A stretch of DNA of 64,000 nucleotides from Chloroflexota bacterium (lineage in GTDB: Bacteria; Chloroflexota; Limnocylindria; Limnocylindrales; CSP1-4). Where the stretch lies: contig PMYK01000054.1 of NCBI GenBank assembly GCA_003171255.1, positions 121,229 through 185,228 on the forward strand, read 5' to 3'. Positions 1-64,000 of this stretch are shown here, piece by piece. Each line of letters begins with the position of its first letter. Position 1 is the stretch's first letter. The position numbers were made by a program, and so were the translations under genes. Under the pieces are notes generated by a model, which was not told where the DNA came from, ran no database searches, and saw only the letters and a program-made list of their open reading frames with translations.

Positions 1-719
1 TCGAAGAGATCCTCTATCCGGCGATGGAGGACTACGCCCTGGACGTCATGATCGGCAAGGGGCCATCGGCGCGAAGCCTTCGCCTGAGCCTCAAGCCGTT
101 CACCATCGTCGGCGCCACGACTCGAGCGGGCCGCATCTCCAGCCCGTTGCGCGACCGCTTCGGCGCCACGTACCGGCTCGACTTCTACGACGTGGCGGAC
201 CTGACCGCGATCGTTGTGCGCTCCGCCCGTCTGCTCGGCGTGGAGCTGAGCTCGGATGGCGCCACCGCCATCGCCCAGCGGGGCCGCGGAACGCCGCGCG
301 TCGTGAACCGGCTGCTGCGCCGCGTCCGCGACTACGCCCAGATCAACGGCGACGGCCACGTGGATGCCGCCGTTGCCGCCAGGGCCTTGGCAGCGCTCGA
401 GATCGACGACGAGGGCCTCGACGGGACGGACCGCAAGCTGCTTGCCGCGATCGTCCAGAAGTTCGGCAGCGGACCGGTCGGCGTCCAGGCACTCGCCGCC
501 GTCCTCGCGGAGGAACCCGAAACCGTGGAGGACGTCTACGAGCCGTTCCTGCTGCGGCTCGGCTTCCTGGACCGCACGCCCCAGGGCCGAATTGCCACGG
601 ACCGCGCCCGAGCCCACCTCGCGCGCCTCGGCTTCGAGGTTCCTCCGGCACGCCGGGGCGACACGGACCAGGCGGCTTTGTGGAATGACTCGCCCGACAC
701 GGATCAACCGGTCCGGTGA
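1..719 (+). CDS. ruvB: Holliday junction helicase RuvB, C-terminal part (5' end lies outside the window)
   Basis: Translation has '[22 protein letters not shown]', '[17 protein letters not shown]' and '[17 protein letters not shown]', which match the RuvB AAA+ lid and winged-helix regions. The frame is open to position 1. Confidence 0.9.
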
Positions 720-1918
720 TGCCCAGCGACCCACGAGGCGCCGCTACCGCGCGGGTGTCGCCCGCCCGTTTCGACGTCGAGGTGCCTCCGCCCGCGGATG
801 GCTCGACGCGGGCTCGAGTCGGCCGCCTGACGCTCCCTCACGGCGAGATCGAGACGCCCCAGTTCATGCCCGTCGGCACGAATGCCACGGTCAAGGCGCT
901 CGATCCGGACGACCTCCGGGCGGTCGGCGCCACGATCATCCTGTCGAACACCTACCACCTCTACCTGCGCCCCGGCCATGAGCGCATCGCCGCCCTGGGA
1001 GGCCTGCACAAGTTCATGGCCTGGGATCGGCCGATCCTGACCGACTCGGGCGGATTCCAGGTCGTGTCGCTGGGCGAGCTGCGCAAGATCGACGAGGACG
1101 GCGTCACCTTCCAGAGCCATCTCGACGGCTCGTACCACCACTTCACAGCCGAGCTTTCGATCGCGGTGCAGGAGGCGCTGGGCTCAGATATCGCCGTCGC
1201 GTTCGATCAGCCGGTGCCTCCCGCATCGACCAGCCTGGCGTCGGTCGCGGAAGCTACAGCTCGATCCAATCGTTGGGCGGCTCGATCGATGGCTGCGCAC
1301 ACGCGCCCCGATCAAGCCATCTTCGGGATCGTCCAGGGCGGCCTGGATCCCGAACTGCGGAGCGAGTCGACACGGGTCGTGGCCGGGCTGCCGTTCGACG
1401 GCATCTGTATCGGCGGCCTGGCGGGAGACGAGACGCCCGCTCAGCGCCTGGCGACACTGGACGTGGTGGTTGATCTGCTTCAGGCCGATCCGCGGCCGCG
1501 CTATCTGATGGGCCTCGGCTCGCCTCTGGACCTGCTCGACGCCGTCGACCACGGCATTGACCTGTTCGACTGCGTGCTGCCGGCTCGAGTCGCCAGAAAC
1601 GGCCAGCTATGGGTCCCCGGCGGACGGCTCAACTTGCGAAACGCCCAGTTCGTCGACGACCCGCGGCCCGTCCAGGACGGCTGCCGGTGCGTTCTCTGCC
1701 GGAACTTCTCGCGGGCATATCTGGCGCACCTCTTCCGGTCCGAGGAGCTGCTCGCGTACCGCCTCGCGACTTGTCACAACCTGACCTTCACCCTAGACTT
1801 CATGGCCGAAATCCGCTCCGCATTGCGCTCCGGCACGTTCGCCACGCGCCTGTCCGAGCTTCGAGCTGCGCGCGCAGCCGTCAAGGTCGCGTTGCATCGG
1901 CAGTGCAGTCGGAGTTAA
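716..1918 (+). CDS. tgt: tRNA-guanine transglycosylase (queuine tRNA-ribosyltransferase)
   Basis: 'TPQFMPVGT', 'ILSNTYHL', 'LTDSGGFQV' and the Zn site 'CRCVLC...H' are present. The start overlaps the ruvB stop (GTGATG). Confidence 0.9.
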
Positions 1919-1957
1919 GAGGCGGCCAGTAGCCTGCAGCACACGGAGGCGCATCAG

Positions 1958-2110
1958 ATGGCCAGTCGAGACCGCCCCCACCGACAAGAGAAGAAGAAGC
2001 CCAAGGACGCGGCGGCAAAGACGAAGATCCAGCCTTTGCTGGAGCCGCCGACAAACGTCGAGGTCTGGAAGCCGAAGCGAAAGCCGAGGACCGAAGAGGC
2101 CGAGAGCTAA
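1958..2110 (+). CDS. small basic hypothetical protein (50 aa, MASRDRPHRQEKKKPKDAAAKTKIQPLLEPPTNVEVWKPKRKPRTEEAES)
   Basis: GGAGG lies at 1945-1949, 8 nt upstream of the ATG. Third codon positions are strongly G/C-biased. It fills the tgt-recA gap and falls below the 60-aa cutoff of the ORF track. Confidence 0.35.
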   Translation: MASRDRPHRQEKKKPKDAAAKTKIQPLLEPPTNVEVWKPKRKPRTEEAES

Positions 2111-2176
2111 CGCGCGGGCGGACGCCATCCGGCGACCGCGCCGCCCATCCCGGAGAGGACAGGAGCGAGGAGCAAG

Positions 2177-3244
2177 GTGGCGACGATCGAACGAGGGATT
2201 GAGGCCCGCGGCTCAAACGGGTCCGGCAACGACCGGACCAAGGCCGTCGAAGCGGCCATTCTGGCGATCGAGAAGCAGTTCGGGCGCGGCTCGATCATGC
2301 GTCTCGGCTCGTCCGAGCGTCAGGCAGTGGACTTCATCTCCACGGGTTCGATAGCGCTCGACCTTGCTCTCGGCATCGGCGGGATTCCACGCGGGCGGAT
2401 GACAGAGATCTTCGGGCCGGAGTCGTCCGGCAAGACCACGCTCTGCCAGCACATCCTCGCCGAAGCCCAGCGCAAGGGCGGCGTCGTCGCCTTCATCGAC
2501 GTGGAGCACGCCCTCGATCCGGGCTACGCTCGCGCCTGCGGGGTCAACGTCGACGACCTCCTGGTCAGCCAGCCTGACACGGGCGAAGACGCTCTCCAGA
2601 TCACCGAGACGCTGATCCGCTCCGGCGGTGTCGATTGCGTCGTCCTGGACTCAGTCGCTGCCCTCGTGCCGAAGGCCGAGATCGAAGGCGAGATGGGCGA
2701 CTCCTTCGTCGGCATCCAGGCTCGCTTGATGAGTCAGGCCCTGCGGAAACTCGCCGGCGCCGTCAGCCGGTCGAACACAGCGCTCGTCTTCACCAACCAG
2801 CTGCGCGAGAAGATCGGCGTCATGTTCGGCAACCCCGAGGTCACCCCGGGCGGCCGCGCCCTCAAGTTCTATGCCAGCGTTCGCCTGGACATCCGGCGCG
2901 TCGAGACGATCAAGACCGGCACCGAGTCGGTCGGTAACCGTGTCCGCGTCAAGGTCGTGAAGAACAAGGTCGCGCCGCCGTTCCGGGTGGCCGAGTTCGA
3001 CATCATGTTCGGCGAGGGCATCTCGCGTGAGGGCGGCCTTCTGGACGTAGGCGTGGCCATGGACATCGTCACCAAGACGGGCGCCTGGTTCACCTTCGGC
3101 GAGACTCGCCTTGGTCAGGGCCGCGAGGCCGCCAAGGACTTCCTCAAGTCCAACCCGGACCTCTCGGCCGAGATCGAGAAGCAGATACGAGGCAAGATGT
3201 CCGAGGTCTCGCTGCCGGTCGAAGGCATCGAAGAGGCCGAATAG
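2177..3244 (+). CDS. recA: recombinase RecA
   Basis: '[17 protein letters not shown]' (Walker A), '[10 protein letters not shown]' and 'VVLDSVAAL' are present, and the 355-aa length is typical. Confidence 0.95.
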
Positions 3245-3257
3245 CCGGCAGCCGGCC

Positions 3258-3848
3258 ATGCCCCGCCGAACCGGCACCGAGCGGTTGGAGGCTCGACAGG
3301 CGCGCCTCGAGAGCCACGCCGCCGAGACCGACCCAGGTGTCGTCCTCAACGCCGCCGCGCGCTTCCTCGAGCAGCGGTCGCGCTCGATCGATGAAGTGCG
3401 GCGCCACCTGAACGCGGCGCGATACCCGGCTGAACTCGTGGATGCGGCCGTGGGGCGGTTGGTCGATCTCGGGATGCTCGACGATCGGGCGTTCGCGCAG
3501 GCCTGGGTGGAGTCGCGAGACCGAGCCCGGCCCCGCGGCACACTGGCTCTGCGGCGAGAGCTGGCCCTCAAGGGCATCGACCGTGAGACCGTGGCGGCCG
3601 TTTTGACCGACCGTGTCGAGGCGGCCGCGAACGCCGACGATGATGCGGACTCGGCTGGCCGTGGCGCCGACCAGCTGGCCGCCGAGCGTCTGCTCCGCAG
3701 GAGCCGCTCCGCGCTGTTGCGCGTGGTCGATGCGCGCGTCCGGCGCCAGCGCGCCTATGCGCTGCTGGCTCGCAACGGCTTCGATCCCGAGGTTTGTCGC
3801 GAGGTCAGCGCGCGTCTGGTTGCCGAGGACGACAACCTCGACGACTGA
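3258..3848 (+). CDS. recX: RecA regulator RecX
   Basis: It sits immediately downstream of recA. The product is Arg/Ala-rich and helical-repeat-like ('RSRSIDEVRRHLNAARYPAELVDAAVGRLVDLGMLDDRAFAQAWV'). Start taken at the first ATG after the recA stop; the longer 3111 start overlaps recA. Confidence 0.8.
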   Translation: MPRRTGTERLEARQARLESHAAETDPGVVLNAAARFLEQRSRSIDEVRRHLNAARYPAELVDAAVGRLVDLGMLDDRAFAQAWVESRDRARPRGTLALRRELALKGIDRETVAAVLTDRVEAAANADDDADSAGRGADQLAAERLLRRSRSALLRVVDARVRRQRAYALLARNGFDPEVCREVSARLVAEDDNLDD

Positions 3849-3876
3849 TTGTCCGCCTGCCGTTCGGATGGTGGAA

Positions 3877-3902
3877 CGCCGCGCCGGAACTTCGGCGCGG
3901 CT
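3877..3902 (+). terminator. GC-rich hairpin after recX (possible terminator)
   Basis: cgccgcgccg-gaactt-cggcgcggc forms a 9-10 bp perfect stem followed only by 'tt', so there is no long U tract. Confidence 0.35.
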
Positions 3903-4116
3903 TAGCCGGATTCGTCGCGGCGCCGTAGACTACGCGGCGAGACGAACAACGTGTCGCTGCCAGTTGAATGGCGGCGGCGCCACTCGAATCAAACGACAAA
4001 AGCGCCTTCACTCGGCCGTGCTCGGGGAGCGGGCACGACACCGGGGTGTGGAGCGCTCCGACTAGCATCGACATTCGCCCGATCGCATCATTCGATCGGG
4101 TGGGAGGCAAGTTCAT

Positions 4117-5646
4117 ATGGATACCGCCATTGTGGTGGCTGCCGCCGTTGTGGCCGCCTTCGCGGGTCTCTGTATCGGCTTCCTTGGCCGCGGCTGGGTT
4201 GCCAATCAGGCGCTTCAGAGCGCGCAGGACAAGGCCGCTCGGATCGTGGCCGAGGCACGGACTCAGCAGAAAGAGCTGATCCTCACCGCCAAGGACGAGA
4301 AGCTGAAGCTCCAGCGCGAGGCCGAAGATGAGGCCCGCGCCAAACGCGCAGAGTTGTCGACCCTCGAGAGCCGGCTGTTGTCCCGTGACGAGCAACTCGA
4401 CATGCGCGCCGACATGCTCGAGCAGCGCGACCGCAAGTTGCTCGATCGCGAGCGCGAGTTCGAGCAGAGTCGGCAGGAATTGGCCCAAGCCCAGCAGGAG
4501 CATGTGGACGCCCTCGAGCGGGTCAGCGGCATGTCGGCCGCGGAAGCCAAGGCGCAGCTGCTCGAGGCCGTCCGAGAAGAGGCCGAGCGCGACGCCGTCA
4601 AACTTACGAAGTCGATCGAGCGCGAGGCGCGCGAGGAGGCCGACGAGCGGGCCCGCGAGATCATCATCACTACCATGCAGCGGATCGCCGCCGATCACAC
4701 CGCCGAGCACACGGTCTCCACCGTGCACCTGCCCAACGATGAGATGAAGGGCCGCATCATCGGCCGCGAGGGTCGCAACATCCGGGCCCTCGAACAGGCC
4801 ACGGGCGTGGACCTGATCATCGACGACACCCCCGAAACGGTCGTGATCAGCGCCTTCGACCCGGTCCGCCGCGAGATCGCCCGCGTGGCCCTGACCAAGT
4901 TGATGGCCGATGGCCGGATCCATCCGGGCCGCATCGAAGAAGTGGTAGCGAAGGCCCGCGCCGAACTCGATCTGGTCATGCGACAGGCCGGCGAGCAGGC
5001 TGTCTACGACGCGGGCGTTCCCGCCCTGCCGACGGAGATCGTCAAGCTGCTCGGCCGGCTCAAGTTCCGGACCAGCTACGGCCAGAACGTCCTGGTCCAC
5101 TCCGTCGAGACGAGCCGGCTGGCGGCGATCATCGCGTCCGAGCTCGGCGCCGACGTCCAGGCGGCGAAAGTTGGCGGCCTATTGCACGACCTCGGCAAGG
5201 CGGTCGACCACGAGGTTGAGGGCCCGCACGCCCAGATCGGCGCTCAGATCGCGCAGCGCCACAACCTCTCGCCGAAGGTGGTGAACGCGATCGCCGCCCA
5301 CCACCAGGAAGTCGACTTCGCCTCGCAGGAGGCCCCGATCGTCCAGGTCGCGGACGCCATCAGCGCGTCGCGACCCGGAGCGCGCGGCGAATCGATGGAG
5401 ACATACGTCCGCAGGCTCGAGGATCTCCAGGCCATCGCCGAAAGCTTCGATGGCGTCGAGCGAAGCTTCGCCGTCCAGGCCGGCCGAGAGGTTCGAGTTC
5501 TGGTCAAGCCGGAGCAGATCGACGACGTGAGCGCAACCCGGCTGGCTCGCGACGTCGTCAAGAAGATCGAGGCCAGTCTTACCTACCCGGGCCAGATCAA
5601 GGTGACGGTCATCCGCGAGACGCGAGCCGTCGAATACGCCAAGTAG
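4117..5646 (+). CDS. rny: ribonuclease Y
   Basis: It has an N-terminal TM segment, a coiled-coil, a KH domain ('GRIIGREGRNIRALE') and an HD domain ('HSVETS...LLHDLGKA'). GGGAGG lies upstream of the ATG. Confidence 0.9.
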   Translation: MDTAIVVAAAVVAAFAGLCIGFLGRGWVANQALQSAQDKAARIVAEARTQQKELILTAKDEKLKLQREAEDEARAKRAELSTLESRLLSRDEQLDMRADMLEQRDRKLLDREREFEQSRQELAQAQQEHVDALERVSGMSAAEAKAQLLEAVREEAERDAVKLTKSIEREAREEADERAREIIITTMQRIAADHTAEHTVSTVHLPNDEMKGRIIGREGRNIRALEQATGVDLIIDDTPETVVISAFDPVRREIARVALTKLMADGRIHPGRIEEVVAKARAELDLVMRQAGEQAVYDAGVPALPTEIVKLLGRLKFRTSYGQNVLVHSVETSRLAAIIASELGADVQAAKVGGLLHDLGKAVDHEVEGPHAQIGAQIAQRHNLSPKVVNAIAAHHQEVDFASQEAPIVQVADAISASRPGARGESMETYVRRLEDLQAIAESFDGVERSFAVQAGREVRVLVKPEQIDDVSATRLARDVVKKIEASLTYPGQIKVTVIRETRAVEYAK

Positions 5647-5653
5647 GCTGACG

Positions 5654-6505
5654 GTGGCATCGACGGCAGTCGCACCAGGATCGCTCGGCGCGGCGGGGTC
5701 GGCCCGCCGGGTCTGCCGCATCCTGATGATCGGCGACTTGATCGGCAAGCCCGGACGCCTCGCCGTCGAGACGCTCTTGCCCGACCTTCGACGAGAACGC
5801 GACATCGCCTTCGTGACGGCCAACGGCGAGAACGTCGCCGGCGGCATGGGCCTGACCGCCTCAACCGCGGAGGCGATGTTCCGGGCCGGCGTTGACGTCA
5901 TCACCTCGGGCAACCACATCTGGGACAAGCGCGAGATGTACGAGATCCTCGAGCACGAGGAGCGGATCCTGCGCCCCCTCAACTACGGCACCGACGGCGT
6001 TCCGGGGCGTGGCTGGGGCGTGTTCCATGCCGAGGACGGCACCGAGCTGGCGGTTCTCTGCTTCCAGGGCCGCACTTACATGACCCCAATCGAGAACCCC
6101 TTCACCGAGTTCGACCGGCTCGTAGACCAGGCCTCAGAGCCGCTGCCGCGGGTGCGTGTCGTCGACTTCCATTGCGAGCTGACGAGCGAGAAGAACGCCT
6201 TTGGCATCTACCTCGACGGCCGGGTCAGCGCCGTGGTCGGCACACACACTCACGTCCCCACCGCCGACGAGCGGATCATGCCGAAGGGCACGGCCTACCA
6301 GTCGGACCTGGGCATGGTTGGGCCGGTCCACAGCGTCATAGGCTTCGACCCGGCCACGGTCATACCGCGCTTCATCAACGGGCTGCCGACGCGGTTCGAG
6401 GTAGGGACGGGTCCGGTCGTGTTCAACGCCTGTCTGATCGACGTCGATCCGGCCACCGGCCGGGCGGTCGCGGTGGAACGCATCCAGCGGGTCGTCGAGG
6501 TCTGA
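5654..6505 (+). CDS. ymdB: YmdB-like metallophosphoesterase (TIGR00282 type)
   Basis: 'ILMIGDLIGKPGR', 'VTANGENVAGGMGL', 'ITSGNHIWDK' and 'VDFHCELTSEK' are present, and rny-ymdB synteny is conserved. The start is uncertain (GTG 5654 or the internal ATG before 'MIGD'). Confidence 0.8.
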   Translation: MASTAVAPGSLGAAGSARRVCRILMIGDLIGKPGRLAVETLLPDLRRERDIAFVTANGENVAGGMGLTASTAEAMFRAGVDVITSGNHIWDKREMYEILEHEERILRPLNYGTDGVPGRGWGVFHAEDGTELAVLCFQGRTYMTPIENPFTEFDRLVDQASEPLPRVRVVDFHCELTSEKNAFGIYLDGRVSAVVGTHTHVPTADERIMPKGTAYQSDLGMVGPVHSVIGFDPATVIPRFINGLPTRFEVGTGPVVFNACLIDVDPATGRAVAVERIQRVVEV

Positions 6506-6506
6506 C

Positions 6507-7478
6507 ATGGCGGAGGATCCGAGCGGCGGCCCGGTCCGTTTCCAGAACCGTGGCAGTCGGCCGATGAGCGGGCCGCCGGTCGTCCCAAGATACCCCTCGC
6601 GCGTAGATCTCCACACCCACAGCCGGCGCTCCGATGGCGTCCTCGAGCCCCAGGCTCTGGTCGACGCCGCCGCGGCCGTCGGAGTCCGGGTTCTGGCCCT
6701 GGCCGACCACGACACCCTGGCGGGCGTTCGAGAGCTTCGGGCTCCGGGACAGGCCGAGTTGCTCCTGGAGCTCGTGGCTGGCGTGGAGATCAACAGCGTC
6801 GCATCGGGCATCGATCGACTCTGGGAGGGCGAGTTGCACATCCTCGGCCTCGGCGTCGATCTGGATGACGAGGCCTTCGAGGCTGCCCTGGACCGCCAGC
6901 GCGAGTCGCGCTCGATCCGGTTCGGGATGATCGTGGCGCGTCTGCGCGAGCTCGGCCTTCCCGTTGACGAGGGCGCCGCCGTCATGCGCAACTCGCCGGG
7001 CTCCTCGCTCGGCCGCCCTCAGATTGCCCGCCTCCTCGTTGCCGCCGGTCACGCGTCATCCGTCGACGCCGCGATGCAGACGTTGCTCGCCCGGGGCAAG
7101 CCCGCCTACGTCCCGCGATACGGCCTCGGACCGCGGGAAGCGATCGACGCCATTCGCGCCGCGGGTGGGTTGCCGGTCCTGGCCCATTTCGCCGACGGAC
7201 CGTCGCGGCGGGCACTGGTGGCCGAGCTTGCGTCGCAGGGACTACGCGGCCTGGAAGTCCACTACCGTCACTTCGATGCGCAGACCGTGGCCGACATGGC
7301 CGCCCTGGCAACGGACCTGCGCCTCGTGCCGACCGGCGGGAGCGACTACCACGGCGACGTCGAAACCTACGCGGAGGCCCACGCCTCATTGTTCGTGCCG
7401 GACGAGGATGCCGAGGCCATGTACGCCGCGCTCGGCCGCCAGCCGGTCGAGCCCGCGGTTGGCGGCGCGAGCAGCTGA
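6507..7478 (+). CDS. PHP-domain phosphoesterase (TrpH/YciV-like)
   Basis: 'VDLHTHSRRSDG', 'LALADHDT', 'GVEIN', 'LAHF' and 'GGSDYHG' form the PHP metal-binding motif series. Confidence 0.75.
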   Translation: MAEDPSGGPVRFQNRGSRPMSGPPVVPRYPSRVDLHTHSRRSDGVLEPQALVDAAAAVGVRVLALADHDTLAGVRELRAPGQAELLLELVAGVEINSVASGIDRLWEGELHILGLGVDLDDEAFEAALDRQRESRSIRFGMIVARLRELGLPVDEGAAVMRNSPGSSLGRPQIARLLVAAGHASSVDAAMQTLLARGKPAYVPRYGLGPREAIDAIRAAGGLPVLAHFADGPSRRALVAELASQGLRGLEVHYRHFDAQTVADMAALATDLRLVPTGGSDYHGDVETYAEAHASLFVPDEDAEAMYAALGRQPVEPAVGGASS

Positions 7479-9175
7479 TGAGCGGCCGAACGGTGACGGA
7501 GCTAGCCGCCTCGCTCACGGCCCTGCCGCGTGCCGGCAACGTGGCCGCCGCGCCCGCCGTCGAAGCCGGTCTGATCGAGTTCCGACCGGAGACGAACAGC
7601 CTGCCGAGCTTCTTCATGTGGACCCTCGGCTGCCAGATGAACCTGAGCGACTCCGAGGAGATGGCCGGCCAGCTGCTCGCCGCAGGCTGCCGGCGTGCCC
7701 CGTCCATGGAAGACGCCGACCTCGTCGTCATCAATACCTGCGCGGTCCGCGAGCATGCCGAGGCAAAGGTCATCGGCCGCCAGGGGCTGCTCGGCCAACT
7801 CAAACGAGCCCGGCCCGGAATGCGCGTCGTCCTGACCGGCTGCGGCGTCCGCGAAGCCGAGCGGGCCGGCCTGGCACGCCGGTTCCGAGCGGTCGACATG
7901 TTCCTCCGTCCCGACGAGGAGCCCGAGCTCGCGCTTCGGCTTGGCCTCGTGTCCGCCCAGGCGCCGATCGGACTGCGGACCGTCTCCACGGCTGCCACTA
8001 CCGTGCTGAGCGGCCGGCCGGTCAGCGCAGCCGACCGACTGGCCGCCTCGCGCGCCAGCGCCCTGGCCGAGCACCGCGTCGCCCGGTCGTCGAGGATCTC
8101 CGCCTGGCTGCCCATCGTCTATGGCTGCGACAAGACCTGCACCTACTGCATCGTTCCTTTCAGCCGCGGCCCGGAGCGGAGCCGGCCCTTCGACGACATC
8201 CTGGCCGAGGCCCGAGAGATCGCCGCGGCCGGATACCAGGAATTGACGCTTCTCGGCCAGAACGTCAACAGCTACGGCCACGACCTACCGGCGGAGGAGC
8301 GCTTTGGCCACATCGACACCGAACGCTCGGCCGGACGACAGCTCGACCTGCGTTCGCGTCCCGACCTGGCGGAGCTGCTGTGCGCCATCGACAGCATTCG
8401 CGACGCCGACGGGGCGCCCGCCATTCCGCGCCTGCGCTTCATAACCTCGCATCCATGGGACCTGTCGGACCGGCTGATCGATGCCATGGCGACATGTGAG
8501 TCGGTGGCCGAGCATCTCCACCTGCCGATCCAATCGGGCGACGACGCGATGCTCCAGCGCATGGGGCGCCAGTACACGGTGGGTCACTACAAGGAGCGCC
8601 TGGCCCGCATTCGAGATGCCGTGCCGGGCATCGCCGTTTCGACGGACGTCATCGTCGGCTTCTGCGGCGAGACCGACGAGCAGTTCGGCGCCACCCTCGC
8701 GGCCCTCGACGAGATCCGGTTCGACACCGTGTTCGCGGCCGCCTACTCGCCGCGCCCGGGAACGCCGGCCCTGCACATGGCCGACGACGTTCCCGCCGAG
8801 GAGAAGCGCCGCCGGCTCAACGAGCTACTCCGGCGTCAGGAGGTCATCGGCGCGGAGCGCAACCGCGAGTGGCTCGGCCGCGATGTCGAGGTCCTGGTCG
8901 AGCAGGTCACCCCGCCCCGCCGGCGCCTGCAGCCAAACGACGCGGACGCCGACGACACGGACGAACCGGTCTCGGCCGTTCCGCCGCTGGCCGGCACGGC
9001 GGGGGAGGGGAGCGTTGCCCTGGCCGGCCGGACGCGCCACAACAAGCTCGTCCATCTGGCCGGCGACCCTGCGCTGGTCGGTCACAGGGTCAGGGTTCAC
9101 CTCGAATACGCCGGTCCGTTCGCTCTCCGCGGCCGACTGGTGGAGGCGCCCGATGAGCCCGATGTCCTCGCCTGA
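7478..9175 (+). CDS. miaB: tRNA-i6A37 methylthiotransferase MiaB
   Basis: It has the UPF0004 N-domain 'FFMWTLGCQMNLSDSE', the radical-SAM motif 'YGCDKTCTYCIVP' and a C-terminal TRAM region. The start overlaps the upstream stop (ATGA). Confidence 0.9.
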   Translation: MSGRTVTELAASLTALPRAGNVAAAPAVEAGLIEFRPETNSLPSFFMWTLGCQMNLSDSEEMAGQLLAAGCRRAPSMEDADLVVINTCAVREHAEAKVIGRQGLLGQLKRARPGMRVVLTGCGVREAERAGLARRFRAVDMFLRPDEEPELALRLGLVSAQAPIGLRTVSTAATTVLSGRPVSAADRLAASRASALAEHRVARSSRISAWLPIVYGCDKTCTYCIVPFSRGPERSRPFDDILAEAREIAAAGYQELTLLGQNVNSYGHDLPAEERFGHIDTERSAGRQLDLRSRPDLAELLCAIDSIRDADGAPAIPRLRFITSHPWDLSDRLIDAMATCESVAEHLHLPIQSGDDAMLQRMGRQYTVGHYKERLARIRDAVPGIAVSTDVIVGFCGETDEQFGATLAALDEIRFDTVFAAAYSPRPGTPALHMADDVPAEEKRRRLNELLRRQEVIGAERNREWLGRDVEVLVEQVTPPRRRLQPNDADADDTDEPVSAVPPLAGTAGEGSVALAGRTRHNKLVHLAGDPALVGHRVRVHLEYAGPFALRGRLVEAPDEPDVLA

Positions 9176-10103
9176 CGCTCTGCCACCGCTTGTCGTCCTG
9201 GCCGGCGCCACGGCCACGGGCAAGACGCCCCTGGCCATCGCCCTGGCAGAGGGCTTGGCCTCGAGCGGCATCACCGCCGAGATCATCTCCGCCGACTCGC
9301 GCCAGGTGTACCGCGGCATGGACATCGGCACGGCCAAGGCCACGGCCGCGGAGCGGGCCCGCATCCCACACCACTGCCTGGATCTCGTGGACCCCGACCA
9401 GCCGTTCAGCGTGGCGGACTTCTCGGCCTGCGCCGCGGCGGCCCTGGCCGGGATCGCCGAGCGTGGCGCCATCGCGATCCTCGCCGGCGGCACGGGCTTC
9501 TACCTGCGAGCCGTCGCGCGCGGTCTGGCGGTCGACGAGCTGCCCTGGGACGCCGAAGTACGTGCGGCAGTGGAGGCGTCGCTCGTCGCCGAGGGGCTGC
9601 CGGCGCTCGTCGCCGAGCTGCGCCGCATCGCCCCGTCGCGCGCCGCCACCATCGATCTGCGCAATCCCCGCCGCGTCGTCCGGGCCGTGGAGATCGCACG
9701 GCTCCGCGGAGACGCGCCACTCCCCGAGCCACGGGGCTACGGTCGGCCCGTTCTGTGGCTCGGCCTGACGGTAGAGCCGCCGGTCCTGCGCGAGCGCATC
9801 CGGGCCCGCGCCCGAGGCCAGTTCGACGCCGGTCTCGTCGAGGAGACGCGCGCCCTCGCCGCGCGCTACGACCCGACCCTGCCCAGCTTCTCCGGGATCG
9901 GCTACGCCGAATCCCTGGCGGTCATCGCCGGCCGTCTGGACATCGCGGAGGCCATCGCCGAGGATGCTCGTCGCAACGCCCTCTTCGCCCGCCGCCAGGC
10001 CACGTGGTTCCGCCGCGAGCCCGACGTCGGCTGGCTGGACGCGACCATGCAACTCCCGATTGGCGAGGCCCTGACTGCCACGCTGAACTACATCGCCAAG
10101 TAG
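9153..10103 (+). CDS. miaA: tRNA dimethylallyltransferase MiaA
   Basis: 'VVLAGATATGKTPLAIALA', 'IISADSRQVYRGMDIGTAK' and 'HHCLD' are present. GGAGG at 9142-9146 precedes the ATG at 9153. The ORF-track start at 8481 is an out-of-frame shadow inside miaB. Confidence 0.85.
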   Translation: MSPMSSPDALPPLVVLAGATATGKTPLAIALAEGLASSGITAEIISADSRQVYRGMDIGTAKATAAERARIPHHCLDLVDPDQPFSVADFSACAAAALAGIAERGAIAILAGGTGFYLRAVARGLAVDELPWDAEVRAAVEASLVAEGLPALVAELRRIAPSRAATIDLRNPRRVVRAVEIARLRGDAPLPEPRGYGRPVLWLGLTVEPPVLRERIRARARGQFDAGLVEETRALAARYDPTLPSFSGIGYAESLAVIAGRLDIAEAIAEDARRNALFARRQATWFRREPDVGWLDATMQLPIGEALTATLNYIAK

Positions 10104-10163
10104 GGCACGATCCGGGCCATGTCTGCCGAGTCCGGATCGGCAGTTCGGCTATCCTGAGCCGCT

Positions 10164-11483
10164 ATGACGAAGGACATCATCGATCTGACCGCGCCGGTGG
10201 AGCGCGCTTTCCTCGTGGCCGTGGACACCGGCGACGATCCGGGCTGGACGGCCGAGGAGTCGATCGGCGAGCTGGCCAGTCTGGCCGACACCGCCGGCGC
10301 TCAAGTCGTCGGCGCGGAGTGGCAGAACCGCCGCCATGTCGACCCAAACTTCTACGTCGGCAAGGGCAAGGTCGACGAGCTGGTCGCCGCCAGGTCGGAG
10401 ACCGGCTATACGATCCTGATCGCGGACGATGAGCTGTCGCCCGCCCAGCAGCGCGCCCTCGAGGAGGCGGTCAAGACCAAGGTCATCGACCGGTCGCGCC
10501 TGATCCTCGACATCTTCGCCCAGCACGCCCAGACCCACGAGGGCCGCCTCCAGGTCGAGCTGGCCCAACTGGAATACCAGCTGCCGCGCCTGACCAGGAT
10601 GTGGACACACCTTTCGCGAACCGGTGGCGGCATCGGCACGCGAGGCCCGGGCGAATCCCAGCTGGAAACGGACAGGCGCCTCGTCCGTGACCACATCAAG
10701 AAGCTCAAGGAGCGGGTCGAACAGATCGCCGAGCAGCGACGCACGGCCGGCCGGGCCCGCGATCGACGGCTCTTCCCGACCGTGGCCATCGTCGGCTACA
10801 CCAACGCCGGAAAGTCGACCCTGCTCAACGCCCTCGTCGGCCAGGTCGTCGCCAAGGCCGAGGACCGGCTCTTCGCGACCCTCGATCCGACATCGCGCCA
10901 GGTCAAGCTCGGCGACGGCCAGACGGTCATCGTGACCGACACGGTGGGCTTCATCCACAAGCTGCCCCACCAGCTCGTCGATGCCTTCCGGGCCACCCTC
11001 GAAGAGGTCACGCGCGCCGACGTGCTCGTGGAGATCGTCGACGCCTCGGACCGCCACTTCGCCGAGCACCGGGCCACCGTCCAGACAGTCCTCGAGGAGC
11101 TTGGCGCCGGCGACAAGCCGCGCTTCGTGGCGTTCAACAAGGCCGATCTCATCGAGGCGGCCGCACGCGACGGCAACACGCCCGCGCCCGCCATCGCCGG
11201 TCAGGTCCTCATCTCGGCCAAGACCGGCTACGGGCTCGAGACGCTCAAGGCCGAGCTGTCGGCCCTGCTGGCGTCGCTCTGGGTGGACGTGGACGTCGCC
11301 ATCCCTTACCGCGCCGGCGAGCTGCTGGCTCGCATCCGAGAACGCGGCACGGTGGAGCTCGAGTATCGGCCGACCGACGTCCGGGTCCTGGGCCGCGTCA
11401 GCGCGCCACTCGCGGGCGAACTGGACGCCGCGGCTACGAAGTGGCGCGAATCGCTCCTCAACGGCGACGGCCCAGACGCCTGA
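10164..11483 (+). CDS. hflX: GTPase HflX
   Basis: It has the HflX N-domain ('[26 protein letters not shown]') and G-motifs '[12 protein letters not shown]', 'DTVGF' and 'NKAD'. Confidence 0.9.
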
Positions 11484-11545
11484 AGACGCGGTTCGTTAGT
11501 CCCGCCCTTGACGCGGGCGCGCCCGGCAGGGAGCATCGCTCCGAC

Positions 11546-12346
11546 ATGTCCGACCGCCCCTTCTACTCCAGCCGGCTGAACACCCAGTCCTACGACCTGG
11601 GCGTTGGCCGCGGCGCGCCCGCGGACGATGAGGACGTGGCGTTCTACCGGCGGCTGGCCGCGGCATCCGGGCCTCGCGTCCTCGAACTCGGCTGCGGCAC
11701 CGGCCGGGTGACGATCGCGCTTGCAGAGGCGGCACTCGAGTCGACCGGCCTGGACCTATCGCCGGGCATGCTCCAAGAGGCCCAATCGAAGGCCGAGCGC
11801 CTCGAACCCGCGACGCGGGCGCGTTTGCACTTCGTCGAGGCCGACATGAAGGACTTCACGCTGGGACTCCAGTTCGACACCGTAGTCATTCCGGCGCGAG
11901 CGTTCGCCTTCCTCCTGACCGTCGAGGCTCAGCGGGCATGCCTGGCGCGCGTCTTCGATCACCTGCGACCCGGAGGCGTCCTGTCGATCGACGTGTTCGA
12001 CCCGCGTCTCGACCTTTGCCTGCCCGGCGTGACAAAGGGTCGGACGGAGACGGCGGTCGATCCGGCGACCGGCCGCACCTTCCGCGTCGAGGTCATATCC
12101 CGGCACAACGACACGCTGTCCCAGGTGCTGCGTGAGGCCTGGCGCTTCACAGAGTTGGACGCCGCCGGGGCGATCCTGCAAGCCGAGGACGAGGAACTGG
12201 TCCTGCGCTGGACCTACCGGTACGAGATGCGGCACCTGCTCGAGCTGGCCGGGTTCGATCGGATCGAGGAGCAATCGGACTTCGCCGGTTCGCCGCCTGC
12301 GTACGGCGGGGAGCAAGTGTGGGTCTGCCGGCGGCCCGACGCCTAA
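11546..12346 (+). CDS. class I SAM-dependent methyltransferase
   Basis: 'VLELGCGTGRV' is SAM motif I and 'LRPGGVLSIDV' a post-I motif. Start chosen at ATG 11546, after the hflX stop. Confidence 0.7.
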   Translation: MSDRPFYSSRLNTQSYDLGVGRGAPADDEDVAFYRRLAAASGPRVLELGCGTGRVTIALAEAALESTGLDLSPGMLQEAQSKAERLEPATRARLHFVEADMKDFTLGLQFDTVVIPARAFAFLLTVEAQRACLARVFDHLRPGGVLSIDVFDPRLDLCLPGVTKGRTETAVDPATGRTFRVEVISRHNDTLSQVLREAWRFTELDAAGAILQAEDEELVLRWTYRYEMRHLLELAGFDRIEEQSDFAGSPPAYGGEQVWVCRRPDA

Positions 12347-12477
12347 CAGCTGGTGGTAAAGAACGGCTGTTCTCATGCCCTCGCCGGAGCAATGAGGTCG
12401 CGCCTGCTCGTGTTGGTGGGGGGTGGACAACTATCAAAAACAGCCGTGGCGCCCACCGAAACTGGTGGATAAGCCCC

Positions 12478-12506
12478 TTCCACCCGAGGCCGTCCGGACC
12501 TAGATT
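12478..12506 (+). promoter_or_regulatory. candidate sigma70-type promoter (TTCCAC-17 nt-TAGATT) of RNA element copy 1
   Basis: It is positionally homologous to the better promoter at 13792-13820, with the same -10 hexamer and 17-nt spacer. Confidence 0.3.
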
Positions 12507-12513
12507 CTGTCTT

Positions 12514-12785
12514 GCCCGGAGGGGCCAGCGAGATCACACCAAGCCAGCGGTTCTGGCAGAAACGGTGAACGATCTACGTGAAAGTCCTCGGACCCGCAAC
12601 GGTCTCTGGAACGGATCGCAGAATGCAAACCGCGGAAGTCAGGATGTAGAGGGCTCGGTGGCAGGTTCGGCAGTAGCCGGAGCGCGGTCCGCCGTTTGAG
12701 CGAGTGGTCGCAAGATCCCTTGCCCGCGGTGGTCGAAGCGGCCAGCCACGCGGACCCGCAGAACGATCGAACGGTTCCTCTGGGC
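12514..12785 (+). ncRNA. structured leader RNA (copy 1, expanded) upstream of the GT2 gene; class unknown
   Basis: A 13-bp closing helix pairs GCCCGGAGGGGCC (12514-12526) with GGTTCCTCTGGGC (12773-12785). The 5' ~65 nt and 3' ~30 nt are paralogous to 13779-13925. No credible ORF is present. Confidence 0.4.
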
Positions 12786-12885
12786 ATTTTCGTGTGCCCG
12801 GCGGGCGCCTGGTTGCGAGCGGCGAGCGGGGTAGGGGAGCAGGGTTTATCCTCGGCCGCGACCCGTCACGCAGCCAAGGAACTCG

Positions 12886-13644
12886 ATGCCGTCCGCCAGC
12901 CCCCGCATCTGGATCATCATCCCGACGTACAACGAACGCGAGAACGTCGGTCCGATCACCGACGCGGTCCTCGCCTCCGTGCCCGACGCTCACATCCTGA
13001 TCGTCGACGACGGGTCTCCAGACGGAACGGGGGAGCTGGCCGACGAGATGGCCCGCACCAACAGTGCCATTGCCGTGCTGCACCGGACGGCGAAACAGGG
13101 CCTGGGCCGAGCCTACGTCGCGGCCTTCAAGGATCTTCTGGGTCTCGACGCCGATTTCATCGTGCAGATGGACGCCGACTTCAGCCATCCCGTCCGGTTC
13201 CTGCCGCCCCTGCTCAAGCCGCTGCGGACCAATCAGGCCGACCTGGTCCTCGGCTCGCGCTACGTCAAGGGCGGCCACATTCCTCGCTGGAACATATTCC
13301 GCCGCCTCGTAAGCCGCGGGGGCAGCATCTTCGCCGGCGTGGTTCTGTTGATGCCATATCGGGACCTGACCGGCGGCTTCAAGGCCTGGCGCGCACCGGT
13401 CCTGCGCGAGATCGATCTCGATGGGCTCCATGCCGGCGGCTACGCCTTCCAGATCGAGACGACTTTCCGTGCGCGCCTGGCCGGAGCCCGCATCCGTGAG
13501 GTCCCGATCACGTTCGAAGAGCGGCGAGCGGGCACCTCGAAGATGAGCATGAACATCTTCATGGAGGCTTTCGGGCTGGTATTGGCTCTGCGGGTGAAGA
13601 CGCTCGGGCACCGCAGGCGACGCGCCCTCAGGGCCGGCGACTGA
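12886..13644 (+). CDS. GT2 polyprenol-phosphate mannosyl/glycosyltransferase (Ppm1/DPM1-like)
   Basis: 'IIIPTYNERENV', 'ILIVDDGSPDGT', 'VQMDADFSHP' and 'DLVLGSRY' are the GT-A DxD family motifs typical of dolichyl/polyprenyl-phosphate mannose synthases. AAGGA lies 6 nt upstream of the ATG. Confidence 0.8.
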   Translation: MPSASPRIWIIIPTYNERENVGPITDAVLASVPDAHILIVDDGSPDGTGELADEMARTNSAIAVLHRTAKQGLGRAYVAAFKDLLGLDADFIVQMDADFSHPVRFLPPLLKPLRTNQADLVLGSRYVKGGHIPRWNIFRRLVSRGGSIFAGVVLLMPYRDLTGGFKAWRAPVLREIDLDGLHAGGYAFQIETTFRARLAGARIREVPITFEERRAGTSKMSMNIFMEAFGLVLALRVKTLGHRRRRALRAGD

Positions 13645-13791
13645 GTCTCAGTCCGCTCGCGTATTCGGTCGTCCGTACGTCCGTTCGACTCCGCCTTGCG
13701 GGTGCGCACGCGCGATGCGGACCTCTGTGCGCGGATCGTGGAAATGGCCTTCGGCGCGCGTCACGAACTCACGAATACGTGGACAAGCCCA

Positions 13792-13820
13792 TTGGCACCC
13801 GGCTCCGATCGGCCTAGATT
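13792..13820 (+). promoter_or_regulatory. candidate sigma70-type promoter TTGGCA-17 nt-TAGATT of RNA element copy 2
   Basis: It has a near-consensus -35, an exact 17-nt spacer and a TAnnnT -10. It sits 6 nt upstream of the conserved helix strand. Confidence 0.45.
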
Positions 13821-13826
13821 CGTCCT

Positions 13827-13981
13827 GCCCGGAGGGGCCACGAAGACCGAACGAATCGACCGATTCTAGGATCGGCCGAACGATGCGGGGTCGAGGTTCC
13901 TTCGGGCATCTTTGTCACTTCCGCCTCTGCCGTCACACAGCGGCCCGCCGTGCACACAGCGCCGGCGGGCCGCTTGTTTGT
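13827..13981 (+). ncRNA. candidate stand-alone small RNA (~155 nt; copy 2 of the element), class unknown
   Basis: It has a promoter upstream. The closing helix pairs 13827-13839 with 13895-13907, with an internal hairpin CCGAT-tctagg-ATCGG. It ends in an intrinsic terminator and contains no ORF. Confidence 0.45.
13940..13981 (+). terminator. Rho-independent terminator
   Basis: gcggcccgccg (13940-13950) pairs perfectly with cggcgggccgc (13963-13973) and is followed by ttgtttgt. Confidence 0.6.
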
Positions 13982-14015
13982 CGCGGGGCGCATTGGCGGC
14001 CGTTGCCTAGGCCAC

Positions 14016-14044
14016 TTGCCTGTGCGCGCCTAGTGTGCTAGGCT
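14016..14044 (+). promoter_or_regulatory. candidate hicAB promoter (TTGCCT-17-TAGGCT) with embedded palindromic operator
   Basis: The -10 ends 6 nt before the hicA ATG (14051), so the mRNA may be leaderless. The perfect palindrome GCCTAG-tgtg-CTAGGC at 14028-14043 overlaps the spacer and -10. Confidence 0.35.
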
Positions 14045-14050
14045 TGTAGC

Positions 14051-14266
14051 ATGAAGCGCGACGGCCTGCTCCGTCGTATCGCCAGAGCGGCGCGCAGACA
14101 AGGGGTCACGTGGAGACTCGATCGCCAAGGGGCCAACCACGAAATATGGCTGTGCGGAAGGACGCACGTGCCGGTACCACGGCATGCGGACATCGGTGAT
14201 CAGCTCGCACGCACGATATGTGAAGAGCTCGAAGCTGAGTTCGGGAAGGACTGGTGGCGAAGGTGA
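14051..14266 (+). CDS. hicA: HicA-family mRNA interferase toxin
   Basis: The 71-aa product has 'NHEIW...VPVPRHADIGDQLARTICEEL', matching the HicA 'PRH.ei...lar.I' signature. A HicB-like gene follows. Confidence 0.7.
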   Translation: MKRDGLLRRIARAARRQGVTWRLDRQGANHEIWLCGRTHVPVPRHADIGDQLARTICEELEAEFGKDWWRR

Positions 14267-14667
14267 GGCCGACGTATCGCGCCATTGCCAGACGCGACGG
14301 ACGGTGGTGGTTCGTTCAGGTTCCTGACGAACAGGGTCTGTACACGCAGGTCCGCCGACTCGATCAAGCCGAGGCAATGATTCGCGAGGTCATCGCCCTC
14401 GTCCGACAGGTTGCCGAGGACTCGTTCGATGTCGTCGTCGAACCCGATCTCAACTCGCTTAGCGGCGTCCGCGAGGCCGTAGAAGCGGCCCTGCGCGAGC
14501 GCGAGCGTGCCAGCGCGGCGCAGGATGCCGCGTCGACCGCGATGCGGCATGCGGTCTCCGAAGTCCGTGCGTCCGGCTACACGTCACGCGACGCCGGAAT
14601 GCTGCTCGGCGTCAGCAACCAGCGCATCAGCCAGATCGAGAGGCAGGATAGGGAACGCAGGGCATAG
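14254..14667 (+). CDS. hicB: HicB-like antitoxin with C-terminal HTH
   Basis: The N-terminal part is HicB-fold-like ('YRAIARRDGRWWFVQVPDEQGLYTQVRRLDQAEAMIREVIAL') and the C-terminus has the HTH 'SRDAGMLLGVSNQRISQIE'. An alternative start, GTG 14263, forms a GTGA overlap with the hicA stop. Confidence 0.65.
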   Translation: MAKVRPTYRAIARRDGRWWFVQVPDEQGLYTQVRRLDQAEAMIREVIALVRQVAEDSFDVVVEPDLNSLSGVREAVEAALRERERASAAQDAASTAMRHAVSEVRASGYTSRDAGMLLGVSNQRISQIERQDRERRA

Positions 14668-14709
14668 ACCTGGCAGGCTACGATTGATCAGCAAGTAGAG
14701 GAGACAGCG

Positions 14710-15347
14710 GTGCCTGAGCAACTCCCTGATTGGGAACGACTACTCCGGGCAGCCGCGCGCCTTCAGGGGATACTGCCCGATGCCACACTCGTGGGCGGCA
14801 CGGCCGCAGCCATCGACGCTGGACATCGCCGATCTATGGATGCGGACCATGTGGTCGCCGGCCTCACAGGCAGGTTCGACCAGGTGCTCGCGGAGCTCGA
14901 GTCCGTAGCCGGATGGAAGACGACGCGAGTCAAACGACCTGTCGAGATATTCGGCAGCCTGGACGGGATTCTGACGACCGTTCGAAACCAGATCCGCGTC
15001 GCACCGCTGGAGACCACCGAGATCACAGCCGCCGGGCAGACGATCCGCGTCCCGACGCGCGCCGAGATCCTTCGCGTGAAGGCCTGGTTGATCGTCCGCC
15101 GGAATGCCACACGCGACTACCTCGACGTTGCCGCGATCGCAGCCAAGATGACCGACACCGCCGTGTTGGCGGCACTGGGCCGCATGGATCGTCTCTATCC
15201 TCAGGTGGGAGACCCGGGGAATACAAGGGCCTCGTCCCGGCATGGCAAGACTGGTCCGTCGTTGTCGAGCAATGTCGACGCGTTGGCACCCTTATGGCCA
15301 ATGGCGTAGCGACGCAGCGCTCCGGATGGAAAGACATAAAGGCGTAG
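14710..15347 (+). pseudogene. AbiEii/AbiGii-family nucleotidyltransferase-like toxin, apparently frameshifted near 15205-15220
   Basis: 'LVGGTAAAIDAGHRRSMDADHVV' and 'RNATRDYLDVAAIA...RLYPQ' lie in frame 1. The expected C-terminal-like 'EYKGLVPAWQDWSVVVEQC' continues in frame 2 (ORF 14730..15347). GGAG precedes GTG 14710. Confidence 0.5.
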
Positions 15348-15356
15348 GATCGGCAG

Positions 15357-15671
15357 ATGCTCCACCGACACCTCACTCACCAGCGCCTCACGCTCGCGGC
15401 CCTCGACGACATCATCGAGAATGGCACGCTCGCAGATTGGCAGCCTGTGCTCGCGCGCGTTCGTCGAGAACCCTATGGCCCGGTCGCATCACGCATTGCC
15501 GAGCTGTTGAGCGAGCGCGATTACGAGGAGAGCGGCGCTCTGTGGCGGTCCTTCTTGGATCAGGCTCGAGCGCGTACCGCGCTCGCCGGGACTGCCGGAG
15601 CCTTCTCATCGGGTCATCGCGACACGGCCGAGCGTCACGACGAGGTTCTGGCCGAGGAGACGCGCTGGTGA
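15357..15671 (+). CDS. hypothetical protein (104 aa)
   Basis: ATG-initiated ORF directly after the AbiEii-like gene, containing 'LDDIIENGTLADWQPVLARVRREPYGPVASRIAELL'. I cannot name a family with confidence. Confidence 0.4.
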   Translation: MLHRHLTHQRLTLAALDDIIENGTLADWQPVLARVRREPYGPVASRIAELLSERDYEESGALWRSFLDQARARTALAGTAGAFSSGHRDTAERHDEVLAEETRW

Positions 15672-15823
15672 GCGGACTCAGCGCCTCGGGACCGCTCTAG
15701 CCGGACTCCAGAGGCCGCACCAAACCACGTGTCGACACGAGCTGATTTGGAGGCTACCGCACTGCCGATAAGGGAGGTTATGTCCGTTACGCACCACGGA
15801 CTCCTGCCGACATAGTGCCTCAG

Positions 15824-15975
15824 CTAGACCCACGCATCGGGCTCACGGACGATCATGTCGGCCTTGTGGGCCTCGGCGATCTCGTTGGTGATGCCATCGT
15901 CGTCGAACCGGAGTGCTTTGCCGGTTCGTGGAACGGCGAGTTGAGAATTGGGTTGTCGATCGTCACGGACGGCAT
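15824..15975 (-). pseudogene. remnant of the N-terminus of a type III restriction enzyme Res / DEAD-box helicase-family protein
   Basis: 'MPSVTIDNPILNSPFHEPAKH' in one frame continues as 'LRFDDDGITNEIAEAHK' in another frame, then stops. These strings match the conserved N-terminal signature of this family as I recall it. No helicase body follows. Confidence 0.5.
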
Positions 15976-16147
15976 GCGGCACCCTTGGACGTGTCGGTCG
16001 GCGCGCTGCCTTGAGCCAAGCTGCGTTCCCCCCCTTGAGTGACGGTGCTCCCCTACTCCGTCCCGGCCTGAGGTACCGGGGACGGGGCCGCCATATCGGA
16101 GTACCGTGAGTGTCACTCACCCCATTCTCACAGCTTGACGGTCATGC

Positions 16148-18469
16148 GTGACCCGAGAGCGATTCAGTCGCGCCATCTTGCGGACCCTCTCGGCCCCCGA
16201 CGCGAAGGGCCGTGGTGAGAGGTCACGGGAGATCGCGATGCGCAGGTTCGGCAGACGCATTCGGGCTATGGCTCGGCGCTACATCGCGCTGACGATCGGC
16301 CTCGCGATCGCCATCGTAGTGATCGTCGGCGGCTTCTCGCTCGCCGCTCTAAGTGGCGCCTTCAATGCCCCCGCTCCGGTTGCCGGCACCTACACCTTCA
16401 GCGCGGATTGGACGCTTCTGGACCTCGAGCGTCACATCGATGCGGGCGAGGTCGCCACGATCTCGCTGGTGTCCGGAACAACCGGTGCCCCCGTGAATGG
16501 CGCCGGCACGGCGTCCAATGCGTCGACCGACGTACTCGCTGCCCGGACGACGAGCGGTCAATGGATACGCGTAACCTTGGCCGTCTCCCCGAGCGACGCG
16601 CTGGTTGCGCTGCGGAGTCTGGGCTTCGGGCGCCTCATAGCCACGGACTCCGTGGCTCAGCTGCCCCCGACCAACGGCGTCTCCGGGTCCGGCTCCCAGT
16701 CCTCCGATCCCCTGGGTGGCATCCTGCAGCTCGTCATGCTCGGCACCGTGCTCGTCGTCGCCGTGGTGCTCCTCCGCAGGAACGGCATGGTTGGTGGCCA
16801 AGGATCGGGCAACTACCAGATCGTTCTTCCGTCTGACCTCCATGGTCTGGACGGCGACACCGGTTCGGTTGCCCGGCCCGTGCGCTTCGCCGATGTCGCC
16901 GGTTGCGATGAAGCCAAGCTTGAGCTGACCGAGGTCGTTGAGTTCCTGAAGTTCCCGGACCGCTTCCGCGCCCTGGGCGCCACAATCCCGCGCGGCTTGC
17001 TGTTGTACGGACCTCCCGGGACCGGCAAGACAATGCTTGCCCGCGCAGCCGCGACGGAGGCCGGAGTCGCCTTTGTGTCCATGTCGGGCTCGGGCTTCGT
17101 CGAAATGTACGTCGGCGTCGGTGCCAAGCGGGTGCGCAACCTCTTCGCCGTCGCCCGCAAGTTCGGCAAGGCCATCATCTTCGTCGACGAGATCGACGCC
17201 CTCGCGAAGGCCCGAGGCGGCAGCAACCCGAACGACGAGCGCGAACAGGCGCTCAACCAGCTGCTCGCGGAGATGGACGGCTTTTCGTCGTCCGACTCGA
17301 TCGTCGTGATAGCGGCTACCAACCGTATGGACACTCTCGATCACGCGGTCCTCCGCCCCGGACGGTTCACCCGCAAGGTGAACGTGCCTCTGCCCGACAT
17401 CGATGGTCGCCGCGCGATCCTGGGCATTCACGCAGTCGGCAAGCCGCTCGAGAACGCGGTCGACATGGAAGCCGTCGCTCGCCGCACCGCGGGAATGAGC
17501 GGCGCCCAGTTGGCCGATCTGCTGAATGAATCCGCGATCTACGCCGCCCGTCGATCTCACGAGAAGATCACGCCAGTCGACGTTCACGACGGCTGGCTCA
17601 AGTCGATCCTCGGCACGTCTCGCAGGCGCTCCATGGACGAACGCGAGCGCAGCATCATCGCCGCGCATGAGGCAGGGCACGCCGTCTGCGGCCGGCTCTT
17701 CGGAGATCGCCGGAGGGTCGAAGAGATCAGCCTCTTCGCCCACGGCGACGCTCTGGGGGTCACCGTTTCGTCGTCGGAAGACGACTATCTGCCGTCCGAA
17801 TCGGACCTGCGCGCAAGGCTGGTTGCGCTCCTGGGCGGTCGTGCGGCCGAAGCCATCCTATTCGAAGACGTGACCGGCGGAGCCTCCAACGACCTCGAAA
17901 AGGCGAACGAGATCGCCACGAGGATGGTTACCGAATGGGGCATGGGCCACGATCCGGACTCCACGACTCTGGGCGCTTCCGGCCGGGGCACCCTCAGTTT
18001 CCGGGTTGTCGGTGAGGACACCTCCCTTTCAGTCGGTCTCCGCGCGGCCGTGGACCGGACGATCAACGCGATTCTCGATCAGGCTTACACGGAAGCCCGA
18101 GAGGCACTCCTGGCCGAGATGAGGCGACTGACGCGTGTTGCTGCCTACCTCTATGAGCATGAACGGATCGATGGAGCGCAGTTCGAGGCCCTGTTTGACG
18201 GAAGCCTCGCGCCTTCAGCCGATATGGAGACGCAGTGGCGCAGTGCCAAGAGCAAGCCGCGTAGCTGGGATGAGATCGACGATTTGATCGCGATGGCGGT
18301 CGCCACTGCTGAGACCTCGACTGTCGCCCGGGCCGCCGCGCCGCAGCCGAGTCGCCCGAAGCGCGGGCGCCGACGCACCCATTTGCGTCCCACGTTGTCT
18401 GCGACTCGCTCGCTGCTGGTGAGTTGGTGGCAGCGCGGCTCTCGGGGCGTTGACCGGCCCGCCGACTAG
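16148..18469 (+). CDS. ftsH: FtsH-family AAA+ zinc metalloprotease (paralog, divergent)
   Basis: It has two TM segments flanking a ~140-aa external domain, Walker A 'GPPGTGKT', Walker B 'IIFVDEIDA', the SRH 'ATNRMDTLDHAVLRPGRF' and the M41 'HEAGHA' motif. The true start may be ATG ~16238 (MRRFGRRI...). Confidence 0.85.
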   Translation: MTRERFSRAILRTLSAPDAKGRGERSREIAMRRFGRRIRAMARRYIALTIGLAIAIVVIVGGFSLAALSGAFNAPAPVAGTYTFSADWTLLDLERHIDAGEVATISLVSGTTGAPVNGAGTASNASTDVLAARTTSGQWIRVTLAVSPSDALVALRSLGFGRLIATDSVAQLPPTNGVSGSGSQSSDPLGGILQLVMLGTVLVVAVVLLRRNGMVGGQGSGNYQIVLPSDLHGLDGDTGSVARPVRFADVAGCDEAKLELTEVVEFLKFPDRFRALGATIPRGLLLYGPPGTGKTMLARAAATEAGVAFVSMSGSGFVEMYVGVGAKRVRNLFAVARKFGKAIIFVDEIDALAKARGGSNPNDEREQALNQLLAEMDGFSSSDSIVVIAATNRMDTLDHAVLRPGRFTRKVNVPLPDIDGRRAILGIHAVGKPLENAVDMEAVARRTAGMSGAQLADLLNESAIYAARRSHEKITPVDVHDGWLKSILGTSRRRSMDERERSIIAAHEAGHAVCGRLFGDRRRVEEISLFAHGDALGVTVSSSEDDYLPSESDLRARLVALLGGRAAEAILFEDVTGGASNDLEKANEIATRMVTEWGMGHDPDSTTLGASGRGTLSFRVVGEDTSLSVGLRAAVDRTINAILDQAYTEAREALLAEMRRLTRVAAYLYEHERIDGAQFEALFDGSLAPSADMETQWRSAKSKPRSWDEIDDLIAMAVATAETSTVARAAAPQPSRPKRGRRRTHLRPTLSATRSLLVSWWQRGSRGVDRPAD

Positions 18470-18751
18470 GTCTACGTCCTGTCGGCTGGGGATGGCCGTC
18501 AACCACACGAATGGCCATCGCGACGTCGTCGTTCGGGGTCGCGCCAGGGGCCGTTAATCGACACGACGTGAAACGCCATGGACCGAGGGTGAAGCGAAGG
18601 TCCGCCCATTGGCCATCAAGCGGCGCGCCGAGGCGCGGAACATCCGTCCGGGCAGGTCTCGCGTTAGCCGCAACGCCGGCCATGGAGCGATGAGCCGTCC
18701 GCCGGATTCGTCAAGATAAGGGGAACGGCACGCACCGTATCGGAGGCGAGG

Positions 18752-19312
18752 ATGGGCAAGCTGGTCTACTTGATGAACGTCTCGCTCGACGGCTACGTCG
18801 AGACTCCCGACCGCTCCCTCGATTGGGCGGACGTCGACGAAGAGATCCACCGCTGGTTCAGCGACCGCTCCCGCGAGACGGATGCGTTCCTTTACGGGCG
18901 GCGACTGTATGAGGTCATGGCGGCCTACTGGCCGACTGCGGAGTCCGATCCGTCTGCGACCGACTACATGGTCGACTTCGCCCGGATCTGGAACGCGACG
19001 CCGAAGATCGTCTTCTCGACAAGCCTCGCCCGTGTCGATGGGAACAGCCGGCTCGTGAGCGGCGATGTGGGCGACGTGCTGGCCCAGCTGCGGGCCGAAT
19101 TCCCCGGCGAGTTGAGCGTCGGCGGCCCGACGCTGGCCGCCCAATTCATCCGGCGCGGCCTGATCGACGAATACCGCGTCGTCGTCCACCCGGTCATCCT
19201 CGGGGCGGGCCGCCCGTTCTTCCCCGGGCTCGAGACACCGGTCGGCCTGCGGCTCACCGAGACGCGGCAGTTCGCGTCGGGCGCCATGTATCTGGGCTAC
19301 GTGCCGGCGTAG
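18752..19312 (+). CDS. dihydrofolate reductase-family protein (RibD C-terminal domain type)
   Basis: 'LVYLMNVSLDGY', 'FLYGRRLYEVMAAYWP', 'LSVGGPTLAAQFIRRGLIDEYRVVVHPVILGAG' are present. GGAGG precedes the ATG. Confidence 0.8.
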   Translation: MGKLVYLMNVSLDGYVETPDRSLDWADVDEEIHRWFSDRSRETDAFLYGRRLYEVMAAYWPTAESDPSATDYMVDFARIWNATPKIVFSTSLARVDGNSRLVSGDVGDVLAQLRAEFPGELSVGGPTLAAQFIRRGLIDEYRVVVHPVILGAGRPFFPGLETPVGLRLTETRQFASGAMYLGYVPA

Positions 19313-19340
19313 CTTCGACGCCGGCGCGCCGGCGTCGAAC
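19313..19340. terminator. perfect GC-rich palindrome, possible bidirectional terminator
   Basis: ttcgacgccggcgcgccggcgtcgaa lies between the converging DHFR-family and relE-like genes. Confidence 0.45.
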
Positions 19341-19352
19341 GGCCGACCTGCG

Positions 19353-19445
19353 CGGCCAAGTGGGTCCCCCGGGGGTGCGTGGCGGTGGTCCCTACTCTAG
19401 CGAGCCTGGCCAGGCGGGGACGGGCGGCAGATTCTGGTCGGCTCG
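19353..19445. repeat. direct repeat copy A (~90 nt) flanking the Phd/RelE cassette
   Basis: 'cggccaagtgggtcccccgggggtgcgtggcggtggtccctactc' is near-identical to 20481-20527, with weaker similarity for a further ~35 nt. Confidence 0.6.
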
Positions 19446-19458
19446 CCCAATTCAGGGC

Positions 19459-19821
19459 CTATCCGGCGCCTTTGCTCTTGTCGGTGCGGCTGGGGTGGCC
19501 GAGGGCTACGTCCGTCAACCACACGCGTCGGCGCGCTTCATCCGGGCAATACCAAACGCGGCCGCCCCCGGTGATCTCGAACTGCCACTGTGGCAACGGC
19601 TTGCCGCCGACGACGCGTGTCGCGAACTCGTCACGGAGCTGCTTCCGTCTCTCGGCATAGGCGAGCGGAGCATCCGACAACGCATGCCAGCAGGCACTCG
19701 CGGCGGTCGGGATGTTGGCGCAGAGCTTATCCCAACCGTCGGCTGCCTCAGTGGAGGCGAACCGGAGCTCCCATTTGCCTGCCTCGACCGGAGGCGCCAC
19801 CCGTCCCCCTCGCTTTGGCAT
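19459..19821 (-). CDS. RelE/ParE-superfamily-like toxin
   Basis: This 120-aa ORF lies 4 nt after the antitoxin gene. The C-terminal 'WQFEITGGGRVWYCPDEARRRVWLTDVALGHP' resembles the RelE/ParE core strand pattern. Confidence 0.5.
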   Translation of the reverse strand: MPKRGGRVAPPVEAGKWELRFASTEAADGWDKLCANIPTAASACWHALSDAPLAYAERRKQLRDEFATRVVGGKPLPQWQFEITGGGRVWYCPDEARRRVWLTDVALGHPSRTDKSKGAG

Positions 19822-19824
19822 TGG

Positions 19825-20286
19825 TCAACGCACGTCCGGCCGCTTCACCAGACCTCCATCGCCCGGCAGAGGTCGGCTCAGACGAGCCGCGAGATCCGGG
19901 TCCGCATAGACCTGGGCCGTCGCGTGCCACTCGTCCAGGAGCCGAGCGATTGGCGCAAGCGTCCCGAGCGAGCCCGCCCCGTCGATGCATTCGAATAGCT
20001 CGACGTAGAACCGCTCACGCGCCGCCTGCGGGAGGAAGCTCAACCACGGCAGCGGCGCCTGACGACTAATCCGCTCGCGCACAACCCCATCCTGCAGGAC
20101 CGCCGTGATCAGACGCCCAATGGTTTCCAGGCTGGCCTCCATCGAAGTTGCGCGCGAAGCCACGGTCAGCCGCAGATCGTCGGCGCCTCGGCGGTGCAGG
20201 ATCACGTCGCCCCCAGCCAGGAGTTCGGTGACCGCATTTGGGTTGCGGAGAAAGTCCGTGAAAGTTGCCTCAGCCAGTGCGTCCAT
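19825..20286 (-). CDS. Phd/YefM-family antitoxin with extended C-terminal domain
   Basis: The N-terminus 'ATFTDFLRNPNAVTELLAGGDVILHRRGADDLRLTV' matches the Phd/YefM pattern, and the gene lies upstream of the toxin in the same operon. Confidence 0.6.
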   Translation of the reverse strand: MDALAEATFTDFLRNPNAVTELLAGGDVILHRRGADDLRLTVASRATSMEASLETIGRLITAVLQDGVVRERISRQAPLPWLSFLPQAARERFYVELFECIDGAGSLGTLAPIARLLDEWHATAQVYADPDLAARLSRPLPGDGGLVKRPDVR

Positions 20287-20299
20287 ACCATGACGTTAG

Positions 20300-20319
20300 C
20301 AGATGTACCTCAGATGTCA
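20300..20319. promoter_or_regulatory. tandem direct repeat cAGATGTAcctcAGATGTCa, candidate antitoxin operator
   Basis: The site sits 14-33 nt upstream of the phd-like start codon. Confidence 0.3.
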
Positions 20320-20480
20320 ACTCCACTCAGCGTCCACAGGTCGGGATTCGTCACCTCGGCATTCTGCCTGGCGCCGCTTATCTGCCGCTTACCAGCGCAC
20401 CGACGGCATGGCCCAGATTAGGCCCGCGTGGTTGGTGGGCAAGGCGTGGTTCGCGGTGGCGCGACTGGTGGCGCGGGCCT

Positions 20481-20567
20481 CGGCCAAGTGGGTCCGCCGG
20501 GGGATGCGTGGCGGTGGTCCCCTACTCTCGCGACCAAATGGGCGGGCCGAGCGATTCCGTCGCTTGA
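20481..20567. repeat. direct repeat copy B (~87 nt)
   Basis: It aligns with 19353-19445 and lies in the divergent region between the phd-like and vapB-like genes. Confidence 0.6.
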
Positions 20568-20710
20568 TGCCAGATAAGCGGCAGTGAATGGCCGTCCGGC
20601 AGACTCTGCGGAGTCACTCACCAAGCCCAAAGTGCGGAGTTCCCACCTTGTCAGGGCAGCCTCATCAGTGCGTACTTGACGATGGTCCTACTCGGGGTAG
20701 GATAGTCGCC

Positions 20711-20932
20711 ATGACTACGGTGAAGGTCTCAACGACCCTAGATGCTGCCAATGTGGCTGAGGCGAAAGCGCGCGTCGGCAACCGCGGCTTCTCGCGGTTC
20801 CTCAACGAATCACTGGCCATGCGACTCCAGCGGGCTCGGCTGGAGGAGCTACTCGCGGAGATGGCCGAGGAGTTCGGCCCCATCCCGGATGATGCGCGCC
20901 GGCGGATCGAGGGGCAGGAGTGGCCTCGGTAG
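20711..20932 (+). CDS. vapB: VapB-type (RHH/CopG-like) antitoxin
   Basis: 'MTTVKVSTTLDAANVAEAKARVG' is the typical antitoxin N-terminus. The gene overlaps the downstream PIN gene by 13 nt. Confidence 0.55.
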   Translation: MTTVKVSTTLDAANVAEAKARVGNRGFSRFLNESLAMRLQRARLEELLAEMAEEFGPIPDDARRRIEGQEWPR

Positions 20933-21342
20933 AGCCGCTTCCACGGTTGCGGCGCCTGATCCTGGATGCGGGCGGAATACTGGCACTGGCCCGTGGAAGC
21001 GCAGATGCGCGGACCGCCCTGGACCGCGCAGTCCGCGAGGGGTACGTCGTCCTCATTCCGACGCCTGTTCTTGCCCAGGTTCATCGCGGCGGCCATGATC
21101 GGGCTCACGTCGACCGGGTCGTCAACACGGTTGACGCCATGCTGCCCACATCGGCGCTTGTTGCACGCCGTGCCGGAGAGCTGCAGGCGAAGGCCGGCAC
21201 ATCCGATGCGATCGACGCGATCGTTGCGGCCGAAGCGCTCGAGTCCGTACCGTCGCTGATTCTGACGAGCGATCCCGGTGACCTGGAGCGCCTTCTGGAA
21301 GGAGAACCGGAAGCGGCGCGAGTGGTTGTCATCCGCGTCTGA
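20920..21342 (+). CDS. vapC: PIN-domain ribonuclease toxin VapC
   Basis: 'LILDAGGILAL', 'VLIPTPVLAQVHRGG', 'TSDAIDAIVAAEA' and 'ILTSDPGDLERL' carry the conserved acidic PIN residues. Confidence 0.75.
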   Translation: MASVEPLPRLRRLILDAGGILALARGSADARTALDRAVREGYVVLIPTPVLAQVHRGGHDRAHVDRVVNTVDAMLPTSALVARRAGELQAKAGTSDAIDAIVAAEALESVPSLILTSDPGDLERLLEGEPEAARVVVIRV

Positions 21343-21618
21343 GCGGATCCGCCAGCCACGCGACGGTGAAGCTGCCGCGGGGCTACAAACGAAGCGATCC
21401 CTACCGTCCCGGCGCTGCGGCTCCGGCGGCCCAACGTTGGTCCACCGGGAAGCGCGCAGGCAGGCCGCCTACGGCTTCCTTCCGTCCATTCGGCCGAAGG
21501 CCAAGTCGTGCGTCCGCCTTCCTGCGCGCCGGTCGAGACGGCCAATCCGCGCAGGTGGTTCAGAGTTACGACGACCCCAGCGCGGCGATTAGCCAGTCAT
21601 GGAAGTCGGCCGCTTGAA

Positions 21619-22623
21619 TCAGTACCAGCCGACTCCGTTTCGGTAGTCCAGAGCGGCGCACGGCGATCCATAACGCTCGATCATGTAGTCGACGCCCCAC
21701 TCCGCCTGCACTACCGGGTTATCCCGCCATGCCCGGTACAGCCATGCGGCTTCGGGGTCGCCGGCCGCTTCCGCCGCCTTGGCCTTGGCCTCTGCCCAAT
21801 TGGCCAGCTTGCTGGCCGGCTTGGCCTGGGGCAGACCATAGGCGCCACTGGTCTTGTTGGTGGCGTGCGGATCCCATGTCGCCTCGTACTCGAATATCAG
21901 GCTCGCGCACTGAGACTGAGACATGCCCCAGTGCTTATCCACCTTCACGCCCAATCGACCAACCAGGTAGTTCTTCGCGTCCTGGATGGTTGGAACAGCA
22001 GTCAATTCAACCTGGAGTGGACGTGCCTCGGGCACGGCGGTCGCCGGGAGGTTCGACACAGGCATGATCGCGATTGCTTCGGCGGACGAGGTCGCGCCCG
22101 GCGTCGGTCCGGGTGTGGGGTTCGAGCTCGTCGATGGCTGCTCGGTGATGGATGGAAGACTCTCGATCTGAGGGGAATCGGCTGCCCCGATGACGACCGG
22201 CTGACCGCCGGTTGGCGCACCGCCGGTTGGCGCACCGCCGGCGGAGGCGGATGGATTGACGGCCAGGGCAGACCCGGCAACGACGACCGCGAGGATCGCG
22301 GCCAAAGCGCAGGCCTGTGAGATACCACGCAGGCGGCCGCCGACCAGGGAGCTGCGTGTTTGAAGACATCCGCGACGGCGGTACCAGGCAAGATTGGCGA
22401 ACTCCCCGCCTGGAATCGGGAATTCGATGCCCCACTGATCGAGTGCATAGTGAGGCGCCGGCCAGGCTGTTGCCATGGAAAGGCGCCAGGAAGAGATGGC
22501 CCGGGCGAGGCTCGATGATGTCGGCTGCACGAGTCCATCGAGCTCCTCGGGGAGCAGCGGAAACTGGATACCCCATTGATCCAGGGCATCGACGAACGAC
22601 CGCGGGGCCGCAGTTTGGCGCAT
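21619..22623 (-). CDS. membrane-anchored lysozyme-like / lytic transglycosylase-like protein
   Basis: The C-terminal 'CASLIFEYEATWDPHATNKTSGAYGLPQAKPASKLA...NPVVQAEWGVDYMIERYGSPCAA...GWY' matches the lysozyme-like transglycosylase pattern. It also has one TM segment, a Pro/Thr/Gly linker and an N-terminal duplicated ALDQWGIxFP motif. Confidence 0.7.
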   Translation of the reverse strand: MRQTAAPRSFVDALDQWGIQFPLLPEELDGLVQPTSSSLARAISSWRLSMATAWPAPHYALDQWGIEFPIPGGEFANLAWYRRRGCLQTRSSLVGGRLRGISQACALAAILAVVVAGSALAVNPSASAGGAPTGGAPTGGQPVVIGAADSPQIESLPSITEQPSTSSNPTPGPTPGATSSAEAIAIMPVSNLPATAVPEARPLQVELTAVPTIQDAKNYLVGRLGVKVDKHWGMSQSQCASLIFEYEATWDPHATNKTSGAYGLPQAKPASKLANWAEAKAKAAEAAGDPEAAWLYRAWRDNPVVQAEWGVDYMIERYGSPCAALDYRNGVGWY

Positions 22624-22883
22624 GGAAGGACTGTCGGGGAAACGCAGCCTACTTCACACGGTACGAGCGGAGGATTCCTCAAGCGCCGAATGTACTGCCG
22701 GCACCTGACTGTCCGCGGTTGACAGGGGGGCGACCTGGCCGGAGGGATCCGGCAACGCCGGGGCGGAGGTCAGCCTCGGCGCCATTTCGAGCTTCACACG
22801 ATTGCCAACCCGTTAGGCTCAATGCAGGATCAGCCCTGCCGCTGGAGAAGGGGCGAGGTTCCCCAGCAATTCGAGGATGGACG

Positions 22884-23939
22884 ATGTCAGACCCTGGTCG
22901 CCGTCATTCGTGGCGGCCGCTACCGCCGCGTCGGTGTCTGTTGCTCCTGACGGCGCTCGTCGTGGCGGCTTGCGGCGGGTCGGGCTCGCTCCAGCCGTCT
23001 GTGGGCGCGTCTGTGCGCGAGTCGAGCCTGCCGACAGCGACGGCGGCCTCAGCGACGACAACGGCCAATCCGACGACGACAGCGTATCCGTCCCGTGGCA
23101 GCATCGTCGTCGAGGTGGCCCTCGGCTCGAAGGCGGAGGGCCTGGTCTACGCCTTCGGCTCACTCTGGGTCACCCACCCCGACGCCGGACGGGTCTCGAG
23201 GGTCGATCCCGCAACTCGACAGGTCGTGGCAACGATCCCCGTACCGGGCATGCCGATCCCGATCGCCGCCTCCACGGATGCGGTTTGGGTGGGCAGCTAC
23301 TCGAGCGGCAAGCTATCCCGGATCGACCCCACGACGAACAAGGTCGTCGCGACGGCCGACGTATTGGGCGGTAGTCCAGCGTCGATCAACGTCGTCGGAG
23401 ACGAACTTTGGGTGGCAAGCCATGGCTTCAACGGAGCCCGGATCTTCGGCCTCGAGAGCATGAAGTCCAGCGACAGTGTCGAGATAGGCCCTGCGCCGGG
23501 CTTCGCCGTCGTCGATGGATCGACGATCTGGTATCCGTGCTATGGCAGCACCACGATCGCCCGGGTCGACATCGTCTCGCACAAGATCACGGCGACCGTC
23601 GCAGGCGGTACGAGCCCCGTCTACGCCGTCGCCTTCGCCGGGTCGATCTGGGTCGCGGACCACTCACAGGGACGCGTGACCCGGATCGATTCGAACACGG
23701 GTCGTGGCGTGGCCTCCATCGATGTCCCCGGGTCCATGCTGTATGGGATGGCGCCCCTTGGCGGCGTGTTGTGGGTCGCGAGCACATACCAACGTGCCCT
23801 GTTCGCGATCGACCCCGCCACCAACTCCGTCATCGCGCGCATCGACCTACCAGGGACGCCATACCAGGTCCTCGCCGTGGACGACAAGTTGTGGGTCGCC
23901 CTCGCCGACAAAGGCTCCGTCGCACTCGTCGCCCCCTGA
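22884..23939 (+). CDS. lipoprotein with beta-propeller repeats (YVTN/NHL-like)
   Basis: The signal/lipobox is 'LLLLTALVVAACGG'. Repeated 'G.LWV......G.VSRIDP.TN.VVATI' units are present. The ORF-track start at 22317 would add 189 aa of non-protein-like sequence. Confidence 0.7.
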   Translation: MSDPGRRHSWRPLPPRRCLLLLTALVVAACGGSGSLQPSVGASVRESSLPTATAASATTTANPTTTAYPSRGSIVVEVALGSKAEGLVYAFGSLWVTHPDAGRVSRVDPATRQVVATIPVPGMPIPIAASTDAVWVGSYSSGKLSRIDPTTNKVVATADVLGGSPASINVVGDELWVASHGFNGARIFGLESMKSSDSVEIGPAPGFAVVDGSTIWYPCYGSTTIARVDIVSHKITATVAGGTSPVYAVAFAGSIWVADHSQGRVTRIDSNTGRGVASIDVPGSMLYGMAPLGGVLWVASTYQRALFAIDPATNSVIARIDLPGTPYQVLAVDDKLWVALADKGSVALVAP

Positions 23940-24095
23940 TGTTCCCGCGACCAACTCATCGCCCGCGACCCGGGCCGCCCCGAGACGGTCGACGAACTTC
24001 AGTCTACGTACGCTCAGCACCGCGTACGCGTGGCCGGTTGAGAGTCGACGAGTTGGGGACTCGCCGACTTCGACTAGACCCGGTTCCCCAGACGC

Positions 24096-24353
24096 CTAGT
24101 ACCTCGTGCGGCGCGTCTCTTCCTTCTTCGGCGGGCGGGGTTCGTAGCCTGGTCGCGGCGGGTGCGGAGCGGTCCCGGGGGCCATGTCCGGCTGGGGGGG
24201 CCGCGGCCCACGAGCGCGGGCCGCTTCTACCTCGAGCGCGAAGGCTGCCGCGCGCTCAGGCGGGACGGCGCGCTCCCACTCGGCAGTGATCTGCTTGGCC
24301 CGCACATTTGCTGCCTCTCGCTGCTCGCGTTCGTATCTCGACCTCTTTGTCAT
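24096..24353 (-). CDS. hypothetical charged/Pro-rich protein (85 aa)
   Basis: GAGGA lies 5 nt upstream of the ATG ('MTKRSRYEREQ...'). No family was recognised. Confidence 0.35.
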   Translation of the reverse strand: MTKRSRYEREQREAANVRAKQITAEWERAVPPERAAAFALEVEAARARGPRPPQPDMAPGTAPHPPRPGYEPRPPKKEETRRTRY

Positions 24354-24488
24354 TTGGTCCTCGTATGGGATACCCGGCATCTCCGCCGACTTGGGGAACT
24401 ATCTTGCACTCTTCGCCGACGCCTGTCCCGCAGCTAGTGCTAGGCCGCGTCAATCCCACCGGCCCGCCACTGTTTCGGACGGCTACGG

Positions 24489-24635
24489 CTACGGGCCGGA
24501 CGTGCCGTACGGCGTCGTGTCGAGGATCTCCGGGACGTGGTCGCCATCGGTGTCGGTCCAGGCGAACATCGTATAGGGAATCCAGTCGTCGACGGTGCCC
24601 ACCAGGAACACCAACAGCGCCGATCTCCTGGTCAT
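24489..24635 (-). CDS. hypothetical small membrane protein (48 aa, MTRRSALLVFLVGTVDDWIPYTMFAWTDTDGDHVPEILDTTPYGTSGP)
   Basis: Its ATGA overlaps the stop of the upstream 94-aa ORF, suggesting translational coupling. It has an N-terminal hydrophobic segment and is below the ORF-track cutoff. Confidence 0.3.
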   Translation of the reverse strand: MTRRSALLVFLVGTVDDWIPYTMFAWTDTDGDHVPEILDTTPYGTSGP

Positions 24636-24916
24636 CCCCGGTCCTCCTGGCGCTGCTCCGCGAGAAGACGCTTCGCCAGTTGATGAGCCGCCTCAGCCCG
24701 CTCGACGAGTTCGACCCGCGCCGGCATGTCCCAGGCGGAGTCTGCGTCTCTTGCGGCGATGGAGTCGAGCACGCGATCGGCTTCGCGGAGCGCTGCCAGA
24801 TACGGCGCGATGGCCTCTGTTTCGATGGCGACGATGGTCTGTCCGAGGGCGCGCTTCACGTACGGGCGCATCCCCGAGAGTGCGGCTTGTCCAGCTACGG
24901 TGCGTGGTGTCGTCAT
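24632..24916 (-). CDS. hypothetical helical protein (94 aa)
   Basis: Its start overlaps the stop of the upstream Ddn-like gene (ATGA) and the codon bias is coding-like. No family was recognised. Confidence 0.45.
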   Translation of the reverse strand: MTTPRTVAGQAALSGMRPYVKRALGQTIVAIETEAIAPYLAALREADRVLDSIAARDADSAWDMPARVELVERAEAAHQLAKRLLAEQRQEDRG

Positions 24917-25500
24917 GCTGCCTCCCGCTCTTCAGCAGAGAGCCTAACCCCTGTACGAATCCTGGCGAGAACTATCGCCAGCCCGATCGCGGAGATCGGC
25001 ACCCATAGCCACGCCCGGCCGCCCGGGTCGAAGGCGCCGCCGGTGATGGCGTTGTCCGTCGCGCGGATGCGCAGGACCGGCATCTCGGCCGTCCTGGCCC
25101 GAATGGTGTCGTCGCTGGCGCGGAACGGGTTGAAGCCTTCGGTGAAGCCCATCAAGCCGGCATTCGTGAAGATCTGACGAGTCACCCCCAGGCGCTCGAC
25201 GGCGTCTTCGACCTCCTCGACGTGCCCGGCAATGGTGCGGCCGGCAAGGATCAAGTTGACATCCGGGGACGCCATCGCGTTCCGGTACCAGTTCGCCGTT
25301 CGGCCGTAGCCGGCCAGGCAGTAGACGCTCCCGTCCGCGATCGCATACGTGACCGGGGCGTAGCGCGCGCGACCGGTCTTGCGCCCGACCGTCCGCACGA
25401 CCATGTAGTAGCCGGTGACTGGGTTGCCGAAGAACCGGCCCAGGCCGAGCCGGAACACAGGCACGACAAGGAATCTGTTCAGAAACTTGAGGCGGCGCAC
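24913..25500 (-). CDS. deazaflavin (F420)-dependent nitroreductase-family protein (Ddn/DUF385-like)
   Basis: 'FLNRFLVVPVFRLGLGRFFGNP....VVRTVGRKTGRARYAPVTY....YCLAGYGRTANWYRN' matches the Ddn-family N-terminal pattern. It also has a C-terminal TM segment. Confidence 0.7.
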   Translation of the reverse strand: MRRLKFLNRFLVVPVFRLGLGRFFGNPVTGYYMVVRTVGRKTGRARYAPVTYAIADGSVYCLAGYGRTANWYRNAMASPDVNLILAGRTIAGHVEEVEDAVERLGVTRQIFTNAGLMGFTEGFNPFRASDDTIRARTAEMPVLRIRATDNAITGGAFDPGGRAWLWVPISAIGLAIVLARIRTGVRLSAEEREAA

Positions 25501-25685
25501 GGAGGTCCCTTCTTGCGGGAAATGGTTCAGCGCCCAAGATTATCGGTAGGGCGGTCCGGGCGACTGGTCGTCCCACCAGGAATTCGTCGTTCTTCCTTCG
25601 TGGCGCCCTTGGCCCTATGCTGGTGTCAGTCGACAATTCACCTCTGGGAGCGCGTTTCGAATAGGCTGGTCGGGAGGCCGTCCTG

Positions 25686-26723
25686 GTGGATCAAGGGACT
25701 CTCGTGACCATAGCCGATCTGGCTGCGAGAGTCGGCGCTTCGTCTCGCGACGTCGCACTCGTCCTGGCCGGGGATCCCCGCGTCCCTGTCGAGCTCCACC
25801 GCCTCATCGCCGACGCCATCGAAGCCAGCGGATACCGCCCGCTGCAGGCCGTCCAGGCTCAGCTCGGGAGGCCGCTTCGGCTCGCCATCGTGTTCAAAAC
25901 CTATGGCGGCGACGATCCCGAAGCCAACCGCTTCTACACCCCGATCGCGTCGGCCATTGCCCTCGCCTGCGCGAGGCACGGGACGGAGATCGTTCAGGCG
26001 ATGATGGTCGTCGATGACCACTACGAGCTCGTCGAGATCCCCGAAGTCATGCTGGACGGCCGATCCGACGGAGCGTTCGTCATCGGGGCCCAGCTGAGTG
26101 CCCAGGCTGTCGAGCGGGTTCGCGCCGCCACCTGCCCCATCGTCCTCGTCGACGGGTATTCGGAGGGCGACATCCTGGATTCGGTCGTGACCGACAACGT
26201 CGCGGGTGCCAGGATGGCAGTCGAGCATCTCTTCGACGCCGGCCATCGTGAGATCGCGATACTGGGGACCGAGCCGGTCTGCTATCCGAGCATCCAAGCC
26301 CGCCGTGCCGGGTACGTCGAAGCGCTCGAGGCCAGGAGTCTGCGTACCCACTTCATCGACGCCAGCTACGTTCTGACCGCGACGGTCGCCGCGCTCGGTG
26401 TCGACTACCTCCAGCGGCAGCCGGAGGTCACAGCGCTCTTCGGTGCCAACGACCTAATCACAGTCGCCTTCATGGAGATGGCTCGCGGTGCCGGGCTGAG
26501 GATTCCTGGGGACGTGTCGGTCGTGGGCTTTGACGACATGGACGTAGCCAGCCTGGCGATGCCGGCGCTGACCACGCTCGCGATCGACAAGACTCTCATG
26601 GCCAGGGCAGGGTTCGCCCTGCTGACCCATCGGCTCGAGGCCCTCGCCACCGACCCGTTGACGGCCATCGTCACACCCCGTCTGGTCGAACGCGAGAGCG
26701 TTGTCCCGCCGGGCCGACGCTGA
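25686..26723 (+). CDS. LacI-family transcriptional regulator
   Basis: The N-terminal HTH is 'VTIADLAARVGASSRDVALVL', followed by a periplasmic-binding-fold body ('VSVVGFDDMDVASL'). Confidence 0.85.
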   Translation: MDQGTLVTIADLAARVGASSRDVALVLAGDPRVPVELHRLIADAIEASGYRPLQAVQAQLGRPLRLAIVFKTYGGDDPEANRFYTPIASAIALACARHGTEIVQAMMVVDDHYELVEIPEVMLDGRSDGAFVIGAQLSAQAVERVRAATCPIVLVDGYSEGDILDSVVTDNVAGARMAVEHLFDAGHREIAILGTEPVCYPSIQARRAGYVEALEARSLRTHFIDASYVLTATVAALGVDYLQRQPEVTALFGANDLITVAFMEMARGAGLRIPGDVSVVGFDDMDVASLAMPALTTLAIDKTLMARAGFALLTHRLEALATDPLTAIVTPRLVERESVVPPGRR

Positions 26724-26811
26724 TCGCCTTCCGGTTTTCGGGATCTCTCGGCGAGCGCAAGCTTCGTCTTCATCGCCTCGCTGTCGATGCCAAGTGTCCG
26801 ATAATCCCCGC

Positions 26812-27876
26812 ATGAGCTTCCCCCAGACCGCCTCCCTTACGATCACCAACCATTGCAACCTGCGCTGCCAGATGTGCGGCCAATGGAGCGAGGAGGGCTA
26901 CGTCCGCGCCAACGCCGATGGCCTCCAGCACGAGATGACTCTTGCGGACTGGAAGCGGGTCGTGGATGAGCTGGCAGCCCACCACGTAGCGGGAGTATGC
27001 GTCCGCGGCGGCGAGCCATTCATGTTCCCGGGGATCGTCGAGCTGCTCGAGTACATCCAGCCCAAAGGGATGTACGTGTCCATCGACACGAACGGGACGA
27101 TGCTCTCGCGCTATGCCCGCGACATCGTCCGCATCGGCGGGATGCACCTGACCATCTCGGTCGACGGGCCGGAGGCGATCCACGACGAGGTCCGGGGCGT
27201 TCCCGGCACGTTCGGCCGCCTCAGGGACGGCATTGCCCGCCTGAACGCGGCGAAGGGTGAAGGCGGCAACTCGGACCAGCCGATCAGCCTATCGATCTGC
27301 TTCACGATCAGTCGCTACAACTATCGGTACCTTGGCTCCATGCCCGACGTGGCTCGCAGCCTGGGGATCGAATCGATTGCCATCGTGCCCTACTACTACG
27401 TTCCGGCGTCGACCGGGGCGGCCTACGAGCGGGAGCTGGGCGGCCTCGGATGCAGCAACGCATTCTCGTGGAAGGGCTTCCACAACGAGGACTCAGGCGT
27501 GGACCCGGACGAGTTCGTCCGCCAGCTCCGCCAGTACCAGGAGAGCCTCGGCGACGTCCGCAGCTACCCGTACATGCCCCTCACCGAAGATGAGTACCGA
27601 GCCTGGTTCGCGGCCCCCCAGACCCCGGTGGGGCCGCAGTACTGTCTCAATGTCGAGCGACAGATCGACGTTCAGCCGGACGGTTCCGTGAATTTCTGCG
27701 TCGACTTCATCGACTACTCGTTCGGCAGTGTCCGCGAGACGGGCGTCGAGCAGCTTTGGAATGGCGAGCGCGCCGAGCGGTTCCGTGCCTACCGGCGCCG
27801 GCAGCCCCTGGCAGTCTGCTATCGCTGCGGGGCGAAGTACATGTCCAAGCCCTGGACCGAGTACGCGCCGGCGTAG
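26812..27876 (+). CDS. radical SAM protein with C-terminal SPASM/twitch-like Cys cluster
   Basis: 'TNHCNLRCQMCGQW' is the CX3CX2C motif, and 'GGEPFM' is present. The C-terminal cysteines are 'YCLNVERQIDVQPDGSVNFCVDF...VCYRCGAKY'. Start taken at ATG 26812. Confidence 0.8.
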   Translation: MSFPQTASLTITNHCNLRCQMCGQWSEEGYVRANADGLQHEMTLADWKRVVDELAAHHVAGVCVRGGEPFMFPGIVELLEYIQPKGMYVSIDTNGTMLSRYARDIVRIGGMHLTISVDGPEAIHDEVRGVPGTFGRLRDGIARLNAAKGEGGNSDQPISLSICFTISRYNYRYLGSMPDVARSLGIESIAIVPYYYVPASTGAAYERELGGLGCSNAFSWKGFHNEDSGVDPDEFVRQLRQYQESLGDVRSYPYMPLTEDEYRAWFAAPQTPVGPQYCLNVERQIDVQPDGSVNFCVDFIDYSFGSVRETGVEQLWNGERAERFRAYRRRQPLAVCYRCGAKYMSKPWTEYAPA

Positions 27877-27907
27877 GACTGGCTCTGCGCCAGCGGCCGG
27901 GTGAGAA

Positions 27908-28375
27908 CTAGAGTCGGACCCAGGGCTCCGCCGGCGGACCGTGGCGCACCAGGTCCTCGACGACGGCGGCGAGGCCAACCGGAAAGAACGTCTCAGTCGA
28001 GGCCCGCAATTCCGCGAGGGACCACCAGCGATGCGCGGCCACGGCCGCCGTCTCATTGTCCCCGGCCCGTCCCGGGCCCACAACTGGCGTCGCGACACGC
28101 CCCAGGAGATGCCACTCGTCCTGGTCGAGCTGCAGGCCGCGATAAGCGAACCTGGCTCGGCGCCGCAGCACGACCGGCCCGAGGTCCGCCACGTCGAGGC
28201 CGACCTCCTCGATGAGCTCGCGTCGAGCCGCCACTTCGGGTGTCTCGCCCGGTTCGATTCCGCCGCCCGGCGGATACCAGTAGCCACCCCTGTCGAACAG
28301 GAGAAGGATGCGGTCCAGCTCGTCGAACAGGAGGACGCGAGCCACGGGGCGTTTCACGACCGGCTCTGACTTCAT
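27908..28375 (-). CDS. NUDIX hydrolase
   Basis: The Nudix box is 'PGGGIEPGETPEVAARRELIEEVGL'. Confidence 0.85.
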   Translation of the reverse strand: MKSEPVVKRPVARVLLFDELDRILLLFDRGGYWYPPGGGIEPGETPEVAARRELIEEVGLDVADLGPVVLRRRARFAYRGLQLDQDEWHLLGRVATPVVGPGRAGDNETAAVAAHRWWSLAELRASTETFFPVGLAAVVEDLVRHGPPAEPWVRL

Positions 28376-28399
28376 CTGGTCGCGCCCTCGAGGACCACC

Positions 28400-30160
28400 C
28401 TAGCCGGCCTCGCCGAATACGCCGAGCCTAACCTGGCGGGCAGCGACGAGTCGGAGAGCCACCGGGATCATCTGGCGCTGCGCGTCCCAGGAGTGGCCCA
28501 GCTTGGACGGCAGAAGGGCCTGAGCGACGCCCGTCCTCATAAGCTCGTCCGAGAACGCCTTCATCTCGGCGCCGTAGAAGTCTTCATCCGGGTTGGCGCA
28601 CTGAACGACGAACATCATGTCCCGTTCCGCGGCCGGGATGGTCGCCAGACGCCGTATCGGCGACTGGCTCTTCTCATACGCGAGATTCTGGCCGAACACC
28701 AGGTCCGTGCCCGCCGTCTGGGCCGACTTCGCCGCTGCCGTGTAGTAGCCGCTGAACGAGATCGCGCTGCCGAAGAGCTCCGGATGATGGGTCAAGAGCG
28801 ACGCCGCGCAGTAGCCGCCCTTCGAGGCGCCCATCGTCGTCCTGGCGAGCGGGGTCCGGATCGTCCGGTACTCGCCGTCGACCCGGGGGATGACAGTTTC
28901 GACCATGTACTTCTCGAACCACATCTTCCCGTCGTAGCTGTTGGAGCACTCCGTGTCGCGGTACATGGGGCTGTCGGCCCAGACGAAGATCACGATCATC
29001 GGCGGCAGTTCGCCGCTCGTGATGAGCGAGGTCAGGACCGAGAAGAAGTCCATGCCGCCGGTCCACATGTTGCTGTTGTATGGCACCTCGTAGATCACCG
29101 GATAGCGTCGCAGAGTGTCACTGTCGTATCCGGGCGGCAGATAGACATCCATGGCATTGCGGCCCGTGTCGCCTTCCCAGTAATGAGGCATCTCTTCCGT
29201 GTACCAGCGAGCCTTGCCGGACGGAACGTTCGCCTTCCACGGCGTGGCCGTGGACAGGGCATGGGGCGTCACCTTGGAGCCCGGCGCCGGCCCGTCGATA
29301 AGCGGCTTCGGCATCGGCGTCGGCTCCGGCGTCGGAAGCCCTGATGAGGACATCGACGAAGCCGAAGGGGACGCGCTGGACGTAGAGCCCGCAACTTGGG
29401 CCCCCGCGGACGTCGAGAGGCTCGCGCTCGGCGACTCACCGATGTCGGCCGGGTCAGTCGACGAATTCGGGCCACCGCCAAAGAGCCCGGTCTGACCAAG
29501 CTCACTGGAATGCATCACCGAATCGGTGCCGTAGTTCAGCAGGCTGCCCAGAACCGGCCCCAGCACTACGAACACCAGGAGCGCTCCGAGCCAACTTGCG
29601 GGGATGGCGATAGATCGGGACGGGCGGCGGCTGTGCCCAATCTCCACCACAGCATTCTTCGTTCGCACTGCCCAAGCCCGAACTGGCCTCGACACGGTCA
29701 TTGCCGCCCAAGCCACGACCACGGACGCCAGGAAGATGGCCAGTCCAGTCTCGACCCAGCCGATGCGGTCCAGGCCACCGACAGCGGCGCCACCCTCCAT
29801 GGTTGTGATCGTGTCCTTGCGGAAGGCGCCGGCATCATCTGCCAGCGCCGCGAAGGTGCCGAACATCATCGCCGGACCGAGACGGTCCAGGGACAGCTCG
29901 ATCGCGCCCGCGGTGAGCGCGCCGAGCGTGAGAGCCGCCAGCAGCTCCGCCCGACCGGGATCAAAGCCCATGTCGATGAGGGTCCCGTGGAATCCGAGCC
30001 GCGTGTCGGAGAACCGCCAGAACGCGCTGATGAGCACCGCCAGGAGAAGCGCGAACGCGTACGGGGCAAATGGCTTCGTTCTTGCCACTAGCGTGCCAAG
30101 GCGCCCACTCCGAGCGAGCCTACCCCAGCGCATAGCTGGTCCCCCGGACTCGGTTGTCAT
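28400..30160 (-). CDS. polytopic membrane protein fused to an esterase-family (alpha/beta hydrolase) domain
   Basis: It has about six N-terminal hydrophobic segments and a Ser/Pro linker. The C-terminal 'YPVIYEVPY', 'MGASKGGYCAA' (G-x-S-x-G-like) and 'GHSWD' fit an esterase. GGAGAGGG precedes ATG 30160. Confidence 0.7.
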   Translation of the reverse strand: MTTESGGPAMRWGRLARSGRLGTLVARTKPFAPYAFALLLAVLISAFWRFSDTRLGFHGTLIDMGFDPGRAELLAALTLGALTAGAIELSLDRLGPAMMFGTFAALADDAGAFRKDTITTMEGGAAVGGLDRIGWVETGLAIFLASVVVAWAAMTVSRPVRAWAVRTKNAVVEIGHSRRPSRSIAIPASWLGALLVFVVLGPVLGSLLNYGTDSVMHSSELGQTGLFGGGPNSSTDPADIGESPSASLSTSAGAQVAGSTSSASPSASSMSSSGLPTPEPTPMPKPLIDGPAPGSKVTPHALSTATPWKANVPSGKARWYTEEMPHYWEGDTGRNAMDVYLPPGYDSDTLRRYPVIYEVPYNSNMWTGGMDFFSVLTSLITSGELPPMIVIFVWADSPMYRDTECSNSYDGKMWFEKYMVETVIPRVDGEYRTIRTPLARTTMGASKGGYCAASLLTHHPELFGSAISFSGYYTAAAKSAQTAGTDLVFGQNLAYEKSQSPIRRLATIPAAERDMMFVVQCANPDEDFYGAEMKAFSDELMRTGVAQALLPSKLGHSWDAQRQMIPVALRLVAARQVRLGVFGEAG

Positions 30161-30424
30161 TACCCTCTCCCCAACCCGCGAAGCAGGTACCTCAGCGGGG
30201 CGCTCGGACGCTGCCGCTCCCGCGAATAATTCTACGCTCCCGGGCGACCTTCCGACGGACGCTGCCCCCGTCAGACCTAGCCAATCGACGGCTGCCTGCC
30301 GGCGCAAGGTCGCGGCCCCGCCAGCCGATAAATCAGAGCGGCCTCGGTGGCCGCGATCTGCCTCGGCGCCGCTATGCTGAGCGAACCGGCGAGACGAGCC
30401 CGGTTGGCGACATGGAGGCACGTG

Positions 30425-31030
30425 ATGGAAGAGCCCGCTGAGTCCCAGCCCCCGCGTGGTCTGGCGGTCAGGGCCGCCGTGTCAGGCAGACTCGACACGG
30501 TCGACCAATGCCGTATGCGACTGATGGCGCTGCGGACACGGATCGAATTGAACTGGCCCACGGCAGGAGGTCGCTTCCTTCGCCGCGTCCCCGGTCTCAG
30601 CCCCGAGTCCTACGCCTCCATCGATGGTTTGCTGGTGGCTCTCCCGACGCCCCTGCCGCTGGTCGCCGGCGGTCAGCCTCAGGCGATCATCTCGGACACC
30701 GATACCGATCTGATGGCCGTGGCCGGCCGAGCAGTCGACGCCTGCTTCGCGCTCCTCGACGGGGCGACGATGGAGACGGAATACCGCGGTGACGTCACGC
30801 TCCTGGTCACCCGCCAACCCGACGACCTCGAGCCGATCGTCGTCTCGAACCCCACCGTAGGCCTCCTGGTGGCAACGATCATCGGCACGCTGGAGGCCAT
30901 TTCGGAGATCATCAACGTACCGCCGCCGACGTCTATACAGGCCGGCCCGGAGCAGGCCACGCCCGGCGCCATCGCTCCGCATGATGCCGCTGCCGAGGCG
31001 AAGCGAGGCCGTGGTGTCCCGCGTATCTGA
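30425..31030 (+). CDS. hypothetical protein
   Basis: ORF divergent from the esterase gene, with coding-like composition. No family was recognised and the start is uncertain (30347/30422/30425). Confidence 0.35.
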   Translation: MEEPAESQPPRGLAVRAAVSGRLDTVDQCRMRLMALRTRIELNWPTAGGRFLRRVPGLSPESYASIDGLLVALPTPLPLVAGGQPQAIISDTDTDLMAVAGRAVDACFALLDGATMETEYRGDVTLLVTRQPDDLEPIVVSNPTVGLLVATIIGTLEAISEIINVPPPTSIQAGPEQATPGAIAPHDAAAEAKRGRGVPRI

Positions 31031-32498
31031 TCTCTACAGGCTCAACCTGGCCACGCTGACGGACCTCTACGAGCTGACCATGGGCGCCGGCTACGCGACC
31101 GCAGGCGTGGCGGATCGCGAGGCCGTCTTCGCCCTCAGCTTCAGGACGCTGCCATTCGGGGGCGGCTATGCCGTCATGGCCGGCCTCGACGACGCCGTGG
31201 CCATCCTCGAGAGCCTGCGCTTCGACGCCGTGGACATCGACTTCCTGCGCGGCCTGCGCGCGACCGATAACCGCCCCATGTTCAATGCGCAGTTCCTGGA
31301 GCAACTGGCGGGCTTGGAGTTCACCTGCGATGTCGACGCCATACCCGAGGGAACCGTTGTCTTCGCCAACGAACCCCTCCTCCGGGTGCGAGGGCCGCTC
31401 CTCCAGGCTCAGCTGGTCGAGAGCGTGCTGCTCAATGTCATCGGCTTCCAGACCCTCGTGGCGACCAAGGCGGCCCGCGTCGTGGATGCTGCCGGCGACG
31501 GCCAGGTTCTCGAGTTCGGCCTGCGGCGCGCCCAGGGGCCCGACGGGGCGCTCTCGGCCGCCCGTGCCGCTTACATCGGCGGCGTGGCGGCAACGTCCAA
31601 CGTCCTCGCCGGCCGCCTCTACGGCATTCCGGTCCGGGGCACTCATGCCCATTCCTGGGTCCAGGTGTTCGACGACGAACAACGCGCCTTCGACATCTAC
31701 GCCGATGCCCAACCCGACAACGTGACCCTGCTCGTCGACACGTACGACTCGCTCACGGGCGTGGCCCACGCCATCGAGACCGGCCGGCGGCTCGCGGCCC
31801 GGGGGGGCAGGCTGTCCGCCATCCGCCTCGACTCAGGCGACCTGGCCTACCTTTCCATCGAGGCCCGGCGCATGCTCGACGAGGCCGGATTCACAGACAC
31901 GAAGATCGTGGCCTCGAATGACCTGGACGAACACACCATCGCCTCACTTCGCGAGCAGGGCGCCCGCATCGACATCTGGGGCGTCGGAACCAGGCTCGAC
32001 ACGTGCTACGACCAACCGGCGCTCGGCGCGATCTACAAGCTGAGTGCCATCTGCGACCCAGACGGCGGCTGGCGCTACCCGGTGAAGCTGTCCGAGCACA
32101 GCTCCAAGATCTCGATCCCGGGCGTACTCGGCGTTCGACGCTTCGTCGACCCTTCGGGCCGCTTCCGAGCGGACATGATCTACGACGAGTCACTCCCCGA
32201 GCCGCCCGACGGCGACGTCATCGTCGACCCGGCGGACGCGCTGCACATGCGGGCAATCGCGCCCGGCTGGCGCCCGATCGAGCTGGTCGAGCCGGCGATG
32301 CGCAGCGGCATCAGGTCGGGGCCGTCGCCGGCACTCGATGACATACGGTCTCGAGCCCGCAGCCAGCTCGGATCGCTTCATCCGGGGATCAGACGACTGC
32401 TGAACCCTCACATCTACCCCGTTGGCCTGGAGTTACGCCTTCACGAGCGTCGTCATGCGCTCGTCCTCGAACGACGCCGCGTGGCGCCGCCCGCCTGA
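30981..32498 (+). CDS. pncB: nicotinate phosphoribosyltransferase
   Basis: 'LTDLYELTMGAGY', 'FGLRRAQG', 'TSNVLAG' and 'GTHAHSW' are present. An alternative start, GTG 31014, has GAGG upstream. Confidence 0.85.
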   Translation: MMPLPRRSEAVVSRVSDLYRLNLATLTDLYELTMGAGYATAGVADREAVFALSFRTLPFGGGYAVMAGLDDAVAILESLRFDAVDIDFLRGLRATDNRPMFNAQFLEQLAGLEFTCDVDAIPEGTVVFANEPLLRVRGPLLQAQLVESVLLNVIGFQTLVATKAARVVDAAGDGQVLEFGLRRAQGPDGALSAARAAYIGGVAATSNVLAGRLYGIPVRGTHAHSWVQVFDDEQRAFDIYADAQPDNVTLLVDTYDSLTGVAHAIETGRRLAARGGRLSAIRLDSGDLAYLSIEARRMLDEAGFTDTKIVASNDLDEHTIASLREQGARIDIWGVGTRLDTCYDQPALGAIYKLSAICDPDGGWRYPVKLSEHSSKISIPGVLGVRRFVDPSGRFRADMIYDESLPEPPDGDVIVDPADALHMRAIAPGWRPIELVEPAMRSGIRSGPSPALDDIRSRARSQLGSLHPGIRRLLNPHIYPVGLELRLHERRHALVLERRRVAPPA

Positions 32499-32556
32499 CA
32501 TCGGCAGGCCGGCATAACCATCGACAGCATCGAGCGTCGCGAGGGTGCCCGCGCGG

Positions 32557-34551
32557 CTACTCCAGCCCCAGCGTTCCCGGGGCATCCGCCTGTGGCTCTG
32601 GCTCCGGCTCCGGTTCGGGGGCCGCGTCGGCCTCCGGGCCAGGAGCGGGCTCCGCCGGCTCGGCTGCTGCTGGCTCGGCTGCTGCCGAAACCTCGGCCTC
32701 CGCCGTCGGCTCGGCCTCCGCCGTCGGCTCGGGCTCCGTCGGCTCGGGCTCGGCCGTCGGTTCGGGCTCCGCCGTCGGCTCGGGCTCCACCGTCGGCTCG
32801 GGCTCGGCCGTCGGTTCGGGCTCGAACTCAGCCAGCGTCATGGCCCCCGCTCCGCTCTCGACCTCCTCCAGGCCGCCGTCGGGCGTGGTCCATCGCGGAT
32901 CGAGCGCCAGATGCAGCAGGGCCGGACGACCAGCCTCCAACGCCTGTCGCAGAGCCGGCTCGAACTCGTCGTCGGTTCGAACCGAAAGACCCAGCGCGCC
33001 GCAGGCTTCGGCCACGGCAGCGAAGTCCACCGGGCCAAGCTCGGTCGCCACGCCGGCGCCATTACCACGCTGCTGCTGACGCCGCCAGATCGTGCCGTAC
33101 CGGCCATTGTCGAAGATGATGGTCACGACATGCGCCCGCTCGCGGACGGCAGTCTCGAGCTCGGCCATGGTCATGGCGAAGCCACCGTCGCCGGCTAGAG
33201 CGATGCCCAGACGGCCCGGCCGCGCCAGTACCGCCCCGATTGCCGCCGGCAGCCCGTAGCCCATCGGCCCGGCCGTCGAGCCAAGGAACGTGCCCGGCCT
33301 ATGAAACCGGTAGCCTCGGGCCGCCCACGTGCCGAAGTCCCCGGCGTCCGTTGTCAGGATGGCCTCGGGAGGCAGTACTCGGGCCAGCGTAGCTACGACC
33401 CGGCCCGGGTGGACGCCAGGCCCATCCCAGGGCTCGGCGTCGACGATCGAGGCCGTCTCGTAAGCCTCGCGGTCGACTGCGTTGGCTGCCGTCCGTTCGT
33501 CCAGCGTCACCGCATCGAACGCGGCCCGGGCCAGAACCCGCTGGGCCACCCGCAGGAAGGCCGCCACATCCGCGGCCATGACGATCTCGGGTCGATACGG
33601 AGACGATCCCCCGCGCGGCTCGAGGTCGACCTGCGCCCAGCGTGTCGACGACCCTGGGATTCGATATCCGAATGTCGTCATCTCGCCCAGCCGGCAGCCG
33701 AGCACGAGCAGCGCATCGGCCTCTTCGAGCCTGGTTCGGACGCTCGCCGGCGAGCCGAGGCCGGTCATTCCGAGATACAGAGGATTGTCGTTCGGGAACA
33801 CGTCGCCCCGGCGCCACGAGGACACCACAGGCACTCGCATCGTCTCTGCGAACCGCACCAGGGCGTCGGTGCTGCGAGCCCGGAGGACGCCGGCTCCGGC
33901 GAGGATCAGCGGTCGGCGGGCGTCGGCAAGCAGATGGAGAACCTTCCGCACGAGCGTCGGGTCGGGCTCGGCATGATGCTCGGGATGGTTGCCGGCGGCG
34001 TGCGCCTCGCCGCCCCCATCTGGGACGTTCGCATCGAGCAGGTCAGCCGGAACCGACAGCACGACCGGCCCCGGACGACCGCGTGTGGCCGTCGCCACGG
34101 CCCGCTCGATGAGCTGACCGGCGCCGGCCGCGTCCTTGAGCTCCCCGGCCCACTTGACGATCGGCTCGAAGGCACGGACAACGTCGATCTCCTGGAAAGC
34201 CTCGCGGCCCTGTACCTCGCGCCTGACCTGGCCGACGATGGCTACGACCGGCGCGGAGTCGGCCCGTGCCGCCTGGAGGCCGATGGCGAGGTTCGAGGCA
34301 CCGGGTCCGCCCGCTGCAACGCAGACGGCCACCCGGCCCGTGAGCTGCGCCACGGCTTCTGCCATGAACGCCGCCGACGCCTCGTGGCGAGTGGCAACCA
34401 CCCTTATGCGGTTGGCAGCCAGCCCGTCGATCAATCCAAGGACGCTCTCTCCCGGCACGGTGAAAGCGATCTTCACGCCGGCACGAGCCAGACCCTCCGC
34501 CAGAGCCGCTCCGACCGTCATGGTGGCGCCCTGGTTCTCAGTCATCGACAT
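32557..34551 (-). CDS. thiamine diphosphate-dependent enzyme (acetolactate synthase-like) with ~100-aa acidic Pro-rich C-terminal tail
   Basis: 'VATRHEASAAFMAEA', 'GPGASNL' and 'GDGGFAMTMAELETAV' (ThDP motif) are present. GAAGGAG lies 7 nt upstream of ATG 34551. The tail is made of EPEPTA repeats. Confidence 0.8.
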   Translation of the reverse strand: MSMTENQGATMTVGAALAEGLARAGVKIAFTVPGESVLGLIDGLAANRIRVVATRHEASAAFMAEAVAQLTGRVAVCVAAGGPGASNLAIGLQAARADSAPVVAIVGQVRREVQGREAFQEIDVVRAFEPIVKWAGELKDAAGAGQLIERAVATATRGRPGPVVLSVPADLLDANVPDGGGEAHAAGNHPEHHAEPDPTLVRKVLHLLADARRPLILAGAGVLRARSTDALVRFAETMRVPVVSSWRRGDVFPNDNPLYLGMTGLGSPASVRTRLEEADALLVLGCRLGEMTTFGYRIPGSSTRWAQVDLEPRGGSSPYRPEIVMAADVAAFLRVAQRVLARAAFDAVTLDERTAANAVDREAYETASIVDAEPWDGPGVHPGRVVATLARVLPPEAILTTDAGDFGTWAARGYRFHRPGTFLGSTAGPMGYGLPAAIGAVLARPGRLGIALAGDGGFAMTMAELETAVRERAHVVTIIFDNGRYGTIWRRQQQRGNGAGVATELGPVDFAAVAEACGALGLSVRTDDEFEPALRQALEAGRPALLHLALDPRWTTPDGGLEEVESGAGAMTLAEFEPEPTAEPEPTVEPEPTAEPEPTAEPEPTEPEPTAEAEPTAEAEVSAAAEPAAAEPAEPAPGPEADAAPEPEPEPEPQADAPGTLGLE
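32691..32826. repeat. in-frame ~18-bp tandem repeat (7 units; ggctcgggctcsgccgtc) encoding (EPEPTA)n
   Basis: The units can be read directly from the sequence. They lie in the 3' end of the ThDP-enzyme gene. Confidence 0.8.
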
Positions 34552-34595
34552 TGCCGCACTCCTTCGGATCCCCACGCCGGCTCAGCGGGTGGGTC

Positions 34596-35087
34596 TCACC
34601 GATAGTTCGTGAACTGCAACGGGAGCGGTTCATCCAGTTCCCTGAGCTTGGTGATCACCTTCTGCAGGTCATCCTTGTTCTTGGCGAAGACGCGAAGCGC
34701 GTCGCCCTGGATCTGCGGCTTGACCTTCGGAAATTCGTCGCGAATGAGCTTGCTGAGCTTGCGAGCAAGGTCCTCGTCCAAACCTCGCCGGAGACCGATG
34801 TGCTGGCGAACCTTGTCTCCACCGGCCGGCTCGAGCTTGCCCCAGTCGAAGATCTTGAGTGAGAGACTACGCCTGACCGCCTTCGACTCGATCAGCTCTC
34901 GGATCGCCTTCGCCCGAAACTCGTCGTCGGTCATGAGGATGAGCTCGGTCTTCGCCTGCGTCAGATCGAAGGTCGCACCCTTGAAGTCGTAGCGCTGCTG
35001 CACTTCACGCCGGACCTGGTCGAGCGCGTTGCGCATCTCCATGTCGTCGAAGTCGCTCACTACGTCGAATGAGGACTCACCAGCCAT
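34596..35087 (-). CDS. yajQ: YajQ-family nucleotide (c-di-GMP)-binding protein
   Basis: 'SFDVVSDFDDMEMRNALDQVRREVQQRYDFKG' and the C-terminal 'PLQFTNYR' are present; the 163-aa length is typical for UPF0234. Confidence 0.85.
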   Translation of the reverse strand: MAGESSFDVVSDFDDMEMRNALDQVRREVQQRYDFKGATFDLTQAKTELILMTDDEFRAKAIRELIESKAVRRSLSLKIFDWGKLEPAGGDKVRQHIGLRRGLDEDLARKLSKLIRDEFPKVKPQIQGDALRVFAKNKDDLQKVITKLRELDEPLPLQFTNYR

Positions 35088-35202
35088 TGGCTCTCCTGAT
35101 CACTATCGCCCGATACGGGCATCTACCGAGCCGAGAGATTGTGCAGTACGTGGCCCAACTTAGGGGACCGGAATATCGAACGGCTGGTGCTAGTGTCCCA
35201 CG

Positions 35203-36747
35203 TCAACGCGCCAGAGCCCGCACGAGTAGCTCCGCGATCCGATAGCTCCGGCCGCCGCCCATCACAAGGACGGCATCGCCGGGACGAACCTGGTTGGCCA
35301 GCCACTCCGCGGTTTGCTCGACTGAGCCCGTGGCGGCGGCGGTCAGGCCCCGCCTCTTGCGTGCGGTGGCCTCGGCCAGGGCAGCGGCGGAAGTGATCGT
35401 CGTGTCCGGGTCCCGGCTCGCCCAGATGTCCGCGATGGCGACGGCATCGGCGGTGGCCAGGACCTCGGCGAAGTCATCGAGCATCGCCGCCGTGCGGTGG
35501 TATGTGAGCGGCTCGTAGACGGCCCAGATGCGCCGATCCGGCTCCAGCTGGCGCAGCGCCGCCAGCGTCTCGCGTATCGCCGTGGGGTGATGGCCGTAGT
35601 CGTCGTAGACCACGACTCCTCTCCCCTCCCCCTTTCGCTCCAGGCGCCGCCCCACGCCGCTGAAGCTCCCCAGAGCCGCCGCGAGCACCTCGGGCGCCAC
35701 ACCGAGTGCCAGCGCCGCCCCCGCCACTCCCAGAGCATTGGCGGCGTTGTGTCGGCCGGCGAGCTTCAGGTGCGTCGTCAGTGCCCCGGCCAGGGCAAAC
35801 CCCTCCAGTCGGAGCGTCGTGCCCAACGGATCGGCAGCCACGATCCTGCCGGCGAGGAAGCCGTCTGAGCCGACGGCTCCGCCCGCAGCTCCGCCCGCCG
35901 CCCCGCCGGCGGCGTCGGAGAGCCCCGTCCTGACGACCCGGCCGGGCCAGGAGGTCAGGCAAGCGGCGATCTCGGCGACGCCCGGGTCGCCGACGTTCGC
36001 CACGAGAATGGGCTGCGCCACGGTCTCGCAAGCTCGTTCCAGCCAGGCATGGAAGGTGTCGAGCACGGCCGCACGGTCGGCGAACACATCGGGGTGATCC
36101 CATTCGGCCGACGTGAGGACCGCGATATCCGGCCGATACGGGTCGAAGTTGCCGGCGTACTCGTCGGCCTCCACCACGAACGGCTTTCCGCCGCCCCACC
36201 GCGCCGTGGACGGCAGGCCGCCGGTGAGCTGCCCAGGCAGAAGTGCGCCCACGAAGGCACTGGGATCGAGGCCCGCCGCGACGAGGACGTGAACGAGCCA
36301 GCCCGACGTGGTGCTCTTGCCGTGCGTGCCGGCCACGCCAACCAGCGTCCGGCCGACGGCCGCGTCGGCGATGACCTGCTGCCACGGCTCGACCGGCACG
36401 GACGATGCCCTGGCCGCAGCCAGCTCCGAATTGTTCGGGTCGACTGCAGTCAGGGCCTTTGTCACGGCCAGGCGCTCCGGTGGCACCGCGCCGGTTACGT
36501 GGCGCGGATCGTGGGCCCAATCGAGGTGTATGCCGGCGGCCTCGAGGGGCGGCGTATACGGCGACGGCCCGCCCGGATCGCAGCCACTGACCGCCGCGCC
36601 CCGGTGATGAGCAAGCAGCGCCGCGGCGCTCGCGCCTGCACCGGCGGCTCCCACGACGTGTATCCGCTCCCCCTCGCGAACCGGCCGCGGCTCTCTGGCG
36701 GGGGCCAGGCCGCTTCCGACCGACGCCGCTCCCCGGACGGGGCTCAC
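35203..36747 (-). CDS. murC: Mur ligase (UDP-N-acetylmuramate--L-alanine ligase MurC / Mpl-like)
   Basis: 'IHVVGAAGAGASAAALL', 'GVAGTHGKSTTS', 'EADEYAGNF' and 'DDYGHHP' are present. A GTG at 36747 forms a GTGA overlap with the cinA stop; the longest ORF starts at 36783. Confidence 0.75.
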   Translation of the reverse strand: MSPVRGAASVGSGLAPAREPRPVREGERIHVVGAAGAGASAAALLAHHRGAAVSGCDPGGPSPYTPPLEAAGIHLDWAHDPRHVTGAVPPERLAVTKALTAVDPNNSELAAARASSVPVEPWQQVIADAAVGRTLVGVAGTHGKSTTSGWLVHVLVAAGLDPSAFVGALLPGQLTGGLPSTARWGGGKPFVVEADEYAGNFDPYRPDIAVLTSAEWDHPDVFADRAAVLDTFHAWLERACETVAQPILVANVGDPGVAEIAACLTSWPGRVVRTGLSDAAGGAAGGAAGGAVGSDGFLAGRIVAADPLGTTLRLEGFALAGALTTHLKLAGRHNAANALGVAGAALALGVAPEVLAAALGSFSGVGRRLERKGEGRGVVVYDDYGHHPTAIRETLAALRQLEPDRRIWAVYEPLTYHRTAAMLDDFAEVLATADAVAIADIWASRDPDTTITSAAALAEATARKRRGLTAAATGSVEQTAEWLANQVRPGDAVLVMGGGRSYRIAELLVRALAR

Positions 36748-37256
36748 GCCGTCCCGCCGGTCCGGGCTCGCGCCGACACGCACTCCAGCAACAGCTCCAC
36801 CGCGGCCCGGGCGCTGGCTTCTCGATTCGCGGCGCGGTCGCCGGTCCAGACGAACCGGCGAACCTCGACACCTTCGGCAGTTGCGACCGCAACGTAGCTC
36901 AGCCCGACCGGCTTGGCAGGGCTGCCGCCGCCGGGCCCGGCGACTCCGGTGACCGCTACCGCAAGATCGGCACCGGTACGGCTCAACGCCCCCGACGCCA
37001 TCGATCGCGCCACCTGGGCGCTCACAGCCCCGTGTGCGGCGAGCTGATCCTCGGCCACGCCGAGCAAACGCGTCTTCGCCTCATCCGCGTACGAGACGAC
37101 GCCGCCGCGGAAGTAGCCACTCGATCCGGCGAGGTCGGTAATGAGCTTGGCGACGAGTCCGCCGGTGCAGGATTCAGCCGTCGCGACGGACACTCCCCGT
37201 TCGAGGCAGTTCGCCTGCAAGCGCTCGACAAGCTGGCTGAGTGGCTCGCCGTCCAA
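36744..37256 (-). CDS. pncC: CinA-type nicotinamide-nucleotide amidohydrolase (PncC domain)
   Basis: 'ATAESCTGGLVA', 'GGVVSYADEAK' and 'AVAVTGVAGPGGG' are present. A TTG start at 37256 lies 8 nt after the upstream stop; the ORF-track start at 37493 overlaps rodZ. Confidence 0.7.
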   Translation of the reverse strand: MDGEPLSQLVERLQANCLERGVSVATAESCTGGLVAKLITDLAGSSGYFRGGVVSYADEAKTRLLGVAEDQLAAHGAVSAQVARSMASGALSRTGADLAVAVTGVAGPGGGSPAKPVGLSYVAVATAEGVEVRRFVWTGDRAANREASARAAVELLLECVSARARTGGTA

Positions 37257-37263
37257 CGCCCGC

Positions 37264-38679
37264 TCAGCCGCAGGCTGCGGCGTACTTGGGCCCGTTGATG
37301 TCGAAGGCGACGCGTTGACCGCCGAACGAACTGACCGGCCCATACGACGTCCCGTTGAAGGTGATGAACACGACGTCCGGACGGGCGGTGTAGACGCAGG
37401 CGGACTTGGTTCCCACAAACGACACCTTGTAGCCGTCGACGAAGGTGCTCGAATCGATGGCCGTGCCGTCTCGCCAGTACTTGAACCAGGCATCGCCGCC
37501 CTTGACCTCTAACGTCACGTTCAAGCCCTTGAACGGGACCGAGATCGTGCGCGATACCGCCTTCGTCGGAACCCCCTTTGCTGTGGTGCCGACCAGGGTC
37601 AGCTGCCAACGACCCGGATCAAGCTGGGTCGCCAGCGCGAAGGTGCCGTCGGGCGCGGTCCCGATCGACGTGGGCTGCGGTCCGGGGCTGGCCGACGGTC
37701 CGGCCGGCGTCGAGGGTGAGCTGCCGGCCACGAGGCTGGGCGCGGCCGGCGAGGGCGTCGCAGGCGGAGGGGTCGCTCCGGCCGCGAGCGGCGGACCGAG
37801 GTAGGTCGAGGTGAGCGTGACCGTCGACACCTCGATCGTGGATCCCGTCACGTTCACGTCTCCGTTGGCGACGGACGCCAGATCGGCAGGCGTGGTGAAC
37901 GCCACTTCAGGGACCAGAGGGCTCGGCGTAGCCACCGGAACGAAGACGATCAACCTGACCGTCGAGCTGGCGTGGCTGGTGTCGAGGTTCTTGGCGGTAA
38001 CGTCGAACTGATTACTGCCCGAGCGAAGGATCGCGTGGTAGGTCCAGTGCCCGCCGTCGTCGGTGATGACGATCTGGGGATCCTGCCCGTTCCACGCGAT
38101 GAGGACGGTCGTCCCGGCCGTAGCCGTGCCGGTCAGGGTGTAGTCGGTGGTGCCGATGGCGACGTAGATCGGCGAGGGGCCTGCAGACTCAACGGCGATC
38201 GTCGGATACGAGAGATACCTCGTCAGCTGGTAGCCGAAGTAGCTGCCGATGAGGGCCACGATGATCACCACCATGGCGATGACCATGTGGCTTCGCTGGA
38301 AGACGATGCCGCGCCGGATGGTCATCGGCTGGGGCCCGACGACCATCGGAAGCACAGGCGCCGCGTGGCCGGCCTCCTCGCGCCATTCCTCTTCGATCTC
38401 GTCGGCATCCAGACCCAGGTAGGTCGCGTAGTTCCTCAGGAAGCCGCGCGCGTACACGTCGCCGGGCAGGTCCACAAAGTCGCCGTCTTCGAGAGCGGCC
38501 AGAAACTTGGACCTGATCTTCGTGTCGCGCTCGACGCGGAAGAGGTCTACCCCTCTGATTTCCCTGGCGTCTCGCAGCTTCTCGCCGACCGGCGACCGTC
38601 CATCCTGGCCGGACGCTGCAAAGACTCGATGGCCAACGGCCCGGCGCGATGGACGGCGCGTTGGGTTGGGAGTCGTCAT
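37264..38679 (-). CDS. rodZ: RodZ-like cytoskeleton/morphogenesis protein (HTH + TM + extracellular domain)
   Basis: 'GEKLRDAREIRGVDLFRVERDTKIRSKFLAALEDGDFVDLPGDVYARGFLRNYATYLGLD' matches the RodZ HTH_25 region and is followed by a TM segment. Confidence 0.7.
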   Translation of the reverse strand: MTTPNPTRRPSRRAVGHRVFAASGQDGRSPVGEKLRDAREIRGVDLFRVERDTKIRSKFLAALEDGDFVDLPGDVYARGFLRNYATYLGLDADEIEEEWREEAGHAAPVLPMVVGPQPMTIRRGIVFQRSHMVIAMVVIIVALIGSYFGYQLTRYLSYPTIAVESAGPSPIYVAIGTTDYTLTGTATAGTTVLIAWNGQDPQIVITDDGGHWTYHAILRSGSNQFDVTAKNLDTSHASSTVRLIVFVPVATPSPLVPEVAFTTPADLASVANGDVNVTGSTIEVSTVTLTSTYLGPPLAAGATPPPATPSPAAPSLVAGSSPSTPAGPSASPGPQPTSIGTAPDGTFALATQLDPGRWQLTLVGTTAKGVPTKAVSRTISVPFKGLNVTLEVKGGDAWFKYWRDGTAIDSSTFVDGYKVSFVGTKSACVYTARPDVVFITFNGTSYGPVSSFGGQRVAFDINGPKYAAACG

Positions 38680-41045
38680 ATATCTTCCTCGCCGTGTCCA
38701 CTCGTCGGCTTCGAGGGCGCGGCGTCTCGAAGGAGCACCTGCCGCGCGTTCGATCCGTCGAACGGCCCTATGTATCCGCGAGCCTCGAGCTGGTCGATGA
38801 TCCGAGCGGCTCGGGCGTACCCGATCTTGAGGCGCCGCTGGAGCAGCGACGCAGATGCACGATCGTACTCCCGGATGACACCTACGGCATCGAGCAGCAG
38901 GCGATCGGCCTCGTCATCGACCGAATCGTCGGCATGGGCTTCGGGCTCTTCGCCCGTGTCGACAATGCCCATGTCGTAGTGCGGCTCCGCTTCGGCCCGC
39001 CAGTGCTCGCAGATGTTGGCGATCTCCTTGTCGGAGACAAACACGCCCTGAAGACGGATCGGGCGGGGCAGGTCGGCCGGCTGGAAGAGCATGTCGCCCC
39101 GGCCGATCAAGTCTTCCGCGCCGGGCATGTCGATGATGGTCCGAGAGTCGATCTGGGAGGCCATCGCGAAGGCGATTCGACTCGGGAAGTTGGCTTTGAT
39201 GAGACCTGTGACCACGTTCACCGACGGCCGCTGAGTCGCCAGGACCATGTGAACGCCCGTGGCCCGGGCCTTCTGGGCGAGCCGCACCACCGGCTCTTCG
39301 ACGTTCTTGCCCTCGCGCATCATCAGGTCGGCCAGCTCGTCGATGATCAGCACTATGTAGGGCAGCCGGTCGGCCGGATCAGCTCTTGTCTCGTTGAAAC
39401 CGGCCAGGTTTCGGGCATTGGCGCCGGCGAAGCGCCGGTACCTGTTCTCCATCTCGGCGACGGCCCACTTGAGCGCCGCCTTGGCGCGATCGGGCTCGGT
39501 GATGACTGGCACCAGCAGATGCGGCAGGCCGTTGTAGGCCGACAGCTCCACGCGCTTGAGGTCGACGAGCACCAGCCGAACCTCGTCGGGCGTGGAGTTG
39601 CACAACAGGCTCGAGATCAGCGCATTGACCATCACGCTCTTGCCCGAACCGGTGGCGCCGGCGATCAGCAGGTGCGGCATCTTGCCCAGGTCGGCGGCAC
39701 GCGCATGGCCGGCAACATCACGGCCGAGGGCGAAGGTCAGCTTCGACGCCGCCCGGAAGTCAACTTCCTCGAGGATTCGCCGCAGGGCGACGATGTTGAA
39801 GTCCTTGTTCGGGATCTCGAGGCCGACCACGCTCTTGCCGGGGATCGGTGCCTCGATCCGGATCGTGCGGGCGGCCAGGGCCATGGCCAGGTCGTCCGAG
39901 AGCGCCTCGATGCGGCTGACCTTGATCTCAGGCGATGGCTCGACCTCGTACTGGGTCACGACCGGGCCCGCGTTCCATGTGACTACACGGGCCGGGATGC
40001 TGAAGCTGGAGAGCTTGGCCACGATGATTGCCGCGTTCCGCTCGTGGTCCATGCCGCTGTCGCCAATGCGTGGAGCGATGTTCTCGAGCAGCGCCAGCGG
40101 CGGCAGGTGGTACTCGGGCCGCGCCTTCTCGGCCGTGGCCACGACCCCGCCGAGCTTCGACTGGGCGGGGGCGTCGAGCCCGGGGCGCGGGCCGCGTATC
40201 GCGGTTCCGTCGCGGATCGATCCGCCCTCGCGCCCGCCCTGGGGCAATGGCCCGCCGTCGCGCGAGGTCGAACCGGCCACGACCTGTGGCGCGAAGGTCA
40301 CCGAAGTGGGTCCGAGGTTGGGAATGGCGATCGGAATCGAGGGCGTGCGCTCGTCACCGAAACGTCGCGGTTCGGCCGGGACCGCTTCCTTGGCGACCTT
40401 CTCCGGCCGGTCCGCCTTGGTCGGCGCGGAGGTGAGGCCGGCCGAGGGCGACTCCGGGACGGGCCTGAACAGCACGGCCATGGCCCGCGACACGAGGCGC
40501 CCCAAGGGAGCCATTACCGCAGGCAGAGACATGTCCAGAGCCAACAGAATGCCCGTAACCATCAGGATGGTGAGGATGGCGAAGGCACCGGGCGATGTCA
40601 CCAGCGGCGAAAGGAAGTGCGCCAGCGCTTTGCCGAGGTACCCGCCATTCGGCCACCTGGCCTCTAGGAGACCGAACAGACCCAGCAGCGACCCGTAGGC
40701 CAGCGCGCTGCCGAGAAGCGTGAGCTCCCAGTCCCAGTGTGCACCCTCCGCCCGCTCCAGGTAGTAGCCGAGCAGGATAAGCAAGATGGGCAACAGCCAG
40801 CGAGCGGTCCCGAACCACGGCGCAACCGCATCGCGCTCCAAATCGGTGAGGTGACCGCCCACAATGGTCAGACCTATCAGCAGCGACACACCCACCAGAA
40901 GCATGACCAGGCCGATCAGCTGGCGCACGATCTCGATCGGTACGGTCCAGCCACGACCCGACCGGCGCCGCCTTGCGGGTGGCGTGGCGCGGCCGGCCCG
41001 GGTGGAACTCGGGCGGCTCCTGGCTGAGGAGGTTCGTGCGGGCAT
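38676..41045 (-). CDS. ftsK: DNA translocase FtsK/SpoIIIE
   Basis: N-terminal TM segments, 'LLIAGATGSGKS' (Walker A), 'IVLIIDELADLMM', 'ATQRPSV' and the C-terminal gamma-domain 'ASASLLQRRLKIGYARAARIIDQLE' are all present. Confidence 0.9.
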   Translation of the reverse strand: MPARTSSARSRPSSTRAGRATPPARRRRSGRGWTVPIEIVRQLIGLVMLLVGVSLLIGLTIVGGHLTDLERDAVAPWFGTARWLLPILLILLGYYLERAEGAHWDWELTLLGSALAYGSLLGLFGLLEARWPNGGYLGKALAHFLSPLVTSPGAFAILTILMVTGILLALDMSLPAVMAPLGRLVSRAMAVLFRPVPESPSAGLTSAPTKADRPEKVAKEAVPAEPRRFGDERTPSIPIAIPNLGPTSVTFAPQVVAGSTSRDGGPLPQGGREGGSIRDGTAIRGPRPGLDAPAQSKLGGVVATAEKARPEYHLPPLALLENIAPRIGDSGMDHERNAAIIVAKLSSFSIPARVVTWNAGPVVTQYEVEPSPEIKVSRIEALSDDLAMALAARTIRIEAPIPGKSVVGLEIPNKDFNIVALRRILEEVDFRAASKLTFALGRDVAGHARAADLGKMPHLLIAGATGSGKSVMVNALISSLLCNSTPDEVRLVLVDLKRVELSAYNGLPHLLVPVITEPDRAKAALKWAVAEMENRYRRFAGANARNLAGFNETRADPADRLPYIVLIIDELADLMMREGKNVEEPVVRLAQKARATGVHMVLATQRPSVNVVTGLIKANFPSRIAFAMASQIDSRTIIDMPGAEDLIGRGDMLFQPADLPRPIRLQGVFVSDKEIANICEHWRAEAEPHYDMGIVDTGEEPEAHADDSVDDEADRLLLDAVGVIREYDRASASLLQRRLKIGYARAARIIDQLEARGYIGPFDGSNARQVLLRDAAPSKPTSGHGEEDI

Positions 41046-42713
41046 CTACACCTCCACCACAACCGGGAACACGAGCGGCCGACGACGCGTCTGCTCGTAC
41101 AGGTAGCGCGAGACCACATCCTTGATCTTCGTCTTCACCAGCCCGACCTCGCTGGTCCGATCGCCGGGGCTCTCGATGGCGGCCAAGATGTGCTCGACGG
41201 CACCGAGCATCAGCGGGTCGGACTCGTTGCCGTGCACGAAGCCGCGAGTCACGATCTCCGGCCGGGCAACGACCCTGCCGGTCTGCTTGTCGACGGTCAC
41301 GACCACGATGAACATGCCGTCGCTGGCGAGGGCGCGGCGGTCGCGCAGCACAACCTCGCCGACATCCCCAACCGACAGGCCGTCGACGAGAACGTAGCCC
41401 GCCGTCACCGGAGCCGCCCGTCGGGCGCTGCCGTCGGCGAAGAACTCGATCGCCTGGCCGTTCTCGATGATAAAGACGTTCTCGGGGGCCACACCGGTCT
41501 CGACGGCCAGGCGGCCATGCTGCACCAGCATCCTGAACTCGCCGTGAATCGGGATGAAGTACTTGGGCCGCGTCAGGCCCAGCATGAGCTTCAGCTCTTC
41601 CTGACTGGCGTGACCCGAGACGTGGGCGTGTTTGACGGTGTGGTAGTAGACGTTGGCACCGGCCTTGAAGAGGTTGTCTATCGTGCGTGCCACGTACTCC
41701 TCGTTGCCGGGGATCGGGCTGGCGCTGACGATGACGGTATCGCCGGGCTGGATCTCGACGAATCGATGGTCGTGGTTGGCCATGCGGGCCAGGCCGGCCA
41801 TCGGCTCGCCCTGGGCGCCGGTCGTGGCGATGACGATCTTGGCCGCGGCCATCGACCCGATCTGGTCCTTGGGCACCACCTGGCCCGGGGCGTGGGTCAG
41901 GTAGCCAAGGTCCGTGGCGATGCGGAAGTTCTGCTCCATCGACCTGCCCACGACCGCCACCTTGCGCTCGAACGTCGCTGCGGCATCGATGACCTGCTGG
42001 ATGCGCGCGATGTTGCTGGCGAACGTGGCCACGATGACCCGGCCATCGAGCGGCTCCATGATCTCGCGGAAAGTCTCACCCACGGTCCGCTCGGAAAGCG
42101 TGTAGCCGGGGCTCTCGGCCCGTGTTGAGTCGGACAGCAGGCAGACGACCCCGTCCTCGCCCAGCCGGGACAGGACGGCGAAATCGGAGCGGCGACCGTC
42201 CACGGGCGTGTGGTCGAACTTGAAGTCGCCCGTCGTTACAACCGTCCCAACCGGCGTGTGAAGGGCCAGGCCCATCGCATCCGGGATCGAGTGGCTGATC
42301 CGGAACGGCTCGACGCGGAACGGCCCGATCTGCAGCATGTCCCCGGGGTCGAGCGGCAGCAGCGGGTTCGAGTGGAGCTTGTGTTCCTTGATCTTGATGC
42401 CCAGCAGGCCGCGGGCCAGGACCGACGCATAGACGGGAACGCCGGGCAGCTGAGGCAGCACGTACGGCAGCGCCCCCACGTGATCTTCGTGGGCGTGGGT
42501 AATCAGGAACGCACGAACCTTGTCGCGGTTCTCTTTGAGGTAGGTGACGTCCGGAATGACGAGGTCGATTCCGAACATCTCCGCGTCGGGGAACATGAGC
42601 CCACAGTCGACGACGACGATGTCGTCGCCGTACTCGAAGACGTACATGTTCTTGCCGATCTCCCCCACGCCTCCGAGGGGGATGATCCGGAGCGGGGTTT
42701 CGCTATCTGGCAT
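41046..42713 (-). CDS. rnj: ribonuclease J
   Basis: It has the metallo-beta-lactamase motif 'ITHAHEDHVGALPY', a beta-CASP region and 'HVSGHASQEEL'. Confidence 0.9.
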   Translation of the reverse strand: MPDSETPLRIIPLGGVGEIGKNMYVFEYGDDIVVVDCGLMFPDAEMFGIDLVIPDVTYLKENRDKVRAFLITHAHEDHVGALPYVLPQLPGVPVYASVLARGLLGIKIKEHKLHSNPLLPLDPGDMLQIGPFRVEPFRISHSIPDAMGLALHTPVGTVVTTGDFKFDHTPVDGRRSDFAVLSRLGEDGVVCLLSDSTRAESPGYTLSERTVGETFREIMEPLDGRVIVATFASNIARIQQVIDAAATFERKVAVVGRSMEQNFRIATDLGYLTHAPGQVVPKDQIGSMAAAKIVIATTGAQGEPMAGLARMANHDHRFVEIQPGDTVIVSASPIPGNEEYVARTIDNLFKAGANVYYHTVKHAHVSGHASQEELKLMLGLTRPKYFIPIHGEFRMLVQHGRLAVETGVAPENVFIIENGQAIEFFADGSARRAAPVTAGYVLVDGLSVGDVGEVVLRDRRALASDGMFIVVVTVDKQTGRVVARPEIVTRGFVHGNESDPLMLGAVEHILAAIESPGDRTSEVGLVKTKIKDVVSRYLYEQTRRRPLVFPVVVEV

Positions 42714-42751
42714 CGATGCTCGCGTGACGGGAACGTGACGTTGTGTTCATC

Positions 42752-43503
42752 CTAGAAGAGGGGGAGCTGGTCTGTGGGGTCGGATTCGGCACCTTCGGGA
42801 TCCAATTCGCCGACCGCCTGGATCGGCGCGTCGGACGTCGGGCTCGGCTCGGCGCCGGCGGCAGGATCGACTCGGGCCTCAACGGGCCCCGGTGCCGGCT
42901 CCGGCGCGGCGCTGCGCTGCTTTCGGGCCTCCAGCAGCGCCCCAGGCACGCCCTGCATGTCCCGGAACAGCGTCTCGTTGAGGGATCCCTGGTGGAGCGC
43001 CGCCGCCGGGTGGTACATGGCGTAGGTGAGTGCGTTTGGGGCCCCGGACTCCGGATCCGCCAACCGGAACGTGCCGTGGACCTGCCCGATCCGCGCCCCC
43101 GGGTAGAAGCGGGCCATCGAAAATCGGCCGAGTGTAACCACCAGCGCCGGATCGAGAACTTCCAGCTGGCGCGTCAGGAACGGCGCGCAGGCGGTGATCT
43201 CGGCCGGCTCGGGGTCTCGGTTCTCGGGCGGACGGCATTTGACTACGTTGGTGATGAAGACCTCCTGGCGAGACCATAGGACGGAGGCAAGTAGGGCGTC
43301 CAGCTTAGCGCCGGCCTGACCAACGAAGGGCTTTCCCTGCCGATCCTCATTGAAGCCCGGTCCCTCGCCGACGAAGACGACCTCGGTGGCCGCGGTGCCT
43401 TCGCCCGGTACGGCGTTGGTCCGCGTCACGTGGAGCCGGCAGTTGGTGCAGGCCGCCACCTCCGCCCCGATGGCGTCGAGCGCCGCCTGGCGCTCGACCT
43501 CGA

Positions 43504-43507
<4 letters not shown>
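42752..43507 (-). CDS. udg: family 4 uracil-DNA glycosylase with Pro/Glu-rich C-terminal tail
   Basis: 'CTNCRL', 'VFVGEGPGFNEDRQGKPFVGQAG', 'ITNVVKCRPP' and 'HPAAAL' are present. The GTG start forms a GTGA overlap with the asd stop. Confidence 0.8.
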
Positions 43508-44577
<1,070 letters not shown>

Positions 44578-44612
44578 AGCTCCACTTCGGCTTGATGCTT
44601 ACGGCGGGCCGA

Positions 44613-44621
44613 ATTATACCA
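44613..44621 (-). promoter_or_regulatory. extended -10 promoter element TGgTATAAT upstream of asd
   Basis: The reverse complement of 44613-44621 reads tggtataat, about 36 nt upstream of the asd ATG. No clear -35 was found. Confidence 0.35.
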
Positions 44622-44887
44622 GCCGACCCAGTCGGGGCAGGTCGAAGCTGAATAGGCCGAGCCTCTAGCCGGTCCTTATCCGACGCGTGCGCGCCACCCG
44701 GCTACCGAGCATGCAACGTCACGGGGTGTACAGCTCGGCCGAGTTGGGGGGCGATCCGAGCGTTCGCCAACGCCCCCCCGCTACGAGCACGTGTCCATCG
44801 GGCAGCAGTGTTGCCGAGAGCATACACAGAGGCCGACCGTCGCCGGCCGGCCTCTGTTCGCGATCGCGATGGGGTGAGAGCCCGAGG

Positions 44888-47476
44888 CTACGCCTCCGTG
44901 CGAGCCAGATGACGCTGCATGGCCGCCTTGCGCGAGAGGTTGATACGACCCTGGCGATCGATCTCGATCACCACGACCATGACCTCGTCGCCCACCGAGA
45001 CCACGTCCTCGACAGTCGGGACGTGATAGTCGGCCAGCTCGCCGATGCGGATCAGGCCTTCCTTGCCGGGGAGGATCTCGACGAAGCAGCCGAAACCCAT
45101 GATCCGGGTGACCTTGCCGAGATAGAGCCCGCCGACCTCGACCTCGCGAGTGAGCGACTCGATCCACTGGACGGCCTTGCGCGAGTTTTCGCCCGACACG
45201 GCCGCGATCTGGACGGTGCCGTCGTCCTCGACGTTGATCTCGGTGCCGGTCTCCTCCTGGATCTTGCGGATCACGGAGCCGCCCTTGCCGATGATGTCGC
45301 GGATCTTCTCCGGGTTGATCTTGATGGTGATAATGCGCGGCGCGAAGTTGCTCATCTCCGTGCGGCTCGTCGCGATGACCGCATCCATCTTGTCGAGGAT
45401 CGCCATCCGCGCCTCGTGGGCCTTCTGAAGGCCCTGGCGGATGATCGCCTCGCTGATGCCCTTGACCTTGATGTCCATCTGCAGCGCCGTGACGCCCTCT
45501 CGGGTGCCGGTCACCTTGAAGTCCATGTCGCCGAAGGCGTCTTCCTTGCCCAGGATGTCGGTCAGAACCACGAAACGGCCATCCGGCTCGGTGATGAGGC
45601 CCATCGCGGCGCCGCCGACGGCGGCCTTGATCGGCACGCCGGCGTCCATGAGGGCCAGGCTCGAGCCGCAGGTCGAAGCCATCGAGGTTGAGCCGTTGGA
45701 CGTGACGCACTCGGACACGAGGCGGATCACGTACGGGAACTCCTCCTCCGACGGCAGGACCGGCAGAAGAGCACGCTCCGCGAGGTGGCCGTGGCCGATC
45801 TCGCGGCGACCGGGGCCGCGCATCGGCTTGTTCTCGCCGGTGCTGTAGGGCGGCATGTTGTAGTGGTGGAGGTACCGCTTCTCGGTCTGTGGGCTGATCG
45901 TGTCGATCCGCTGGACGTCCGAGGAGGGGCCAAGAGTGGCGACTGTCAGAGCCTGAGTCTGGCCGCGGGTGAACAGGCCGGAGCCGTGGGCGCGCGGCAG
46001 AACGCCGACCTCGACGGAGATCTGGCGAAGCTCGTCGACGGCACGGCCGTCCATCCGGATGCCCTCGTCGAGGATGACCTTCCGGACGGTCTTCTTCTGA
46101 ACGAACTGGAAGAGGCTCTTGCTGACCCGGCCCTGGCGGCGGGCCGCCTCGAGCAGACCGGCCGGATCCTCGCCGTCCTTGCGGTTGGCGCGGATCGAGA
46201 TGGCAATCGCGTCCTGCAGGTTCTCGATGCGGTTCGGGAGGTCGCTCGCGAACTGGGCAACGATGCCGGCGGTGGTCTCGGCGTCGGCGAGGCCGCGGTG
46301 AACGGTCTCGACGGTGATGCCGAAGAAGCGGGCGACGTCGCCGAGCTTGTACGACTCGAGGTCCGGGTAGGCCTCGCGAGCGATCGCGAGAGTGTCGTAG
46401 TAGCCGCCTACGATGAACTTCCCGGTCTCGCCCAGGGCCTGGTCGAGGAAGCCGAGATCGAAGCCGATGTTGTGGCCAACGACAGGCGCTCCGCCGACGA
46501 AGGCGAGCAGCTTCTCGGCCGCTTCCTTCGCGATCGGGGCGCCGGCAACGTCGGCGTTGGTGATGCCGTGCATCTGGGCGCCGAAGATGTCGCGGCCCGG
46601 GCTGACGAAGGTGGAGAAGCGATCGACGACCTGGCCGTCGCGGATGCGGACGGCGCCGATCTCGATCAAGTCGGCGACCTTGGGGTCGCGGCCTGTCGTC
46701 TCGGTGTCGACGACGACGAGCTCGTAGCCGGGCTGGCTGACCTTCTTCACGAACTCCAGAACGGAGCCGATGCCGGGCTCGAGATACCCAACGGACTTGG
46801 GCTTGCCGGCGGCGGCGCGCATCTCATCCTGGATGTCGATGAGAGGCTGAAGGGCACGATGGCCGAACAGGATGGCGTCGGCCATGACGTCTTCGGGCAC
46901 GATCGAGGCGCCTGCCTCGACCATCATGATCGCGTCGCGCGTGCCGGAGACGATCAGGTCGATGTCCGAGCGCTCGAGGTCGCTGATCGTGGGATTGACC
47001 ACGAACTCGCCGTCGATGCGGCCGATGCGCACGGCGCCGATGGGGCCGAGGAACGGGATCGGGCTGATCGTCAGGGCGCACGAGGCGGCAAAAGTGCCGA
47101 GGACGTCAGTCTGGTTCTCCTGGTCCGTGGACAGGACCGTGATCACGATCTGGATGTCGTCCTTGTAGCCCTCAGGGAAGAGCGGCCGGATGGGTCGGTC
47201 GGTCAGCCGGCAGGCCAGGATGGCCTGCTCCGACGGGCGCGACTCGCGCTTGATGAAACCGCCCGGGATCTTCCCCGCGGCGTACATGCGCTCTTCGAAC
47301 TCGACCGTGAGCGGGAAGAAGTCAAGGCCGGGTCGGGGATCCGATCGGTTGGCTGTCCCGAGAACCATGGTGTCGCCGAAGCGAACTGTGACCGCGCCGC
47401 CCGCGAGCAGCGCCATCTTGCCGGTCTCGATGGTTAGAGTGCGGCCGGCGAATTGCGTCTCGAATGTCTGAGACAC
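44888..47476 (-). CDS. pnp: polynucleotide phosphorylase with inserted DEDDh 3'-5' exonuclease domain (862 aa)
   Basis: PH1 ('FFPLTVEFEERMYAAGKIPGGF'), PH2 ('RREIGHGHLAERAL', 'SNGSTSMASTCG'), KH ('IGKGGSVIRKI') and S1 ('GKVTRIMGFGCFVEI') are all present. Residues ~250-410 carry 'VVVDTETTG', 'GHNIGFDLGFL' and 'HRGLADAETT'. Confidence 0.9.
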   Translation of the reverse strand: MSQTFETQFAGRTLTIETGKMALLAGGAVTVRFGDTMVLGTANRSDPRPGLDFFPLTVEFEERMYAAGKIPGGFIKRESRPSEQAILACRLTDRPIRPLFPEGYKDDIQIVITVLSTDQENQTDVLGTFAASCALTISPIPFLGPIGAVRIGRIDGEFVVNPTISDLERSDIDLIVSGTRDAIMMVEAGASIVPEDVMADAILFGHRALQPLIDIQDEMRAAAGKPKSVGYLEPGIGSVLEFVKKVSQPGYELVVVDTETTGRDPKVADLIEIGAVRIRDGQVVDRFSTFVSPGRDIFGAQMHGITNADVAGAPIAKEAAEKLLAFVGGAPVVGHNIGFDLGFLDQALGETGKFIVGGYYDTLAIAREAYPDLESYKLGDVARFFGITVETVHRGLADAETTAGIVAQFASDLPNRIENLQDAIAISIRANRKDGEDPAGLLEAARRQGRVSKSLFQFVQKKTVRKVILDEGIRMDGRAVDELRQISVEVGVLPRAHGSGLFTRGQTQALTVATLGPSSDVQRIDTISPQTEKRYLHHYNMPPYSTGENKPMRGPGRREIGHGHLAERALLPVLPSEEEFPYVIRLVSECVTSNGSTSMASTCGSSLALMDAGVPIKAAVGGAAMGLITEPDGRFVVLTDILGKEDAFGDMDFKVTGTREGVTALQMDIKVKGISEAIIRQGLQKAHEARMAILDKMDAVIATSRTEMSNFAPRIITIKINPEKIRDIIGKGGSVIRKIQEETGTEINVEDDGTVQIAAVSGENSRKAVQWIESLTREVEVGGLYLGKVTRIMGFGCFVEILPGKEGLIRIGELADYHVPTVEDVVSVGDEVMVVVIEIDRQGRINLSRKAAMQRHLARTEA

Positions 47477-47517
47477 GGGTTTCTATTCCTCCTGAGCGTC
47501 GGAGGAAGAACGTGTCC
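47470..47517 (-). promoter_or_regulatory. pnp leader hairpin pairing the SD (AGGAGGAA) with TTCCTCC
   Basis: The minus strand reads AGGACACG-ttc-TTCCTCC-gacgctca-GGAGGAA-tagaaaccCGTGTCT. The outer and inner stems enclose the SD and the GTG start. Confidence 0.45.
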
Positions 47518-47554
47518 TCTTTCTCGCCTGGACTTGTCGCGCGCGGGGAATGCC

Positions 47555-47576
47555 TTCGCGAGGTCAACGCCTCGCG
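47555..47576 (-). terminator. rpsO-pnp intergenic hairpin (terminator / processing-site candidate)
   Basis: TCGCGAGG-6 nt-CCTCGCGA forms a perfect 8-bp stem 15 nt after the rpsO stop. There is no U tract. Confidence 0.4.
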
Positions 47577-47590
47577 ACGAGGTTGCAGCG

Positions 47591-47860
47591 CTAGCGACGC
47601 AGTCCGAGCCGTGCGATGACGGCGCGATAGCGAGCGTTGTCCTTCTTGATCAGGTACTTAAGAAGGCGGCGTCGCTCTCCGACGAGCTTGAGGAGGCCGC
47701 GGCGGGACTGATTATCCTTCGGGAAGCTACGGAGATGCTCCGTGAGCTCCTTGATCCTCTCGGTCAGGAGCGCAATCTGCACTTCCGCTGAGCCCGTGTC
47801 GCCATCCTTGACGGCGTACTCCGAGATCACCTGTTCCTTCGTCTCCCGCGCCAGCGGCAC
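47591..47860 (-). CDS. rpsO: 30S ribosomal protein S15
   Basis: '[24 protein letters not shown]....[23 protein letters not shown]' matches S15, and the 89-aa length is typical. Confidence 0.95.
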
Positions 47861-48040
47861 ACGATCCTCCGACTAGCTCTGTGTGACTGTGGTCTACCTA
47901 ACTCTCTAAATGCCTGGCGGATGGTAGCAGGCTTCGCCCGGCATTGCCAATTGAGCGGGGTCCGAGCCGCCGGTGCAACACCGTGGTGGCTACGTGACCA
48001 GCAGCTTCCTCGCCTCTGCCGAACTCGGGACGCCTCAGGT

Positions 48041-48067
48041 CGTAAACCGACCTCCGGTCGGTTTACG
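48041..48067 (-). terminator. perfect 11-bp hairpin overlapping the truB/ribF stop codon
   Basis: cgtaaaccgac-ctccg-gtcggtttacg has no U tract. It could be a terminator, or part of the rpsO leader. Confidence 0.35.
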
Positions 48068-49943
48068 CCCGCTCCAGCAGGACAGTGCGAATACGGTCGG
48101 CCGGCGGCAGATCGGACTGGCCCACTCTCACCGCACCGTCGACGATCGTCATGCGGGCTGCATGCGCCGCCGGCTGTGGTCGGTGCGCCAGGTCCCACGC
48201 CGGTCCCACCAGGACCGCATAGTCGCCGTCGGGCGGAAGACACACGGGCAGTTCGAAGGCAACTGGCTGCGTATCCATGGAGCCGGACACGCCGGCGACG
48301 TCTCCCGAGGCGGTGCGCCGGCCGGTGAAGCCGTGATTGCGTCCGAGCAGCTGCCTCGCCCCGACCAAGTCGCCGGTCGAGATCCGGCGGCGGATCTCGG
48401 AACTCCGGACCTGTTCGCTATTGGACAGGAATGACGAAACGATGGTGACCGAGAAGCCCTCGCGTGCACCGAGCGCGGCGAGCGTCTCCGGCGTTCCGCC
48501 CCGCTCGAAGCCGAAGGCGGCGTCGGGCGTCATTACGAACCCGGCCACGTCGACACGCCCACGGATCGCGGCAACGAACGCGTCGTAGGTGGTCACGCGC
48601 AGGGCGTGGTCGAAATGCTGGACCACCGCGACCTCGACGCCAGCGGCCTGCAGGCGAACGAGGCGTTCGTCCGGGTCGCACAGGAGCGGCGGCGCCAGGC
48701 CCTCGATCAGCTCCTCGGGATGGGCGTCGAAGGTGATGACCGCCGGCCGTGCCCCGGCGCGCTGGGCCGCTCGCCGAAGCTCACGCAGCAGGTACAGGTG
48801 GCCGCGATGGAGGCCGTCGAAGACTCCGACCGCGAGATAGAGCCGGCCCAGGTCGGGCTGAAGCTTGTCCAAGCCGGAGATCACGGTCATGCGGTTGCCC
48901 GGATCGACCACCTTGAGTCGGGGCTCCGTGGCTTCGTGCGTGCGCGCGTTGGCTTTGGCGGCAGCGCCATCGGCCCCACCCGCGGCACCGTCCGTGACGC
49001 CGCCCGCCACGGCACCCGGTGCGGCCACGAAAATCTTCTCGGGCGCCAGCCGGCCGCCCTTCCACGACCCGATCCCGACGAGCGACCCGTCCTCAGCAAG
49101 CAACCGGACTCGCGAGCCAGACTCAACCTGCGGTCGTTGCGCCGGCTTGACCTGCTGGCCACGAGACGCCGCTACGACCTCCTCACCCGTCAGCCGGGCT
49201 TCCGGAAACCCGTCGAGGCCGGCATCGATCGGCAGGAGCAGCCCGGCCAGGGCAGCGGGGCCCTCGGCGGCCGCCTTGCGGATCTCGTCGAGCGAGTGCG
49301 CGGCCGCCAGCCCAAACGGGCCGCTGGCACTTCGCACGAGCGCCCCGAGGTATGCGCCGCACCCAAGCCGTTCGCCGAGGTCACGGGCAAGGGATCGGAT
49401 GTAGGTTCCGGCGCCGCACTCGACCTCGAGGACGGCCGTGGGCCGTTCCGGATCGGTGTCATCCCACTCGACCAGATCCAGGCGCCGAATGACGACGGCA
49501 CGCGGCGCCAGCTCGGCCGGCGTCCCCTCGCGGGCGAGGTCGTAGGCACGCCTGCCCCCCACCTTGAGCGCGCTGTAGTCGGGCGGCCGCTGAAGGAGCG
49601 CCCCGCGGAAGGCCGGCAACGCCGCTTCCAGGGCCTCGCGAGTCGGTGCGGGGCCGGAGCCGGGCACGAGCTCGCCATCGCGATCGTCTGTGTCGGAGCT
49701 CGCGCCGAAACAGACCGTGGCCCGATAGGCCTTGTCGTCAGCCATGTGGTACTCGACCACTCGCGTGCCCAGACCCAGGAAGACCGGCAGCACTCCGGAC
49801 GCGAAAGGATCCAGCGTTCCGCCGTGACCGGCCCGACGCGTTCCGGTCAGGCGCCGGACCAGCGCCACCACGTCATGCGAGGTGAAGCCCGGGTCCTTGG
49901 CAACGACCAGAATGCCGTCCATGCCCCCACCTGAGTGCGCCAC
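48063..49943 (-). CDS. truB: fused tRNA pseudouridine-55 synthase TruB / FAD synthetase-riboflavin kinase RibF (626 aa single ORF)
   Basis: The N-terminal half has 'GILVVAKDPGFTSHDVV', 'GHGGTLDPFASGVL' and a PUA-like end '...LAPEKIF'. The C-terminal half has 'AVGVFDGLHRGHLYLL' and 'ITFDAHP'. No stop codon separates them. Confidence 0.8.
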   Translation of the reverse strand: MAHSGGGMDGILVVAKDPGFTSHDVVALVRRLTGTRRAGHGGTLDPFASGVLPVFLGLGTRVVEYHMADDKAYRATVCFGASSDTDDRDGELVPGSGPAPTREALEAALPAFRGALLQRPPDYSALKVGGRRAYDLAREGTPAELAPRAVVIRRLDLVEWDDTDPERPTAVLEVECGAGTYIRSLARDLGERLGCGAYLGALVRSASGPFGLAAAHSLDEIRKAAAEGPAALAGLLLPIDAGLDGFPEARLTGEEVVAASRGQQVKPAQRPQVESGSRVRLLAEDGSLVGIGSWKGGRLAPEKIFVAAPGAVAGGVTDGAAGGADGAAAKANARTHEATEPRLKVVDPGNRMTVISGLDKLQPDLGRLYLAVGVFDGLHRGHLYLLRELRRAAQRAGARPAVITFDAHPEELIEGLAPPLLCDPDERLVRLQAAGVEVAVVQHFDHALRVTTYDAFVAAIRGRVDVAGFVMTPDAAFGFERGGTPETLAALGAREGFSVTIVSSFLSNSEQVRSSEIRRRISTGDLVGARQLLGRNHGFTGRRTASGDVAGVSGSMDTQPVAFELPVCLPPDGDYAVLVGPAWDLAHRPQPAAHAARMTIVDGAVRVGQSDLPPADRIRTVLLERA

Positions 49944-49946
49944 GGG

Positions 49947-50987
49947 CTAGCGCTGGACCGCGGCCACGAGCGTGCCCGCCCGAGCCAGGACTACCTTGAG
50001 GGCCTCGGTCAGCGGCAGGGCCAGAGTGGCGCCGGCAGCGCGGGCATGTCCACCACCGCCAAACGTACCCGTCAGGACGGTCGCGTCCACTCCCCCATCG
50101 CGAGTCCGAACGCTGATTCGCGTAGTCCCGTCACCCTCGACTTGCTTGAACAGGATCGAAGCCTCGGACGTCTCCGACTGGGCCAGCATGTCCACGAGGC
50201 CCTCGGCCTCCGCGGCCCCGGCGCCACTCGCCGCCAGGTCGGCCAGCTCGAGAGTCGACCAGACCAGCCGGCCGTCGAGGTCGGATTCGAGCCGCGCCAG
50301 GACGCGCCCAAACAGCAACAGCTGTGTGTTCGGCTTTGATCGGTACAGCCGCCGCGAGATCTCGCTGAACGGCGCCCCGGCCTCCCTCAGCGCGGCCGCC
50401 ACGAGCAGCGTCCGCGGCGTCACGTTGGGGTGCTGGAAGTTGCCGGTATCCATCACGACGCCGCCGGCCAGGGCCGATGCGAGCATGCCCTCGAAAGCGG
50501 TAAGCGGAACGCCGAGACGCCAGGCTAGCAGCGTCACCATCTCGCAGGTGGCCGAACTGCGCGCGTCGATCCAATCCACCGACCCAAACCGCGGGTTCGA
50601 CAGGTGGTGGTCGATGTCGATTATCGGCACGCGCCGGAACAGGTCGCGGTGCGACTCCAGCACGGGTCCGATCCGTTCCAGTTCACCGCAGTCCACGACG
50701 ACGAGCAGGTCGTAGTCGATCGACGGGTCGGGTTCGCGACGGAAGCGGTCCATGCCCGGGAGGAACTCGTACATCGCCGGCATCGGGTCCGCGCAGACGG
50801 GCGTGGCCACTCCCCCACCCGCCTCGACGAGCAGGCTCACCGCCAGCGCCGATCCGAGCGCATCCGCCTCCGGGTTCTCGTGGCAGATCGTCAGGACCCG
50901 TTGGGCCGCTCGCAGCCGCTCGATCACCTCGGCGGGCACTGCGCTGGCGTATTCGGACAGGTCGACCCGCGGTCCGGAGTCGATCAC
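49947..50987 (-). CDS. nrnA: DHH/DHHA1 phosphoesterase (NrnA-like oligoribonuclease/pAp phosphatase)
   Basis: 'TICHENPEADALGS', 'VVDCG', 'IDIDHH' and 'GGGHARAAG' are present. Confidence 0.8.
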   Translation of the reverse strand: MIDSGPRVDLSEYASAVPAEVIERLRAAQRVLTICHENPEADALGSALAVSLLVEAGGGVATPVCADPMPAMYEFLPGMDRFRREPDPSIDYDLLVVVDCGELERIGPVLESHRDLFRRVPIIDIDHHLSNPRFGSVDWIDARSSATCEMVTLLAWRLGVPLTAFEGMLASALAGGVVMDTGNFQHPNVTPRTLLVAAALREAGAPFSEISRRLYRSKPNTQLLLFGRVLARLESDLDGRLVWSTLELADLAASGAGAAEAEGLVDMLAQSETSEASILFKQVEGDGTTRISVRTRDGGVDATVLTGTFGGGGHARAAGATLALPLTEALKVVLARAGTLVAAVQR

Positions 50988-51556
50988 TTCGGCCTCCGAC
51001 GCACTGCCGTCTTCTCAGAGCGGCCCTGCCCACCGTGCCCACCGTGGCCGCCGGGCCCGCGCCCGTGTTCGCCTCGCCGGACGCCGGTCCGAGGCTTCCG
51101 CGCCGGCTCTGCGGGTGGTATCGGCAGCGGATCTTCGAGCGTGTCGCCCTCGTGCGGCAGCCGGGGCACCGGTGTGGGCAGGGATTCACCCCGGGCGTCG
51201 ATGGCCTCCGGAGTCCGGCCGGCCTCGAGCTCGTTGATGATCTGGAGAACCCGCGTGCCCCGTTCGATCGAGTCGTCCAGGCGGACGTCCAGTTCAGGGA
51301 TGCGCCGCAGCCTGATCTTCGAGCCGAGCCCGCGCCGTATGAACGGCATCGCGCCTCGGAGCGCCATCAGCGTCTGCTTCCGCTCGGCCTCGGACCCGAT
51401 GATGCTCACCCAGACTCGGGCGCGCGAAAGATCCGGGGCCGTTTCGACGTTGGTGACCGTGACGAAGCCGATGCGCGGGTCCGTCACCTCGCGCTCCAGC
51501 GCCTGACCGATCTCCTGTCTCAGGAGCTCGTCGATCTTCTGGATTCTCTGTGTCAT
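50984..51556 (-). CDS. rbfA: ribosome-binding factor A with basic/Pro-rich C-terminal extension
   Basis: 'RIQKIDELLRQEIGQALEREVTDPRIGFVTVTNVETAPDLSRARVWVS' and 'RRIPELDVRLDDS' are present. Confidence 0.85.
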   Translation of the reverse strand: MTQRIQKIDELLRQEIGQALEREVTDPRIGFVTVTNVETAPDLSRARVWVSIIGSEAERKQTLMALRGAMPFIRRGLGSKIRLRRIPELDVRLDDSIERGTRVLQIINELEAGRTPEAIDARGESLPTPVPRLPHEGDTLEDPLPIPPAEPARKPRTGVRRGEHGRGPGGHGGHGGQGRSEKTAVRRRPK

Positions 51557-51575
51557 CGAGAAGCGCTACTCCGGC

Positions 51576-53489
51576 TCAACCGTTCGCCCGGCTCACCATT
51601 TGCTGGGTGAAGCACTCGATGATGTCGCCTTCGATGAGGTCGTTCGAGCCGGCCAAACCGATGCCGCATTCGAAGTTGGTGGCAACCTCGCGGACGTCGT
51701 CCCGGAAGCGGCGCAGCGACTCGATCTTGTCGGTGGTGATCACCTTGCCGCCGCGCCAGACGCGAACTCCGCCGGTGCGGACGATGCGTCCGTCCGTCAC
51801 GAAGCAGCCGGCGATGACCGCGACCTTGCCGACCTTGAAGATCTGGCGGACTTCCGCTCGACCCTCGATGGTTTCCACCTGCTCCGGCTCGAGCAAGCCG
51901 CGAAGGGCCGCTTGGATGTCGTCGGTGAGCTTGTAGATGATGTCGTAGCTTCGGACGTCGACCTTCTCCGACTCGGCCGCGCGACGAGCAGTGTCGGTAA
52001 CCTTGGTGTTGAACGCGACGACGATGGCGTCCGAGGCCGCGGCCAGCATGATGTCGTTGTCGGTGACGTCGCCGGCGCCCTCGTGGAGGACGTTGATCCG
52101 CATCTCGTCGGTCGAGAGCTGCTGCAGGGCGTGCGTGATCGCTCCGAGCGAGCCCGAGACGTCGGTCTTGAGGATGATCCGCAATTCCTTGGTCTGACCG
52201 GCCTGAATCTGCGCGTACAGATCCTCCAGCGTGGCGCGGCCACTCCCTTCCGAGCGGGCCGCGGAAGCGTTCTTGCGCTCCTCGACCATCGAGCGAGCGA
52301 TCTTCTCGTCGGCCACGACACGCAGGATGTCGCCCGCCTGAGGCACGTCCGCCAGGCCAAGGACCACGGCTGGACTGGACGGTCCAGCTTTGGTGATGCG
52401 CTTGCCGAGGGCGTTCTCGAGAGCCCTGACCTTGCCGTAGGTCTCGCCGACGACGATGACATCGCCGACGCGCAACGTGCCGGTCTGGACCAGCGCCGTC
52501 GCCACGGGGCCGCGGCCCTTGTCGAGCGCGGCTTCGACGATGGTGCCGATGGCGGGTCGCTTCGGGTTGGCCTTGAGGTCCTGGAGATCGGCCACCAGGT
52601 TGATCATCTCGAGCAGCTCGTCCAGGCCCAGGCGGGCCTTGGCCGACACGGCCACCATCGGGACGTCGCCGCCGTACTCCTCGACCAGGATGCCGGCCTC
52701 GGCCAGGCCGTTCTTGACGCGGTCCGGGTTCGCATCCGGCTTGTCGATCTTGTTGAGGGCGATGATGATCGGCACCTTCGCCGCGCGGGCATGGTCGATC
52801 GCCTCGAGCGTCTGCGGCATGACTCCGTCGTCGGCCGCCACCACCACGATGGCGATGTCAGTGACCTTCGCCCCTCGGGCGCGCATCGCGGTGAAGGCCT
52901 CGTGGCCAGGTGTGTCGAGGAAGACGATGTGGCGGCCGTCCTTGACGACCTCGCTCGCGCCGATGTGCTGGGTGATGCCGCCGCGCTCGCCGGCCGCGAC
53001 CTTGGTGGTGCGGATTGCGTCGAGCAGCGACGTCTTGCCGTGGTCGACGTGGCCCATGACGGTCACGATCGGCGCGCGCGGCAGCAGGAGCGACTCTTCG
53101 TCCTCCTCGTACAGCTGCTCCTTGGTCGCGGCGCTGACCGGGGCCGCTTCCGGCTGGGAGCCGTCGGCACTGACCGGGGCTCCAGGCGCCGCCGTTTCGG
53201 CGACCTCGTAGCCAAGCTCCTCAGCAACGAGGGACGCAGTCTCGCGATCGATGCCCTGGTTGATGTTGGCGAAGATGCCGCTCTTGATCAGCTCGCGGAT
53301 CACGTCGGCGGGGTTGACGCCGAGGAGGTCGGCGAGGTCCTTCACGGTGATGCTCGACGGAAGCTCGATTGCGCCGCGCTCATCGCGCTTCGGCAACAGC
53401 TGCCGCGCCGCCCGGGAGTCCACAGCGTCGCGGCGCACCGGCTTGCGAGGTCCACGACGGCCGCGCGTGCCGCTCCTACTCTTGGCCAC
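51576..53489 (-). CDS. infB: translation initiation factor IF-2
   Basis: G-domain motifs '[14 protein letters not shown]', 'DTPGHEAF' and 'NKID' are present, with the C-terminal '[12 protein letters not shown]'. The start codon is GTG. Confidence 0.95.
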
Positions 53490-53739
53490 GACTACCTCCT
53501 GATTCGATCCTGCTCGCCTCCCCTGTCAGCTCGGCCAGGAGTTCGGCCGGGATCGGCACTTCCAGCGCTCGCTGGAGCGATCCTTTGTCGAGCGCCGCGG
53601 ACCGGCACTCCTGTTTGTCGCAAATGTACGCTCCCCGGCCGGGCATCTTGCCGGTCGGGTCGACCGCTATTCGGCCGTCAGGCGTCCGGACGATCCGGAG
53701 CAGCTCACGCTTCTGCCGCGCCGTCCGACAGACGACGCA
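53476..53739 (-). CDS. ylxR: YlxR/DUF448-family RNA-binding protein (start codon unresolved)
   Basis: It reads 'CVVCRTARQKRELLRIVRTPDGRIAVDPTGKMPGRGAYIC' and lies between nusA and infB as usual. No ATG/GTG/TTG/CTG is in frame between the upstream TAA and the CxxC motif. The 5' coordinate is given at the first Cys codon. Confidence 0.55.
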   Translation of the reverse strand, partial: CVVCRTARQKRELLRIVRTPDGRIAVDPTGKMPGRGAYICDKQECRSAALDKGSLQRALEVPIPAELLAELTGEASRIESGGSRGQE

Positions 53740-53777
53740 TGACCTGGTCGGATACCGCCGCGCCGGCGCGCCCCGGA

Positions 53778-55085
53778 CTACGGGGTCACCTCGCCATTAT
53801 CTTCGGCTTCGGCTGCGGCTGCGACTGCCTTGGCGGTCTTGCGCCGCTTCGGCTTGGCCGGGGCCTCGTCGGTAACAGTGGCCGCGGCCTCGACTGCCTC
53901 CGACTCGGGCGAACCCGACTCGGCTCCGGAAGCCACGGCAACAACCGCCTCGTCGACCACTGGTTCAGATTCGGCGACCGCCGAGACGAGAGGCGTCTCT
54001 TCGGCCCGTCCTTCGGCTTCGGCTTCGGCTTCGGCTTCGGCCTTGGCGGCCTCGGCGACGGACACATCGCTGCGGATGTCGATTCGCCAGCCGGTCAGCT
54101 TGGCCGCCAGCCGGGCATTCTGGCCCTCGCGGCCGATCGCCAGCGACAGCATCCGCTCGGGCACCACGACGTTGGCGATGCGATGCTCTTCGTCGATCCG
54201 GACCTCGATCACCTGGGCCGGGCTCAGGGCCTTGGCCACGAAACTGGAGGCCTCTTCGGACCATTCGATCACGTCGATCTTCTCGCCGCCCAGCTCAGCC
54301 ACGACCGCCTGGACTCGCGCACCGCGTTGCCCGACGGTTGCGCCCACAGGATCGAGGCCCTGCTGGCGCGAAGCCACGGCCACCTTCGATCGGCTGCCGG
54401 CCTCGCGCGCAATCGCCTTGATCTCCACTGTCCCGGCATGGACCTCTGGGACCTCGAGCTCGAAGAGCCTGCGCAGGAAGCCCTTGTGGGTCCGGCTGAC
54501 ATAGATCTGAGGGCCCTTGGCGCTTCGCCGAACCTCCAGGACGTATGCCTTCACGTTCTGGCCGATGCGGTAGTGCTCCAGCGGCGACTGCTCGGTGGTA
54601 GCCAGGATGGCCTCGGCCTTGCCGACATCGAGCACGATGGCTCGGGGCTCGACACGAGAGACCGTGCCGGTGATCAGCTCGCCCTCGCGACTGGCGTACT
54701 GGTCGAAGACGACGTTGCGCTCGGCCTCGTGCAGCCGCTGCAGAACCACCTGTTTCGCCGTCTGGGCGTGGATCCGACCGAAGGCCTCCTGGTCGAGCTG
54801 CTCGGTCTCGACGAGGTCCCCGATCTGGGCATCCGCCTGAAAGGCCTGGGCCTCCGCGACGCTCAGCTGGATTGTCGGATCTTCGACTTCCTCGACAACC
54901 TCGCGGGCACGGAAGACGCGAACCTTGCCGGAGTCGGCGTCGATACGGACCTGGATGTCCTCGTCGCCCGGAGTCCGGCGATAAGCCGACTGGATCGCTT
55001 CCTCGACGGTGCGAATGAGCTGCTCTCGCGAGACGCCCTTCTCGGCGTTGAGTTGCAGGAGGGCGCCGACGAAATCTCGACTCAT
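53778..55085 (-). CDS. nusA: transcription termination/antitermination factor NusA with acidic Ala/Glu-rich C-terminal tail
   Basis: '[12 protein letters not shown]', the S1 motif '[16 protein letters not shown]' and the KH motif '[22 protein letters not shown]' are present. AGGAGG lies 6 nt upstream of ATG 55085. Confidence 0.9.
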
Positions 55086-55180
55086 TCGCGCCTCCTGTTC
55101 GATGTGCGGTTCACCGCCTGCGGCGTCCGTTTCGACCACGCGTCCGGTCCTCCCGGACGGTTGTTCGCCGTCAGCCACTC

Positions 55181-55208
55181 AAAGAAAGACGTGGGGGTCA
55201 CCCACGTC
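55181..55208 (-). terminator. intrinsic terminator between proS and nusA
   Basis: The minus strand reads GACGTGGG-tgacc-CCCACGTC followed by TTTCTTT. Confidence 0.5.
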
Positions 55209-55392
55209 ACGAGCGGCCGGTAGATTGCAGGGAGTATACACGGCGCCCCAGGACCATCCAAGGGGCGCCGTGCTGGAGGCGCATTCCAAGAGCCGCCCCG
55301 ATCAGGAACAGGGGGAGTTGTTTCGTCCGCACACGATTGGGACGCGCAGCGAGTCTCACCGGCTCCTACCGGCCAGTCAACGGCGAAGCCTG

Positions 55393-56850
55393 CTAATACG
55401 CTCGGGCGAACAGCACGCGCCGCTCCGACGAATCGCCACATACCAGGCACTTGCCCGTCTCGGCGGGCGAGTCGAACGGGATGCATCGGATCGTGGCGCC
55501 GGTATCGGCGTTGACCTGGCGCTCGCACTTCGCGTCGCCGCACCACGGCGCCATGAAGAACCCGCCCTCGGCGTCGAGCCCATCCTTGAACTGCTGATAG
55601 GTGTCGACGGCGTGCGTGTTGGCGGCGCGGAAGTCGACCGCCCGCTTGAACAGCTCGACCTGGTAGGCGCGCAGTCGATCCGGCAGCTCGGCCGCCAGTC
55701 GATCCAGCGGAACAGCTTCTTTCGAGCGATCGACACGCTTGACCAGCATGCCCTGGCCGGCGGCCACATCACGAGGCCCGATCTCGAGCCGGAACGGTAC
55801 GCCGCGCAGCTCCCAGTGGTTGTACTTGAAGCCCGGAGAGTCGTCGCGCCAGTCGACCTTGACCCGAACGGCCTTGCCCTCGGGTGTTCCGGCGAGCATG
55901 GCGCAGAAGCGATCGATCGCCTCGGCAACCGCGGCTTGCTCTTCGTCCTTGCGGAAGATCGGCACGATCACGACCTGGATCGGCGCGACGTTGGGCGGCA
56001 GGACCAGCCCGGAGTCGTCGCCGTGAACCATGGCCGTCGCGCCGACCATTCGGGTCGTGAAGCCCCAAGACGTCCCATACGGATTCTTGCGAATGTTGTC
56101 GCGGTCGAGGAACTCGATGCCGGCGGCCCGCGCGAAGTTCTGGCCAAGCATGTGGCTGGTGCCGCCCTGGAGGGCCTTGCGATCGCGCATCATCGTTTCG
56201 ATCGTCCAGGTGTACTCGGCGCCCGGGAACTTCTCGCTGTCGGTCTTGCGGCCCTTGATGACGGGGATGCCGAGCCAATCCTCGGCCACCGTCCGGTAGC
56301 ACTCGAGACCGGTCGCGACCTCGTCGGCCGCCTCCTCCTCGGTGGCGTGGAAGGTGTGGGCTTCCTGCCACAGGAATTCCGTCGTCCGCAGGAAGAGCCG
56401 CGTGCGCAGCTCCCAGCGGACGACGTTGTTCCAGAGGTTCATGAGCAGCGGCAGGTCGCGATAGGACTGGATCCAGTCCTTCACGCTGTCGGCGATGATC
56501 GCCTCGCTCGTGGGCCGAATCGCGAGCCACTCGTCCAACGCTTTGCCGCCGGCGTGGGTTACCCAGGCCACCTGAGGGTTGAAGCCCTCGACGTGCTCGG
56601 CTTCCTTCTCGAGAAGCGATTTCGGAACGAACAGCGGAAAGTAGACGTTGCTGTGACCGGTCGCCTTGATGAGCCGGTCCAGCTCGGCCTGCATCGATTC
56701 CCAGATCGCGTACCCGTACGGCCGGATGATCATGCAGCCGCGGACCGGGGAGTAGTCAGCCAGCTCAGCCTTCAGGACCACGTCGTTGTACCACTCCGGG
56801 AAGTTCTCGGACTGGTGCGTGATGCTGGTGACGAAACCCTCCTTGGGCAC
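55393..56850 (-). CDS. proS: prolyl-tRNA synthetase (short archaeal/eukaryote-like type, no INS editing domain)
   Basis: 'FPEWYNDVVLKAELADYSPVRGCMIIRPYGYAIWE', 'FRHE-like WELRTRLFLRTTEFLWQEAHT' and the C-terminal Zn-like 'CLVCG' are present, at 485 aa. Confidence 0.9.
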   Translation of the reverse strand: MPKEGFVTSITHQSENFPEWYNDVVLKAELADYSPVRGCMIIRPYGYAIWESMQAELDRLIKATGHSNVYFPLFVPKSLLEKEAEHVEGFNPQVAWVTHAGGKALDEWLAIRPTSEAIIADSVKDWIQSYRDLPLLMNLWNNVVRWELRTRLFLRTTEFLWQEAHTFHATEEEAADEVATGLECYRTVAEDWLGIPVIKGRKTDSEKFPGAEYTWTIETMMRDRKALQGGTSHMLGQNFARAAGIEFLDRDNIRKNPYGTSWGFTTRMVGATAMVHGDDSGLVLPPNVAPIQVVIVPIFRKDEEQAAVAEAIDRFCAMLAGTPEGKAVRVKVDWRDDSPGFKYNHWELRGVPFRLEIGPRDVAAGQGMLVKRVDRSKEAVPLDRLAAELPDRLRAYQVELFKRAVDFRAANTHAVDTYQQFKDGLDAEGGFFMAPWCGDAKCERQVNADTGATIRCIPFDSPAETGKCLVCGDSSERRVLFARAY

Positions 56851-57004
56851 GCTGTTCCTCCTCCGGCGATCGAATCAGTGGGTTCGCGCAATCGTACCGC
56901 CTGCGCCGGCCGGGCGGACGAGGCCAGCTGAACGTTGTCCTGACAGTGGGTCGCGGCAGCCGCAACTCACTACCGCGCCCGGACGGCTGCAACGGCTACT
57001 GACG

Positions 57005-58246
<1,242 letters not shown>

Positions 58247-58248
58247 GT

Positions 58249-59370
58249 CTACGGAGCGCCGCCCCGTATCACGTCGAAGTAGGTCAGCCAGCTGATGAAG
58301 GCCAGCAACAGGGCGAAGCTGGCGACGTATGCGAAGGCCTCGACGGCGCTCACGCCCTTCGCTCCGAAGAGCCGCTTGACCACCATGATGACCACCTTGC
58401 CCCCGTCCAGCACCGGCAGCGGCAGGAAGTTAACGAGAGCCAGGTTGGCCGACAACACCCCGGCCAACAGCAGAAAGACCATCAGCGCGTTCGGCTGAGA
58501 GGCAACGCGGCCGACGTCGGAGATGATGCCAACCGGCCCCTGAACGCCGGCCGGAGCCTGGCCGGGATTGGCTGCGAATTGCCTGGCTATGTCGCCCAGG
58601 GCGCCGAGGATCAGGTCCATTGCCCGACCGGTGCCGGACACCGCGAGTCCGGCCGCCGAGACCGGGTCGCCACTCGATGTGACCATGGAACCGAGCGCCA
58701 CGCCGAGGGCGCCGGCGTGCGTCGCGTCGGGAACCCGCAGCGCGACATCAACCGTGCGCTGTCCGCCATTGGTGTTGGCCACCACGAGCTGGACCGTCTG
58801 ACCCGCGTGGCTGAGAAGCTGCTGGCGCCACGGCGCCGCAACGTCACTATTGCTGAACTCGAGAACCGATGGAGCCCGAAACGGCACGCCGTCGATCGAG
58901 ATCAGTGTCTCGCCGTCCTGCAGACCGGCAACCCTGGCGGGCGTGTTCAAGTCGTTCGGGTCGTTGCTCAACGTGATGGTCGGCTGCACGACCGGATTGA
59001 AGACCCAGGCCACGATGAAGAACAGGACGGCCGCGCTCAGGAGGTTCATGACCACCCCGGCTGCGAGCACGATCACCTGCTTGATCAGCGGCGCGTTCGT
59101 GAAGGCTCGAGGATCGTCCGAGTTGGTCTCTTCCCCCTCGAGCCTGACGAAACCACCTATGGGCAGGTAGTTGAGCGTGTACTCGGTCTCGTGGTCACGG
59201 CCGAGCACCTTCGCTCGAGGCGGGAAGCCCAGCCCAAACTCGAGAACCCTGATGCCGGAGAGCCGGGCCATCAGGAAGTGACCGAACTCGTGAACGAGAA
59301 CGAGCGGTATGAGGATCAGCAGAAAGAGGGGGATGGCTCCTGCCCAGAAGAGCACGCCGCCAAAGTTCAT
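58249..59370 (-). CDS. rseP: RseP-type site-2 zinc metalloprotease (M50) with PDZ
   Basis: 'HEFGHFLMA', a PDZ-like segment '[14 protein letters not shown]' and '[11 protein letters not shown]' are present. Confidence 0.85.
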
Positions 59371-60605
59371 CGGTACGTCTCCGCGAATTGCCGAACCTCG
59401 GCGTCCAGACTGACCAGTTGTTCGAGCGAGGGTTCGACGGGCTTTCCCGTTCCGAACCGCTCGACCGCCGCGCCGAGCAGGCGCGGAATGCCGTTGAAGT
59501 CGAGGCTGCCACCCAGGAACCGGGCCACGGCGACCTCATCTGCCGAGATCAGCGCGGTGCTGGCCCGAGGACCCGCCTGACCGGCCTCGCGGGCGATCCG
59601 CAATGCCGGAAAGCGTGCCTCGTCGGGAGCACTGAACTCGAGCCGGCCGGCCGCGATCAGGTCCACCGGAGCTGCGGCGGACGCCATCCGCTCCGGGTAG
59701 GTGAGGGCGTACTGGATCGGAAGCCGCATGTCGGGAGTCCCAAGCTGTGCCTTGACGGAGCCGTCCACGAATTGCACAGCCGAATGGACGACGCTCTGAG
59801 GATGTATGACCACTGAGATTGCCGGGAGCGGCACATCGTACAGCCACCGAGCTTCGATGATCTCCAGGCCCTTGTTGGCAAGGGTCGCGGAGTCCACCGT
59901 GATCTTCGCGCCCATCGTCCAGGTGGGGTGGCGGAGAGCCTGTTCGGGTGTGACCGTCGCGAGGTCCGCAACAGTGGCGCTCAGGAAGGGCCCACCCGAG
60001 GCGGTCAGCAGGAGCCGATCGATTGCGGCGTGGTCCTCGCCGACGAGGCATTGCCAGATCGCGGAGTGCTCGGAGTCGATCGGCCGGAGCCAGCCCAGAG
60101 GACTTGCGAGCGGATGGTGCGGATCGCCGGTCGCGCCGACCGCCCCGGCAGCCAGGCGACGAACGAGCGGCATGACCAGATGGCCGCCCGCCACCAGCGT
60201 CTCCTTGTTGGCCGTGGCCACGATCTTGCCCGCCTCGAGAGCCGCCAGGACGGAACGTAGAGCCACCAGCCCGCCCGTGGCCACGACCACCAGGTCGACG
60301 TCCGGGCGAGTGGCGAGGGCTTCCAGCGCGTCGGAGCCACCGATGAATTCCGTGGCCGCCGGGAGGTCGAGCCGGGTCGAGCGCCCCTGCGCCAGCGAAA
60401 CGACCGACGGCTTCAGCAGCCTGGCCTGCTCCTCGAGTATGTCGCCCTGCGATCCAGTGGCCAGCGCCACCACCCGAAACAGACCCGGGTTTCGGGCGAG
60501 CACATCGACGGTCTGCCGTCCGATGGAGCCGGCCGAGCCGAGCAACGCAACCCTGGTCGGCTGACCCGCCCTGCCGGCGCTTCCCTGCCCTGGCCAGGTC
60601 ACCAC
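59367..60605 (-). CDS. dxr: 1-deoxy-D-xylulose 5-phosphate reductoisomerase
   Basis: 'LGSAGSIGRQT', 'ANKE', 'PIDSEHSAI' and 'HPQSVVHS' are present. Confidence 0.9.
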   Translation of the reverse strand: MVTWPGQGSAGRAGQPTRVALLGSAGSIGRQTVDVLARNPGLFRVVALATGSQGDILEEQARLLKPSVVSLAQGRSTRLDLPAATEFIGGSDALEALATRPDVDLVVVATGGLVALRSVLAALEAGKIVATANKETLVAGGHLVMPLVRRLAAGAVGATGDPHHPLASPLGWLRPIDSEHSAIWQCLVGEDHAAIDRLLLTASGGPFLSATVADLATVTPEQALRHPTWTMGAKITVDSATLANKGLEIIEARWLYDVPLPAISVVIHPQSVVHSAVQFVDGSVKAQLGTPDMRLPIQYALTYPERMASAAAPVDLIAAGRLEFSAPDEARFPALRIAREAGQAGPRASTALISADEVAVARFLGGSLDFNGIPRLLGAAVERFGTGKPVEPSLEQLVSLDAEVRQFAETYR

Positions 60606-61433
60606 TCAGCGCACCAGCGCCGCAATGAAGAGCGCCGCGATGGGTGCCGCGAAGATGAACGAGTCCACGCGATCCAGTATGCCGCCGTGGCCCGGGATCA
60701 GCCCGCCCGAGTCCTTCGTTCCGGCGGCTCGCTTGAGCATCGACTCGGCAAGGTCGCCTGCCTGCGCGACTGCGCCGATCAGCGGTCCGAGCACCAGCCC
60801 GATGACGACCGGCTGGCCCATAGCCCAAAGCCCGCCAACCGCCACAACCGTCGACGCGGCGAGGCCGCCGACGAGCCCCCAATAGCTCTTGGACGGGGAG
60901 ATGTGAGAGAGGAACCTACGCTTGCCCAGGGCGATGCCGACGCAGTAGGCGCCGGTGTCGAACGACCAGACGAGCAGGATCACGAGCAGGATCCAGGCCC
61001 GCTCGGCCCCGAGCTGGGCGACCGGCGCAGAGGCGGGCAGCGGCGGCGCGACCTGGCCGACTCGAACGAGACCGCCGAGCAGGCCGGCGTAGACGGCGAC
61101 GAACGCGGTCCCCATCCACGCAGAGAACCCGACCCTGGTGTCCTTCGCGGCGAAGGCGACGACGCCACTCACTATCACCACGGCGGCCACGATCAGGCCG
61201 GCATACGGACGGAGCTGCTCGATCGAAGCCGCGTCGGCGGCCACGGCGAGGGCTCCGGCCACGGCCGCCACCGGCGCCGCCGGATAGCCCGCCCCACGGA
61301 GGAGCCGAACAGCCTCCCAGGCCGCCACGGCAACGAAGACGCCGATCAACCCACCGAACCACGGCTCGCCCAGGGCAAGCACGATGAGCAGCGGCGGAAC
61401 GAAGATCGCCGCGCTGAGGGCTCGCTGGCGCAC
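60606..61433 (-). CDS. cdsA: phosphatidate cytidylyltransferase
   Basis: The protein is polytopic and has the C-terminal signature '[28 protein letters not shown]'. Confidence 0.85.
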
Positions 61434-61442
61434 CAGGATCCC

Positions 61443-62261
61443 CTACCGGCCGAACCGGCGCTGCCGGCTCGCGTATTCGACGAGGGCCGCATCGAAGGCG
61501 GCGGGCCCAAAGTCGGGCCAGAGGATCGGGCTGAAACAGAACTCCGCGTAGGCAGACTGCCAGATCAGGAAGTTGGACAACCGCTCATCGCCGCCCGTGC
61601 GAATGACCATGTCCGGGTCCGGCAGGCCGGCCGTGTAGAGCGCGCCGGACAGCGTGTCCTCGTCGATCTGATCGGGCCGCAGACCGGCCGCAACGAGTCT
61701 GCGGGTAGCGTCGACCAGTTCGGTCCGGCCGGAGTAGTTGAAGGCGATGTTGAGTTGCAGCCGCTTCCCGCCGGCGGTGGCATCGAGCGCGTCCTGGATG
61801 GACGCGCGCGTCTCTGGCAGCAGCTCATCGATTCGACCGAGCAGCCGGACCCGGGCGCCCTGCTTCTTGAGCTCGTCGGTCTCGTTGCGGATGACCTGCT
61901 CGAGCAACGAGAAGATACCGCCGACTTCGGCGTCGGAGCGGGCCCAGTTCTCGCGGCTGAAGGCATAGAGCGACAGGACTTCGATGCCTCGCCGCACGGA
62001 GTGGCGGATTATCTCGCGGACCGCATCGACGCCGGCTGCGTGGCCCTCCATCTCGCCCAGGCCGCGGGCCTTTGCCCAGCGCCGGTTGCCGTCCATGATG
62101 ATCGCCACGTGGCAGGGCAGCTCTTCCGGCGGAACCTCGAAGGCTTCGGTGGGCGCCGCGTCTGGAGAACTGGGCTTCTCCACACCCTGGCCGACTGCCT
62201 CGTTCGAGTCGCGGTGAACCCGCGCCGGGGAATCGGTGGGGCGGGAGATCCGGCGGGCCAC
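61443..62261 (-). CDS. uppS: isoprenyl (undecaprenyl) diphosphate synthase
   Basis: 'HVAIIMDGNRRWA', 'LSLYAFSRENW' and 'IRTGGDERLSNFLIWQSAYAE' are present. The GTG start overlaps the frr stop by 1 nt (TAGTG); the ORF-track 62612 start lies inside frr. Confidence 0.85.
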   Translation of the reverse strand: MARRISRPTDSPARVHRDSNEAVGQGVEKPSSPDAAPTEAFEVPPEELPCHVAIIMDGNRRWAKARGLGEMEGHAAGVDAVREIIRHSVRRGIEVLSLYAFSRENWARSDAEVGGIFSLLEQVIRNETDELKKQGARVRLLGRIDELLPETRASIQDALDATAGGKRLQLNIAFNYSGRTELVDATRRLVAAGLRPDQIDEDTLSGALYTAGLPDPDMVIRTGGDERLSNFLIWQSAYAEFCFSPILWPDFGPAAFDAALVEYASRQRRFGR

Positions 62262-62818
62262 TAAACCTCCAGGATCTCCTGCTCCTTGGTCGCGCCGACA
62301 TGGTCCACGTCTGCCACGTGCTTGTCGGTGATCTTCTGCAACTGCTCGAGCTCTCGGCGAGCCTGGTCTGAACCGAGCGTGCCTTCGTGCTCTTCCTTCT
62401 TGAGCGCATCCGCGGCCTCGCGGCGGAGATTCCGGATCTCGACGCGGGCCTCCTCCATGCGCTTGTGAATCTGCTTCACGAGGTCCTTGCGTCGCTCCTC
62501 GGTGAGGGGCGGAATGTTCAGCCTGACGACGGCGCCGTCGACATTGGGCACGAGGCCGATGTCGCTCTTGATGATGGCCTTCTCGATCGCGCCCAGGACG
62601 CCGCGGTCCCACGGTTGGATGACGATCTGGTGGGCCTCGGGCACGTTGATGCCGGCCAGCTGGTTAAGGGCCGTCGGCGTTCCGTAATAGTCGACCATCA
62701 GCCGCTCGACCAGCGAGGTCGAGGCGCGACCCGTTCGAACGCTTTGCAGGTCGCGCTCGAGGATCTCCACCGCCCGGAGCATCTTGTGCTCGGTAGCCGA
62801 CAACATCTCGCTGCTCAT
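62261..62818 (-). CDS. frr: ribosome recycling factor
   Basis: '[28 protein letters not shown]' and '[14 protein letters not shown]' are present. Confidence 0.95.
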
Positions 62819-63612
62819 GCGGGGCTGCCTCCGGTAATCAGGGTGCCGACCGATTCGCCGGCGGCGACCCGGGTGATGTTCTCGGGCTTGTTCAGGTCGA
62901 AGACGACGATCGGCGTGTCATTCTCCATGCACAGCGACACCGCCGTGGCATCGATCACGCGAAGCCGCTGCGCCAGAACCTGAGAGTACGTGAGCCGCTC
63001 GTAGCGGACCGCACCGGGATTGGTGAGCGGATCCGAGTCGTAGACGCCATCGACCTTGGTGGCTTTGAGGATGATCTCGGCCCCGATCTCGACGGCGCGC
63101 AAAGCTGCGGCCGTATCGGTCGTGAAGTACGGGTTGCCGGTGCCGGCGGCCAGGATGATCACGCGGCCCTTCTCGAGATGACGGACGGCACGGCGTCTGA
63201 TGTAGGGCTCGGCGATCTCGTTCATGGCTATCGCGCTCATGACGCGCGTCGGGACCCCGGCCTTCTCGAGGGCGTCCTGAAGCGCGAGGGCGTTCATGAC
63301 CGTGGCGAGCATGCCGATGTAGTCGCCGGTGGCCCGGTCCATGCCCTTTGCCGCCGCCGCCAGCCCGCGGAAGATGTTCCCGCCTCCGACGACGATGCCA
63401 ATCTGCATTCCGGTGCGATGGACATCCGCGACCTGGGCGGCGATGAACGCGCAGAAGTCCGGATCGACGCCGTACTGCCGGCTGCCGAGGAGTGCCTCCC
63501 CGGACAGCTTCAGCAGGATGCGCCGATAACGCGGACGTTGCGCGGCGTCGGCGGCCGGCACGGGTTCAATCGCACCGGCTGCCTCGCCTTTGGCCGCGGT
63601 GGCCTCGCTCAT
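62815..63612 (-). CDS. pyrH: UMP kinase
   Basis: '[11 protein letters not shown]', '[10 protein letters not shown]', '[19 protein letters not shown]' and 'ATKVDGVY' are present. Confidence 0.95.

Positions 63613-64000
<388 letters not shown>

Follow-up and report, generated by a model that had tools for sequence, protein, structure and literature searches.

Polynucleotide phosphorylase (PNPase) is among the most conserved and best-studied enzymes of RNA decay. A review describes a five-module layout as common to the PNPases of all organisms (PMC8836086), and a further study reports that a short oligonucleotide remains as a product of the enzyme (PMC11572968). The helical domain of E. coli PNPase is situated across from the S1/KH face and contributes to a pore that constitutes a second route to the active site; the domain influences activity, and the pore has been proposed to control access of NDP and Pi (PMC2723993). 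Other 3´-5´ exonucleases act alongside PNPase or resemble the domain described here. REXO2 functions downstream of mitochondrial PNPase-SUV3 (PMC7261184), and DEDD domains of the DinG type can degrade both ssDNA and RNA (PMC12774634, PMC12525004).

Here we describe a pnp gene from a 64,000-nucleotide stretch of a Chloroflexota genome (the window), in which a DEDDh exonuclease domain is inserted into PNPase itself. Our literature search found no paper describing such an insertion, in agreement with an initial sequence-only reading, which knew of no characterised example of the architecture, and none of the solved PNPase structures has the insert. The insertion is real, and it represents a conserved architecture previously undescribed in the literature that we found, for which we suggest a function below.

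Results

A PNPase divided by a DEDDh domain

The sequence-only reading proposed that the 862-aa product of pnp (Table 1) retains legible PH1, PH2, KH and S1 modules, and the ORF list, Pfam and the PNPase equivalog TIGR03591 all agree. The protein scores 940.9 bits against TIGR03591 (cut-off 525), in two matched stretches split by the insert, and 939 against NF008805 (cut-off 471). Two RNase_PH, two RNase_PH_C, one KH_1 and one S1 domain flank the insert. RNase_PH, KH, S1 and RNase_T were thus matched as the reading expected, while the helical-domain profile PF03726 stayed below its cut-off (22.3 vs 24.6 bits) and covered residues 453-478 only (profile positions 55-80). Alignment with S. epidermidis PNPase (5yjj) pairs query residues 3-219 with reference residues 18-234 and 413-853 with 276-709, leaving a net insertion of about 150 aa. 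In the window protein, the PNPase is intact and its alpha-helical linker hosts a complete, in-frame DEDDh domain.

Table 1. Features of the pnp locus, in positions of the window; residues are those of the PNPase.
Feature	Positions	Strand	Basis
rpsO (ribosomal protein S15), directly upstream of pnp	47591..47860	(-)	89-aa ORF
pnp, PNPase with inserted DEDDh domain	44888..47476	(-)	862 codons + stop; ORF list, TIGR03591, Pfam
First RNase PH-like core (PH1), residues 1-219	46820..47476	(-)	Pfam RNase_PH + RNase_PH_C; 5yjj 18-234; dN/dS 0.038
Helical domain, N-terminal piece (upstream junction), residues 220-253	46718..46819	(-)	AF2 secondary structure, family alignment
Inserted DEDDh (DnaQ/epsilon-like) 3´-5´ exonuclease domain, residues 254-405	46262..46717	(-)	PF00929; PDB matches; Foldseek; dN/dS 0.124
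ExoI (DTETTG): D257 46706-46708, E259 46700-46702	46700..46708	(-)	Codons checked
ExoII (GHNIGFD): D340	46457..46459	(-)	Codon checked
ExoIII (HRGLAD), H-x4-D: H393 46298-46300, D398 46283-46285	46283..46300	(-)	Codons checked
Helical domain, retained C-terminal part, residues 406-478	46043..46261	(-)	AF2; Pfam PF03726; invariant columns
Second RNase PH-like core (PH2), phosphorolytic site, residues 479-700	45377..46042	(-)	Pfam; dN/dS 0.044
KH domain, residues 716-773	45158..45331	(-)	Pfam KH_1, E=3e-12
S1 domain, residues 779-850	44927..45142	(-)	Pfam S1, E=2e-16

The phosphorolytic site of PH2 was defined by an RNA/phosphate site (RRE.GHG), a phosphate loop (NGS[ST]SMA) and a metal site (D..GDMDFK). 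All three are present, as RREIGHG at residue 557, NGSTSMAS at 594 and EDAFGDMDFK at 645-654, and RREIGHG, NGSTSMAS and GDMDFK are invariant in an alignment of 66 family members. We take the EDAFGDMDFK site to be the equivalent of E. coli D486/D492/K494. The insert-bearing enzyme presumably forms a homotrimeric ring and degrades RNA 3´-5´ in a Pi-dependent manner.

The insertion point lies between helices one and two of the all-alpha-helical domain, such that the PH1-PH2 linker is no longer uninterrupted; its helices are kept but divided by the 152-aa domain. In the AlphaFold2 model, the N-terminal piece, which bears a GKPK motif, contains a helix at residues 237-246, and the ExoIII helix continues into the helical bundle as a single helix (395-432), followed by helices at 438-449 and 453-471. 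The retained C-terminal part is rich in conserved Arg and Lys (R416, R447, R450, K453, K461 and R465 are invariant) and has a net charge of +4. The insert is confidently modeled by AlphaFold (pLDDT 89.7 and pTM 0.87 for the domain), and is predicted to form a rigid unit with the helical bundle.

The exonuclease block had been read at positions 46247-46729, equivalent to residues 250-410, and a complete domain is found there: Pfam RNase_T (PF00929) matches residues 254-405 with E=6.4e-28 and 98.8 bits (cut-off 24), spanning profile positions 1-163 of 164. The three Exo motifs quoted in that reading are all present, and both the codons and the alignments place the D-E-D-D-H residues within them. 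The H-x4-D spacing of ExoIII is the hallmark of the DEDDh subclass. All five residues (D257, E259, D340, H393 and D398) align with the catalytic residues of the PolC exonuclease 2p1j and are conserved across the family. D257 and E259 are invariant in 127 of 127 and 66 of 66 family sequences, and D340 in all 131 sequences compared and in the 66-sequence alignment. H393 and D398, also invariant in the 66-sequence alignment, are kept in 130 of 131 sequences; the lone exception, with R at both positions, is probably a frameshifted gene call. Adjacent motif residues T260, T261, G262, F339, D361, T362, R394 and A399 are invariant as well, and H335 is nearly so.

The closest PDB sequence matches to the insert are the PolC exonuclease (2p1j, E=8e-23), DinG, DnaQ and epsilon, and the nearest structures by Foldseek are the S. 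aureus DinG exonuclease, the PolC exonuclease, DnaQ and E. coli epsilon. Superposition on E. coli epsilon (2gui, 2ido and 1j53) gave TMt values of 0.79-0.81 and rmsd values of 2.1-2.5 Å, indicating an RNase H-like alpha/beta fold. Orn, REXO2 and RNase T were absent among the top 25 NCBIfam matches and the PDB sequence matches. By fold they rank below DinG, PolC, DnaQ, epsilon and ExoX, with REXO2 and Orn at ranks 14-33. The insert does not reach the dnaQ equivalogs (TIGR01406, 84.8 bits vs 222.7; NF004316, 71.5 vs 196) and barely passes the domain-level TIGR00573 (73.7 vs 71.5). We predict that the insert has metal-dependent hydrolytic 3´-5´ exonuclease activity. Most of the JGI copies are named "DNA polymerase III epsilon subunit family exonuclease"; since the protein is a PNPase, this name is misleading.

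Distribution, conservation and origin of the insert

All 120 best matches to the window protein (at least 90% identity) contain PF00929 within a PNPase, as do all 120 best matches to the "Ca. Limnocylindrus" protein P0123 (at least 70% identity), which is itself 68% identical to the window protein. Counting the best 120 per query, the PNPase-DEDDh architecture is present in at least 240 protein clusters, which come from independent assemblies (ENA, JGI, NCBI and Logan). A contig scan with subclade-specific peptides found insert-bearing pnp in 14 species-representative MAGs. Among the carriers are "Ca. Limnocylindrales" of peat and soil at one end and "Ca. Limnocylindrus" of fresh water at the other, and the window gene is the single-copy-locus housekeeping pnp of Limnocylindria. 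Searching with a profile of the insert and the helical module, with candidates selected by words, returned 47 fragments, all pieces of PNPases; this does not give a family count. Outside the family, no independent PNPase-DEDDh fusion was present among the best 150 matches (at least 106 bits) from an exhaustive search of 1.84 billion representatives, although a very divergent fusion could lie beyond these 150.

Several candidates for further variation were rejected. Distant multi-stretch matches (among them P0141, P0153, P0156, P0161, P0166 and P0170) are not PNPases but tandem-DEDDh proteins with BRCT, GIY-YIG, PolC or DinG architectures. Half-length RNase_T matches in some 50%-cluster representatives do not mean that divergent members have decayed or incomplete Exo domains; they are frameshifted calls, with Arg/Pro/Ala-rich out-of-frame stretches visible in the alignment, and intact divergent members retain every motif. 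A shorter match (L012) is not a deletion variant but comes from an N-masked assembly with runs of X.

Segment lengths in 66 sequences fall between 242 and 247 aa. In 12 orthologues the insert has no indels or stops (dN/dS in Table 1). Its rate of evolution exceeds that of the cores about 2.4-3 times. Family members are 67-94% identical overall, and the insert domain differs by up to 52%. Invariance of the catalytic pentad in an otherwise divergent domain resembles the pattern of a working active site. Judged from sequence, purifying selection acts on both the PH2 phosphorolytic site and the DEDDh site, and each is intact.

Distances in the core and in the insert are correlated (Mantel r=0.82; none of 999 permutations was as high). 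GC and GC3 of the insert equal those of the flanks and codon usage matches, in line with the in-frame insert and shared codon style noted in the sequence-only reading, and we found no flanking repeats at the insert. Given this co-divergence, the equal GC3 and the absence of flanking repeats, the DEDDh domain was acquired once and long ago, in an ancestor, from a monomeric exonuclease of the epsilon/PolC/DinG type.

Gene neighborhood

The locus has the canonical rpsO-pnp arrangement, and the rpsO orthologue in L016 matches PF00312 (Ribosomal_S15). The order nusA-infB-rbfA-DHH-truB-ribF-rpsO-pnp-asd-UDG-rnj is conserved, and is identical in the distant clade that is 68% identical. An NrnA-like DHH/DHHA1 gene belongs to the same operon cluster as pnp, and rny lies about 40 kb from pnp. 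The presence of nrnA, rnj and rny in the window had been pointed out as an RNA-decay-rich neighborhood; the three genes are indeed there, but the setting is ordinary, conserved housekeeping synteny. For this reason, and with rny about 40 kb away, the neighborhood says nothing about function and lends it no support.

Discussion

A proposed bifunctional exonuclease and its alternatives

We favor, by a modest margin over even chances, a bifunctional 3´-5´ exonuclease in which the DEDDh domain hydrolyzes ssRNA 3´ ends beside the phosphorolytic PH2 core. RNA would enter via the S1/KH face and be degraded to NDPs in PH2 in a phosphate-dependent reaction, as in any PNPase. The DEDDh domain, held rigidly on the helical domain at the trimer face opposite S1/KH and next to the side pore, would act hydrolytically on single-stranded 3´ ends, using Mg2+ but no phosphate. 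Its likeliest substrates would be ends that PH2 cannot finish or is not handling; candidates are the short limit oligonucleotides left by PNPase and 3´ tails present when phosphate is scarce or phosphorolysis stalls. A single trimeric particle would thereby carry out hydrolytic as well as phosphorolytic decay, linking covalently what are otherwise partnerships of separate proteins. Some observations count against this model. Nurmohamed et al. thought it unlikely that RNA passes through the pore (PMC2723993), the nearby NrnA-like gene may already provide a dedicated nanoRNase, and the insert evolves faster than the cores and is neither Orn-like nor RNase T-like. The low likeness to Orn and RNase T weakens the idea that the insert is an Orn, but not the idea that it could degrade short RNAs. 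The roles put forward in the sequence-only reading, namely clearing oligonucleotides, dealing with structured 3´ ends and proofreading tails, are speculative.

The comparative data refute a chimeric assembly, or a mobile element recently inserted on this contig only, as the source of the insert; the probability of this reading is negligible. Nothing was found in support of it. The architecture recurs in the clusters from independent assemblies and, with gapless orthologues, in the 14 species genomes, which also answers the concern of the sequence-only reading about an assembly artefact; the same locus is found in a clade only 68% identical, codon usage matches, flanking repeats are absent, and the insert has co-diverged with the core. 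A structural or regulatory role, in which the catalytic site is irrelevant and the domain serves, for example, as a lid gating the passage of NDP and phosphate at the pore of the helical domain, or offers partner proteins a docking site, would fit the effect of the E. coli helical domain on activity and its lining of the proposed NDP/Pi pore (PMC2723993), as well as the more relaxed evolution of the insert compared with the cores (dN/dS 0.12 vs 0.04). We consider such a role improbable, given that the five metal-binding and general-base residues and the surrounding motif residues are invariant in a domain that otherwise diverges so widely.

A role on DNA is a stronger competitor, albeit still an unlikely one. 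The trimeric PNPase could be a scaffold for a 3´-5´ ssDNA exonuclease that serves repair, recombination or the removal of R-loops; alternatively, the two activities could work jointly on DNA 3´ ends. The closest relatives of the insert in sequence and structure are all domains of DNA enzymes (PolC exonuclease, Pol III epsilon, DinG exonuclease, Cas2-DEDDh and ExoX), and the PNPases of B. subtilis and mycobacteria likewise take ssDNA as a substrate and have a part in repair. For B. subtilis DinG, linear ssDNA is a better substrate than ssRNA, and the enzyme removes R-loops (PMC12525004). The DEDD domain of Listeria DinG, however, is a 3´-5´ exoribonuclease on pre-rRNA in vivo (PMC12774634), and therefore homology does not settle sugar specificity. 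The window protein also lacks a DNA-repair-specific partner domain.

The bifunctional exonuclease could be taken further, in a version that we regard as speculative and less probable than a role on DNA. The trimer might be a self-contained exosome-like machine in which a 3´ end is passed between the two chemistries. The DEDDh domain, rigidly placed at the PH2 side pore and on the face that serves as the docking side for Rrp44 in the eukaryotic exosome, might step in where phosphorolysis stalls or phosphate runs short, or might edit the tails that PNPase itself adds, similar to pol/exo switching in DNA polymerases. Such a machine could be an adaptation to phosphorus-poor peat and oligotrophic lakes, in which Limnocylindria live.

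These findings concern an uncultured class-level lineage abundant in soils, peat and lakes. In every sequence retrieved, its housekeeping PNPase has a further, apparently active nuclease of different chemistry, which is attached to the helical domain and side pore, the part of PNPase that is least understood. Should the DEDDh site act on RNA, phosphorolytic and hydrolytic 3´-5´ decay would for the first time be found in a single polypeptide, and the enzyme would be a bacterial counterpart of exosome-Rrp6 and PNPase-REXO2. It would also offer a natural experiment on the role of the helical-domain pore, and on the balance between Pi-consuming, energy-conserving phosphorolysis and hydrolysis. The JGI naming hides pnp in Limnocylindria genomes and inflates dnaQ counts.

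Comparison with known systems

Canonical PNPases (E. coli 3gcm and 7ogk, S. epidermidis 5yjj, C. crescentus 4am3) share the PH1-helical-PH2-KH-S1 order, the phosphorolytic motifs and the rpsO-pnp synteny with the window protein, which is 36-38% identical to them (Foldseek probability 1.0). All solved PNPases are at most 730 aa long and have a helical domain without an insert, whereas the Limnocylindria enzyme has at this place a 152-aa nuclease that would be a second active site.

PolC, the Gram-positive replicative polymerase, has a DEDDh domain of the same subtype (2p1j, 9qpc), likewise nested in another domain. In the PolC-type protein P0186, RNase_T (438-592) lies within PHP (350-705), showing that the DEDDh fold tolerates grafting into a host domain. 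The host of PolC is a DNA polymerase, where the exonuclease proofreads DNA synthesis, in contrast to PNPase, a template-independent phosphorylase. Firmicutes DinG (S. aureus 8zef, B. subtilis, Listeria) gives the best Foldseek matches, with up to 49% sequence identity (P0169), and its exonuclease has been shown to be a monomeric 3´-5´ enzyme on ssDNA and RNA, including pre-rRNA. There, it is fused N-terminally to an SF2 helicase, a motor, whereas in the Limnocylindria PNPase it is an internal insertion and its partner is a second exonuclease.

A functional parallel is provided by PNPase-SUV3 followed by REXO2, and by bacterial Orn, where a DEDDh enzyme clears short RNAs left by PNPase (PMC7261184). 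REXO2 and Orn differ in being separate, dimeric proteins specialized for very short substrates, and their folds are only distantly related to that of the insert. In the exosome with Rrp6 and the Caulobacter degradosome with RNase D, an S1/KH-capped PH ring is physically combined with a DEDD hydrolytic 3´-5´ exonuclease (PMC4245959). Rrp6 and RNase D are DEDDy enzymes and separate, non-covalently bound polypeptides, whereas the Limnocylindria insert is DEDDh and covalent, with three per predicted trimer; and the eukaryotic PH ring is catalytically inert, whereas the ring of the Limnocylindria PNPase is presumably active.

Results

The sequence-only reading had placed a DEDDh block of ~160 aa within a PNPase whose PH1, PH2, KH and S1 modules were readable, and profile searches bear this out. 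In Pfam, the window PNPase has two RNase_PH and two RNase_PH_C matches followed by KH (716-773) and S1 (779-850), and between the two PH halves lies an RNase_T/DEDDh match at residues 254-405 that spans the full length of the profile (positions 1-163 of 164) and, at 98.8 bits (E=6.4e-28), clears the gathering score of 24. With the PNPase equivalog TIGR03591 (NCBIfam), the protein reaches 941 bits (cut-off 525), in two stretches on either side of the insert. Because only residues 3-219 and 413-853 align to S. epidermidis PNPase (5yjj, 18-234 and 276-709), the window protein carries ~150 extra residues. ExoI, ExoII and ExoIII are all present as had been quoted, with catalytic residues D257 and E259 (DTETTG), D340 (GHNIGFD), and H393 and D398 (HRGLAD), whose codons were checked.

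Features of the pnp gene, its product and its neighbourhood (window positions unless a contig or residues are named)
Feature	Position	Strand	Remark
pnp ORF, 862 codons	44888-47476	-	ORF list
Exo insert	46247-46729		residues 250-410
First helix of helical domain	residues 237-246		model
Start of DEDDh alpha/beta fold, three strands	residues 252-290		model
ExoIII helix with H393 and D398, 38 residues	residues 395-432		model; unbroken into helical domain
Helices leading to PH2	residues 438-449, 453-471		model
rnj	41049-42713		within window
rny	4117-5646		within window
DHH/DHHA1 (NrnA-like) gene	49947-50987	-	pnp operon cluster, between infB/rbfA and truB
DHH/DHHA1 (NrnA-like) gene, L016	2685-3728		same place, infB/rbfA to truB
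truB-ribF ORF, 626 aa	48063-49943	-	fused
truB-ribF ORF, L012, 591 aa	34-1809		fused
truB and ribF, L016, 320 + 295 aa	3732-5581		two adjacent genes
UDG-family ORF, 393 aa	42752-43933	-	beside asd; UDG domain 176-320
miaA (IPPT) ORF, 540 aa	8481-10103	+	domain only at 275-513
miaB-like radical-SAM ORF	7478-9175	+	other frame than miaA

Overall, the full-length AlphaFold model is of mediocre quality (pLDDT 69), with 85-96 at residues 230-480; residues 226-475 modeled alone give pLDDT 89.7 and pTM 0.87, from which nuclease and helical bundle are predicted to form one rigid unit. Since one helix precedes the DEDDh fold and the others remain after it, the model depicts a clean insertion between helical-domain helices 1 and 2, with no replacement. 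The retained C-terminal helical piece has a net charge of +4 and carries invariant R416, R447, R450, K453, K461 and R465. Foldseek with the full model returned only canonical PNPases (<=730 aa), and thus the DEDDh module is absent from every solved PNPase. With the domain model, the best matches were the S. aureus DinG exonuclease (8zef), PolC exonucleases (9qpc, 2p1j), DnaQ (8h18) and E. coli epsilon (TMt ~0.8, rmsd 2.1-2.5 Å), with ExoX, Orn, TREX1 and RNase T ranked below them, and sequence searches agree. Among the matches listed, the closest non-PNPase homologues were DinG-type exonuclease-helicases (<=49% identity), small DnaQ-like proteins and PolC, none of which was singled out as a specific donor.

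All of the 120 best listed database matches to the window protein (>=90% identity) share its Pfam content. Their sources are many independent assemblies (ENA, JGI, NCBI and Logan), and 'Candidatus Limnocylindrales bacterium' is the organism name on copies at NCBI. When the insert and both junctions were searched exhaustively with HMMER against 1.84 billion 50%-identity representatives, the best 150 matches included a second full-length cluster of the same architecture, P0123 from 'Ca. Limnocylindrus' (864 aa, 55% identical over the segment). P0123 as query led to at least another 120 clusters, down to 70% identity and including 'Candidatus Limnocylindrus sp.', with RNase_T inside PNPase in all matches listed. 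The insertion thus extends at least from 'Ca. Limnocylindrales' to 'Ca. Limnocylindrus'. In a scan of species-representative genomes, 14 MAGs of Chloroflexota, sampled from fen, peat, permafrost and Danish soils, carried the insert, and 11 of them gave gapless orthologues of 860-862 codons. The window and a Limnocylindrus-clade contig share the locus nusA-infB-rbfA-DHH/DHHA1-truB-ribF-rpsO-pnp-asd-UDG-rnj-ftsK. An assembly chimera, about which the sequence-only reading had been wary, is excluded by the independent assemblies, the 14 MAGs and this identical locus, and the chance of an artefact is negligible.

Many of the family's 50%-cluster representatives (P0122, P0131, P0137, P0142, P0145, P0147, P0154, P0160 and P0176) result from gene calls that are split or frameshifted; they contain out-of-frame stretches rich in Arg, Pro and Ala, some lie on contigs of >1 Mb, and in profile scans they pass for 'degenerate' exonuclease domains. 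P0390 (435 aa, on a 3-kb JGI contig) shares 57% identity with the insert module and has RNase_PH_C, RNase_T and PF03009, the last a family otherwise unseen in this group; it could represent a rearranged copy, or else a gene call that is chimeric or frameshifted.

Across 127-131 family sequences, the DEDDh pentad is invariant with one exception, in which positions 393 and 398 are both R and which probably belongs to the frameshifted calls. The pentad is likewise invariant in a 66-sequence alignment (67-94% identity), though the whole domain diverges by up to 52%. The PNPase-site motifs RREIGHG, NGSTSMAS and EDAFGDMDFK are invariant too, and thus both active sites, phosphorolytic and DEDDh, look alive. 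By Nei-Gojobori dN/dS (66 pairs of 12 orthologues), the Exo domain (0.124) is constrained, ~3x less than the PH1 (0.038) and PH2 (0.044) cores; values were 0.079 for KH-S1, 0.16 for the left linker and 0.25 for the right. The segment from residue 225 to 470 differs little in length (242-247 aa), insert and core pairwise distances are strongly correlated (Mantel r=0.82, 0/999 permutations), the GC3 of the insert matches its flanks (0.92 vs 0.87-0.91), and no direct repeats were found flanking the insert. Together, these sequence features point to one old acquisition followed by vertical inheritance.

The suggestion of an RNA-decay-rich neighbourhood holds in that rnj, rny and an NrnA-like gene are in the window, but the arrangement is not specific to the insert. 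It is the standard Terrabacteria housekeeping order, conserved in a distant clade, and is thus uninformative on the insert; the DHH/DHHA1 gene lies between infB/rbfA and truB in Actinobacteria too. Nearby, truB and ribF, fused in the window and in the N-masked L012 contig and separate in the Limnocylindrus-clade contig L016, look like a clade-specific fusion of neighbouring genes; the window ORF matches Pfam FAD_syn only, with no flavokinase match at E<=1e-5. The UDG-family ORF has a 229-aa counterpart in L016, and the ~175 aa by which it is extended N-terminally may be genuine, or else an artefact of the ORF start. The N-terminal half of the miaA ORF overlaps the miaB-like ORF, and its start is probably over-extended rather than a real extension.

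Discussion

The PH1-helical-PH2-KH-S1 layout has been described as common to PNPases of all organisms (PMC8836086). As had been supposed, full-text literature searches found no description of a PNPase with a DEDD/DnaQ-type insertion, nor is one mentioned in a 2026 paper on the comparative genomics of 236 Limnocylindria MAGs. Two well-known folds are thus joined in an undescribed, lineage-wide and apparently functional combination. The proteins are already public with automatic annotation: NCBI calls them 'polyribonucleotide nucleotidyltransferase', and JGI/IMG calls most of them (P0008-P0120, P0289-P0389) 'DNA polymerase III epsilon subunit family exonuclease'. The latter name is misleading, as dnaQ equivalog models (NCBIfam) fall far below their cut-offs on the window PNPase; it conceals pnp and would make dnaQ counts for Limnocylindria genomes too high.

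The most economical reading, which we favor by a modest degree, is a bifunctional 3'-5' exonuclease for RNA decay. Canonical Pi-dependent phosphorolysis would proceed through the S1/KH portal and central channel, and the DEDDh site would carry out Mg2+-dependent hydrolysis of single-stranded 3' ends without phosphate. Its likely substrates would be the short oligonucleotide that PNPase leaves (PMC11572968), or 3' tails under Pi limitation or where phosphorolysis has stalled. In E. coli PNPase, the helical domain is situated at the torus face opposite S1/KH, is dynamic and plays a part in activity (Nurmohamed et al. 2009, PMC2723993). Because the domain there helps to form a pore, by which the active site can be reached otherwise than through the central channel, the grafted nuclease would adjoin this pore, at a distance from the RNA entry portal, and each trimer would hold three copies.

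Several points argue against a simpler role as a built-in nanoRNase: the Exo domain is neither Orn-like nor RNase T-like, an NrnA-like DHH/DHHA1 gene lies nearby, which is relevant to whether the organism already owns a nanoRNase, and the pore was proposed to serve NDP and phosphate traffic and judged an improbable RNA conduit (PMC2723993). The substrate class is not readable from homology, since in B. subtilis the DinG-type DEDD domain breaks down ssDNA, as well as the RNA of hybrids (PMC12525004), and in Listeria it degrades pre-rRNA (PMC12774634); we regard a DNA-directed role, which the DinG, PolC and DnaQ relatives might suggest, as unlikely. A non-catalytic role is more doubtful still, given the invariant pentad.

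The bifunctional enzyme would unite activities that are divided elsewhere. RNase D accompanies PNPase in the Caulobacter degradosome and Rrp6 sits on the exosome ring, both comparable partnerships of separate proteins (PMC4245959), and products of mitochondrial PNPase-SUV3 are cleared by a separate protein, REXO2 (PMC7261184). That such an insertion is tolerated is illustrated by PolC (P0186), in which a domain of the DEDDh type sits inside another domain.
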